From: Octopus vulgaris
Lineage: Eukaryota
Direction: 5' to 3'
Assembly: GCA_951406725.2 (NCBI GenBank)
Contig: OX597830.1
Span: forward strand, 62,000,001 to 62,064,000
DNA length: 64,000 bases
Made by a program: the position numbers and the translations under genes. Shown here piece by piece: positions 1 to 64,000 of this stretch (position 1 is the first letter of the stretch; each line of letters starts with the position of its first letter). Under the pieces are notes generated by a model. That model did not search any database. It was given only the letters and a program-made list of their open reading frames with translations, and was not told the origin of the DNA.

Positions 1-551
1 TCCAAAGTATATCAATCATATACGATGGTGTAAACAACGCAACCGCCTGTTGATGCTGCAGATCGAACTTAGTGGTTCAACCTATTATGTCCTATGCCTC
101 TGCTCGAACCCTGTTGATGTGTGTTGAATACAATGCTGCTGCCTTCTCGTGACAAGTAAACAATTTTATTGACCACTCGACGGAACCTCAGCGAGATATA
201 GTTTGAAATCGCGAAATACGAGTCACTCCTTCAGCAAACAGTAAAACCATTTTCACTGCTTTGCCTTTCATCCTTTCGGGGTCGATAAATAAAGCACAAG
301 TTTCGCACTGGGGGGTCGATGTAATCGACTTAATCCCTTTGTCTGTCCTTGTTTGTCCCCTCTATGTTTAGCCCCTTGTGGGCAGTAAATAAAGAATTAT
401 ATATACTAAACTATACCAGAATCTGAAATCAATTAACGGATGAATTTCAAGACTTTCTTTCCGAAGCTGGTCTCATATTTATGTCGTAAAAAAAAATAGG
501 ATGCAACCTGAATAAAGAAAATTAACATTTCATACAATAAAATAAACTTAC

Positions 552-762
552 CAGCGAGAATGAATGATCCTACACTTGATATAAAACCGGAGAGGAATGA
601 ATTAAACGGGAAGGTGCCAACCACACAAATGTACAAAAACTGCATCACGCCCGTGAGGAAAACATAGACGAGATATGCATCTATAATCTTAAGTTTCTTC
701 GGCGTGTTTGCTATGTATTCGTCCCAAAATTTGGTCAGAACATTTAATATTTTTTCCGGCAT
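552..762 (-). CDS. DAD1: DAD1 (oligosaccharyltransferase subunit DAD1/OST2), coding exon 1; rest of gene lies left of the window
   Basis: Translation [70 protein letters not shown] contains the DAD1 signatures KLKIIDAYL and [15 protein letters not shown]. Exon is 211 nt and ends at donor G|gtaagt (551-546); the ORF-track tail beyond 552 is intron read-through. Confidence 0.95.
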
Positions 763-779
763 GTTTCTTCTAAAAAAGT

Positions 780-1000
780 TTTCTAAAAAGGTTCTGCAAT
801 GATGCCTTATTTACACTCGGAAAATGCGTAACGAAGGAAAGCGGACGTAGCTGAAATGTGACAACGTCAACGTGGCAATGGATTCTCGTATTGCGAGAAT
901 TGAGCGAGATTTCGTTGCTGCTTTCGTTTCACGTGTATTTTACCGAAATTTGCGGGAATCGTCACAGATATGAAAATTTGTTAGGAATTTCGGGCATCAC
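780..1000 (-). promoter_or_regulatory. Probable DAD1 promoter/5' region
   Basis: Locally CpG-rich stretch immediately upstream of the DAD1 ATG; CACGTG at ~930 and CCACGT (minus strand) at ~870-875. TSS not determined. Confidence 0.45.
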
Positions 1001-1050
1001 ATTTTTTTTGTCAATTGGCAGTTATGATTGCTGTTGCCAAATGAAATATT

Positions 1051-1319
1051 GGTACTACTAGCAAACAGTGGTCCCGGTGCGCGCGCACGCGCTAGCTAGT
1101 CGTAAGTAGTCGATCCTAAATAATTTTTTAAACTAAGTAAATAAATTATTTTTATAAACAAACTAAGGTTAGGGTTAGAGTTAAAAAATTAGGGTTAGGG
1201 TTAAAAAATTAGGTTTAGGGTTAGGGTTAAGGTTAAACAGTCGTAGGATCCACTACTTACGACTAGCTAGCACGGATGCGCTTGTGCGCGCCCCGGGACC
1301 ACTGTTCGCTAGTTGTACC
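1051..1319. mobile_element. MITE with ~70-bp TIRs and internal (TTAGGG)-like repeats, Mutator-like
   Basis: Ends GGTACTACTAGCAAACAGTGGTCCCGG... and ...CCGGGACCACTGTTCGCTAGTTGTACC are inverted; flanks tgaaatatt / tgaaatata form a 9-bp TSD with 1 mismatch. Confidence 0.8.
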
Positions 1320-1346
1320 TGAAATATATTCGAAAGGAGCTGAATT

Positions 1347-1992
1347 GGTTAATGTTTACTTAAACATCCGGCCACTACAACAAAAGAAAAAAATGTGTAT
1401 TAAATGAATATGAAAACTGAAATTTGCGCCAACGAACTGGGGGGGGGGGGGATGAGGAGAGAACTTTCAAAAAATTCACAAGATCCGATTTTTTTTTCCT
1501 CATAACTTTAAGGAATATGGATATCGGATCTTTTCGGTTTGAACGGCAGTTTTTAACATAATGTACATAAACCCAAACTGTTTCTTAAATGAGAGACTTA
1601 TTCATATGGCACAGAATGTTTTTTAGCTCAATAGATGTCAGTGATTGGTTGAAATTGCAGAAATTGAAGGTAAAAAACAACAAATATCTTACAAACCATA
1701 GAATTTTCTCAATAAAGCCAAGAGAAAAAGATGTTTTATAAACACATTCTACCAGTATACGAAGTTTAAAATTTTTTAGTTACCTAGAAATTATGTTAAA
1801 AACTGCCGTTCAAACCGAAAAGATCCAAACCTTTTTTCTATGACTTTTGCATCTTGTTAATTTTCAGAAAGTCCCCTCCCCACCTGCTGGTTAATTGGTG
1901 CAAATTTTTGTTTTCCCATTCGTTTAATACACATTTTATACTTTTTTTTTTTCTTTTTTGGTGTCCAGGTGTTAAAGTAAACATTAATAACC
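1347..1992. mobile_element. Old foldback/MITE with ~140-bp diverged arms, hosting a younger MITE
   Basis: 1347-1487 is a diverged reverse complement of 1850-1992; flanks gctgaatt / actgaatt (8 bp, 1 mismatch). Confidence 0.65.
1526..1826. mobile_element. MITE, GGATCTTTTCGG-TIR family (copy 1, internally deleted)
   Basis: TIR GGATCTTTTCGGTTTGAACGGCAGTTTTTAACATAAT / ATTATGTTAAAAACTGCCGTTCAAACCGAAAAGATCC; interior nearly identical to 30316-30729. Confidence 0.85.
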
Positions 1993-2723
1993 ACTGAATT
2001 CGTCAAAAGCAGAAGCTAAAATATAACTAAGAATGCCTAGTTGAAGCTAACTAACGTGCTAAATATAAAACCCGTGTCGTCAAAAATGAGATCAGTTTTA
2101 TTGATTACAAAATAGTTGAAAACAACTGGAGAAACGATTGATAGATTCCTCTAATAGGGAAAAAATAAAGTCCCTTTCTTTTTCCATCTAACACTCATAA
2201 ACTCGTGTGGTGTTTTCAGACCCCTTGCTCATAAAACCCCAAGCTTATACCCTTCCATTCAGTCATGTCTGACGATAGCTTGCTTCTCCACATTTTTCAG
2301 CACATAACCATTCTGAAACAGGAACCGACTGTTATCTAACTAAATATATGATATTGTATAAATCACACCATACATCATCATCATTAGCATCATCATCCTT
2401 TAACATCTGTTTTCCATGATGGCATGACCCGGAGGACGGAATGACCAGAGCTGGGAATCTGCACCAGATTCCAGTTTGATTTGGCTCGGTTTCTATGGCT
2501 GGATGCCCTTCCTAACATCAACCATTTTACACTGTATACCACCAACACAAGTGCTTTTTCCTATGTGGCACCAGCACGAGTGCTTTTTACATGGCACTGG
2601 CACAGAACTCTTGCAGTCCAACCATTAACACCAGGGGATGTAGCTTTAAAACTTCAGCAGTGAAGTCCAGGGCTTCTTGAGTACAGCTAGCTGCCAAGTA
2701 TCTTGGTCCCTTATATATATATA

Positions 2724-3085
2724 TCATCATCATCATCATCATCATTTAACGTCCGTTCTCCATGCTAGCATGGGTTGGACGGTTCAACTGGGGTCTGGGA
2801 AGCCAGGAGGCTGCACCAGGCTCCAGTCTGATCTGGCAGTGTTTCTACAGCTGGATGCCCTTCCTAACGCCAACCACTCCGTGAGTGTAGTGGGTGCTTT
2901 TTACGTGCCAGGCAAGGCTGACAACGGCCACGATTCGATTGGTGCTTTTTACGTGCCACCGGCACGGAAGCCAGTCAAGGCGGTGCTGGCATCGGCCATG
3001 TTCGGATGGTGCTTTTTACGTGCCACCGGCATGGAAGCCAGTCGAGGCGGTACTGGCATCGGCCACGTTTGGATGGTGCTTTTTG
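2724..3085 (-). mobile_element. RTE LINE 3'-tail element (family C), representative of ~23 copies in the window
   Basis: (CAT)n tail, CCATGCTAGCATGG palindrome, GGATGCCCTTCCTAACGCCAACC core and ~63-nt tandem units. Other copies at about 12585-12870, 16738-17340, 22089-22278, 23838-24110, 26878-27085, 35241-35830, 36540-36872, 37712-38045, 38090-38483, 39852-40042, 40197-40470, 41850-42256, 44075-44240, 46530-46868, 50232-50584, 51422-51677, 57268-57521, 60912-61400, 62158-62336. Confidence 0.85.
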
Positions 3086-3191
3086 TGTGTGCATATTTAT
3101 ATATGTATGTATACACACAAACACATATGTACATCCATACACCCACGCAAACAAAACACTTGTATCTACATACACATACACATGCAGACAC

Positions 3192-3235
<44 letters not shown>

Positions 3236-3237
3236 CA

Positions 3238-3860
3238 GGATAGTCATTTTTCTTTTTGCCAAATAAACACATGCACTAAATATTCGTTCACTCATTTATT
3301 AATGTTCTTATTTTATAATACACACAAACTCGAGTTTCTGGGCATTGACGCGTCAGAAACTCAAGTCCGTGTGTATCATAAGTTGAAGACGGGAAGGATG
3401 GCTTCCCTTTGCAAACACTGATAGGGCACAGAAAGTGTGTCTATAGCCAGCTGGAGGAGGTGTCCTCCTGGGACTACAAACTACAGTAGCATCCACCCTT
3501 AGGGGTTAGCCATATTTAAATGGCATATGTACGTCACGATGTGTTGTAGCTACTGTTTATAACTTGCTCTGACATTCATTATTGCTTGCTTACACTTTTT
3601 CGATATCAGTGTCTATCGATACTGGAAAAAGTATAAGTGTTTGTGAAGGGAACCTGCTTCTTATTTCATACATTGTCTGGAAATCTTTTGTCACATATTG
3701 GTGACCTCTTCAGTGACCCTTTCCATGCACCTGTATCCTCCAGCTCCATCTAGTCCATTTCCAGACAATGGACATAAGATGAAATAAGAACAATAATAAG
3801 CGAGTGAAGAATGAATATATAGTGTGTGTGTTTATTTGGCAAAAAAAAAAAATTACCATT
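3238..3860. mobile_element. Penelope-like relic with ~75-bp inverted ends
   Basis: 3238-3315 is a diverged reverse complement of 3780-3860; degenerate hammerhead-like motif at 3675-3717 (minus); abuts a (TA)n tract. Confidence 0.45.
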
Positions 3861-3861
3861 A

Positions 3862-4260
3862 GGTGCAGGAGTGGCTGTGTGGTAAGTAGCTTGTTTACCT
3901 ACCACATGGTTCCAGGTTCAGTCCCACTGCATGGCACCTTGGGCAAGTGTCTTCTACTATAGCCTTGGGCTGACCAATGCCTTGTGAGTGGATTTGGTAG
4001 ACGGAAACTGAAAGAAGCCCGTCGTATATATGTATATATATATATATGTTTGTGTGTCTGTGTTTGTCCCCCTAGCATTGCTTGACAACCGATGCTGGTG
4101 TGTTTATGTCCCTGTTACTTAGCGATTCGGCAAAAGAGACCAATAGAATAAGTACTGGGCTTACAAAAGAATAAGTCCCGGGGTCGAGTTGCTCGATTAA
4201 AGGCGGTATTCCAGCATGGCCGCAGTCAAATGACTGAAACAAGTAAAAGAGTCAAAAGAG
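3862..4260 (+). mobile_element. tRNA-derived SINE family A (~400 bp, internal (TA)n(TG)n), representative of ~16 copies
   Basis: A-box-like TGGCTGTGTGG and B-box-like GGTTCAGTCCC; conserved body GCCTTGTGAGTGGATTTGGTAGACGGAAACTG; (AGTAAAAG)n tail. Other copies at about 5615-6240, 6481-6925, 7440-8120, 9736-10157, 11330-11615, 39183-39603, 53671-54100 (plus) and 17645-18062, 20970-21095, 24835-25200, 41225-41505, 43820-44405, 45100-45510, 61600-61997 (minus). Confidence 0.9.
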
Positions 4261-4539
4261 TATTCCGAAATATAACAATATCTGTTTCAACAGAGTTTCA
4301 TATCGGAAATCTTATAACACAGCTGGCATGGGTTGGACAATTTGACATGGAGCTGGCCAGCTGTTCAGACTCTAATTGTCTGTCGTGGCATGGTTTCTAC
4401 AGCTGGATGCCCTTCCTAATGCCAATCACTTAATAGAATCTGCTGAGTGTTTCTTATGTGCCACTGGCATGGGTATATTTACACAGCACTGGCCCAGGTG
4501 CATTTACATAGGACTGTCATGGGGGGAGGGCATTTACAC

Positions 4540-5540
4540 AGTGATTTTACTTAGCTTGATGCATCATATACCGCAGATTGCCACATCTCCTGGTCCCCTT
4601 TCATTTCCTTAGTGAGGCTCAGCATCCAAAGATCCTTTCTCTTCATGTTGTCCCATGTCTACCTGAATCTACCCCTTCCACAATTAGAGCTCAGTACTTC
4701 TTTATGCAGCTGTCCTCATCCATATGAATCACATGACCATACCAGCATAGTCTTCTCTCTTGCTCACAGCATTCGATACCTCTTATACCCAGTTTTCCTC
4801 TTAATTATTTGCAATCTGTCGTGCATGCACACTGACATTACCCATCCAGTGGAGCATGCTAGCTTCATTTCTTTCAAGCCTTCACATTTCCTCTGCGGTC
4901 AAAGTCCTCTGCGGTCACTGCCATATAACACATGCGTCATACACTCTGCCTCTCACTCTGAGGGGGAGACCTTCAGTTACCAACAAAGGTAGAAACTCTC
5001 TGACCTTTGCCCAGCCTATTCCTATTCTAGTAACAACACTTTCAGAACTTCCTCCTCCACTGCTAATTTGGACTCCTAGGTAACAGAAGCTATCTACTAC
5101 TTCTATTGTCATTGCGTTTTTAGTGCTTATTGCACCTATACATTTGCCACACACAAAGACTATATTTTCTATATGTTCTATTAAACTTCCTGTAATACCA
5201 CTACACCTCTTACATGTCCAAAGCTAGCACTGAGTACAACACATGGAGTTTCTACTAATACCCTTCTTACATATCAAGCAGGTTCATCTCCCAGAAGGGG
5301 CTTGTGACTTGTCTGTTTTCCTATGTACTAGGACTTGGGTTTTCACTAAATTAATTCTAAGGTCCTTAGATTCCAGGCTTTACTTCCACACCTGAAATTT
5401 CTTATCAAGGTCAGGTAGTTATTCAGCTATAAGAACTAGATCATCAGCATACAGGAGCTCCCAGGGACAGTCCATCATGAATTCCTCTGTTAAGGCCTGG
5501 AAGACTAAGATAAACAAGATGGGGCTCAGAACTGAGCCTT
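4540..5540 (-). mobile_element. Degenerate RTE LINE reverse-transcriptase fragment
   Basis: Homologous to 18760-19800 (IEVVDSFCYLG...IGWAKVREFLPLLVTEGLPLRVRGRVYDACV; WELLYADDL at ~5440-5463); frameshifts and stops. Confidence 0.8.
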
Positions 5541-5650
5541 TATTTATCAAAAAATGCTATGACGATAAAAATAAACCTTCTTTTGTATAATGTTATTCAA
5601 TAAAGTTACCTAAAGGCGCAGGAGTGGCTGTGTGGTAAGTAGCTTGCTAA

Positions 5651-5885
5651 GAAGGCGGCGAGCTGGCAGAAACGTTAGCACGCCGGGCGAAATGAGTAGC
5701 CGTATTTCGTCTGCCGTTACGTTCTGAGTTAAAATTCCGCCGAGGTCGTCTTTGCCTTTCATCCTTTCGGGGTCGATTATATAAGTACCAGTTACGCACT
5801 GGGGTCGATATGATCGACTTAATTCGTATGTCTGTCCTTGTTTGTCCCCTCTGTGTTTAGCCCCTTGTGGGTAGTAAAGAAAAAA
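5651..5885 (+). mobile_element. SINE family B (Meta-domain-like), nested in a family A SINE
   Basis: Head GGCGGCGAGCTGGCAGAAACGTTAG, core GCCTTTCATCCTTTCGGGGTCGAT; exact 16-bp TSD gtaagtagcttgctaa (5635-5650 / 5886-5901). Further copies at 258-397, 23453-23686 (TSD aataaaacattaaa) and 24462-24690 (minus). Confidence 0.85.
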
Positions 5886-6665
5886 GTAAGTAGCTTGCTA
5901 ACCAACCACATGGTTCCGGGTTCAGTCCCACTGCATGGCATCTTGGGCAAGTGTCTTCTGCTATAGCCCCGGGCCGACCAATGCCTTGTGAGTGGATTTG
6001 GTAGACAGAAACTGAAAGAAGCCTGTCATATATATGTATGTGTGTGTTTGTCCCCCTAGCTTTGCTTGACAACCGATGCTGGTGTGTTTACGTCCCCGTC
6101 ACTTAGCGGTTCAGCAAAAGAGACCGATAGAATAAGTACTGGGCTTACAAAGAATAAGTCCTGGGGGCGATTTGCTCGACTAAAGGCAGTGCTCCAGCAT
6201 GGTTGCAGTTAAATTGACTGAAACAAGTAAAAGAGAGGGTAAGGTTTCTGGGATATCGCAAGTGATAGGCTAGCATGTCCAGACACTGAATATTCCATCA
6301 GAGGAGACAAAGTGAGTATGGGATAATCCAGAAACAGCTGTAAGACTTCAAATTAATCTTATCTGAAATTAAATTATCATAAATGACTTGAGATACTCAT
6401 CCTGCTTTGGTTTTGATGTCCTTTTTCTCTAATGTGTATGTGTGTATACACACATACACATACATACATATGTATGTATAGGTGCAGGAGTGGCTATATA
6501 GGCGCAGGAGTGGCTGTGTGGTAAGTAGCTTGCTAACCAACCACATGGCTCGGGGTTCAGTCCCACTGCGGGGCATCTTGGGCAAGTGTCTTCTGCTATA
6601 GCCCCGGGCCGACCAATGTCTTGTGAGTGGATTTGGTAGACGGAAACTGAAAGAAGCCTGTTGTA

Positions 6666-6716
<51 letters not shown>

Positions 6717-7081
6717 TTGTGTGTCTGTGTTTGTCCCCCTAGCACTGCTTAACAACCGATGCTGGTGTGTTTATGTCCCCGTTACTTAGCGGTTCGGCAA
6801 AAGAGACCGATAGAATAAGTACTGGGCTTATAAAGAATAAGTCCCGGGGTCGATTTGCTCGATTAAAGGCGGTGCTCCAGCATGGCCGCAGTCAAATGAC
6901 TGAAACAAGTAAAAGAGTAAAAGAGTATACACACACATACATACACACACACACACATATATATATACATACGTGTGTGTGTATATATAACAGAAACACA
7001 AAATTTTGATACATTGTAGTGATAACACTTGCCATTTTATATTTACATAATTTATTACATACAAATGTTAGAATTTGGGTG

Positions 7082-7153
7082 TCAAAAGTCATAATTTTGG
7101 AGATAAATAAGACGACAGCTCAGAAGTTTCTCTCTGCATAATGGGCATTCCCC
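7082..7153 (-). CDS. PEX10: PEX10 exon 7 (last): GECPLCREKLLSCRLIYLQNYDF*
   Basis: Acceptor ttttacctgtag|; final CPLC of the RING; TGA at 7084-7082. Absent from the ORF track. Confidence 0.92.
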   Translation of the reverse strand, partial: GECPLCREKLLSCRLIYLQNYDF

Positions 7154-7832
7154 CTACAGGTAAAAGAAACAAACATTTATATTAAATTTGTATCAAAAAT
7201 TAGTCGGCAGAAACAGTTCAAACAATAGAGTAAATTAAAATTTGCCACAAGGAAGAGAAATTTAAATGCATTGAGCAGGCCTGTAAATTACAGAGATATG
7301 TTTTCTAATAATAATGAATAAATTGACAAAACACATATACTGATTTAGGTTGATAGATTGTAAAAAAAATCCAAGATACTCTTTGTCTATTTAATTGAAA
7401 TACCAATGACTGGAATAAAGGTTATGCAATCTAAATATAGGTGCAGGAGTGGCTGTGTGGTAAGTAGCTTGTTTACCAACCACATGGTTCCGGGTTCAGT
7501 CCCACTGCGTGGCACCTTGGGCAAGTGCCTTCTGCTATAGCCTCGGGTCGACCAAAGCCTTGTGAGTGGATTTGGTAGACGGAAACTGAAAGAAGCCTGT
7601 CGTATATATGTATATATATATATATGCGTGTGTGTGTTTGCGTGTCTGTGTTTGTCCCCCCAACATCGCTTGACAACTGATGCTGATGTGTTTACGTCCC
7701 CATAACTTAGCGGTTCGGTAAAAAGGCTGATAGTATAAGTACTAGGCTTACAATGAATAAGTCCTGGGGGTCGAGTTGCCAACCAAAGCCTTGTGAGTGG
7801 ATTTGGTAGACGGAAACTGAAAGAAGCCTGTC

Positions 7833-7886
<54 letters not shown>

Positions 7887-10800
7887 TTGTGTGTGTGTTT
7901 GTGTGTCTGTGTTTGTCCCTCCCAACATCGCTTGACAACCGATGCTGGTATGTTTACGCCCCCGTTACTTAGTGGTTCGGCAAAAGAGACCGATAGAATA
8001 AGTACTAGGCTTACAAAAAAATAAGTCCTGGGGTCAATTTGCTCGACAAAAAAAGGCGGTGCTCCAGCATGGCCGCAGTCAAAATGACTGAAACAAGTAA
8101 AGTAAAGTAAAGTAAAAGTAAGACCATGAATGGAATGATCCAACCATTCCATTTATGACTATCCAATCTTATTTTTGACAATGTATACCAGACTACATCA
8201 TCCAGTGTGTCCTTTCCTTATTTCAAATGGAAGAATGTAAAAAGTAGAAACTGAGGATAACTTGGCTGTTATTTCTAATGAATTGAGATCTAGCTTGTGA
8301 GATGGACAGTTCATTACTGCGGTAACTTCCAACAGTGTCTGTTTCAACACCAACCTCATTCCAGGATACTGCTACAACATCATCCTAAGAAGACTTTCTG
8401 TCCTACACAGTCTCTGCTATTACATAAACACTCAGACACATCTATAACACTACTCCAACACCAACAAGCCAATAAGGGATCTTCAATATGGCGTTAAGGA
8501 CTGGCTAAATATGGCAGCCAAATTTCCTCAAATCAAACCCATCTTAGAAAAGGACATGTTGGATAATGTGGTACTGGGTTCTCTGCATGTAAAAAAAATA
8601 AAGACTAGATGGTTATGGTGAAATGCCTATAATCACAGGTCTGCTGAATCAACCAAACAACAGTAAGAATAACTAAAGAGGGTAAAGAGCCCCTTCGGTC
8701 ATGAATGACCATGGGATTGCACCTAGAAAGTTACCCTCCTAGACACAAGTCCGGGCAAGGTTGTTTATGGAAGACCAGCAGTCGCCCATGCATACCAGCC
8801 TCCCCTCTCCACGCCACCAGTGTTATCCAAGGGAAAGACAAAGGTCGATACAGCTTGGCACCAGTGACGTCGCAACTCATTTCTACAGCTGAGTGAACTG
8901 GAGCAACGTGAAATAAAGTGCTTTGCTCAAGAACACAACACGCAGCCCGGTCCGGGATTCGAGCTCACAATCTCACGATCGTAAGCTCGACGCTCTAACC
9001 ACTGAGCCATGCGCCTTCAGTAAGAATAACTACACCATCCTAAATACCCTAGTCATATCAGATATAAGTTAGAAAACAAGCAATTTCCTACAACTTTCAA
9101 AGAGCAGACTTTGGGTAACTGCTAGGTGGAGGTCTGACATATCTAGTACAGGGATTCGAAACTGTTTTCTGTATTTACTTCCTTTACAAGTTTACCATCC
9201 TGGTTTCCCTCACATCAAATGAAGAAGTCTTGTAAACAACTCAATTATTGCTTAACATTAATATCCTTAAAATTATTAAGGAAAATAAATCTTGCAAAAA
9301 CTGTAAATAATGACAAAGAATTTTTCAACCTAAAAACAATTTCCCCATTGGAATCCCCAATTTGCCCTTGGAATCTTGAAATTTCCCTAGGCTCATTTTG
9401 AGGATTTAGAGCAATAATTCTGTAGGTTGCACCTAAAATGTTCAACTCACTACTTAGGTGGGGTCTATTAGGCTGATCTGGGGCTATATGAGAACAAGAA
9501 ATGACACATAAAACAGAATTCTCAACATAATATATTCGAATAATAGATGGGATTGTCATGGCTGGAATGCTTGTCATCAGAGATTTGCTTGATCGTGTCT
9601 GGCATAAAACTCAAGGAGGGATATACTGGGTAATGAAGTCCAAGATATACTATGTCTATGTATGAGTAAAAGATAGGATAGTCATGACTGGAATACTCTT
9701 GATTATGGATCTGCTTGATCAAAGATGAACAGATAGGTGCAGGAGTGGCTGTGTGGTAAGTAGCTTGCTAACCAACCACATGGTTCCGGGTTCAGTCCCA
9801 CTGCATGGCATCTTGGGCAAGTGTCTTCTGCTATAGCCCCGACCAATGCTTTGTGAGTGGATTTGGTAGACAGAAACTGAAAGAAGCCTGTTGTATATAT
9901 GTATATATATATATCTGTGTGTGTGTATGTGTTTGTGTGTCTGTGTTTGTCCCCCTAGCACTGCTTAACAACCGATGCTGGTGTGTTTACGTCCCCCGTC
10001 ACTTAGCGGTTCGGCAAAAGAGACCGATAGAATAAGTACTGGGCTTACAAAGAATAAGTCCCGGGGTCGATTTGCTCGTCTAAAGGTGGTGCTCCAGCAT
10101 GGCCGCAGTCAAATGACTGAAACAAGTAAAAGAGTAAAAGAGAGAGAGAGAGAGAGTAAAAAGCAAACTTAAAAGAAAGGAAGCTCGAGAGGTGTGACAC
10201 TGCAGCCTCTTACCTTGGTCTGACACCATTCCAGGATACAACTCCAACAAAAAAGATGACCACATGGTGTAACAGTTGTTTCATGACGAAGTTCTAAGCA
10301 CAGAGGACACTGATGACTTGATGCAGTTGCTACAGACTTCACCTTACAACTGAAAATATATAGAAGTAAATTGATAACAAGAGCCCAACAGGTATAAATG
10401 TGATATTAACAAGTTTGCATTGCCCCCACAAACTTCCAGATGTGATGCCCAATGTGTGACATCTTCTACAAGTGTCTTCTATCAAACTCCTTGATTGATC
10501 AATGCTTTATGAGTAAAATTTGGTGCATGGAAACTGTGCAGAAGCTCTGCATATGCATGCACACGTGTGCATATATCTTTTGCTGATCTCCATCATATAT
10601 CATACATTGGTAAGAAAATTGATAAAATGGTACATTCAAACAAAATACCCTTTGGCTATTCCACTTGAGTTGCAGGAATGCAATGGGCATATACAAAAAG
10701 AAGGAGTGGTCATGGCTAGAATATTTTTGATTTTAAGGTCTTTGTTTTTTTTAATCAGGGCTGACATGGAGTTAAATAATACAATAATAAAAAGAAAACA

Positions 10801-13800
10801 AAATAAACAATCTCGTTTACAGTTTAAGCATAAACTTCATTAACGAAGGAAAGATGAAATGAGAGTTTTATCTTGCAATGGATTTGAACAAATGCCTTAG
10901 AAATCTTCTTAAACAGAGCTAGGTTAGTGGTTCCCAAAGGGTAGAGAAAAACACCCGATTGTTTGATGAAGGCAGGCTTCAGCCTAAACAACATCTCCAT
11001 ATTGCCACCTGGCAAAGCACCGTTTCTTGCTCAGCTTCAAAATGAAGAGAGAAACTGAACTCAATACTTGTTGAGAAAATACTTTAGAATTTTAGTTTAC
11101 CAATTTCCCATCTTCTCATCCATTCTAAGTACCTGTTCCATAACATCAACCCACTGGAAATCCCTTTCTAATCATATTTGTCGCAGTAATTGTTGAGTTC
11201 CTTGTCAATGCTTATTGATCAAAGGTTTTCCAGTTTTTTCTATTGGTTTGGGTAGATTTGACAGTAATTCCTAGCAATTTGAGGGATCCTTAGTGTTCAC
11301 TACACACACACAGCTGATTCTACTATGCACCAAAGCCTTGTGAGTGGATTTGGTAGAGGGAAACTGAAAGAAGCCTGCTGTGTGTGTATATATACCAGTG
11401 AGTGCCTTTGTGTCTGTTTGTCCCCCACCACTGCTTGACAAACCAGTGTTGGTATAATTTAGCAGTTCAGCAAAAGAGACCAATAGGATTAGTAGCAGGC
11501 TTAATAAAAATAAGCACCAGGGTCAAACTGTTTGACTAAAATTCTTCAAGGTGGTGCCCCTGCATGGCCGCAGTCTAATGACTGAAACAAGTAGAAAGAT
11601 AGAAAGATAAAAGATACACATGCATGGGTGCATCAGTATGAATAATAATAATAATAATAATAATAATGAAATTATTGTATACAGTGCTCAGGTGCACCAC
11701 AACTTGTCAGAAAGTGCGTATAAAGTATATGCAGTAATGTAGAAATGTCTGGTAAGCGAACAATGTATGAGTCAGATACATGCTTGTATGTGTATGGAGG
11801 GGAGAAAATCAGGTGTAGTGTTGGTGAATCTCAGAAAGCATGGAAGTTTTGAAGGATGCAGTGCTCCGACAACTAACAACTGATGCCGGCAGTTTGTTCC
11901 ATGCTTCAGCAACTCTCAGCGTGAAAAAATGTTTCCTAAAGTCATGGGAGCTGTGCTGTTTTCTGACTTTGTAAACATGTCCACGGGTGTTAGACGGGCG
12001 GAGTTCAAAAAGGTGCTCAGAGTTATTGTTTGTAACATGGTTGAATGAACAAAATCAGTCAAACAAAAATGCATAGAAGTATTTACCTCCAACATTATTA
12101 TCTTCTTTTACCAAAGTACTAGAGTTTGACATAATTAAGTAAATTTAAACTTTTAAAGGAGGTTCCCTGCAGTCTAATGACTGAAAACAGTAAAAGAATA
12201 AAAACAAGGCTTCAACAAGTGCTCCACTACAACAGTTTTTAATTTTATCAACTTACATGGAGAGTGGTGATGAGATAACTTTAGATTTGAGATCTTGTAA
12301 AGTCTTATGAAACTGGTAGGCACTAATTAACACACCACCAAGAAGTTGAGAAGCAGTCAACCATCCTAGGAGCCAGAATATTCCAAACCTTGTCTTTGGT
12401 TTCAAGGAAAATTGAATCTGCAGTAGAGAGAGAGAGAGAAAAAGAGAAATGGAGAGAATGTCAGTGTGAGGATATCCTGATGAGTTGTTAAGTAACAATT
12501 CCTTAAGATCGATCAATGTTCATGGCAAGATACTGAAAAGGTGTTTATGGGACTAATTTCAAATTGAGACTAAATACAAACTGAACGTGGCCGTTGCCAG
12601 CGCAACCCCGACTGGCCTCCGTGCTGGTGGCACGTAAAATGCACCATCCGATTGTGGCCATTGCCAGCCTCATCTGGCCCCTGTGCAGGTGGCATGTAAA
12701 AAGCACCCACTACACTCACGGAGTGGTTGGCGTTAGGAAAGGCATCCAGCCATAGAAACACTGCCAGATCAGACTGGGCCTGGCGCAGCCTTCTGGCTTC
12801 CCAGACCCCAGTTGAACCGTCCAACCCATGCTAGCATGGAAAATGGACGTTAAACGATGATGATGATGATGGTATGAATCTGCATATCTATTTATTCATA
12901 ACACTGACTCTATTGGTAAAGTAATTATAGGGCTGTTGACCATCTTTTGTTAGACTCATGGATCATATTTTGTAAAATATTCGTTGACATTTTAGTAACT
13001 TTCAACTGTTATCATCAGCAGCTTCGAACAGAAGAGATACTGGATGTTGGTAAATTGATAAATAACAAAAAAACTAGTCTGTTCAATCCTCATCCCAGGC
13101 AGTTGAAAAAAGATTTCATTGGATCTAACTTCACATTAAGACTAAATAAGCATGAATATTATGACTCAGTGTGTGGGGGTGAGAAAAAGTGTGTATGTGT
13201 GTGTGTGTGTGTGCATGCGTGCGTGTGTGTGTGTGTAAAGGTAAGATCCAAGGATCAAGGCGTAGGAAGTTAATTTTGTTTTGTTTTTTGATTTATTATT
13301 AGGGTTGCTTAATATGTTTTGCTAAAATTGCTGTTTCTTTTCAGATACCATCAGAAAAAGGTAATTAAAATTCATTAAAATGACAGATCTACTGGACTTT
13401 CAAAGAGGTCAAATTGTTGGTGCACATATGGCAGGCGCTAGCATAACGAAAATAGCTGAAATGTTTGGTGTATTAAGAAGTACTGTCTTGAAAGTAATGA
13501 CGGACTTTGAGAAAGAGGGAAAAACCTCCTCATTGAAACAAAACTCTGGAAGAAAGCCAAAACTTTCAGATAGGAACTGATAGGAAAGGAGGGAGGGAAG
13601 AATATGTATATGTATGTATGTATGCATGCACGTATCTATGTATGTATGTAAGTGTGCATGCATGCGTACATGTTTGTATGTTTCTGTGTTTGTCTACATT
13701 TCTCTGAACAGCACTTAACTATAAGCAGTAATGTTGCTTTCATTTCCCCACTAGCTTTGCACCTTCAAAGACAGGTGGAATAGGATACCCCTTACTTAAA

Positions 13801-14689
13801 AATCGGGTAAGGGTTAATAATAGGAAGGAAGGACATCAAGCAGTAATGCAACACCTCAATAATTTCTTCTAACAAAAGCTGACATCCCAAAACAGATGAT
13901 AAATAAAAAGAAACAATTATGTATATAAGAAGTAAACTCACATAATTGACTCCCAAGAGACGTTTGGCAATATGGTAGAAAATACCTCTGAGGTAAAAGG
14001 CCGTCAGGTGGAATCTGTGACAAAACAGCATACACTGTTTCACAACTGGAATCATTTTTATTAAAAACTCTTTGCTATGAAGTGACAAAAATCTCAGGCT
14101 GGAATCTGGTTTCATTAAGTCTTTCTGGCATTTGTCAAAGAATCTTTGAAATACATAGGGAGTCCAGACATGAAGCAAGATCATAAATGATCTCCTCTGA
14201 AACACAAATACATTTTTTTTTTATGCATTGGTCAAAAATTTGATCTGAAATGGCTTATAAAAATATTATTGTATTTTTGCAAATGGAAACAAATGAACAT
14301 ATAGGCTTAGGTACAAAGGTGTCATGTGGTTAAGAAGCTTGATTCATAAAAGTTAGTTCCGGATTCTAATCCCACCACATAGCACTGACAACATATGACT
14401 CCTACCTCAATAAAAGTTAAGTTTCACTTACAAGGCTTGAGAAATCATCCCAAAACTTGTTGAAAGGATCTTACCCGTTCTTGAATGGTAGACTTAATCT
14501 ATTGCTCCCTTTAACATCACCATCAACCCCATTGATTATCCACTCTGTTGCAAGCACTCAAACCAGACCCCAATTAGAGAATGTTACTCTCTTTAAGCCC
14601 CACCAATTTTACTCCTTCCATTCAGCAAGAAGAAGAAGAAGAAGAAGAAGAAGAAGAAGAAGAAGAAGAAGAAGAACAACAACAACAAC

Positions 14690-14720
<31 letters not shown>

Positions 14721-15727
14721 GTAATCAGATTGATCAAGTTGAAGGAAATGCGCCAACTGCTACTGCAAAAAATAAAATTAATTGCAAAGACAAAAGCACA
14801 TGAAAAATTAGCTAGCAGATGGGAACAGAAACCTCTGCATGGCAAGTATGTGACCCGTAGCAAACAAGCTGATGTCAACCAGAAACACATGCACCAATGG
14901 TTATGAAGCTCAGGGCTAAAAGCAGAGAGTGAAGGTTTCATATTAGCTGCTCAAGACCAAAGCTTATTAACCCGGAACTACCAAAGCCAATGTGATAAAA
15001 AAATGGAGCTGACCCAAAATGCCAATTCTGTAATGATGAGATTGAAACTATAGACCACCTAATCTCAGGGTGTTGAGTCTTAACACCTGTAGAATATAAA
15101 GCAAGACATGACAGAGTTGACCAGTATTTACACTGGACAATATGTCGGTATTATAAAATCAAAAACTGCTGACAAAAGGTATAAACACCATCCTGAAGCT
15201 GTGACTGAGGGAGAAAATGTGTCGATTCTATGGGACTTCCCCGTACAAACCGACAAGACTATAAAAGATCAGACAAAAAAGGTGTGTTTATTAATTGACA
15301 TGAGTATTCCTTGCGATCACAATATAGCAGTGAAAGAATTTGACAAGATCAGTAAATATAAAGACTTGCTAATAGAAATTGAAAAAAATGTGGCATCTCA
15401 AGGCAACTACAGTACCAGTGATTGTAGGATCTCTAGGAATGATAAAAAAAGGGTACTGAAACCTATTTGAAAATGATACCAGGTTTACCATCCCTACAGG
15501 AAGTGCAAAAGATCGTGTTAACTGGAATGGCTCATGTACTGAGAAGAGAATTATTGCTGTGAAAACACCATTCATTCATGAATTTATTTATTTGTTAATT
15601 TTTTTAAATACATATTTTACCTGTGAATTTGCATGTGTAATCTGGGAATGCATACAATGAGCTTCTATGCCCTAGGTGTACGGAAAACACTCGGCGAGAG
15701 ACAGAAGAAAATTTGAAGAAAGAAGGA

Positions 15728-15764
<37 letters not shown>

Positions 15765-18700
15765 GGACAAACAAGAGTGCCTAACAATTGATGTGGCAGT
15801 GCCAAGAGATCAACATATTATCATGAAAGAAAGAGAAAAGATTGATAAATACGGAGACCTGAGAATTGAGATTGCCAAGATGTGGCAGCTGGGAGAGACA
15901 AACAAAGGTTGTTCTTGTCATCAGAGCGCTGGGTTCAATATCAGCCAACCTAAAGAAACATCTGGAAACTTTAGAAATACCCTACAATTTAGGTGTTTTG
16001 CAAAAATTGGCATTGCTTGGAACTGCACGCATATTGTGTAAAGTACTGCCTGAAGAGCTGAGTCGCAGACAATAATGGTCGAAAGGGCAATGGAAACATA
16101 CCAAAGAAGGTATGAAGGCATATCTTGAAATAAAGTACCATGTAGAAAATAAAGAGTTCAAAACTGTGGTTGAAACCCTAAAACAACATATTCAAGCAAA
16201 AGTAGTGAAGGGCAACACTACACTGAATGCATATTGCAGTTCCATCAAAACAGACTATTCACAATCAACCAAAAGGCAGTTTTTAGGAGCTTGGGTGGGG
16301 ACACAGAAGGTAATATATCCTCTGAAGCAGAGAAAACCTGACAATTTTGGGATAACATTTGGGGGCAAGAGGTTACCCACAACAATGGTGCTGAGTGGGT
16401 TCATTCCATGAGCTCCAAACTCCAACATCCTGAGGCTCAAAGGCAGAGTCATGTATCTATAATAGAAGATGTAATTGCATAGGTACTGAAAATGCCAAAC
16501 TGGTGAGCAGCAGAGCTAGATGGAATCGAGGCAACTGGCTCAAGTGGTTTAGGTCTGCACACGAATTGTTTTGCAATTAGATGACTGCCTACAAAATGAT
16601 GTGGTTCCAGAATGGATGGTAGAGGGAAAGACAGTACTGTTGATAAAAGATAGATCAAAGGGCAATTACCAACCCATTGCTTGTCTTAACCTCTTAGGGA
16701 AAGTGTTAGCAGGCATCCTCACAAGGAAAATAAATACATCCGATCGTGGCCGTTCGCCAGCCTCGTCTGGCACCTGTGTCGGTGGCACATAAAAAACACC
16801 ATCCGAGTGTGGCCGTCTGCCAGCCTCGTCTGGCACCTGTGTCGGTGGCACATAAAAAACACCATCCGAGCGTGGCCGTCTGCCAGCCTCGTCTGGCACC
16901 TGTGTCGGTGGCACATAAAAAACACCATCCGAACGTCTGCCAGCCTCGTCTGGCACCTGTGTCGGTGGCACATAAAAAACACCATCCGAGCGTGGCCGTC
17001 TGCCAGCCTCGTCTGGCACCTGTGTCGGTGACACATAAAAAACACCATCCGAGCGTGGCCGTCTGCCAGCCTCGTCTGGCACCTGTGTCGGTGGCACATA
17101 AAAAACACCATCCGAGCGTGGCCGTCTGCCAGCCTCGTATGGCACCTGTGTCGGTGGCACATAAAATCACCCACTACACTCTCAGAGTGGTTGGCGTTAG
17201 GAAGGGCATCCAGTTGTAGAAACACTGCCAGATCTGACTGGCCTGGTGCAGCCTTCAGGCTTGCCAGACCCCAGTTGAACCGTCCAACCCATGCTAGCAT
17301 GGAAAGCGGACGTTTAACGATGATGATGATGATGATGATTGCAGAAATCAATCTTATGGCCACAATTAAGAGGAGGAGAAAGGGGAGGAAAAGGAAGTAA
17401 GGTAACTCACCATGGTTGAGACTGGTGCTCGCAGAGTACCGTCCACCTGAATTATATTCACATACTCCTCCCCAAGTGTCTGGAAACCTGAAACAAACAA
17501 AAAAATATACCAGAATATAACTAAAATTATAGTGAATAATATGTACCAAGACCCACAATATTTACCACAGTACAAAACAATATTTGAACTAGAAAATCAA
17601 TACAGCATCGGTTATGAATCAATAAATATGTAGTGTCCCATTTATACTCTTTACTCTCTCTTTTACTCTTTTACTTGTTTCAGTCATTTGACTGCAGCCA
17701 TGCTGGAGCACCGCCTTTAATTGAGCAACTCGACCCTGGGACTTATTCTTTGTAAGCCCAGTACTTATTCTATCGGTCTCTTTTGCCGAACCGCTAAGTG
17801 ATGGGGACGCAAACACACCAGCATCGGTTGTCAAGCAATGCTAGGGGGACAAACACAGACACACAAACATACACACACATACATATATATACATATATAT
17901 GACAGGCTTCTTTCAGTTTCCGTCTACCAAATCCACTCACAAGGCATTGGTCGGCTCGAAGCTATAGTAGAAGACACTTGCCCAAGGTGCCACGCAGTGG
18001 GACTGAACCCGGAACCATGTGGTTAATAAACAAGCTACTTACCACAGAGCCACTCCTGCGCCTATATGTATTTAGTCTTGCAAATAAGTAAACAGTTTGA
18101 GATGAGGATTAATGATTGTTAATTAATATTTCATCATAATTTGTATAACTTATGGAGCCTAATTTCACAGTGAGACACTATCATCATCATCATCATTTAA
18201 CGTCCGTTCTCCATGCTAGCATGAGTTGGACGGTTCGCCCGGGGATCTGGGAAGCCAGAAGGCTGCACCAGGCTCCAGTCTTATCTGGCAATGTTTCTAC
18301 AGCTGGATGCCCTTCTTAACGCCAACCACTCCGTGAGTGTAGTGGGTGCTTTTTACCTGCTACCTGCACAGGTACCAGGCGAGGCTGGCAACGGCCACGG
18401 TCGGATTGGTGCATTTTACGTGCCACCGGCACGGAAGCCAGTCGAGGCGGCACTGGCATCGGCCACGATTCGGATGGTGCTTTTTACGTGCCACCAGCAC
18501 GGAAGCCAGTCGAGGCGGCACTAGCATCGGCCACGATTCGGATAGTGCTTTTTACATACCACCAGGGGTTCTGGCATCTGCCGAGTGCCAGTCATAGGAT
18601 TGGTTCAATTTCAATTCCGATTTCGATTTCACTTGCCCCGACAGGTCATCGCAAGCAAGACGGGTGCCTGTTGTCGGATGAGGTTCGATATCGACTTCGC

Positions 18701-21700
18701 TTGCCTCAACAGGTCTTTGTGTGTCCAAGGGAGGAAAGGCATGCAAAAGTGGGCTGGACTCACTTGTTCTGCCTGGTCTTCTCACGCACAGCATATTTCC
18801 AAAGGTATCGGTCGCTGGTCATTTCCTCAGTGAGGCCTAAAGTTCGAAGGTCGTGCTTCACCACCTCGTCCCAGGTTTTCCTGGGTCTACCTCTTCCACG
18901 GGTTCCCTCAACTGCTAGGGATTGGCACTTTTTCACACACCTATCTTCATCCATTCTCGCCACATGACCATACCAGCGCAATCGTCTCTCTTGCACACCA
19001 CAACTGATGCTTCTTAGGTCCAACATTTCTCTCAAGGTACTAACGCTCTGTCGAGTATGCACACTGACATTACACGTCCATCGGAGCATACTGGCTTCAT
19101 TCCTCGCGAGCTTACGCATGTCCCTCAGCAGTCACGGCCCATGTTTCACTGCCATGTAGCATGGCTGTTCGTACACATGCATCATACAGTCTGCCTTTTA
19201 CTCTGAGCAAGGGGCCTTTAGTCACCAGCAGAGGTAAGAGCTCCCTAAACTTTGCCCAGGCAATTCTTACTCTAGCAATTACACTTTCAACGCACCCACC
19301 CCAACTACTGACTTGGTCACCTAGATAACGGAAGCTATCAACTACTTCTAGTTTTTCCCCCTGGAAAGTGATGGAAGTTGTTTTCTGCAGATTTTCAGAG
19401 TTTATTGCTCCTGAGCATCTGCCACATACAAAAACTATCTTCCCAGTTAGCCTTCCTTTGACATTGCTGCACCTATTATGCGTCCATAGCTTACACTGGG
19501 TACATCTTATAGAGTTTCTACCTACACCTTTTCTACAGATCAAGCAGGGCCATCTTCCTGAAGACATTTGTGGATTGTCTACCTTCCTACTTATTAGTAC
19601 TTTGGTTTTAGCTAGGTTGACTCTAAGGCCCCTCGATTCTAAACCCTCCTTCCACACCTGGAACGTCTCCTCCAGTTCTGATAGTGACTCAGCAATTAGA
19701 GCAAGGTCGTAAGCATAGAGGAGCTCCCAGGGGCATCCTGTCTTGAATTCCTCCGTAATTGCCTGGAGGACTATGATAAATAGGTGGGGGCTGAGTACTG
19801 AACCCTGGTGGACCCCAACCTCTACTTTGAATTTTTCTGTGTACATGTTGCCAACCCTAACCTTACTTACGGCATCCCTGTACATGGCTTGCACAGCCCT
19901 CACCAGCCATTCATCTATCCCTAGTTTCCTCATTGACCACCAGATAAGGGATCGGGGGACCCTGTCAAAGGCTTTCTCCATGTCAACGAAAGCCAAGTAC
20001 AGGGGCTTATCTTTGGCTAGGTATTTCTCCTGCAGCTGTCTCACCAGAAATATGGCATCAGTGGTGCTTTTCCCTGGCATGAAACCAAACTGCATGTCGT
20101 CCAAGTTGACTCTCTCCCTAATCAGTTGGGCTATGACCCTCTCTGTAACCTTCATTACCTGATCCAACAGCTTGATACCTCTGTAATTATTTGTATCTAG
20201 GGCGTCTCCTTTACCTTTGTAGCAGTTGACTAGTATGCTGCTACACCAGTCATTGGGTATGACTCCTTCGTGTATCACCTGGTTAACTATACGGGTGACT
20301 AGGTTATAGCCGACACTGCCAGATATTTTGAGCATCTCTGTCAGTTAAAGCAACGATGGTTCCAGTTGATCCAATCAAGGGAGCACACTGACCAATGACA
20401 CATGTACCCATGACATAGTTTTCATGAAGATTCACTGTGAAACAGAATGTGACAAGGCTGACCCTTTAAAATACAGTTTCAACCCATTTTTGCCAGCTGA
20501 GTGGACTGGAGCTACATGAAATAAAGACACTTGCTCAAGAACACAATGTGCTGCCAGGAATTGAACTTACAACCTTATGAGTGTGAGCTGAATGCCCTAA
20601 CCACTAAGCCACATGTCCTTTCTATTTAAAACATACATCATCATCATCATTGTTTAACGTCCGCTTTCCATGCTAGCATGGGTTGGACGATTTTGATGGA
20701 GGGCTGGCGAACCAGATGGCTGCACCAGGCTTCAATCTTGATCTGGCAAAGTTTCTACAGAGCTGTTTTATGTTCAAACTGAAAGGATTAATCTTACATA
20801 TATTCTACAATGTTGTTCTAAACTAAACAAACACACCATCAAAATCTCAAAACTATGAGATAATGCCTGATTAATTCAAAACAATCTGAATGAATGAACA
20901 AGTACATTTGATAGTGTAACCTGAATACTAAAAGAGGGCTAAACTGACAGAACATTGGAAAGAAATACTTTACTCTTAACTCTTTTACTTGTTTCAGTCA
21001 TTTGACTGCGGCCATGTTGGAGCACCGCCTTTAGTCGAGCAAATCAACCCCGGGACTTATTCTTTGTAAGCCCAGTACCTATTCTATCGGTCTCCCTTAT
21101 AAACAAGGGCAAAAGAAAAATTATTTCCATGCCAATATGCTGATAACAGACTTTTTATTCGTCAATTTCCACTTATCATGATACACTCACTATAAATACA
21201 CGTCGTGCTGAAATCGGGGAAGCTAGTCAACAGAATTTTTTAAAAATTCAATATAGAAATAACAAACTTTTTTTTTTAAATTCTGTTGACTAGCTTCCCC
21301 AATTTCAGCACGACGTGTATTTATAGTGAGTGTATCATGATAAGTGGAAATTGACGAATAAAAAGTCTGTTATCAGCATATTGGCATGGAAATAATTTTT
21401 CTTTTGCCCTTGTTTATAAGTTATAAGTAAGTTTTTATATATAATTATGATGCGCACTCTCTAACCCATTACTTGACCTTTCTTTCCTTCCTGTCTGTCT
21501 TCCTCTCTACCGGTCTCTCTCCTTCTTATTTTTCACCCTTTCTGGTTTCCTTTCCTCTTTATCTCTCTCTCTCTCTCACTCCTCCTCATCTCTCTCACTG
21601 CTGAGTGGACTACTAACTTTCTTTTGCTCGTAGCTTTCTACAAGTCAACACCGACTTTTTCTGTCTCTAGAAAGTCGATTCTAAATTGCGCTCCGAATTT

Positions 21701-24700
21701 TTCCATCGTCTAGGCTTAAAAAAAGCCCTCAATGTTGGTTTCATTGTCCTGTTTTTATTCTTTATGTGTACTGTATTTTTATTTGTATTTCTTTTACGTC
21801 CTGTTCTTGTCACTTTTTTTCTTTCCTTGTTTTACCCCTCTGCAAAAGAATTTTATTTAATTCTTTTGCAGGAAGGACTGCTTCGACTGGATCGTGTTCT
21901 GTCCTTAACTTCGAAACACGCATTGAGTCGAACCAGGGACAGCTGATGAAGGGGAATATTCCTTGTATTGTTTGTCTTGTACTCTGTTTTTTCGTTGTTA
22001 AAAAAAGTCCGTTCTCTTGTTTGTTTTTATGTTTTCATTTCTCGTTGTGTTCTACGTTTATTTGTGGTGTCCTGTACTCATATATATATCATCATCATCA
22101 TCATCATTTAGCGTCCGTTTTCCATGCTAGCATGGGTTGGACGGTTCAACTGGGGTCTGTGAAGCCAGAAGGCTGCGCCAGGCCCAGTCTGATCTGGCAG
22201 TGTTTCTACGGCTGGATGCCCTTCCTAACACCAACCACTCCGCGAGTGTAGTGGGTGCTTTTTACGTGCCACCCGCACTGTATATATACATATAGATGCA
22301 TGTATATATACATATATATGCATGTATATATACATATAGATGTAGGTAGATACATATATGTATGTATGTATGCATATATTTTATTTATTAAATTATTATA
22401 TGACTGAGCACCCTCGCGTCATTTCATTTCTTTTCTCCAAGTAAGTTTTTATATATATATATATAATATAATGTATTGATAAAACGGTAAGATAACAAAA
22501 GAAAGAAAGAGACCTCAATATTATGTAAATAGAGGAAATTTATCTATACAATATGTTACATTACTCGGTAGTCAAGATAAAACTCTGAGTTTCAGATGCC
22601 GAAGTGGAAATCCACAACACCATCTCTTCGGTTATCTGGCTATTTGAAAACGTTATGAAAAAATACCATTAAAGGGAAAATATAACAAATATAACAGAGT
22701 AATTTCCCTTTATCAGATAACCGAAGAGATGGTGTTGTGGATTTCCACTTCGGCATCTGAAACTCAGAGTTTTATCTTGACTACCGAGTAATGTAACATA
22801 TTGTATATATATAATATAATGTATATATGTATGCATGAATGTGTAAGTAAATGTGCATATGTATATATGTGTGTATCCAGATAATTAGTGGTGCATAAAT
22901 AGCAATAAAAAGACAAACAAAAGCTATGCACTTACCAGCAGCTGTTGTCAGTAAGAAGTAAGTGAAATCAGCAAAAACTTCCAGTTCTTTGCGAAGGTGT
23001 ATCCATGATCTCATACCTATGTATAAGAAAAGACAATGAAAATAAGAGCAGTTAGCATATTTTTATATCCTGGTGTCGGATATCTAATTTAATGAAGTAG
23101 GGGGAAAGAAAGTATTCACACGACGCAATATGATTACTGTTTCATGTGGATACACACTCTCAGCCAATGGCTCACAGTGAACTGTTCACAATCAATTGCT
23201 GGCAGTTCTTCATTTCATAGCAATGGGTCAGTCCACTTTTAGTTATTTGGGTGATGGTTGGAATCCTTCCACAGCACATATGAGGGAAAAGTTAGTTTTA
23301 ATTCACGTAGTGTTAGCCCTAATCAACCAGACCTATTTTCGAATACATTCCTGTCATGACCATACTGTACTTTTTAAAGATGGGCAGAAGGTAAGCAAGA
23401 CAAGCAGACTTGGTTTGTGGAAGACGCATCTGCACTCCAATAAAACATTAAACAAGGCGGCGAGCTGGCAGAATCGTTAGCACGCCGGGCAAAATGCGTA
23501 GCCGTATTTCGTCCGCCGCTGCGTTCTGAGTTCAAATTCCGCCGAGGTCGACTTTGCCTTTCATCCATTCAGGGTCGATAAATTAAGTACCAGTTACACA
23601 CTGGGGTCGTTGTAATCGACTTAATTCGTTTGTCTGTCCTTGTTTGTCCCCTCTATGTTTAGCCCCTTGTGGGTAATAAGAAAACAAATAAAACATTAAA
23701 TGTCGGTTCTGTGGCCTGATATATATAGGAAAAACCAGTCATAGGTTAGTGGATCATATCACTATCCACCTGAACAAGACCGTATGACCCAATAGATGCA
23801 ACTTCAGCTCATTTGCACATACTATTTCCATTCTTTCTTGCCAGCCTCGCCTGGCCCCCGTGCCGGTGGCACGTAAAAAGCACCATCCGACCATGGCCGT
23901 TTGCCAGCCCCGTCTGGCACCTGTGCTGGTGGCACGTAAAAAGCACCCACTACACTCACGGAGTGGTTGGCGTTAGGAAGGGCATCCAGCTGTAGAAACA
24001 TTGCCAGATCAGACTGGGTCTGGCGCAGCCTTCTGGCTTCCCAGACCCCAGTTGAACCATCCAACCCATGCTAGCATGGAAAGCGGACGCTAAATGATAA
24101 TGAAGATGAGTAGCATTATTTCATACTACAGATTCCCTTCTTCACTCTAGTAAAAAGAAAAATACCTCATCTTCCACCATAGCTGCTCTATCTCATCAGG
24201 TATGAATAGTGGTCATGATAACATAACTACATCCTTCCACACTGCATCCCAAATTATTACATTCATCTCACACTTTTATACACCTAACTCACAAACCACA
24301 TGCACCAGATGCATGTGCTTTACCAGATGATGGCTGAAACATTATTAAATGATATCTGAAATAATACATTGTATCAGTATTATTTCAACCATATTGGTAA
24401 GTGTTGATTCTTCAGGTATAAGCACAAAGGGTTAGCATAATGAACAAATGTAACAATATATTTCTTCACTACCCACAAGGGACTAAACACTGAGGGGACA
24501 CACAAGGACAGACAAACGGATTAAGTCGATTACATCGACCCCAGTGCGTAACTGGTACTTAATTTATCGACCCCAAAAGGATGAAAGGCAAAGTCGACCT
24601 CAGCGGAATTTGAACCCAGAACGTAACTGCAGACGAAATACGGCTACGTATTTTGCCTGGCGTGCTAACGTTTCTGCCAGCTCGCCGCCTTTGTAACAAT

Positions 24701-25983
24701 AACAACACAAAACCATATAGCAGTAGGCAGAATAGGGTACTATGCAGTGGAACTGAATGCAGAACCATGCGGGTCAGAAGCAAACCCCTTATCACACAGT
24801 CATGCCAGCACTTTTGCATTATCTTCTATTTTTAACTTGTTTCAGTTATTAGACTGTGGCCATGCTGGGGCACCACCTTGAAGATTTTGCCAAACAAGTT
24901 GGCCCCAGTGCTTCATTGTTTTAAGCCTGGTATTTATTGTATCAGGTTCTATTGCCGAACTGCTAAGTTATGAGGGTGTAAACACACCAACACCAGTTGC
25001 CAAGCAGTACTGAGGGACAAACATAAACACAAAGACACACACTCACGCAGCTATATATACAATGGGCTTTTTTCCAGCTTCTATCTACCAAATCCACTCA
25101 CAAGGCTTTGTTTGGCCCAAGGCTACAGTAGAAAACACTTGCCCAAGGCACCATGCAGTGGGACTGAACCTGGAAACATATGGGTGGGAACCAAACTTAT
25201 TACCACGTAGCACCTTTATATTAGTGAATGGTTTATTTACACAACCATCTGTAACAGGTGTGCATGTATCTACCTCAATATTTCTGTAAGAATTTGAGTA
25301 TGTTAATATATGCATGTACCAATGGATCTCTATGTATGTTATATTGTCTTTTAACTGTATGTTAATTTTCAATTTTAACTAAATATATATTATTGATTAT
25401 CTTATTAATAACTAGCAGAGACACCTGCCATTGCTCAGGATTAAAATGGCATAATTCTCTAAATTCCTACTAAAAATTCTGATGGCTTTCATTTGAAAGT
25501 AAGGTCTGGTCAGCTTCACAGTCTCCTAAGAATTTAGTGTTCCTCCCACACTGACCTAAATCTTCTGTCACCACAGAAATAGATTGACCCTTTATTCTAG
25601 TGACAATCTGTTTTGTATTTTTACATCTAAATTTTTTCCCCTTCTTTTCTTCAACTAATTTGATTCCTTAACCTGCCCTTACTACCATTCTTATAACTAA
25701 GGAAATTTTTCTTACAACAGTTAGTTGTGAACTTAATTTTGGTCTGTGTGGCATCCTACTTCATGTTCCTGAAATTCATATCTACAGCTTTATCGGTATA
25801 TTTACCTTCTCTGGGATGTAACTAATTGATTTGAGAACTTTATATTATTGGAAAACCTATATGAAATTAGCTGAAGATTACTTGACATATTATATCTGCT
25901 GCAATATTTACAGCTTTTAATAAAATGTTATAGTATGAAACAATTGTACTAAATTACCGGATCCATTCTTGTTGCTTATTTTT

Positions 25984-26020
<37 letters not shown>

Positions 26021-27463
26021 TATGTTGAAACATATGATACGGGGAAATGCAGCATTGATGACAAAACATTTGCGGAGTAAATGATGGGCTAATTTACCTA
26101 AGCGATATGTCATGCATCCGTATGGAGAATTCCAGGCCCTAACCTGTTACAGAAAATTGGCGGTGGGTGGGTAAGTGATTTTTGAAAGCACCTTAAAGCT
26201 GTCAACACTGTGGCTACCATGACCTATGGTTCACAGTCAAATGAATGTAGGTGTAATGGAGGTACTGTATGTAAAAGGATACATTCCAGAAAGGGGCTGC
26301 AATGGGATACGGCAATGGTGAAGTGAACTGTTGAAATGTTGCAGAAGGTGAAAGGTTGACAATGGATTGTTGGTGTGGCTGTAGAATAAGAAACATAAAC
26401 TGAGCCTATGCAATCACATGAGGATATGCAGTAGTGAATTACTTGAAAAAGTAAGGCATAATGGCTTACTGCATGGTTGGTGGGAGTAACTGAAAATAGG
26501 CTTTGATACTGAAGTCCATGAAGGAAACTGCTTTGTTGGTGCAGTCTTTAGGACTGTTGGTATTATGCTGTGGAATACCGAAATGGTATACATCTTCACC
26601 ATTCACTAAGAGAAGTGGATACTGGAGTGCATCGTAGGATGTAGTAATTCCTCCAAAACCTCTCGGTAAACAATATTCTTTGTTTTTCCTTGTGGAACAT
26701 ATGCAAACAGATATTTTTTGCCTCTCACTCTAAAGCAGCCAACATATAATTACTCGTGTGAGAAGCACAACTCTTCCAAGTGAAGTCCTACCACAGACAG
26801 TGTCTGATCCTGGGGTTATTGATAGACAGTGAAAAGCTGATACGAATAGGAAATTGCATTCTGCTGAATGAAAAAGGACGTCTGGCACCTGTGCGGGTGG
26901 CACATAAAAAGCACCCACTACACTCACTGGAGTGGTTGGCGTTAGGAAGGGCATCCAGCTGTAGAAACACTGCCAGATCAGACTGGGCCTGGCGCAGCCT
27001 TCTGGCTTCCCAGACCCCAGTTGAACCGTCCAACCCATGCTAGCATGGAAAGCGGACGCTAAATGATGATGATGATGATGATGAATGAAATGAGAGGAAG
27101 CCTGGGTATGAAACCGTTCCCTTCTTTTCCACATTCAGACAGGATGATGGCCTCGGCAACATGTGGCATCATCTTCTTTACCACCAGGCTTGTCCCCAAC
27201 ATGGCTGCAGCTTTCAGGCTGAAACATTTTTAAGGATTTAAGGGTCAACTCCACAGCAGTTCAAGCAGTAAATTATTAAAGTCTGTAACATAACTGTAGA
27301 AGCTGTGTATATAATGAATGATAAGGTAAAAGAATAAGGTAAATCCGTACATACCAACAATACTCTGGAAAGTTTCTGATAGTGTAGATCGAAGATACGA
27401 TATATAAAATTCATCTTTTTGATTCGAGCGAAGAATTTCTGCTTGTCCAGCTCTGCGGAACAT
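7082..27463 (-). CDS. PEX10: PEX10 peroxisome biogenesis factor 10 (RING E3 ligase), complete 7-exon CDS, 891 nt / 296 aa
   Basis: Exons 27463-27355, 23016-22936, 17487-17411, 14196-13942, 12417-12257, 10349-10214, 7153-7082. All introns GT-AG and phases compatible. Motifs EILRSNQKDEFY, QTLGEEY, YHIAKRLLGVNY and a C3HC4 RING. Confidence 0.95.
8676..9017 (-). mobile_element. tRNA-derived SINE family D, full length
   Basis: tRNA-like head GGCGCATGGCTCAGTGGTTAGAGCGTC...TCGAATCCC on minus; exact 15-bp TSD cagtaagaataacta (8661-8675 / 9018-9032); related older copy at ~20350-20620. Confidence 0.85.
10214..10349 (-). CDS. PEX10: PEX10 exon 6 (RING): [32 protein letters not shown]
   Basis: ttttcag| acceptor, AAG|gtaaga donor, 136 nt; the ORF track shows the wrong frame here. 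Confidence 0.95.
11641..12045 (-). mobile_element. CR1-like LINE 3' end with (ATT)n tail
   Basis: Minus strand reads TRGHVYK...FRKHFFTLRVAEAWNKLP, typical of the CR1-group ORF2 C-terminus; (TAA)n at 11641-11666. Confidence 0.7.
12257..12417 (-). CDS. PEX10: PEX10 exon 5: IQFSLKPKTRFGIFWLLGWLTASQLLGGVLISAYQFHKTLQDLKSKVISSPLS
   Basis: (CT)n polypyrimidine tract plus tgcag| acceptor; AT|gtaagt donor; 161 nt, phase 0 to 2, matches neighbours; hydrophobic LLG segment. Confidence 0.88.
13290..13580 (+). mobile_element. Tc1-like transposase N-terminal (paired-like HTH) fragment
   Basis: MTDLLDFQRGQIVGAHMAGASITKIAEMFGVLRSTV...NSGRKPKLS; truncated. Confidence 0.75.
13942..14196 (-). CDS. PEX10: PEX10 exon 4: RRSFMILLHVWTPY...RFHLTAFYLRGIFYHIAKRLLGVNY
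   Basis: gtttcag| acceptor, TAT|gtgagt donor, 255 nt. Confidence 0.93.
14627..14720 (+). repeat. Compound microsatellite (GAA)n(CAA)n(TAA)n
   Basis: Read directly; produces the poly-R/T/I ORF artefact. Confidence 0.95.
14730..16730 (+). mobile_element. Fragments of restriction-like-endonuclease non-LTR retrotransposons (R4/Dong-like)
   Basis: WEQKPLHGKY, AESEGFILAAQDQSLLTR, CCHC knuckle C..C...ETIDHLISGC, YKARHDRV, ILWDFPVQTD, LLIDMSIP, KISKYKDL. Second endonuclease piece at 15770-16050; RT-proximal piece at 16480-16730. Bounded by (TAA)n. Confidence 0.75.
16738..17165 (+). repeat. 63-bp minisatellite, 7 copies, inside an RTE 3'-tail element
   Basis: Unit ATCCGAGCGTGGCCGTCTGCCAGCCTCGTCTGGCACCTGTGTCGGTGGCACATAAAAAACACC; one unit has a 6-nt deletion. 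Confidence 0.95.
17411..17487 (-). CDS. PEX10: PEX10 exon 3: GFQTLGEEYVNIIQVDGTLRAPVSTM
   Basis: gtttcag| acceptor, ATG|gtgagt donor; TLGEEY signature. Confidence 0.95.
18180..20340 (-). mobile_element. 5'-truncated RTE-clade (BovB-like) LINE: RT ORF, 3' UTR and (ATG)n tail
   Basis: ORFs 19112-20335 and 18760-19119: NYRGIKLL, QFGF..GKSTTDAIF, FVDMEKAFDRV, GVHQGSVLSP, LLYAYD (YADD mutated), RGRGRPRKTW. One frameshift near 19115; continues into a family C tail. Confidence 0.92.
21096..21420. repeat. Near-perfect palindrome, 143-bp arms, 39-bp spacer
   Basis: 21096-21238 is the reverse complement of 21278-21420; I found one mismatch. Confidence 0.95.
21882..21954 (+). ncRNA. Candidate hammerhead ribozyme with non-circularly permuted topology
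   Basis: CTGATGA 21943-49 and GAAA 21913-16; stem III CGTGT/ACACG, stem I CTGTCCTT/AGGGACAG, GUU site at 21896-98, all in register. Folded by eye. Confidence 0.55.
22545..22807. repeat. Perfect 94-bp inverted repeat, each arm carrying a type I hammerhead-like motif (Penelope-like ends)
   Basis: 22545-22638 = reverse complement of 22714-22807. The arm reads AGATAA-CCGAAGA-GATG..CATCT-GAAA-CTCAGAG-TT-TTATCT. Confidence 0.8.
22936..23016 (-). CDS. PEX10: PEX10 exon 2: GMRSWIHLRKELEVFADFTYFLLTTAAG
   Basis: catag| acceptor, CTG|gtaagt donor, 81 nt, phase 1-1; YF.LTT..G motif. Confidence 0.95.
27355..27463 (-). CDS. PEX10: PEX10 first coding exon: MFRRAGQAEILRSNQKDEFYISYLRSTLSETFQSIVG
   Basis: ATG at 27463; TTG|gtatgt donor; upstream acceptor tttcatag| at 27472-71 implies a non-coding upstream exon. 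Confidence 0.93.
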
Positions 27464-28144
27464 TGTCAGACTATGAAATACAGAAATACGGAGATATTTT
27501 ATGCTGTAGATTCTAGAGTTCTTCACTTAATATCATTTTAGTGTTGGTTCTTGATTTTGCAAATATATATATTACATGGGAAAATAGATATTACATATAT
27601 ATATATTATATATATATATATTATATTACATATATAACAAATGAAAGATCGAACATGAAATATGCGAGAAGTTATTGTCAATCATGACAATTGTTTTGAC
27701 ACATCTAACATCGATTCCTTTTCGGTAGGACACCCAACTACTGGTTCAGGAGCATCCGATGGTGCAGATATGTATATATATAACACCAAGTAAGTTAGGG
27801 CTTATGGATCCAACCCACTAAGGGATAATACTTATCCAATATACTGTTGGTGTAATACCCAAATTCTTAATACACAAGTGTTTTTAATTGCAATGCAATT
27901 AACTTATTTATTGTATTAAATGGGTGAAGGTAAAGAAATATTTTACCATTAATTTATAATACAAATAAGAAAATGGAGAAACACATTAGTTGGTTTATCA
28001 GCTTTCGGATATTAGAATGTTGTCTTATTTAATTATCAAAACTACAACCATAATAACATACATATATACAGTATAATTCAATACATATAAGATAATACAA
28101 TTATAAAAATCATAATATAAATTATTGAAATCATTAAAATCACT

Positions 28145-28274
28145 CCTTACAGCTGTTTCAGTCTATGGATAAAAGTAGTTTTTTTTTTTCCAGTGCCTAT
28201 AGTTGTCAATTATATTGAGGTTGTAGGCATTTAAAAATAGGGCACTTATATATAACCATAGGCCTCGTCAGAGA
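28145..28274 (-). ncRNA. Type I hammerhead ribozyme motif (Penelope-type) with intact core
   Basis: TCT-CTGACGA-GGCCTATGG...CCATAGACT-GAAA-CAGCTG-TA^AGG; palindromic stem III ACAGCTGT; ~90-nt loop II containing a further hairpin. Confidence 0.7.
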
Positions 28275-28339
28275 TTATAAAGAACTTTAAAAATATTAAA
28301 AATATTAATATTTCTGCAATGCAAATGGTCTTATGGTTT

Positions 28340-29150
28340 GCAATACTAACTTCAGAAAACCTGCCAGTCACCTAGTCACCTACTGTTCTGGCAGACACAC
28401 AAGCCAAATTGACTACATCCACACCAGAAAAAGGGAAAGATAGCTGCTTATAAATGCCAAAACTTTCCCAGGCAAAGAATGTGCCCCACAACATAGACTG
28501 GTAGTTAGTGACTTCAGGATCAGGGCTAAATGGATGCCCAGAAGACGACCAGCATGGAGGAGAAGGTCTGGATGCTTAAAGATCCTGCAAATGGACATAG
28601 ATTTAGAGAAATATTACTTGAAGCCTTTGACGAAATAGAAGGGGATATAGCTTCACATAATGAAGACAACCGGAGGTTTCTATGGGAAAATCTGCTGAGG
28701 GCCACTGACTAGATCTATGAATGGTGCAAAGTCCCCTCTCGACCCAAAATAACATGGTGGTGGAACAATGTTGTTCACAGGGCTATTAGAGAAAAGAAAC
28801 AGGCTTGGAAGGACTGGAAGAACAGTGGTAGCAAGGAATTGTATCAGACTGTCAGAAGGGAAGCTAGGAGGCAGGTTTATTTAGCCAGAGGGGAAGCAGA
28901 TAAGAAAAAATTTGCCAATGTTCTGTGCTGTGAGGCCCAAAGACTTGAGGTATTTCGTGTTGCAAGACAGTGTGTGAGAGAGAATTGTGATGTTGTAGGA
29001 GAGAAATGTGTTCGCATGGATGATGATTCACTTGCATACCAAGCAGGGCCATTTACTAGAAGGGTGAAGGGTCCTGTCTGATTTCTTGCTCACTAGGACC
29101 TTCATCTTTGCTAAGTTTATTTTAAAACCCTTTGATTCCAGGTACTGTTT
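28340..29150 (+). mobile_element. Degenerate RTE LINE fragment (endonuclease-RT linker) with a short inverted RT piece
   Basis: QIDYI, K.FPG.EC.PQHRLVV.D, TWWWN, A..AV..A motifs with stops; 29090-29150 resembles the minus-strand RT region seen at ~19600-19660. Confidence 0.7.
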
Positions 29151-30056
29151 CCACATATCACTATCAGTTTCTCCTGTGTTCACAATAAATTTTATTGTAT
29201 AAATCACAGGAATACTAAAAATTTGGGGAGGGGAACAGGTTCTATTCGTTTACCCCACGAGGTCTGGAAACTTGAAACAAAGTTATTTCAAATCTCCGTC
29301 CGGGATGAGGAGCTAGTAGATTAAATTGAAACCAGTACTTGACAATATTACTTTATATTTTTTTAGAGGAGCGACATGATTAAATCAACGGCGATCTATT
29401 CCTGGAATATGCATGTTATTTAGCTCTAAGTCAGCCTTCATAGAGCAGATATATTATCAAAGGCGTCCTAACAGTCCCCATCCCATCCCATTTCTTTCTT
29501 TCGTTTTTGTATTTTCTTTCAATTGAAGAGTATCTTGGGCTACATCCTGTAATTTGTCGTTCATTTCATTGGAAATTGTAATTTTGGGGAGGTTTAGCTG
29601 CTATTTCGAGCAAATCCAACGACCACAAACAAGCCTCCTGGTTGGCTTAAAGACACCACTACCACCATTTGATATCTCTGTGAAGTCGCACAACCTTCTA
29701 GAAATAATATCGAATGCATCTCCATCAAATCACATTCTATTGTCTTAAGAGGGGAAGGAGACTCGATTGGATTAAACGGCCTTGAATTGCACTTTACCTA
29801 AATAAAGAAAAAAATGGGACAAAACAGCTGGAACGTCTTCAATCATATGTATATTCAATCAAAGATGACATAGAGATAAGTAACAACCACTACACTCGAC
29901 AGGGATGAAATTACATCGTCGAATGACATTTTGTCCGATCGTTCCTAACATCAAAGCAGACTTAAGAAAACTTACTTAGCTCCGCTGCGGAAAGAGGTAG
30001 GTGTTGAAATCGGCGGTGTCAGGGGAATTAAAGTTCCTTTCGAAGTTTACGTAGAG

Positions 30057-30259
30057 CAGTGGTTTTCAACCAGGGTTCCGCCAGTACAGTCCAGGGGTTC
30101 CGCAAGAAGTTACAAAACTGCTAAAATCGGCAGTAATTTTTAATCCTCCTGTGCAGATATGTGTGCATAAGACTATTAAATTATTGCACAGGGGTTCCCC
30201 CCGAGCCAGTGGAATGTTTCCTTGGGGTTCCGCTCCAGCAAAAAGTTTGAAAAGCACTG
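30057..30259. mobile_element. hAT (Charlie-like) MITE
   Basis: TIR CAGTGGTTTTCAA / TTGAAAAGCACTG; 8-bp flanks acgtagag / acctagat (6/8, central TA); internal GGGTTCC repeats. Confidence 0.8.
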
Positions 30260-30315
30260 ACCTAGATAAATTGCTGTGACCTTATATATTGTTGCCAGAT
30301 CCATGAGAAGCTCGA

Positions 30316-30729
30316 GGATCTTTTCGGTTTGAACGGCAGTTTTTTTCTAGCGGTGTCATATGAAATTGTCACCCATAATTATGACTCAAGTATCGATCTA
30401 TTGCATTTCAGTCTGTTTTGGGATTAGGATTAGTTAGGGTTAGGGTGGGGGGAAGGGTATCTTTTTTTTCTTCACAAATGTAAATAAACCCAATCTGTTT
30501 CTTAAACGAGGCACAGAATGTTTTTTTTTACCTCAATAGACGTCACTGATTGGTTGAAATTGCAGAAATTGAAGAAAACAACAACAAATATCTTACAAAC
30601 TCTAGAATTTTCTCAATAAAGCCAAGAGAAAAAGATGTGTTATAAACACATTCTACCAGTATACGAAGTTTAAAATTTTTTAGTTACCTAGGAATTATGT
30701 TAAAAACTGCCGTTCAAACCGAAAAGATC
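30316..30729. mobile_element. MITE, GGATCTTTTCGG-TIR family (copy 2, with GGGTTA repeats); a third diverged copy at ~47463-47730
   Basis: Same TIR as 1526-1826; flanks gaagctcga / gaagctctg suggest a 9-bp TSD (Mutator-like). Confidence 0.85.
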
Positions 30730-31050
30730 GAAGCTCTGTAGGGCGATGCTTCGGTATAGGTACACAAGTGACTTTGTTTACAATTTAAATATTTTCAAAA
30801 ATACCCAACTCAAATACATGGTCCTCACGTTCGTTACAAGAACACACGACTGCTACTTACAAACCACATGTGTTTATTTACATTTGTGAAGATGATCGTC
30901 GATTTCTGTAAAAAAAATTTATTTTTTTACATATGGGGTTGGGTGGGGGGAATGGGATCTTTTGAAGTTGGCGTGAAGCGGAAGAATTGATGTACGTGTG
31001 TGTGTGAGAGAGAGAGAGAGTGTGTGTGAGAGAGAGTGTGTGTGTGTGTG

Positions 31051-31084
<34 letters not shown>

Positions 31085-31301
31085 AGTGTGTGTGTGTGCT
31101 TGATGGGGTGCGCGAGACAGAAAGTGAGGTGTGTAAGTAAAATGTTTTTGTTAGTGTGTGAAGAGACAGAGAGAGTAATGTTGCTGCTCTGTGTGGATGT
31201 GAGAGAGAGAGAGAGAGTATGTAGTGCATTTTTTCAATTTCTACAAGTCACGTACAGGAAGGAACTTTTAAAAAAGAATTACATGCATAAAAGTTGATAT
31301 T

Positions 31302-31564
31302 AATTGCAGCGTGGAAGGTGTTTGTAAGCCATTTAAGAAACACACAAAAGCCGTTCGATTCACTTCAACATTTAAGTTTAATTTGTCAAAATATTTTCGT
31401 CTCTTTAAGACCGCGACCTGTTCTCTGACAAAAATCCGTGAACAGGTCGCGGTCTGAAAACGACGAAAATATTTTGACACAAATTAAATTTAAATGTTGA
31501 AGTGAATCGAACGACTTTTTGTGTGTTTCTTAAATGGCTTATAAACACCTTCCACGTTGCAATT
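31302..31564. repeat. Palindrome with ~122-bp arms and 16-nt loop, directly upstream of CENPN
   Basis: 31302-31423 vs 31440-31564 reverse-complementary with a few mismatches and a 2-nt indel. Confidence 0.92.
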
Positions 31565-31639
31565 GTTTTCGTTCCAGCACAACGATCTCAGATCGGGTCA
31601 CTTGCTATGCAAGTACATCTCCGTAAAGTTGATATCGGT

Positions 31640-31700
31640 TGTGATCACGTGACAAGGTACCCGGATGTAATCATTAGCGCCGCCGCCATATTCAAATCCC
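31640..31700 (+). promoter_or_regulatory. Probable CENPN core promoter (E-box, ETS-like, YY1-like, CHR-like motifs)
   Basis: TCACGTGAC 31645-53, CCGGATGT 31661-68, GCCGCCATATT 31682-92, TTCAAA 31691-96; 30-85 nt before the ATG. Confidence 0.55.
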
Positions 31701-31728
31701 AATTATTTATTTTTTCCTCTCAAAAGAG

Positions 31729-31926
31729 ATGAAAATTGCTTTTCCTTCTTTATCCGATTTACCTCTGACATGTTTGCGAGTCACTTTAATGCGATGTAAA
31801 TCTGTAGATTTACATCCACTTCTAGAAAGATGGAATTATTTACCAAGTTCCGTCCTTCTCAACTGGAAAACTCTTCCTCACGGAATGAAATCTCTGATTG
31901 TTTCGGAAGTTATGAAACTTTGTCAG
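31729..31926 (+). CDS. CENPN: CENPN exon 1: MKIAF...LRVTLMRCKSVDLHPLLERWNYL...SEVMKLCQ
   Basis: CAG|gtttaa donor, 198 nt; resembles the CENP-N N-terminal helices. Confidence 0.85.
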
Positions 31927-34900
31927 GTTTAAAACTCTTTCCTTTTCTTTCTATAAATTACTATTTTTATATATAAACTAGCAGTATCGCCCGGCGTTGC
32001 TCGGATTTGTAAGGGAAATAACTATATAAGCATTTCTAGAGAGTTATAGCAAAAAAATTATGGTAAAATTTTTTTTAAATCGTTGACTCATCGTAGACAT
32101 TTTTAGAGAGTTATTTCCCTTATATAATAGCGAAAAAATGCATTAAAATGGAAAAAAATGATGGTAAATTATTTTTAAAATCGTAGACTCATCGTAGACG
32201 CGCGCTAATACCCAGAAGGGCTCGATATGAATCACGACTATAAGATACCCGGTTTTGGTTAAACTGCACCGCAAAATGTGGGAGTAGTTAGGAATCTAAA
32301 TCGTAGGAGACAGACAGCACACAACCTCACTTTTATATATAAAGATAAAGTAAAAAAATCCGTTATTTTCGTTACTTTAAATTCTTTTTAATGTGGACTT
32401 TTTTAAATCTTTATTTTGTATTTAGAAACATCATCTTTTCTTTAACTTGCTCGACCTTTCCTAATCAAATGTATTATTAATTATTCGCTAATTAATTATA
32501 TTGATGAGAGTTAAGGAGGCAATATAATCCTCTGACATTATATCCTATAACATTTTTTCAAACAATATTCATAGCATTCAGTTAATCACTATAAATATCC
32601 ATCATTTTCTGTTAAAATGTCTTATTGACGAGTTTCATTTCTTCACTTCCCTGAAGAGAAGATTACATTGTTTTACACCATTTTATTCCTTGGAAATAAT
32701 ATCAGTGTATATTACTGCATACCTCACCCGCCTTCTCTCCAGGGAGGAGAGTTTTAGCTGTTTCAGCCTTTCCCAGTTGCTGAGCAGTTGCAAAGGGACG
32801 ATCTTTGTGTATCTTCTCTGTTGAGTGACCACAGCTGTGAGCAGTAATCCAGGCGGCTGCGGACGAATGTCCTCCCGAGGACCATCATGGTTTCCTTATC
32901 TCTGGTTCTGAATGTTTTCAGGATCCATCCAACCAGTCGTCTGCCCTTTGTTGCCATCCTGGTAATGTTGATACCCAGGTCCCTCACTGATTTAGGTTCT
33001 GGGATTGAAATTCCCTGTGGACCAGTTGTAGCCTGTAAGTTTCATATTCAGTTTTGGATGCTGGTAGTGCAGGGCTTGGAATTTTTCAGCATTAAACTGC
33101 ATATTATTATCCTCAGCCCATCTGTAAATTGAGTCCAACTCCTGCTGCAGATGTGCAACATCGCTGGGGTTCTGTATTTTCTACAAGGGTGGCTATCCGG
33201 GTACTTGCGGGCATATCTGAGAGGGCCACTATGAAAAGCATTGGTCTCAAGACAGTTCCCTGTGGAACACCGCTCACTATTTGTGTTTTCATAGAGGTGG
33301 CTCCATTGGCCACTACTGCCTGACTCCTATCTTTCAGAAAGTCATGTAACCACTCTGCAAGTTTTCCAGCTATGCCGAGGTCACACAATTTGTGGCATAT
33401 CATACCATGATCCACCTTGTCGAAAGCTTTTGCAAAATCAAGGTATATTGCGTCCACATTTGAGTTGTTGAGTAACTGCCTCAACACCCAGTCATAATGT
33501 TGTAAGAGCTGGGTCAGGCAGTTCCTATCTGGTCGAAAGCCATGCTGGGTATTGGTGAGGTTGAGCAGGGACTCTACCTGTGCTTACTTGCAATGAGTCA
33601 TTCCTGAGAGTATGAGACCTTCGGGCCATTTGACGTTGGGAAAGTTGAAATCAGGTTAAACTATAAGAAAAATTTCCGCATGTTGTCCTCAATGCATTCG
33701 GCAAGCATGAAGGACACTAGAAAACTAGTTGCAGATGGTAATCTGATAATGAAACCAAGTGTGGTTGTTTTATACAATGAAGGGATGGGCAGGATAAATC
33801 ACTCAGATCAGCTGGCATCGACAGAAAATCGGTTGGAAAATTTGAGAAATGGTATAAAAAAATGTTCTTGTATATTGTTGACAAGTGCATCTTCATTTCC
33901 CGTTTGATTTGGCAGATGCCTGGAGGTGTTGGGGGATGGATTGAAATTTGAAGTTTGCTATTCTTTGAAATTATGGAAGTGTCAGGTCTGCCAAGATACC
34001 GAACACGTGGACATGATGATGCTGGATACTCTTCTCACCACTTAGTGAAGGGACACGGGCATTTTCTAAGATTGCTTGCCCTCATCATAAAGAAAAGTAC
34101 AGCAAAGTGAAAGGGAAACGAAAGGAGACCATATATTTTTTGTTCTGATTGTAATATGCAGATGTGCATGGTGCCATGTTTTGAGACATGTCACACCAAA
34201 ATTAATTTTTGAATTAACTTGCGCAATGGGATTGTATAAAGCAAATAGATGACATTTGTCTGACTTGTGCTGTCAATTGATTTACTCCTGCAGAAATACC
34301 ACATCAGTGTTCTGCACTGTGATATAAGTTTAAGTAAATAAACAACGCCTGCTTTGAAGCAATTGATGTAAATATGTGTTACTGTTATCTCACACTAAGT
34401 TTTGACCTCAATCAGCATGATTACCATGGCAGTACACGGGCTACCTAATGCACCACTGCCGTAAAGTGGTCAGCTAACCTAAAGTTCTATGTATAAAAAC
34501 TTAAGCAGCAGTACCTGGTACATGCCTCACAAGCTTTTGAGACTTTGATTCCTCATTTCATGGGTTTACCTGGCATATTCTGTTAGAAATATAGCCAGCC
34601 TTTGTAACTCACCATTCCTTCAATAGATAGTCATCTTGGCTTTTAGTAATTATTCTCATATCCTTCCATACTGAAGGTCGATAGCAATAGTTCCACATGT
34701 TTATCAGTAATGTTAAATTGTCACTTTTAATTAGTTCAGTTAAAAAAGGTAACTTTTGAATTCGCTTTTTGTTTTGTTTAGAGGGCCTGAACCTTTCCAC
34801 TATAATTTAGATGACAATTGTTATAAATCTAATTAATTTGTTTTCTCAATATGTATTGTACATGAGAGATTTTTTTTCTGAGCTATAGCTCGTAATTCCT

Positions 34901-36252
34901 TGTGCATATTATATATGACTGTGTATTCATGTGTAATTTTTGATTTTCAGCAAATGCAAATTAAGTTAGAAGATGCTGCCTTATTAGATTTGATGTGTAA
35001 GTAATATATATTTTTTATATCCCTCTTTTGAAATTCTAGTTTCAATAGTATAAATCAGTTATATTATTGTCTTATATAACTATTTATACGCATGCAGTGT
35101 ACCAACCACTGCTTCACCATACTCCAAGTGCTGAACTAAGTGATTGCACCCATTCTTTCCCAGAAATGCCGTCCACTAAAGACTTCTCTCTGACAGTTTA
35201 TGCTTGAAATTGATATAAATGAACAGTAATTTAAGTTAAACATCATCATCATCGTTTAGTGTCCGCTTTCCATGCTAGCACGGGTTGGACGGTTCAACTG
35301 GGGTCTGGGAAGCCAGAAGGTTGCACCAGGCCCAGTCTGATCTGGCAATGTTTCTACGGATGGATGCCCTTCCTAACGCCAACCACTCCATGAGTGTAGT
35401 GGATGCTTTTTACGTGCCACCAGCACGGGGGCCAGGCGAGGCTGGCCAACAGTCACAATCGGATGGTGCTTTTTACGTGCCACCGGCACGAGGCCAGTCG
35501 GGGCGGCGCTGGCAACGGCCACGTTCAGATGGTTCTCTTACGTACCACTGGCACTGGTATCACAGCTGCAATTTCCATTGATGTTGATTGATTTCGATTT
35601 TCACTCGCCTCAACAGGTCTTCACAAGTAGAGTTTTGTGTCCCAAGAAGGAAAGGTATGCATAAGTGGACTGGCTCCATCCCATGTAGAGGCCACGGGTT
35701 ATGGTCTCACTTGTCCTGCCGGGTCTTCTCATTCACAGCATACTTCCAAAGGTCTCGGTCTCTAGTCATTTCCTCGGTGAGACCTAAAGTTCGAAGGTCG
35801 TGCTTCACCACCTCGTCCCAGGTTTTCCTGGCTTCCCAGGTTAGAATGTCACCGGAAGGAATCAGAAGACGGATTCTTTAAGCTGAGCCAATCAATAGGA
35901 GAGTTAGGGGTAGACCAAGTATGAGATGGCTGGATGATATCCATGCTCTCAGTTGGTCGCACTTTGGAATCCAGGCATAATCACAGTTGCTTCTGATAGG
36001 ATACTATGGAGAAGGTGCCTGAGGACTGTACCCAACAACCTTCCCAGGTATAATGGGTGGTAAAGATGCATAGATGTGTGTATCAAGTGAGGCAGAGTTT
36101 CATAAGAACAGGACTTGAAAAGTATTCAGCTACATTTATATGTTTATATCTATATGGAATTAACTAATCTTTTGAAAAAATATTTTTCTTATATTTCAGA
36201 ATAGACTTTAGATTGTATTGAATTTCAATTTTTGTTGTTATAATGATTTTCA

Positions 36253-36283
<31 letters not shown>

Positions 36284-39200
36284 TTTGGTCAGATCACCAA
36301 ATGAATGGAACAGGCACTTGGAAAGTTTATAAAATGGTTGAAGAACTTGGTATGTGGTATGTTAGTAAATTGAACAGTTTTACAGATATTTTTCTACTCT
36401 GGCTCAGTTGGTGAATAGTTACTATACTGTTAGGTGAAAGATTTTGGTGGTCATATCCTAATAGTCAATATATTGTTCCAAGCAAGGACCCTTGCTCTAC
36501 TGGCTTTTATCTTGCTGAACTAGTTACCATTCCACATAGTCATCATCATCATCATCGTTTAACGTCCGTTCTCCATGCTAGCATGGGTTGGACGGTTCGA
36601 CCGGGGATCTGGGAAGCCAGAAGGCTGCACCAGGCTCCAGTCTTATCTGGCAATGTTTCTACTGCTGGATGCCCTTCCTAACGCCAACCACTCCGTGAGT
36701 GTAGTGGGTGCTTTTTACGTGCCACCTGCACTGGTGCCAGGCGAGGCTGGCATCGGCCATGGTCGGATTGGTGCATTTTACGTGCCACCTGCACGGAAGC
36801 CAGTCGAGGCGACACTGGCTTCGGCCACGATTCAGATGGTGCTTTTTACGTGCCACCGACACGGAAGCCAGTATGCGTGATTAATGTTCAGCATAAATTA
36901 GTAGGTACTTACAGTTATTAAATAAAATAAAACATAAAAAACAGTAACAAAACTGTAAGGATCTGTAGTTGTAAGTTAACATTGCTTGTAGGAAATGCTG
37001 AATTTCTGTAATTCATGTTCATAGTTTGGAAGATAAAATGTGATTTTTAGAGGTGTGTTAAATTACTTCAGATGAAAGCATGGCAGAAATCGTGGAATAT
37101 GTAATGTATTTGTAGAAATCATAAAACATCAAACTGCTTTGTTATATTTGATTTCACTCTGTATGCTCTGTATTGGAATTCCACCTGAATTAAGTTTTCT
37201 TTTCACCCTTCTGGGGTTCATAAAGTAAAGTACCAGTCAAATACTATGATCATTTTAATCAATTGTTCCCATATGCAGCAGGCTAGAGTGGTAGAGCCCA
37301 AATTCCTGCCTAACCTTGGGGTTGCAGCAAGGAGGTGAAACGCTTGTTGAAATACACTGTTGACCCCAATGTTATTTGTAACACCCTACATTACTCCCAG
37401 TACAAATTACCCCCTCCATTTTCTTATTCATGCACCCACACACACAGTTAGCCACTTTGTGAACTAATATTTATCTATTTTACTTCTGCCTTTTGAGTTG
37501 TTCTAAGTCACAATGATATGTATTTTTTGTTTGAGACTAATGAACATTTTCAGATATAGTTAAATTAACTGCAACTTTTTCTCCCCTAATTTTAGACAAA
37601 GACAAGGTCCTAAATGCTGATAGCCTGCAACAATCACTTTACCAAGGCCTTTCCAAATTGTATAATACTGTAAGTTTAAGTTTATATAAATTCTAACACA
37701 GCATTTTACTTTCATCATCATCATCATCATCATCCTCATTTAACGTCCGCTTTCCATGCTAGCATGGGTTGGACGGTTCAACTGGAGTCTGGGGAGCCCG
37801 AAGGCTGCACCAGGCCAGTCAGATCTGGCAGTGTTTCTACAGCTGGATGCCCTTCCTAACGCCAACCACTCCGAGAGTGTAGTGGGTGATTTTATGTGCC
37901 ACCGACACAGGTGCCAGACGAGGCTGGCGAACGGCCACGCTCGGATGGTGTTTTTTTTTTAAGTGCCACCGACACAGGTGCCAGACGAGGCTGGCAGACG
38001 GCCACGCTCGGATGGTGTTTTTATGTGCCACCGACACAAGTGCCATTTATTATTATGCAAAAGTTATTATGTGCTAATTTAGTTAGCAGAGACAACCCCC
38101 TTTGCTTGCGAAGACGTTGGGGCAAGCGAAATCGAAATCGAATTGAACCAGCCAGGATCCCTGGTCTGGTGGTACGTAAAAAGCACTATCCGACTCGTGG
38201 CCGATGCCAGCGCCGCCTCGACTGGCTTCCGTGCCGGTGGCACATAAAATACACCAATCCGACCGTGGCCGTTGCCAGCCTCGCCTGGCACCTGTGCAGG
38301 TGGCACGTAAAAAGCACCCACTACACTCTCGGAGTGGTTGGCGTTAGGAAGGGCATCCAGCTGTAGAAACATTGCCAGATCAGACTGGAGCCTGGTGCAG
38401 CCTTCTGGCTTCCCAGATCCCCGGTCGAACCGTCCAACCCATGCTAGCATGGAGAACGGACGTTAAACGATGATGATGATGATATTATCCTGAAATTTGG
38501 TGGCAGGTTTCCTCAAATTTCAAGAATCTTTCTTAGTATTATTGTAAAACACAGGATAGTACTTTTGTCAGTTGACAATGTGCGTCAATCCCAATAACCT
38601 TTAGTGTTTTAGGTAGCAGTTTTGGTACTGTGTCAAGTGCATTAATTGCCACAGAAAGAGTTTCCATCCTTATGTTCCACATTCCCTTCATCTCTTTGGC
38701 TAGATCATGATATTTTTCAATTTTCTCAGTTTCCATTATATCCACTCTGTGCCGTATGTGATTGCAAAGTTTATGATTTTACACTGTCTATCATTTATGT
38801 ACCCCACAGTCATTTCTAGTCTCCTGGACCTTGTTAGTATGTTGGTGGTACAAGATGTGAATGGTAGCAAAGGTGGTACATTTAGACTGGAGGCCGTTTA
38901 TGCCTTGATGGGCTGTAAGGCCAGATTTCTTCATATATCTAGAAACTTTCCTGAGAATAACTTGTACTTTAGTGCTAGTGGGGGACTAGAATTGTATTTT
39001 GCACACACAGAATGACAGTGTGGAGTTAGTGCCGAGCAGAAGAAGGTGCAAAAGCCTCATAAACCTGCATGGAAACTTCCAGCTGTTTGACAGATAACAA
39101 TTGGATTTTCCTCATGTACAAGTGTGGACGTGGCACAACCTCAATGGATCATCCAGATCATATGTAGATAGAGTGGTGGTAAGAGTGGCTGTGTGGTAAG

Positions 39201-39350
39201 TAGCTTCTTTACCAACCACATGCTTCTGGGTTCAGTCCCACTGCGTGGCACCTTGGGCAAGTGTCTTCTATTATAGCCTCGGGCCAACCAAAGCCTTGTG
39301 AGTGGATTTGGTAGGCGGAAACTGAAAGAAGCCCGTCATATATATGTAGG

Positions 39351-39385
<35 letters not shown>

Positions 39386-42300
39386 TTGTGTGTCTGTTTG
39401 TCCCCCTAGCATTGCTTGACAACCGATGCTGGTGTGTTTATGTCCCCCGTTACTTAGCAGTTCGGCAAAAGAGACCGATAGAATAAGTACTGGGCTTACA
39501 AAGAATAAGTCCCGGGGTCGAGTTGCTCGATTAAAGGTGGTGCTCCAGGATGGCTGCAGTCAAATGACTGAAACGAGTAAAAGAGTAAAAAGAGAGAGAG
39601 AGAGTATTTGTAAGGTCAGTAGATAGAGATAACGTAAGTTGTCCACAATTCAAATTAGTTGTCTACACACCACAAATTTGTTATTTGCACAGTCAATTTA
39701 GATCTGGTTACTAGAAGTTGAATGTGTCCTTTCTGGCACTCAAAGACCACAGGGACCAGATTAGTGAACTAGTTATGTGGCAGTTGGTGGCAGCAGTTGT
39801 CAACAATTGGTTGTGGATCATACTGAAGAAGGTGATTAGAGATAGTTGATTCATCATCATCATCATCATCATTTAGCATCCGTTTTCCATGCTAGCATGG
39901 GTTGGATGGTTTAACTGGGGTCTGTGAAGCTGAAAGGCTTCATCAGGCCCAGTCAGATTTGGCAGTGTTTCTACGGCTGGATGCCCTTCCTAACGCCAAC
40001 CACTCCGCGAGTGTAGTGGGTGTTTTTTAGGTGCCACCTGCATTTAGCAAAGAGCTAGCAATAGAAAGAAATAGATAAGAGGGAGAATGAGTTAACAGGC
40101 TAGAAGAGGCAATCAGTAAAGGCATTGTGATCGATGTGCTAGCAGTGAGAATAGCCCTTGACCATTTCTTTGATCTCAAACATGAAGGCAGTGTTGTCAT
40201 CATCGTTTAACATCCGCTTTCCATGCTGGCATGGGTTGGACGGTTCAACTGGGGTCTGGGAAGCCAGAAGGCTGCACCAGACCCAGTCTGATCTGGCATT
40301 GTTTCTACAGCTGGATGCCCTTCCTAACGCCAACCACTCCGTGAGTGTAGTGGGTGCTTTTTACGTGCCACCGGCACAGGTGGTGCTAGACGAGGCTGGC
40401 TACGGCCACGTTCGGATGGTTCTCTTGCATGCCACCGGCACTGGTATCACAGCTACAAATTCTATTGATAGATTACAATTTTGATTTTAACAAAATTGAC
40501 TAAAGTACTTATATCCAGTTTTTTATTGGTTGTTATGTGGGGGATGAGCAAGACCACCTTCCCATTGAGGAATGGGTAGAACAGAATTAGAGATGGATTT
40601 TCTACAGCCATCCTGCCATTCACCAGCCTTCACTTATTTCCCTATAGCTAAGATGAATTTTCACAAGAGATTGGAAACGGATACTGCTAAAACCTGTGCA
40701 CTCCAGCACAAATGAATTAAAGCTGTTCGTTGGGCCTGAATGGTGGAGATGCAACATGGAAGCAAAACTATGATGAGCAGATCAGGATGGGCATGTACGT
40801 GCTACTTGATTCCAAGCAGATGTGTTTGGCTTTCCAGCACCACTTCGTGTGGTTGTTCGGAAAGGATGATGGCTTGACAATGGTAACAGAGTTTAGTTCA
40901 TGCCTAGGTGGCCTATTACAGTTCTTGGCAGCAGAGGTGAGGTTCTGTGGAAGGCCTGGAATACGGAAGGTGATGAGTGATTGCACAAGTTACAAATCAC
41001 CTGGTTTGAATTGTCTGTCCTATGAAGTCTATGAGCTGCCAGATTTGTTTGACTGCCACTTGGGAGATGTCTACCATAACTGGCAGCACAATGGGATGAT
41101 TCTTAGTGCTGTTAGCCAGGGTGTGGTAATGCTACTGGGGAAGGACATCTTCATCATCATCATTTAACGTCTGTTTTTCATACTGGCATGGGTTGGATGG
41201 TTTGACAGGAGCTGTCCAACTGTTCTTTTACTTGTTTCAGTCATTTGACTGCAGCCATTCTGGAGCACCGTTTTTACTTGAAACACACCAACATTGGTTG
41301 TCAAGTGATGGTGAGGGAACTAACACAGACGCATATACATATACACGATGGGCTTCCTTCAGTTTCCAACTAGCAAATCCACTCAAGGCTTTGATCAGCC
41401 TGAAGCTATAGTAGAAGAGACTTGCCCAAGGTGCCACTCAGTGGGACTGAACTGGAACCATGTGGTTGGGAAGCAAGCATCTTACCACAAAGCCACACCT
41501 GTGCCTATGTATACTCAATTGTTCTTAAACTTTTAAGTTTGACTGAATTTTCAGATATGTTGTTTATATAAAGTTCTCTAGTTTTGTGTAAAGTATTGAA
41601 AGTGCATGTGGGAAGTAGGATAAGATATTGGCAGAGGGGTGCATTTGGGTGTATGTAGAAGGGAAGAATGAAGGCAGTTGTTAAAGCAAACTGATAGGAC
41701 CCCAGAAAGCTTAGGTTTTGCTGAAGTCAAAGGTGATAGTTTATTTTGTCAAGGTTCTCTTACATAGCTCTCTTATTTCATCTGCTTGTGGGAGGCAAAA
41801 AAATTAGAAGAAAAGTGGGTTTAGCAGATATTGAAATTTTAGCTATTGGAATCAGAATCGAAATCGATCAATGGAAATTGCAGCTGAGTTACCAGTTCCG
41901 GTGGCACGTAAGAGAACCATCCGAACGTGGCCATTGCCAGCGCCGCCCCAACTGGCCTCGTGCCGGTGGCACGTAAAAAGCGCCATCCGTTTGTGGCCGT
42001 TGCCAGCCTCGCCTGGCCCCCATGCAGGTGGCACATAAAAAAGCACCATCCGATCATGGCCATTTGCCAGTCTCGTCTGGCACGTAAAAAGCACCCACTA
42101 CACTCACGGAGTGGTTGGTGTTAGGAAGGGCATCTAGCCGTAGAAACATTGCCAGATCAAACTGGGCCTGGTGCAGCCTTCTGGCTTCCCAGACCCCAGT
42201 TGAACTGTCTAACCCATGCTAGCATGGAAAGCGGACGCTAAATGATGATGATGATGGAATGCTGATAATCATTTCAGTTGAAGCATGAGAAATAGAAGAT

Positions 42301-45300
42301 ATCAGTGAACTTTTGGAATCTGCTTTGCCACAAACTAAAATGCATGGTTGTAAGTTGAGCTATATGGGGTCCGATCAATAAATATTGGATTTTTGCCATA
42401 GTAACAAAGCAAAAGCATGCAGAGTAATGCTGCTTGGCACAGATTGACCTTGAGCTCTGTTGTGCATGTGCACTAAGTTTTAACGTTCTAGCTCTCTTCC
42501 ATTGTTTACAGCAATGCTTGGAAGTAATGTGTGATCATCGCACTGACCATGACAGAGAAGGTTGAGCAGAGAGTCTGCATCAAATTTTGCCCAACGGCAA
42601 AGTTTTCATCATTCTTGACACAATCAAGGAGATCTTGTGCAACTGAAGCCCAAGTGTCCTTTTGGTCAGCTGAAAGCTGTTTTGGCACAAATCTTCGATG
42701 ATAATGGACTGAACTGAACCATGACTAATCTGCACTTCCTCTGATAACTCACAGATGGTGATTTGATGATTTCCCCTCTCAGCTGCATGCTTTTTTCTGT
42801 CTTGCTAGTTGTGGGTCTCCCAGAACGTCTGTCACTAGCAATATTTTTTTGGCCATCTTGGAAATGTTTGAACCACTTGTACACTTCAGACACTCCTCTC
42901 CATACACTTTCTGCAACTTTGCGTAGGCCTCTGAACAGGTATCGCTATGACAACTTTTTCTGTCGTGGACAATGTGACAATCACATGCTACACACCTTCC
43001 TTCCAAGCACTGCTGTAAACAGCGGAAGTGAGCCTAAAACGTTAAAACTTAGTACACATGCACAGCAGAGTTCAAGGTCAATCTGTGCCAAGTGGCTTCA
43101 CTCTGCGTGCTTTAGCTTCGTTACTATGGCAACAGTCCGGATACTTATTGATCAGACTCCATATAAGAGAACTCATAAGTGGAACAATGTTTGTTAGTCC
43201 TTTATAGCTTTTCTACAGACTTTTTTTTATGACAGCAGCTTAACCTTCCCTAAATAATCGAATATTAATTGATGGACAGGTCAGTTTGAAATTTAAAAGA
43301 CCATTTCTAAGAAGATTAGATGTAAGTTACATTTAGTGCTATGAAATGGTAAAAGAATGCATGTAAAACTCTGCAGTACTCTTGTGATTTTACTTTTTTT
43401 CTTTTTCATTGCTTATAGTCTCTTAATTCATTCCAACTAACTTTATCAGATATGGAAAATAAGATCTGAGGTGTGTTGCTGTGGACAGGTTAAATTTTGA
43501 AAATTTCAACATTTTATGTGAATCAGCAAATGGTTCTTATCACTGAATGCTTTTCTTACTAGTGAGTTCTTGCATGGAAATAGAATTAGAATGGGTTATC
43601 TATAGAAGCCTAACAGAGTAGATTTAAGGTTCAAACACATGATCATGGCATTAAACCCCACAATAATATTTAGTAATAACTAAGAAAACATCATATTGCA
43701 CAATTCATTTAGATGTCATTTTCATATTAAATATTGCACTACACTTCACAGTAGAAGCCACTTTATCTCCAAATAGAATTTGATTAAAATAATCCATACA
43801 TTGTCTGCATTTATTGAATTACTCTTTTACTCTCTTTTACTTGTTTCAGTCATTTGACTGCGGCCATGCTAGAGCACCGTCTTTAGTCGAGCAAATCGAC
43901 CCCGGGACTTATTCTTTGTAAGCCCAGTACTTATTCTATTGGGCTCTTTTGCCGAACCGCTAAGTGACAGGGACGTAAACACACCAGCATCGGTTGTCAA
44001 GCAATGCTAGGGGGACAAACACAGACACACAAACACACACACATATATATATACATATAGCCCCGCCTACATATAAAAAGCACCCACTACACTCACGGAG
44101 TGGTTGGCGTTAGGAAGGGCATCCAGCTGTAGAAACATTATTTCTGGAGCCTGGTGCAGCCTCCTTCCCAGAACCCGTCACCGTCCAACCCATGCAAGCA
44201 TGGAGAACGGACGTTAAACGACGATGATGATGATGATGATACATATATACTTATTTCAGTCTCCATCTACCAAATCCACTCACAAGGCATTGGTCGGCCC
44301 GGGGCCATAGCAGAAGACACTTGCCCAAGATGCCACGCAGTGGGACTGAACCCAGAACCATGTGGTTGGTTAGCAAGCTACTTACCACACAGCCACTCCG
44401 GCGCCTGAATGTTTATTTTCCATAATTTAATTACTCTGTGTGTGTGTGTAATATTCATATTCCTGGGAGTTACCAGTTCATATTTTGTTGGACTCATTTT
44501 TATTGATTTTCTCTTCATCTTTTTCAGAGTGTTACTGTGAACATCTTTGATGGAGCTTTGTGGTGTAGAATTATGATTACTGAGTACAATGCTAACAGAA
44601 ATATGTATCAGTTGAATATATCGTTTTTAGTTTATTATCCAACATTACCAATAATCATAGTGAAATACCTTAAAGATCCCCTCCTTGGCGTTGTGATGGA
44701 GGTAAGAGAGATTTCCTTATCTATTGACTGTTAATGACCTCCATGTAATCTTTGTTTTTTTTATGAAATTTTAAGAATTTGCAAGTTCAGGTGGTTATTC
44801 ATCAGATCTCTTGTGACTCTAATATAAACTTTTAGATTTCAAAATTACTACAAAATTACCATTAGTTTTTCATTTCCTGTCTTATCAAGTTAACCCTTTT
44901 GTTACCAACCCGGCTGAAACCGGCTCTGACTCTGTAGTACAAATGTTTTGTTTTCATAGGTTTTAAATTAAAATCATCCACCAAACCTTAGTCACAATTT
45001 ATGTTCCTAACACTAGCTGAATGATAGTTATTTTACTAAATCTTTGCCCCAGCATGGCCACAGCTCATGAGCTGAAACTAGAATCAATCAATCAATCATA
45101 CTCTTTACTCTCTTTACTCTTTTACTTGTTTCAGTCATTTTGACTGCGGCCATGCTGGAGCACCGCCTTTAATCATCCCCAGGACTTATTCTTTGTAAGC
45201 CTAATACTTATTCTATCGGTCTCCTTTGCCGAACTGCTAAGTAACAGGGACATAAACACACCAGCATCGGTTGTCAAGCAATGCTAGGGGTACAAACACA

Positions 45301-48300
45301 GACACAAACACACACACACGCATATATATATATATATACATATATACGACGGGCTTCTTTCAGTTTCCGTCTACCAAATCCACTCACAAGGCTTTGGTTG
45401 GCCCGAGGCTATAGTGGAAGACACTTGCCCTAGGTGCCACGCAGTGGGACTGAATCTGGAACCATGTGGTTGGTAAACAAGCTACTTACCACACAGCCAC
45501 TCCTGCGCCTAATAGTTAAAAGAAACACAGTGCATCTTAAAATAAATACAGTAACGAAAGGGTTAAATAAATCTACGGCTATGCATCAGAATTATAGACA
45601 TTTTTGCATTACCTTGTTTCAAAATCATTCACTCTTCAGCTTTCTCAATTGACTGCACTTAATTTTGATTGTTGTTGTATTACTACAGCATGCATTCTTT
45701 TGTAACTAAACATTCTCTCAAGATTGGTTTTCCTTTTTTAAAGAAAATTTTCACGTTCTTCTTACTTTTCATTGATGTTGAGTTTAATATTGCCAGACCA
45801 GCTTCAACTGCTGAGACAGATTTGAAATATATAAATCTTATAATTAATGGCTTCTTGGCTTTTAACTCTTGCTTGATGGGGGCTGAGTTAGTGGTCCAAG
45901 GTATCATCTTGCATAGAGCCAACCAGGTCGAATCTCAAGACACTAAGCCTTACAAAGGAGATAAGGGACCAAAATATCTGGCACCTTGCTGTACACTAGA
46001 AGACCTGCCCATCACAGCAGAATTGATATTCTAAACCACCTTAATGCTTGTCTGTGAGGGACTCTGCCCCATGCCCACCTACACTCTCTCTGCTTTGTCA
46101 ACCACTTCCCCCACCTTTCATCCCCTAACACCCATCACCTGAGAGCAGAATAGGTGTATACTACATCCCCTTGCTTTCCCAGTTACCTTCTCTACCCTAA
46201 ACCACTTCAATTTCCTATTATCTTCCCCCACCTGCTGTCTCCACCAATCCACTCCTTCCTGGGCCTTCTCTTCCCAGTGTTGTTCTCCATCAACACCTCA
46301 CTTATCTGCTATCATCATCATCATCATCATCATTTAGCATCTGCTTTCCATGCTAGCATGGGTTGGACGGTTCAACTGGGGTCTGGGAATATGCCCTCAC
46401 ATATTTATTGCGGCCCCCACACTCAAGCCATTCCTGTATTTCACTTTATCATTTGCCTCAGTCATCTGTATCCTTCCGCAACTGCCCCAGGGAGAAAAAT
46501 TCAAACAATTATGGAGAATATTCTGCCTGAAATCGATCAACATCAATGGAAATTGTAGCTGTGATACAAGTGCCGGTGGCACGTAAGAGAACCATCCGAA
46601 CGTGGCCGTTGCCAGTGCCGCCCCGACTGGCCTCCGTGCCGGTGGCACGTAAAAAGCACCATCCGATTGTGGCCGTTTGCCAGCCTCGTCTGGCACGTAA
46701 AAAGCACCCACTACACTCATGGAGTGGTTGGCGTTAGGAAGGGCATCCAGCTGTAGAAACACTGCCAGATCAGACTGGGCCTAGCGCAGCCTACTGGCTC
46801 CCCAGACCCCAGTTGAACCGTCCAACCCATGCTTGCATGGAAAACGGACGTTAAACGATGATGATGATAATTGTAGAAAAGAAGCAAAACAAGATTTGAA
46901 CAACCAGCACAAGAAGTACATGAGACAGTTCCATTGCAGACAGCCAGTATGGGTGTGGCAATTTGGAAAGGAATATTTAGTGTGATCACCTGGTATAGTT
47001 AAAAAGCAATTTGGATAAGCAAATCTGGACATGACATGATAATCAACTGTGGAAAAGAGAAATAACTTCAGATAATAGAAATCAAAGAAGCGAGATATAC
47101 CTGCACATTCTGCTGGAAGAATTCAATGGATCTTTATCACAGGAACATGCTCAAAAGAATGATTTTTCAATGTCAAGCTCAATGAAGTTCTACTTGAATT
47201 CACCAAAAGCCAAAAAGGGGTCATTTTAGATTCACACAAAAAGTCCTATGACAGAGGAATTTAATGTTTTTTTGTTGAAAGGGAAGGTGTTGGGGGATAA
47301 GATGACCAATAGTTATTTTGCATGTAAACATGGCATTCAACCTGTTGTATTCCTGCAAGTCAGTCTTTTTTCCAGGTGTGCATTCTCACTTGGGATTTTT
47401 GTCTGGTGGACAGCTTTCGTTTTGCTGATTATTATAACTCTTATGCAAGTAAAACAAGTTTCGGATCTTTTTGCTTTGACCGGCAGATTCTTAAAATAAT
47501 TTCTTTGTAACTAAACACTTTTAAACTTCGTATACTGGTAGAATGTGTTTATAAAACATCTTTTTCTCTTGGCTTTCTTAAGAAAATTCTGTAGTTTGTA
47601 AGCTATTTCTTGTTTATTTTCTTGCATTTCTGCAATTTCAACCAATCAATGATGTCTATTGAGGTGAATTCAATATCTCCGGAGCGTTGTCAACAACAAT
47701 TATTTCCAGTGTCATATGAAATTGTCCCTTTTACTTAGCCATGCTAATATGGAAAGTGGACGTTAAATGATGATGATGATGAAGGTGATAAATGGTTTGT
47801 TCTACCATTTGTGATTAAGGAGTAATATAAAATATAGTTTATAAACGGGAAGAAAACTATTTTGATGAATTTGCTGAGGCTGAGCTTCTATTTTGCAGGA
47901 GTGTGAATGGAATTTTATATTTTTTACAGATATATGTTTTTTTTGTGTTAGTTTTAAATAATAAAAATATATCATGTTATATATTTATATTTATCACTTA
48001 TATATTATAACTACTTTCATTCTACGTAAGGGGTATTAGCCATCTGAATGTGGCTAGCCACTGGGGGTGGGGTGTTACTGATGCTTTTAGCCCCAGGCAA
48101 TCAACGTCACCAGAAGGACTTTAGACACTATCTCAGTGCCCTTGTGTTATTTGCAAAGGGAGGTCATCCTCCCTCGAAGACCCGAGTACTACATACGGAC
48201 TATAGTTTCAAGGTAATTGCCTCTCGTTAATGCATAGTGAGCACCGGTCTTCGATGAAGGCGTCCCCTTGCAAATAATATATAACGTTTTTCACAGCAAC

Positions 48301-51300
48301 CACTGTCACTGATGTAGAAAAACTGTCTGAAAACAATAATAAATCTCTGAACGAGATATAAACAGTAACCGCTCGACAACGTAAGGGGTATTAGCCATCT
48401 GAATGTGGCTAGCCACTGGGAGGGGGTTACTGATGCTTTTAGCCCCAGGCGATCAACGTCACCAGAAGGACTTTAGACACTATCTCAGTGCCCTTGTGTT
48501 ATTTGCAAAGGGAGGTCATCCTCCCTCGAAGACCCGAGTACTACCAGAGGTTTATTATTACTTTCATTCTATTTTCCAGGAAATTTTGGATTTTATGGGA
48601 TTTTCTGATTACAAAAGAATGCAGTTAAGTGGCAAGGATGTCAGTTCATTGGCTACAATGGCTTTGAATAACTTTTCTAAGGTAATTTTTCATGATGTAG
48701 AATATCATAATTTTACATTAAATGATTTTATTATTTCAGTGAGAGTAGTGAGATGACAGAATTGTTAGAACATGGGATAAAATGCTTTGCAGTATTTTTT
48801 TTCACTTTTTACATTCTAAGTACTTATTGAATTGAAGCAGAGCTTTCAGTAGGGGCTGCTTGCAGCCTATGTCAATCTCTGCAAGGCATTTGAATTAGTG
48901 GACAGGGATATCCTTTGGAGCATACTGAAGTTGTGAGGTATACCTCCTTAACTGAATGGGCTGATGACCTTATACACTGGAACAGTAAGTGCAGTTTGAA
49001 TTGAGGGTTCAACATCTGACAGTTTGACCTCCAGTTAGATCTGTTGTCTGTCAGAGTTGCGTTTTGGCTCTCACTCTGTTCAACCCGCATGGATTGGATA
49101 CTTAGCAGAAAGGTGACTTGATCAAGTTGCGGTGCATTAATTGGTAAAACTGGGATTACAAGCCTAGAATTTGCTGGTGATGCAGTTGTTCTTGCTGAAC
49201 CTCTGGATATCTTAAGGAGCACTCTCCTTTCACTGAGTGAGGAAGTAGAACCACTTGGCCTTAGAGTTTCTTGGGTGAAGACAAAGATCCAGTTCTTCAT
49301 TGGCTTCTTGGAGGAATCCATCTCGTCTGTCTCTGTTGAGATTTATAGTGGCATTAGTTGCAAATTTAAAAAGACTTGGATGACCTGATGCAGTTGCGAA
49401 CTCATTGGGCAAGGCTGTATGACGCTGCCGATATCTGTGCAGGAGGACAAAGAGGTTCAGGTCTTTAAGCTTTTGGTCCTCCCTGAAGACTTGGACATGA
49501 TCTGGGGCCCTTAGGAAATGACTGCACTGCTTTGATACCTGGAGTCTTCTCATGGTTATAGGTTACCATTAGCCAGATTTTGTATCCAACCAATCACTCT
49601 CACTCAGAAACTTTACCCTGATCTTTATCTCTGTCTTCTCACCATCTACACTGGATATCTCTCTCTTTCCTCCCACCACCACTACTTGATGTCTCTTCTC
49701 CCCACTGCTCCTCCTCACTGGGCTGTTCCCTATATACTACCTGCACTCTTCCTCTCTCTCTTGGGACATAATGCAACTAACTCAGTTGCCCTTCGTTACA
49801 CACAGATATACATTTTTTTTGCATGTAATCTATTTTTTCATAATATCTACTTAGATATACATCTCTCACCTATTCTAAATATTACTACTTCTATTATTAT
49901 TATCATAATTAATTATTACCAATCTATTTGATATTTTTAATTTTTATTTTTTTTACTGTTGATATACGTAAACATTCTTTTATATTTTTCCATGACTATT
50001 TTTTGCCCTTATATATCTTTTTTATTTCTATTTCCTTTATTATCTTTTCCCCCCTTCCCTCTTTTTTTTAATCTTTCTTATACGTAATCTATTCCATTTA
50101 TATAATATGTATTTATTTTTTAGAAAATACTTCCTCCCTTGACTATCCCATTAAAAAAAAATTTTTTTGTGTCTCACAAATCTACCTCTATTAACCAAAA
50201 TCTTACAGATTGTATATGTTTATAGGTACAGCGAAATCGAATTGAACCAGCCAGGATCCCTGGTCTGGTGGTACGTAAAAAGCACTATCCGACTCGTGGC
50301 CGATGCCAGCGCCGCCTCGACTGGCTTCCGTGCCGGTGGCACATAAATTACACCAATCCGACCGTGGCCGTTGTCAGCCTTGCCCGGCACCTGTGCAGGT
50401 GGCACGTAAAAAGCACCCACTACACTCACGGAGTGGTTGGCGTTAGGAAGGGCATCAAGCTGTAGAAACATTGCCAGATTTGACTGGAGCCTGGTGCAGC
50501 CTCCTGGCTTCCCAGATCCCCGGTCGAACCGTTCCAACCCATGCTAGCATGGAGAACGGACGTTAAACGATGATGATGATGATGTACAGTAATTTTTAAC
50601 GCACAACAATCACCTCCACAAACTGAACTCACTCTCACAGATATAGTTTATCTCTCTGGTTATGCATACAAAGAGTCTTATAATATTTCCACATTCTTTT
50701 CTCATTATTAGTATTATTACTATCTTTATTTTTCCTTTATAATTGTTAATGCTACCTTTAAAGTTCTTTTCTACTTTTATATTAGCACCGATTAATATAA
50801 TAGATTATACATTATATTCCATATTTCACTTCTTACTTATTTGAGTGTGTGTGTGTGTTTGTGCTCCATATTCATACTCCCATGGATTTAAGTATATAGT
50901 AATGTGTGCATCTGTGTTACCATGTTGAATGAAAAACTCTAACTGATACAATTGCTTTGGTGTTGGAAAAGACTTTTGCGGATTCCATGCACAGCGAGGC
51001 TCACCAATGGAGAAGTTCTTAAGCAGATAAGGCCAAAAATGTCGCTAGAAGCTGGGATCACCAAGCGCAGATTGGCATATTTCGGTCATATTATGCGGAG
51101 AGAATCCCTGGAGAAGGACATCATGCTCGGAATGGTCAGTGGCAAGAGAGGAAGAGGCCGACCAAGAACCCACTGGCTTGACACCATCAGGAGTGGTACC
51201 GGAATGGACATGGCCAGTCTGAAGGAAGAACTGACTGGAGGACACTGATCCAAAGATTGGCCGAGAGTCGACTTCGACTGAGCGGTTAGAGAGAGAGAGA

Positions 51301-53835
51301 GAGAGAGAGAGAGTCTGTATGATTTAATTAAGTTCATTTAAGGTGTTGCTTCAGTACAATTGTCATCAAAAGTTTTAAGGAACATAGTTTGTTGCCTATT
51401 GTAATTCACTACACATCCTACACTATCCGAATCGTGGCCGATGCCAGTACCACCTCGACTGGCTTCCGTGCCGGTGGCATGTAAAAAGCACCATCCAAAT
51501 CATGGCCGATGCCAGCGCCGCCTCGACTGGCTTCCGTGCCGGTGGCACGTAAAATGCACCAATCCGACCGTGGCCGATGCCAGCCTTGCCTGGCACCTGT
51601 GCAGGTGGCACGTAAAAAGCACCCACTACACTCATGGAGTGGTTGGCGTTAGGAAGGGCATCCAGCTGTAGAAACACGAGTAACCACATTAGAGGAATAA
51701 CTATTGCACCTTGACTGCATCCGCCTTAGTTGTACCAACCACAAGTACTTGGAATCTTACAGAACAGTGTGTAGAATGTAACCTGTCCAAACTGCTATAC
51801 TATAAAACCAGATATGATTTCTGGAACATGTATGTTTGGCTTCTAGTAATTCAGCTCACACGGTATATTACATAGGTTCCATCCTATGGAACCTATATAA
51901 TAGGTGAAACCTACACTCGCCTCCTTATGAGAGCTCAAAATCTCTCGTGAAGCGTCATCCAACCAAAATGCAAATATATGGGAAACTACCACCTGTGTCA
52001 TCTCTTGTGAAAGGTAGGAGGGTCCAGTTTGCTGGACATTGTTGTAGAGCTGAAAACAAGGCAATTTCTACTCTTCTCCTCTGGAAGCCATCTACTCGCA
52101 ATACCAGAGGGCGCACACTCTCCTACCCTGATGTAATCTCCAGGGATACAGGCATCCAGCAACAGGACCTCCGTAATGCTATGATGGACCGTGAAGTCTG
52201 GCGTAGCATGGTAAATTCCATTGTCTCGACCACGGTCGAACAATGATGATGATGATGATATTACATAGATCAGGAGCTGGTGTTATTACAGTATTATGAG
52301 TGTGCTTGCAATTGGGGCATATGGAAGGCTGTTATTATCATTTTCTCCTCTCTTTCTGTTTCTTTTTTTTTTTCTTTCTTTCTTTCCTTACTCAGTGTGG
52401 GAAAAAAATTAAAAAGGAAAATTGTTAGACTGAAAATGAGTCCACATTCAAAACATTCTTATACATTATTCAAATGTTTGAATTGTTTCATATGACCATG
52501 TATTTATATATTTTTCAGACAAAATCATCTGTACTTTTGAAGCACCGCAAAAAAAGAAAAGGTTTGTTTTATAGTTGCTTTCAGTATTTTAACATCTGTC
52601 TTTGATTTGAAGTATATGTATCATGGGATTCTGAAGAAATTCACAAAAAAAACCTTAAAAGATATATGACTTTTTTTTTTTTTGGTTTTGGTTTTCATAT
52701 TACACATTTAACCCTTTCAATACCAACCCGGCTGAAACCGGCTCTGGGTCGGTAGTACAAATGTCTTGTTTTCATAGGTTTAAAATTAAAAACTTCCATT
52801 AAACCTTTGTCACAATTTGTGTTCCTAACACTAGCTTAATGATAACTAACTTATTTTACTAAATTCTTTGTTATATTTCAAATTAATTGAAAGAAACACA
52901 GAGCATCTCAAAATAAATACGGTAATGGAAGGGTTAAATGTAAATGTATTGCTTACACATTCTAACAACATTCAGCTTAGATTGATCATATATACCATCA
53001 TCATCATCATCATCATGCTAATAATTTTGTTCTTTTATTCAAGCTCTTCCTACGTGCCTTATCTACAATAAACCAGTTATTTTGAATGAGGACTTGCCTC
53101 ATGTAGGAACCACAAAAATTTTAAAACTGTAGCACATTTTTTTATCAGGAGTAATGAATTAATGCTTCTACTTATAAAAACTGGTTTTTGAATCAATATA
53201 TATTGTCCCAGTTTCGGTTCATTTCATTTGTTCCTGCTCTCACTGTACTATCAACTGTCAAACAGTTATCATGTGGAGGGTAGGATCCTGTTGAACCACC
53301 CATCCTATGCCAGCATGGAAAGCAAATGTAAAGTGATGGTATCTACATACACACAAACACACACAGGGACTCCTACAACTAGTTCTTTTGTATATTCTTT
53401 CAGCCTACATTTTCAGCATGGATACTTTATTGCTACCACATTTATTTTTTGTCTGACCTTCTAGCATTTAAACTGACTGTATCCAGCCTTAATATTCTAC
53501 TAGTTTTATATTTAAATTGGCCAGATCCAGCCTCTCACACCTACCCTGCAATGTCATTCTAAAAATAAGCAATCACATCTTTGAAATCTCAAAGCTACAA
53601 GATAATAAATACAGAATTAACTTTAAAAAATGTGAACAAACAAGCATTACATTTGACAAGATAATCTGAAGGCGCAGGAGTGGCTGTGTGGTAAGTAGCT
53701 TTCTAACCAACCACATGGTTCCGGGTTCAGTCCCACTGCGTGGCATCTTGGGCAAGTGTCTTCTGCTATAGCCCCGGGCCAACCAATGCCTTGTGAGTGG
53801 ATTTGGTAGAAGGAAACTGAAAGAAGCCCGTCGTA

Positions 53836-53894
<59 letters not shown>

Positions 53895-56800
53895 ATGTGT
53901 TTCTGTCTTTGTCCCCCTAGCATTGCTTGACAACCGATGCTGGTGTGTTTACGTCACCATCACTTAGCGGTTTGGCAAAAAGAGACCGATAGAATAAGTA
54001 CTGGGCTTACAAAGAATAAGTCCCGGGGTCAATTTGCTCGACTAAAGGCGGTGCTCCAGCATGGCCGCAGTCAAATGACTGAAACAAGTAGAAGAGAGAA
54101 AGAGATGCCAAATGGTTAATTTATTCTGTTGCATATTCTGATTGCTTATTCCTTTTACCCACTTCTTTGCTAAGAATATACCTGTTGCTTGTATTTTATC
54201 CATTATCCAACCAAAATAATTGCTCTTGTATTCCTTGGGTCTCCACCCCAAGTATTCTATACAATACACATTGACTTTCACTTGAGCCTCTCAACTTACT
54301 TTCCATAGTATTGAGGCTGATAGAGACAGTTTTTAGGTCATAGTACTAATATTAAATATCTGTATGAATTTTTGAAAATATTTAAATGTAATTTCTATTT
54401 AACTGTTTTTGGAAAGCATCCAAAAAGAAACATTTTGTTACCTTATTCGTGAAATTGGGATGAATATTTTAGAAAATATGAGAATTTGAATGGTCAGTGA
54501 ATTTGTTGAAATTTTGCCTTAATGACCTAAACGAATAAGTAGTCGTATTTGTGATAATTGAAGTGATAATCATGTTCAAATTACACAAATTAATCGTGAT
54601 CGTGGTATAGCAGTTGCCTATTTGTTTTCAGGTTCTTGAGAGGAAAACTTCTTTTTTTTGGCATTCTTTTAATATTTATGTGAAGCCTATTTTGTTACCT
54701 GTAACAAACAGCCAATTTTGCTGTGTTTTCAGGTCTAGCTAAATCCAAAAGTTCTAGCCAAAGGGACTCCAGTCTTGGCACATTTGTAGTAGGTATAGAA
54801 CTAAATAAATCCTGATATTTTGGGACATGACATCATTTCAATAAAATTTTAATGAACTATTGTAAATGTTGATACCACAATAGAGAGAAGCAGTTTGAAC
54901 GCGAAAAACAAATTTTTTTACTTTATCATTTTCATGTCAAAATATATTTTTTCCATGGAAAATTATGTATCATTTGAAAGCATTGGATGTGAACTTGCTT
55001 CTTATATCATTTTAAGTAAAATCCAACAGTTGCATATCATGTCAGGGTCCTTCAGACACCCTGATATTTTCATGCATTTTCAAAGTGTGTCCCGTTTTTT
55101 TGTCTGCTGAACAGTAGCCCTCATTCTAGTTCGGTGCATTTGAGTGCCATAACTCAAGTTGTGTTAAGAATCATATACACATATTGAGGAATATTTTAGC
55201 TTTATTTTGATATAAAATTAATTTTCACTTAGAAAAAGAACATAATTTCTTCAAGATGTTTATACCACGAGGAAGAAAAAATTTCTTGCTAGATCATCAT
55301 GGTCATTGCTGATTCTGGCCTTGGTATGGCAAAAAAATGCAAAGTGAAAAAAGAGGGTGGTATGCTGACATTTTTTTGCATGTGATTAACACATATTGAC
55401 ACTATTTGTCAAACTGTGTGGCACTCTATTATGATACCTGCTAATATAGCTGATATTAGTTCAATTGATGCTATTGTTATCATAAAATAGTTTGATGCCA
55501 ATGGGCTGAGCTGTTTATGATTGGAATCTCCTAGAAGAGTGGACTGTTTTTATTGTTGCACTATTATGCATTAGAATGTTGTTTTTTCTTTCTTTTTTTT
55601 TTCTTTTCTCTTTATCAGAGCAATGCTCCATCATTCATGCATATCATGAAACTGATAAATTTGCCCATTAAACTCTTCTGGAAATATTTGAAATTTTGTG
55701 GAAGAAGTTGCATAGTTTCGTGAAAGAATACATCCTTTTGCAACCCATCTTATCTATTACCAACCTTCTTGTCTTGTTTTCTGTTACATCAATAATAATG
55801 ACCAGAACTTGGAGATTGGAGTATGTGACTATTGTTGGTCAAATACTTAATTTTTTCCTTGTAATGTGTTTTATTACTATGTATTTTATCCTTAAATATG
55901 TATTTCTTTAGTAACTGACATATGGGAAGGTGATGACAGAATTGTTTCTGAGCAGAAAAATCATAAAGAAAGAAAAGAAGAAATAATAGAAACCTTCCTT
56001 GGTCAAGAAGAATTACCAATTTTAGAAAATATTAATATTTCAGTAAGTATTAAAATGCAATTTTTGTGTTTCATGGTATCAAGTTCATGACTTTTTAAAC
56101 ATTTTATTTCATTGTATCTCTTATACTTCTCTCTGTTTAAGAATATTTTTATGAGGGATACATACTCACAATGTTTCATCTACAAAACTTCTTGAATTTT
56201 CTCAAAGGAAAGTGAAATGACTTACAGACTATTGATTCCACAGTTACTGGTGACTTAGTAGAAAGCTAAACCAAAAACTGGGGGAAAAGAACAAGAATAG
56301 AAAAGATTTTTATTTTGTCTCAGGTTTTTATTTTTGTACAAGGAAAATTGTAAATATGAATCTTTGGAAATGAATAGTTGAATCTATGATTTGACGGTGC
56401 TTTGAATGTAGGTAAGATAATTCTAGTTGATTACACACTGCTTTGGGTACAGATCAAATCAGGTGTGGAGTCTTGTGATGTTGCTGCATTCACCATTTGT
56501 TGGTATATTCCTGGGTTCTCCTGGGAAACTTGTTGAGTCCCCATCTCCACAATATGTGTCCTCATCTTCCATGATCATGTGGCATGTGGTTGACCCATAT
56601 GAGCTATCAACCCAGCCAGGCACTCAGTGAAGAGAACATGGGCAGCAGGAAAATCATGCCACATGACCAAACAGTCTGTGGCTGGCATTCTTGAATGACA
56701 CAAGCAACAGGATGCATCTCATTTTTTCTGAGTAGAGTCATTGGTTGGTACCGAGACGTTTTGCAAGATTGTGGTTATTTGGGTACACTTCATACATATA

Positions 56801-58991
56801 TGTATATTTTGCATTTGTGTGTGTGTGTGTGTGTCATCATCATTTAACGTGTTCTCCATATTGGCATGGGCTGGATGGACATTAAATTATGATGATACAC
56901 ACACCTAGAGAAGAAGTGTGTAGATAAAATAATTATACTCTGGCACTATGCCATCTCTCTCCTGCTCTCTCTGATACTTTTGCTATTTCTTACTCTCTCT
57001 CTCTCTCTTGCTCTTCCCTCTGGGTAGCTACATATCTCATCTACAGTAGCACACCTATTTCTGTCCTCATTCTTTGTTGTTTTCTCTCTCACTTAAAATC
57101 TCAGTATATACCAAACAACACAGGTATAAAAAGATGGTTGATTCTTAGAGTTGATAAAAAGGAATAAACATTCCAGAAGTTTTGAGACCTTTTTTTTTTT
57201 GTCTTTTTAGGGGTGACAATTATAACTGTCTTAGATTATTGTAATTTTAATATATCATTACTATACGTGCAGGTGGCACGTAAAATGCACCAATCCGATC
57301 GTGGCTGTTTGCCAGCCTCGCCTGGCACCAGTGCAGGTGGCACGTAAAAAGCACCCACTACACTCACAGAGTGGTTGGCGTTAGGAAGGGCATCCAACTG
57401 TAGAAACATTGCCAGATAAGACCGGAGCCTGGTGCAGCCTTCTGGCTTCCCAGATCCCTGGTCGAACTGTCCAACCCATGCTAGCATGGAGAACGGACGT
57501 TAAACGATGATGATGATGATGTAATAAGTTTACCTGCCAACATTTTTATTTCAGTTTGAAGGAACAGCTGTAATAGCACTTTGAACACACCCTACTAAAC
57601 ACTGCTTGTCACAGATGACTAGTTTGCAGAATGCTGTCAGGATGTGAAAGCAATTTGGAAGCTTGCTTTGCTATAAAGTTTTATGTTAAACTGGGTAAAA
57701 TCACTACAGAAATTTATGACTGCAAGCACCTGTTTTCCATTGGAACAAGAGGTTCAAGAGTGGTAGACAGGAGTTGAGAGAGGGTGAGAGGTGTAGAAGG
57801 GAGGGGATGTCAGAACATCAAAACTGGTTGAAAAGATTTGAAATTTTCTGGATGAAACAGTCATGTGTCTCTAAAGACGTTAAGCATACAATTTGCAGTT
57901 GGTATGGTAACTGTACACTAAATCCTTCTCAAAGATCTGGATATGCACAAAACTTGTGCTTAAGTTTGTTCCCAGTGTGCTCAGTAATGAACAAAAGGAA
58001 CGATGCATTAGTGGTAGCAGGGAAATGGTTGAGCTCAAATCCAAGAGTACTTGAGTCTCTGGTAAACCTGTGGCAGAAGTTAGATCTACTATTATGATTC
58101 AGAAACCAAGGGACAGTGCCACAATGGCATTATCGTGGCTCCTCCAGATCCAAGTCCACTAGGAAGCTCAAGACACTCCCACTTTTTGACAGTAAGGTCA
58201 TTATCTACATCCACTGAATTCCCTCTGGCCAGACAGTAAAGAAAGAGTACCTTGTGACAGTTTTGAGGGAGCTCAGGAAGAGATTTTGTCACAAATGATC
58301 TAAGCTCTTCCACTCAGGTCTGTGGAACCTGCACAGGACAATGCACCATTCCACAGTTCCATCCTGGTAACCAACTACTTGACAGAGATGGGCATCAAAA
58401 CTGTCCCTTACCCTCCCTACAGTCCAGGCATTGCTCACTGTGACTTTTGGTGGTTCCCCAAACTGAAGAAGAACCTCAAGGGCAGTTATTTTGAAGACCT
58501 TGAGAAGATGGAGGGGGCTCACACCTTTCACTTAAAAGGACTTCCATGGGGCCTTCATGAAGTGCTACAACAAATGCATTTGAAGATTAGAGTATTGTAC
58601 TTCTTTGAAATTAATAAATGTCTCTCCTGAAAAGTCTCAAACCTTTGGTATATATCAATAGTTATGATTTTAAAATAATCACTGCAAAATGTATATTTGA
58701 ATTAAATTAAGTACTGAAAATTTTGGTGATTATTTTTGTTTTGTGGTTGAATGCATTTTGCTGTATATTCTTATATGACGTATATTTATATATTTTTTTC
58801 TTCTCTAGATGAGATATCCGAATGATGATAAATTTCGTGGATTCAACAGCAAAGTTCAGTTATCTGGTCCACATGTTCTGGAAGGCTTGCGTGATATGAT
58901 CGAAACAGAAAAAATTCAACACACACTTCCTGCTTACCTATCACAGCTGCTAATTCTTGGAAGAGACCATATAATCTTAGGATGCAGCTAA
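31729..58991 (+). CDS. CENPN: Centromere protein N (CENP-N/Chl4), complete spliced CDS, 335 aa (355 aa with the optional exon)
   Basis: Exons 31729-31926, 34951-34996, 36293-36349, 37596-37669, 44528-44701, 48580-48681, 52519-52561, [54733-54792], 55912-56042, 58809-58991; GT-AG and phase-consistent. Colinear similarity to vertebrate CENP-N recalled from memory (DAALLD, W.V..M, A.W.RI, VYY, D.RI..E, S.PH.LE.L). Confidence 0.88.
31978..32345 (-). mobile_element. Non-autonomous Helitron
   Basis: Minus strand begins A|TC and ends with hairpin CCGAGCAACGCCGG then CTAG|T; second copy at 59923-60428. Confidence 0.8.
32720..33560 (-). mobile_element. CR1/L2-group LINE RT fragment
   Basis: VDAIYLDFAKAFDKVDH, SGVPQGTVL.P, RDLGI, VRSRLDYCSQLWS; disrupted. 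Confidence 0.85.
33620..34475 (+). mobile_element. piggyBac (PGBD4-like) transposase C-terminal relic
   Basis: KPSVVVLYNEGMG...SDQL, KWYKK and a Cys-rich end C.DCNMQMCMVPCFETCHT; frameshifted. Confidence 0.75.
34951..34996 (+). CDS. CENPN: CENPN exon 2: QMQIKLEDAALLDLM
   Basis: ttttcag| acceptor, T|gtaagt donor, 46 nt. Confidence 0.88.
36293..36349 (+). CDS. CENPN: CENPN exon 3: YHQMNGTGTWKVYKMVEEL
   Basis: (CT)n tract plus tcag|; G|gtatgt donor; 57 nt, phase 1-1. Confidence 0.85.
37596..37669 (+). CDS. CENPN: CENPN exon 4: DKDKVLNADSLQQSLYQGLSKLYNT
   Basis: ttttag| acceptor, ACT|gtaagt donor; 74 nt, phase 1 to 0. Confidence 0.8.
42363..43163. mobile_element. Mariner-derived element composed of two inverted 5' ends
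   Basis: TA-flanked, ~200-bp diverged inverted arms. Left arm runs into MTEKVEQRVCIKFC (plus); right arm runs into the HTH SEVYKWFKHFQDG...RSGRP (minus). Confidence 0.75.
44528..44701 (+). CDS. CENPN: CENPN exon 5: SVTVNIFDGALWCRI...FLVYYPTLP...GVVME
   Basis: ttttcag| acceptor, GAG|gtaaga donor; 174 nt. Confidence 0.9.
48025..48552 (-). mobile_element. Retrozyme-like insertion: ~355-nt unit present 1.5 times, hammerhead-like motif, TSD
   Basis: Direct repeats 48025-48192 and 48380-48544; TSD tactttcattcta (48012-24 / 48559-71); hammerhead-like motif at 48192-48236 on minus. Confidence 0.7.
48580..48681 (+). CDS. CENPN: CENPN exon 6: EILDFMGFSDYKRMQLSGKDVSSLATMALNNFSK
   Basis: ttttccag| acceptor, AAG|gtaatt donor; 102 nt. 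Confidence 0.88.
48850..49600 (+). mobile_element. Old RTE-like RT relic
   Basis: Degenerate LEFAGDAV (FADD-like) and LGLRVSWVKTKIQ motifs; many disruptions. Confidence 0.55.
50950..51290 (+). mobile_element. RTE LINE 3' fragment
   Basis: WCWKRLLRIPCTARLTN...YFGHIMRRESLEKDIMLG..SGKRGRGRPR. Confidence 0.8.
51915..52259 (+). mobile_element. RTE/RTE-X-like LINE 3' end with (GAT)n tail
   Basis: IYGKLPPVSSLVKGRRVQFAGHC...LLLWKP...AMMDREVWR, then hairpin TCGACCACGGTCGA and (GAT)n. Confidence 0.8.
52519..52561 (+). CDS. CENPN: CENPN exon 7: TKSSVLLKHRKKRK (basic, NLS-like linker)
   Basis: tttttcag| acceptor, AAG|gtttgt donor; 43 nt; supplies the phase 0 to 1 change needed before 55912. Confidence 0.7.
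52712..52933. mobile_element. TTAA-flanked piggyBac-like MITE; other copies at 44894-45562 (split by a SINE) and 63723-63932
   Basis: TTAA|CCCTTTC...GAAGGG|TTAA termini and a shared ~220-bp interior. Confidence 0.85.
54733..54792 (+). CDS. CENPN: Possible CENPN cassette exon: GLAKSKSSSQRDSSLGTFVV
   Basis: gttttcag| acceptor, weak AG|gtatag donor; 60 nt, phase 1-1, stop-free. Confidence 0.35.
55912..56042 (+). CDS. CENPN: CENPN penultimate exon: VTDIWEGDDRIVSEQ...ETFLGQEELPILENINIS
   Basis: tttctttag| acceptor, TCA|gtaagt donor; 131 nt. Confidence 0.88.
57640..58652 (+). mobile_element. Degenerate mariner transposase
   Basis: QDNAPFHSS...PYPPYSPGIAHCDFWWFPKLK (YSPDLAP.D motif); N-terminal IKF..KLGK; many frameshifts. 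Confidence 0.85.
58809..58991 (+). CDS. CENPN: CENPN last exon: MRYPNDDKF...LSGPHVLEGLRDM...LGCS*
   Basis: ttctctag| acceptor; S.PH.LE.L motif of the CENP-N C-terminal region; TAA at 58989-91. Confidence 0.9.
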   Translation: MRYPNDDKFRGFNSKVQLSGPHVLEGLRDMIETEKIQHTLPAYLSQLLILGRDHIILGCS

Positions 58992-59922
58992 TAAAGATGT
59001 TTGTAGCTATAAAACTATTAAACACACACACACATACACGTACTTATAAAAAATGCATGTATACATATATACATGTGTGTGTGTGTCTGTCTGTGGGTAG
59101 ATTGGTTTGTGTATTTCTACATACACATGTATGTATGTATCTGTGTGCATGTGTATATAAGTATGTGTAGGTGAGTATGTATCTATGTATCATCATCATT
59201 TTAACATCTACTTTCTCTTGCTCGCATGGGTTGGATAGTGTTTATTGAAGCAGAACTTCTACATCTGGATACTCTTTCTCACCTGTTTCCAAGTCAAGTA
59301 ATATTTCCCCATAGCCAAACGTGTTTTTAGCAGAATGTTGGAAATGAATGTCATTCATTTACAACAATCATGCAATATCAAGACAAGGAGACACACACAC
59401 ACACAGAGAAGGCTTTGGTTGACCTAGGACTATAGCTGGAGACACTTGCCTAAGGTGCCTTACAGTGGGACTGAGTCCCAAACTCTATGATTGGGAAACA
59501 AACTTCTTAGACACACCTGTGTATATGTGTGTGTGTGTGTGTATTTTTGTTCATTCACTTAAAAAATGAAATCTTCTTAAAAACAGCAATGAGAAAGTTG
59601 GAGTAAACTGAAAAAACAGGTTTATTGTTGTTCTTATATACACTTTGTGTATATACATTATATGGCAAAATAAAAGAAAAACATGAGACCTTGCTTATAA
59701 GATTTGTTATGTAATGAAAATTACTTTATTCAAGGCTTATCGTCAAATCATCAGAGATGTGTAACTTTTACATGTGACTTCATTGGATTGAGAAATGTTG
59801 ACTGAATCCACCATCTCCATGATGGGGGAATTCTATCATCCAATAATGTTAAGTATAAAAAGGTTGTGCATCTCATGATTTGACAGCAAGACTTGATAAT
59901 GTACTTTGCATTGTATAATTAA

Positions 59923-60428
59923 CTAGCAGTATCGCTTGGGTTTGTAAGGGAAATAACTATATAAGCATTTTTAGAGAGTTACTTCCCTTATAGATGCCAA
60001 TTCGGGCTTTCTTAGCCATTTCTGTTTTGGTGTCTTCAAGCCATGAAGTCGTTGTTCTAAAAGAACGCTGGTCTCCTTGACAACGCATTACGACGTTGAT
60101 TTCCTTACACTCCCTTCCCCACAGCTTCACGAGGGAGGGAAGAAGGGGAGAAGCAAACACAGGTGCAGGTGTTTGAGCGTGGACGCCAACTCCGCCGCCA
60201 TCGACACACAAAATATTATGCATTAAAATGGAATAAAAAATTATGTTAAATTATTTTTAAAATCGTAGACTCATCGTAGACGCGCGCTAATAGTCAGACG
60301 GGCTCGATATGAATCACGACTATAAGATACCCAAATTTGGTTAAACTGCACCGCAAAATGTGGGAGTAGTTAGGAATCTAAATCGAAGGGGACAGACACT
60401 CACACAACTACAGTTTTATATATATAGA
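59923..60428 (-). mobile_element. Non-autonomous Helitron, copy 2, with a different internal segment
   Basis: Same termini and flanking blocks as 31978-32345; unique ~220-bp GC-richer interior at 59992-60215. Confidence 0.75.
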
Positions 60429-62559
60429 TAATGTCTCTATGTTAATGGATCATACATAAGATAGTGTACCTAAATATCTTTCAAACAATCTCTCGTTTTT
60501 GTTGTTTTCCACATATATTTAGTAGAACACTCAAACCCAGATTCCATACCAAGGGATACAATTACAATACGTGAACAGGAATATAAATGGTGTTCTAAAT
60601 ACTGGTTATCTGTTAGAGAATTTGAGGCTTAAATTGCACGAGATGAATGTATATGTGTGTGTAATCATGCACACACACCTTTTTATCTTTTACTTGTTTC
60701 GGTCATTTGACTGCAGCCATGCTGGGGCATCACCTTGGAAGTTTTAGTCAAACAAATCAACCACAGGAAATATTCTTAAGCCTAGTACATATTCTGTCAG
60801 TCTTTTTTGCCAAACTACTAAGTTATGAGGATGTAAGTGCACCAACACCGGTTGTTAAACAGTGATGGAAGACAAACAGAGAGAGAAAAATGCACACAAA
60901 TATATATACCTTCCTGCTTGGGACACAAAACTCTACTTGTGAAGACCTGTTGAGGCAAGTGAAAATCAAAATCGAAATTGATCAACATCAATGGAATTTG
61001 TAGTTGTGATACCAGTGCCGGTGGCCCGTAAGAGAACCATCCGAACGTGGCCGTAGCCAGCGTCGCATTACCTGGCCTCTGTGCCGGTGGCACGTAACAA
61101 ACACCATCCGATCGTGGCCGTTGCCAGCCCTCGCCTGGCCTCTTTGCCGGTGGCACGTAAAAAGTACCATCCGAGCGTGGCCGTTTGCCAGCCCCGTCTG
61201 GCATCTGTGTCGGTGGCACGTAAAAAGCACCCACTACACTCACGAAGGGGTTGGCGTTAGGAAGGGCATCCAGCTGTAGAAACATTGCCAGATAAGACTG
61301 GAGCCTGGTGCAGCCTTCGGGCTTCCCAGACCCCAGTTGAATCGTCCAACCCATGCTAGCATGGAAAGCGGATGTTAAATGATGATGATGATGATGATGA
61401 TATATATATATATTTATGCATACATACAGTAGCCTTCTTTCAGTTCCCATCTACCAAATCCAGTTACAAGGCCAGCATGAGGCTATTGGAAACACTTGCC
61501 CAAGGTGCCACACAGTGTGACTGAACCTGGAATTATATGGTTGGGGAGCAATCTTCTTACCACACAGCCATGTCTGCACCTTTTTTAAAAAATCTATATA
61601 CTCTCTCTCTTTTTACTCTTTTACTTGTTTCAGTCATTTGACTGCGGCCATGCTGGAGCACCACCTTTAGTCGAGCAACTCGACCCCGGGACTTATTCAT
61701 TGCAAGACTAGTACTTATTCTATCGGTCTCTTTTGCCGAACCGCTAAGTGACAGAGACGTAAACACACCAGCATCGGTTGTCAAGCAATGCTAGGGGGAC
61801 AAACACACACATATATATATATATATACATATATACGACGGCTTCTTTCAGTTTCCGTCTACCAAATCCACTCACAAGGCTTTGGTCGGCCCGAGGCTAT
61901 AGTAGAAGACACTTGCCCAAGGTGCCACGCAGTGGGACTGAACCCGGAACCATGTGGTTAGTAAGCAAGCTACTTACCACACAACCACTCCTGCAGCACT
62001 TTTTGTGTGGCAGATTTTCTACAGCCAGATACTCCTCCTGTCACCAGCCTCCACTGTTTCCAAGTGAGGGAGTGTTTTCCCTCCTCTTTGTTAGGAAGCA
62101 CAAGCACTTTCACTCACATGCACATACATGATGGTCTACCAAATCTTTGGTCAGCCTGTTTGGCACGTAAAAAGCACCCACTACACTCGCGGAGTGGTTG
62201 GCGTTAGGAAGGGCATCCAGCTGTAGAAACACTGCCAGATCAGACTGGAGCCTAGTGCAGCCCCTGGCTTCCCAGACCCCGATCGAACCGTCCAGCCCGT
62301 GCTAGCGCGGAAAACGGACGTTAAACGATGATGATGAATATTTATATTCGTAGATTGTATTTCCCATATTGTAATGAAACACGTGTAACAATGAATTAAA
62401 ATGATACCATATATTCCAATCTTTGTTTTAATGCATACTTGCTCTGCAAGCTCACCGGGTATCTCAATTCCATTGAAAATAAAACATCTACATACATACA
62501 TTTTGATTACTGGAATACACAGATGTGCTTCACTAGGACACAGCTTGGATTATATCCCG

Positions 62560-62594
<35 letters not shown>

Positions 62595-62640
62595 TATCTA
62601 TTTTTTCCGTGTTAATTGTTAACAAGGGAAAAATACACTC

Positions 62641-62671
<31 letters not shown>

Positions 62672-62796
62672 AATTAGAAAAAAAACACCTTTTATCAATT
62701 CAATAATGAAAAATTAAATTATACCATTTAGAAAAATTACATATTATAGAAAGATTAAATATAAGTTAGAACATATAATGTATATATTTGGTAGAA

Positions 62797-62897
62797 TAAC
62801 GACATGTGTATCGTGGCTATATTTAAGAAATGATAATAGTAAAAATAATGGTAGTAGTAAAATCACATCAATATAAATATAGCCACTCTTCAGGTTA
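62797..62897 (-). ncRNA. Type I hammerhead-like motif (GAAA to GATA) in a Penelope-like relic
   Basis: TAAC-CTGAAGA-GTGGCTATATTTA...TAAATATAGCCAC-GATA-CACATG-TC^GTTA; 13-bp stem II, 4-bp stem I. Confidence 0.65.
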
Positions 62898-63523
62898 AAG
62901 ATAACAACAATAATAAAATAATTAATTAGATAAATTAATATATGTAAATAATCTTGTAAAATACGAAATATCTTAACATATTCTTGTTTAAAAAATACGA
63001 TACAATTAATTAAAATATTTAAAACAAATATATATATATAAGATACAAAATATACATTAAGTGAAAACTAAATAAGATAATGGGGGAAAACTAGTATGTT
63101 TCCACACGACCTTTTTAAAGTACTTATTTATCTGGTGACATCATTAACTCATAACTTTTCAAATCTACAGATACACAAATATTTTAAATTACAGGTAAAA
63201 TTTTGATTGATAATAGCAGGTTTTGAATTAAAAGACTTAATAGGCAGGAGAAATAACAACAATGATGATATTAGAGTCTGGCATCCATTGTATAATTACT
63301 GTTGCATAGGAATTTTTTAAAATAAACTATTGAAAAGAAATTACATCATATATTCCAATAAAGAAATTCATTACAACATTTTATTGAAAATGAAGAATAT
63401 AAAGCTGTAAGTGTCTGGCTGTGACCAAGAAAATTATAACTTTGGAATGTTCACCAAATACTAAATGATTACTTATAGCATTGTCCAGTGTGTTTGACTG
63501 AGAAAATGATTATATAAACAATA

Positions 63524-63609
63524 TCAATGTAATGATTTTGCTGCAAGTAGTACGAAGTTTCTAGGTGACAGAAGCGGTTCAAATATTGGTACGAGAGCAC
63601 AAGGTATAC
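63524..63609 (-). CDS. METTL25B: METTL25B/RRNAD1-like methyltransferase, last coding exon: GIPCALVPIFEPLLSPRNFVLLAAKSLH*
   Basis: ttgtctttcag| acceptor; PIF.P.LSPRN.VL.A.K matches the RRNAD1/METTL25B C-terminal motif as I recall it; AATAAA (minus) at 63385-63380. Not in the ORF track. Confidence 0.75.
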
Positions 63610-64000
63610 CTGAAAGACAAAAAACAATGTTAAAACTGATATAAAAGATGGGATAAATCTATTGACAAATGTATATTAATATTTACAAAAATTGTTTTTA
63701 AAGCTGAAAACAAAATCTTTAACCCTTTCGTTACCAACCGGCTCTGGCTCTGTTGTACAAATGTCTTGTTTTCATAAGGTTTTAATTAAAATCTTCCACC
63801 AAACCTTAGTCACAATTTATGTTCTTAACACTAACTGAATGGTAACTAAGTTATTTTACAAAATACTTTGTTATATTTAAAGTAATTGAAAGAAACACTG
63901 AGCATCTCAAAATAAATACAGTAATGAAAGGGTTAAATGTATTCTTTGAAAATAATATGCTAGTTACTTTCCAGAACTCATATTTTACATACATGACTAT

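Follow-up and report, generated by a model that had tools for sequence, protein, structure and literature searches.

Metazoan non-LTR retrozymes have units of 350–390 nt in mussel and 331/353 nt in axolotl, and the available text of the 2020 account leaves open whether LINEs or Penelope-like elements (PLEs) spread them (Cervera and de la Pena 2020, PMC7229834). PLE insertions are described, in the portions of the source at hand, with tails, inverted arms and a microsatellite bias (PMC8557442), the tail being the span between two reverse-transcription (RT) starts (PMC11167929). Work on Xenopus, in the accessible part of the preprint, concludes from co-occurrence and similarity to PLE pseudo-LTRs (pLTRs) that animal retrozymes depend on PLEs (Li, Clavereau and Pollet, bioRxiv 10.64898/2026.07.22.740005). 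Here we analyzed a 64,000-nt stretch of Octopus vulgaris contig OX597830.1 (the window) and identified a non-LTR retrozyme that belongs to a dispersed family with 355-nt units; this copy is young and polymorphic. The element itself is the expected kind of thing: like the metazoan retrozymes, as far as the available text describes them, the octopus family has non-coding tandem units of ~355 nt, a type I hammerhead with a short palindromic stem III, a highly paired predicted circle, long TSDs and co-resident PLEs, although it is known from DNA copies and its circle is predicted here (PMC7229834). To that partly available account the octopus family adds a counted PLE-type tail and inverted-arm footprint, covariation of core positions 3 and 8 within one family, and fusions to a PLE at predicted cut sites. 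We consider it probable that a co-resident PLE, through its RT and GIY-YIG endonuclease, mobilized this recent polymorphic insertion in trans.

An earlier note on this DNA had read the locus as a retrotransposed, more-than-unit-length copy of a non-LTR retrozyme, and the existence of a dispersed family with intact cores bears this out. The 355-nt repeat is present as described, with 48025–48192 recurring at 48380–48544 with two substitutions and one 3-nt gap; the start of the partial unit relative to the cut had been placed correctly, at a position also compatible with chance; and no ORF of at least 120 aa overlaps the element, in keeping with the claimed lack of coding capacity (Table 1). The exact 13-bp TSD was likewise confirmed by an empty site: in contigs from the public runs X15 and X16, 48011 is followed directly by 48559, and 13 letters fit both sides. 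A longer TSD of 19 bp with one indel had also been proposed and is withdrawn, since the letters concerned are the inverted tail end of the element rather than target; at 48550, inside this inverted piece, run X20 shows the family base. Of the self-complementary rod, the long stem stood and the full viroid-like rod did not: the prediction shows a long stem, with the ribozyme as its cap, and branched hairpins, 60–67% paired as a circle. The window unit folds with z = −3.41 (0 of 100 shuffles as good), and 14 natural units folded as circles gave predicted z values of −2.7 to −7.1 (12 shuffles each).

Table 1. Features of the retrozyme copy, in window coordinates
Feature	Position	Strand	Basis or remark
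Left TSD copy	48012..48024	+	13 bp, outer 1 nt ambiguous; empty site in runs X15 and X16
Full 355-nt retrozyme unit	48025..48379	-	at 48025 lies the family's fixed 3′ end A, which lacks the tail
Upstream partial unit, 5′-truncated, 0.47 unit	48380..48544	-	start 5 nt past cut equivalent; could be chance
Type I hammerhead	48192..48236	-	manual fit and covariation; copy predicted dead
Hammerhead stem I	48236-48231 / 48197-48192	-	pairing
Hammerhead core UUAACGA	48230-48224	-	U3 subfamily-wide, G5A private
Hammerhead stem II	48223-48210	-	pairing
Hammerhead palindrome ACUAUAGU (stem III)	48206-48199	-	
Predicted hammerhead cut	48198^48197	-	motif fit
Long stem carrying the ribozyme, 5′ arm	48246..48277	-	self-complementarity, fold
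Long stem, 3′ arm	48147..48182	-	block-compensated between subfamilies
Tail segment between fixed 3′ ends A and B	48330..48379	-	hairpin ATCTCGTTCAGAGAT at 48357-48343
Inverted 14-nt piece, second head-to-head arm	48545..48558	+	ends at family tail end B
Right TSD copy	48559..48571	+	13 bp

The hammerhead string that had been picked out on the minus strand is present with its predicted cut. An Rfam scan, opposite polarity included, returned no hammerhead match at E ≤ 5, and the call therefore rests on the manual fit together with covariation among copies. The suggestion that other copies would restore the canonical core was borne out, as 98 members of the family carry CUGACGA exactly. Subfamilies covary at the 3–8 core pair, which occurs as C3–G8, U3–A8 or U3·G8. 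Among 24 copies hand-picked from four subfamilies this pair was UA in 11, UG in 8, CG in 5 and unpaired in none, with 97.7% of all cells paired and 10 pairs altered on both sides, and because of this selection the covarying changes count as few events. Stem III is palindromic throughout (ACCGGU, ACCUAGGU or ACUAUAGU), and one octopus subfamily has the U·U stem II base that the available text reports for axolotl Amex2 (PMC7229834). The window's subfamily carries two wobble changes, U3·G8 and a G·U closure of stem II; a search of mainly open-access literature found no paper on the activity of this combination. G5A, found in 1 of 44 hammerheads and only in the window copy, is expected to kill its ribozyme and most probably dates from the insertion or later. 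The proposal that a dead core kept the multimer uncut thus lost its footing, because copies with canonical cores also form arrays: in three of these (L107, L188 and L295) two or more units in a row have an intact type I hammerhead.

We sampled loci of this family by motif, mostly from seven contigs (C1–C7). A 17-mer near end A has 1,766 exact matches in the genome, a subfamily hammerhead 24-mer has 228, and viral and metagenome contigs gave no exact match. Units measured 353–360 nt in 13 of 14 folded arrays and 376 nt in the remaining one, and 68 of 135 insertions exceeded 1.2 units. In the arrays, unit lies upstream of unit, up to at least six full units, also among canonical-core copies. Both alleles were common to at least three other loci at 13 of 123 variable array sites (non-CpG; some poly-C), so that repeated copying of a single circle does not account for every array; the distance between units within an array was about that to the nearest other locus. 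As a rolling-circle test on the arrays, these results are mixed. The runs were analyzed as assembled contigs, in which tandem DNA copies look like the junctions of a circle. One sequencing run, tentatively taken for RNA, contains the unit but other repeats too, and is not used as evidence.

The insertions share a distinctive anatomy. Across 135 insertions, 186 of 202 outer 3′ ends fall at one of two fixed sites (A 104, B 82, other 16) that lie ~47 nt (about 45–50) apart, forming a PLE-type tail, and inverted arms are joined head-to-head as A+B in 53 insertions, as B+B in three and as A+A in one. (TA)5 occurs in 107 of 201 3′ flanks compared with 582 of 9,899 background windows (5.9%), and TSDs of at least 9 bp (9–16 bp) accompany 25 of 57 non-microsatellite insertions compared with 3 of 300 mismatched controls. 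LINEs also give long TSDs and inversions, and RTE-like ORFs are abundant. Mobilization by an RTE or another LINE, which the earlier note had favored, is nonetheless very improbable and goes unsupported because the insertion anatomy is of the Penelope-like type: the family lacks the lone poly(A)- or repeat-tailed 3′ end of a LINE-dependent SINE and has 3′ ends fixed at two internal sites, each arm stops at a fixed 3′ end, targets are (TA)n, and the fusions described below join PLE sequence. Two 3′ ends with a tail, an inverted 5′-truncated arm, AT/(TA)n targets and a type I hammerhead including the U3–A8 variant recur in EN+ PLEs of the Neptune/Nematis type, to judge from the available text; compared with these, the octopus family has no ORF and forms unit-only arrays, its tail is about 45–50 rather than 30–40 nt, and its hammerhead is of canonical rather than minimal size (PMC8557442, PMC11167929, PMC4209133).

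A PLE-driven cycle of the following kind could produce this anatomy. Hammerheads would dimerize by pairing of their palindromic stem III and in this form cut multimeric transcripts, and an RtcB-type ligase would probably circularize the monomers. PLE protein would bind the tail region and nick AT-rich DNA with a stagger of ~13 nt. Reverse transcription would begin at internal sites, A for one strand and B for the opposite one, and would extend past the cut site over differing lengths. The window copy would then comprise an A-primed arm of 520 nt and a B-primed arm of 14 nt. The expected clustering of 5′ ends at the cut did not appear, with 4 of 209 termini at −2 to +5 against 4.7 expected; exact +1 starts at three loci (3 of 6 matches) are a weak signal in view of the missing matching count for neighboring positions. 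About 11 of 30 arms of the octopus element PLE-B (below) end at −29 to −36, whereas the 209 retrozyme termini show no 5′ pile-up, which fits an endless template. The absence of 5′ ends at the cut can also be read as mobilization by a PLE from linear, uncut read-through RNA of tandem arrays, with circles infrequent or of no consequence and ribozyme function in decay in the subfamily of the window copy; the mixed variants in some arrays, the two wobble changes of that subfamily and the anole PLE hammerhead mutants that still insert in vitro (PMC11167929) point the same way. We judge this unlikely, roughly a one-in-four prospect, as the core, stem III and long stem covary across subfamilies, a common 5′ end of the PLE-B kind is lacking, and the fusions at cut sites all come from the U3·G8 subfamily.

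Two candidate partners from young PLE families, PLE-A (781-aa frame; many copies 93–99% identical) and PLE-B (765-aa frame; 3′ motif with 1,416 matches), both combine RVT_1 with GIY-YIG and both have two 3′ ends in (TA)n. A TATAT..CTCGT motif, spotted by eye, recurs in the tails of the retrozyme, PLE-A and PLE-B; this short motif aside, the unit gave no alignment to the pLTRs of either element above shuffles, and the partner is therefore not proven. For the same lack of similarity, PLE-A and PLE-B were rejected as sequence parents of the unit. The vertebrate PLE-derived retrozymes led to the same conclusion of PLE dependence, which in octopus is based on the insertion footprint and fusions, and the octopus unit is unlike the pLTR of either active PLE examined (10.64898/2026.07.22.740005, available text). 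Non-autonomous PLE passengers with head-to-tail copies are also described as Chlamys MRC1 and similar elements; unlike the octopus family, these have 3′ sequence in common with an autonomous family and belong to a clade described, in the portions available, without canonical hammerheads (PMC8557442). That Xenopus retrozymes match pLTRs, in the accessible part of that preprint (10.64898/2026.07.22.740005), that the insertion footprint equals that of PLE pLTRs and that two PLE families only were examined would all suit a unit that is the pLTR of a still-unfound autonomous PLE, its copies being 5′-truncated ends. We hold this to be improbable: upstream of a unit lies another unit, up to at least six full units, PLE protein matches near four searched loci all lie at least hundreds of bases off the insertion, and none of 11 further canonical loci gave a PLE protein match. 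A check of the related suggestion that the unit is the terminal repeat of a longer coding element turned up no RT plus GIY-YIG ORF joined to the unit at the loci searched. Hammerhead pairs 1.4–13 kb apart, considered as pLTR–ORF–pLTR arrangements, were local duplications with unrelated LINE ORFs and were rejected.

Three independent loci join the retrozyme at C17, exactly at its predicted cut, to PLE-B +1, directly after the predicted PLE-B cut and without microhomology, and each has a different parental PLE-B variant. These sequence junctions suggest in vivo cleavage and cross-joining of retrozyme and PLE-B RNAs, and all three derive from the U3·G8 subfamily. Canonical and U3–A8 subfamilies yielded no PLE-B fusions, the 9 matches comprising 5 from the three known loci and 4 by chance, compared with 5 in the control. 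Crossover within a shared GT was rejected, since C17 with four As after it is retained at all three loci (three As in 1 of 5 arms), and a hetero-dimeric hammerhead as the source of the fusions was dismissed by inspection, the two RNAs being unable to build stem I with each other. A test of the PLE-B cut site as a junction hot spot gave 30 matches, of which 4 were fusion arms, 8 substitutions of A17 and 18 other junctions, with break positions made ambiguous by the A-run and a high background. Nothing relevant on cut-site fusions or on a cephalopod retrozyme emerged from a search of mainly open-access literature.

Extending the favored PLE-mobilized reading, we tentatively propose, at somewhat less than even confidence, that self-cleavage of retrozyme RNA as well as Penelope RNA takes place in the germline and that, within a Penelope retrotransposition particle, an RtcB-type ligase or an RT jump cross-joins the cut products. 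On this view the U3·G8 hammerhead would work in vivo, and Penelope would be parasitized by an RNA circle that is unrelated to it, mimics a short tail signal alone and undergoes rolling-circle reverse transcription from two internal starts. The family bears on a second question beside that of the spreader, namely whether PLE hammerheads cut in vivo, as the in vitro work on a PLE detected no reads that stop at the hammerhead site (PMC11167929). Both the retrozyme-spreading enzyme and PLE cleavage in vivo become directly testable: in the octopus family the RT start sites are mapped, the candidate partner proteins have long open frames, the core varies naturally, and three fusions mark where the retrozyme and PLE-B RNAs are each cut. 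Cofolding predicted an intermolecular stem III for a canonical copy and a different dimer for a U3·G8 copy.

The window insertion is 534 nt long, is flanked by a 13-bp target-site duplication (TSD) and is missing from some samples, since in public contigs from sequencing runs X15 and X16 position 48011 runs directly into 48559, with 13 letters compatible with either side, and run X20 contains the right junction. The repeat, hammerhead string, long stem and 13-bp duplication all lie at the positions read by the earlier note, and the 19-bp duplication that it also allowed is wrong because 48545–48558 belongs to the element, in inverted orientation. The 520-nt arm of the copy ends at site A and its inverted arm, 14 nt long, at site B; these are the two fixed 3′ ends of the family, and the arrangement fits the insertion footprint of Penelope-like elements (PLEs). 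No Rfam model matched its hammerhead.

A DNA search of the same genome returned at least 156 matches, with full-length matches mostly 94–98% identical (best 40 of 2,653 candidates scored). Exact motifs matched 1,766 times near one unit end, 228 times for the window's hammerhead type (UUGACGA in 99 of 100 among the matches listed) and 98 times for the fully canonical core. We compiled 135 non-redundant insertions, mostly on contigs C1–C7, by pooling the top hits with two further samples, one drawn by the hammerhead motif and one by the end motif; overlapping loci were left out, as was a duplicated fusion locus. Their 202 outer 3′ ends fall at site A (104), at site B ~47 nt beyond it (82) or elsewhere (16). 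Head-to-head insertions pair one A with one B end in 53 of the 135 and like ends in 4, a count too coarse for arms as short as the window's 14 nt, so that inverted forms are undercounted. (TA)5 occurs in 107 of 201 3′ flanks versus 5.9% of background windows, and 9–16-bp TSDs in 25 of 57 non-microsatellite insertions versus 3 of 300 controls. The PLE features listed in excerpts of PMC8557442 are those of this footprint, and excerpts of PMC11167929 describe the PLE tail, here the stretch between A and B, as the span separating two internal RT starts. The family fits the definition of a non-LTR retrozyme at the DNA level and carries the footprint of PLE mobilisation. Tested as an autonomous PLE or as a LINE-type SINE, it did not pass. 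Dependence of retrozymes on PLEs was suggested in 2020 (PMC7229834) and argued in 2026 (preprint 10.64898/2026.07.22.740005), in the excerpts of both; the kind is already known, and the mechanistic evidence from this family is unusually direct.

Hammerhead cores in the end-motif sample (n = 42) are CUGACGA (15), UUGACAA or UUGAUAA with a U3-A8 core pair (18), UUGACGA with U3·G8 (6) and others (3). Stem III of the main subfamilies is ACCGGU, ACCUAGGU or ACUAUAGU, a palindrome in every case, as expected of dimeric hammerheads in excerpts of PMC4209133, which also place U3-A8 in PLEs. Across 24 hand-picked copies, a set reflecting few evolutionary events, 97.7% of cells are paired, 10 pairs have changed in both partners, and all 24 keep the 3-8 pair intact. 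Circle folding of 14 natural units predicted structures with z of −2.7 to −7.1. The window ribozyme is predicted to be dead because of its core change G5A and an A·C mismatch in stem I, both private to it (1/44). A dead core, earlier offered as the reason for multimers, does not explain them, because canonical-core copies also form arrays. The same fold-back junction, located at the palindrome of stem III, occurs at two loci on different contigs (L249 and L253); one of its arms begins at +1 after the cut.

The expected clustering of 5′ ends at the cut was not borne out, with 4 of 209 termini there versus 4.7 expected. The termini are nearly uniform (fullest 8-nt window, P = 0.06), and the absent run-off point would fit a circle or a long read-through RNA as template. 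Ordinary copies show no 5′-end pile-up where three fusions begin, ~30 nt after the TATA-like stretch. The mixture of variants within some arrays (13/123 sites) shows that copying at times drew on two or more RNAs or on a heterogeneous multimer.

We found two young PLE families, PLE-A (781-aa frame) and PLE-B (765-aa frame, in L233), which are 65% identical; each encodes RVT_1 and GIY-YIG domains and a CxxxxCxxC linker putatively of Neptune/Nematis type. Each has two 3′ ends located in (TA)n and, read by eye, a U3-A8 minimal hammerhead. No alignment between either pseudo-LTR (pLTR) and the retrozyme unit was better than shuffles; a TATAT..CTCGT motif, found by eye, is common to all three tails ~15–25 nt before end B. 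About 11 of 30 PLE-B arms stop 29–36 nt before its cut (one further arm is a sequence variant), a pile-up that lies ~30 nt downstream of a TATA-like box and likely marks the PLE-B transcription start. The PLE-B hammerhead (L233, L202-L231) has GCAA instead of GAAA, and 7 of 30 hits carry a recurrent G17 variant. PLE-A has a 479-aa frame upstream of the 781-aa frame that matches no known family, and its pLTR contains repeated boxes that we take to be CCAAT-like and CRE-like.

At three loci retrozyme sequence runs directly into PLE-B, a kind of fusion for which we found no earlier report in the literature searched. The PLE-B part begins with the first base (+1) beyond the predicted A17 of PLE-B, since the parent has ACCGGT plus five As (40/45 arms) versus GTC plus four As at the junctions (three As in 1/5 arms). 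The retrozyme side shows no microhomology. The fusions are likely independent, because each of the three has its own PLE-B variant, all of them segregating among parental copies, and two retrozyme variants are represented among them. A genome-wide pattern for a non-C base after C17, the last retrozyme base before the cut, gave 11 matches, of which the fusion arms account for 5, CpG-type substitutions for 5 and an internal re-join at this position for 1. Of 30 hits at the PLE-B cut site taken alone, 4 were fusion arms, 8 had A17 substituted and 18 were junctions of other kinds. On the simplest reading of these three events, both RNAs would have been cleaved and then ligated or bridged by a template jump; excerpts of PMC7229834 report joining of retrozyme ends by RtcB in vitro.

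Coordinates of fusions and other features in the window and source genome (G000)
Feature	Location	Strand	Description
Fusion locus 1	C1:1716107, duplicate at 1719687		~50 nt retrozyme up to C17, then PLE-B
Fusion locus 2	C5:142466238		~50 nt retrozyme up to C17, then PLE-B
Fusion locus 3	C15:13484393		~50 nt retrozyme up to C17, then PLE-B
TATA-like stretch	window 48275-48284	-	Retained in all subfamilies; ~30 nt before start of three fusions
Gene exon	window 433-810	-	Presumably DAD1/OST2-like, named from translation
Older family member	window 3356-3641	+	Truncated retrozyme, ~70% identical, remnant of hammerhead 3′ half
Tandem arrays	window 16666-17561 and 37890-38462		GC-rich unit within abundant repeat
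RTE-like fragments	window 18760-20344		RT fragments
PLE-A	L238 (G000:C4:115255500-115262000) and L239		Very young, many 781-aa open frames
Amplified retrozyme copy	L063 (G000:C1:94319500-94329000)		Within RTE-like ORF, amplified with flank as 1.38-kb tandem of four
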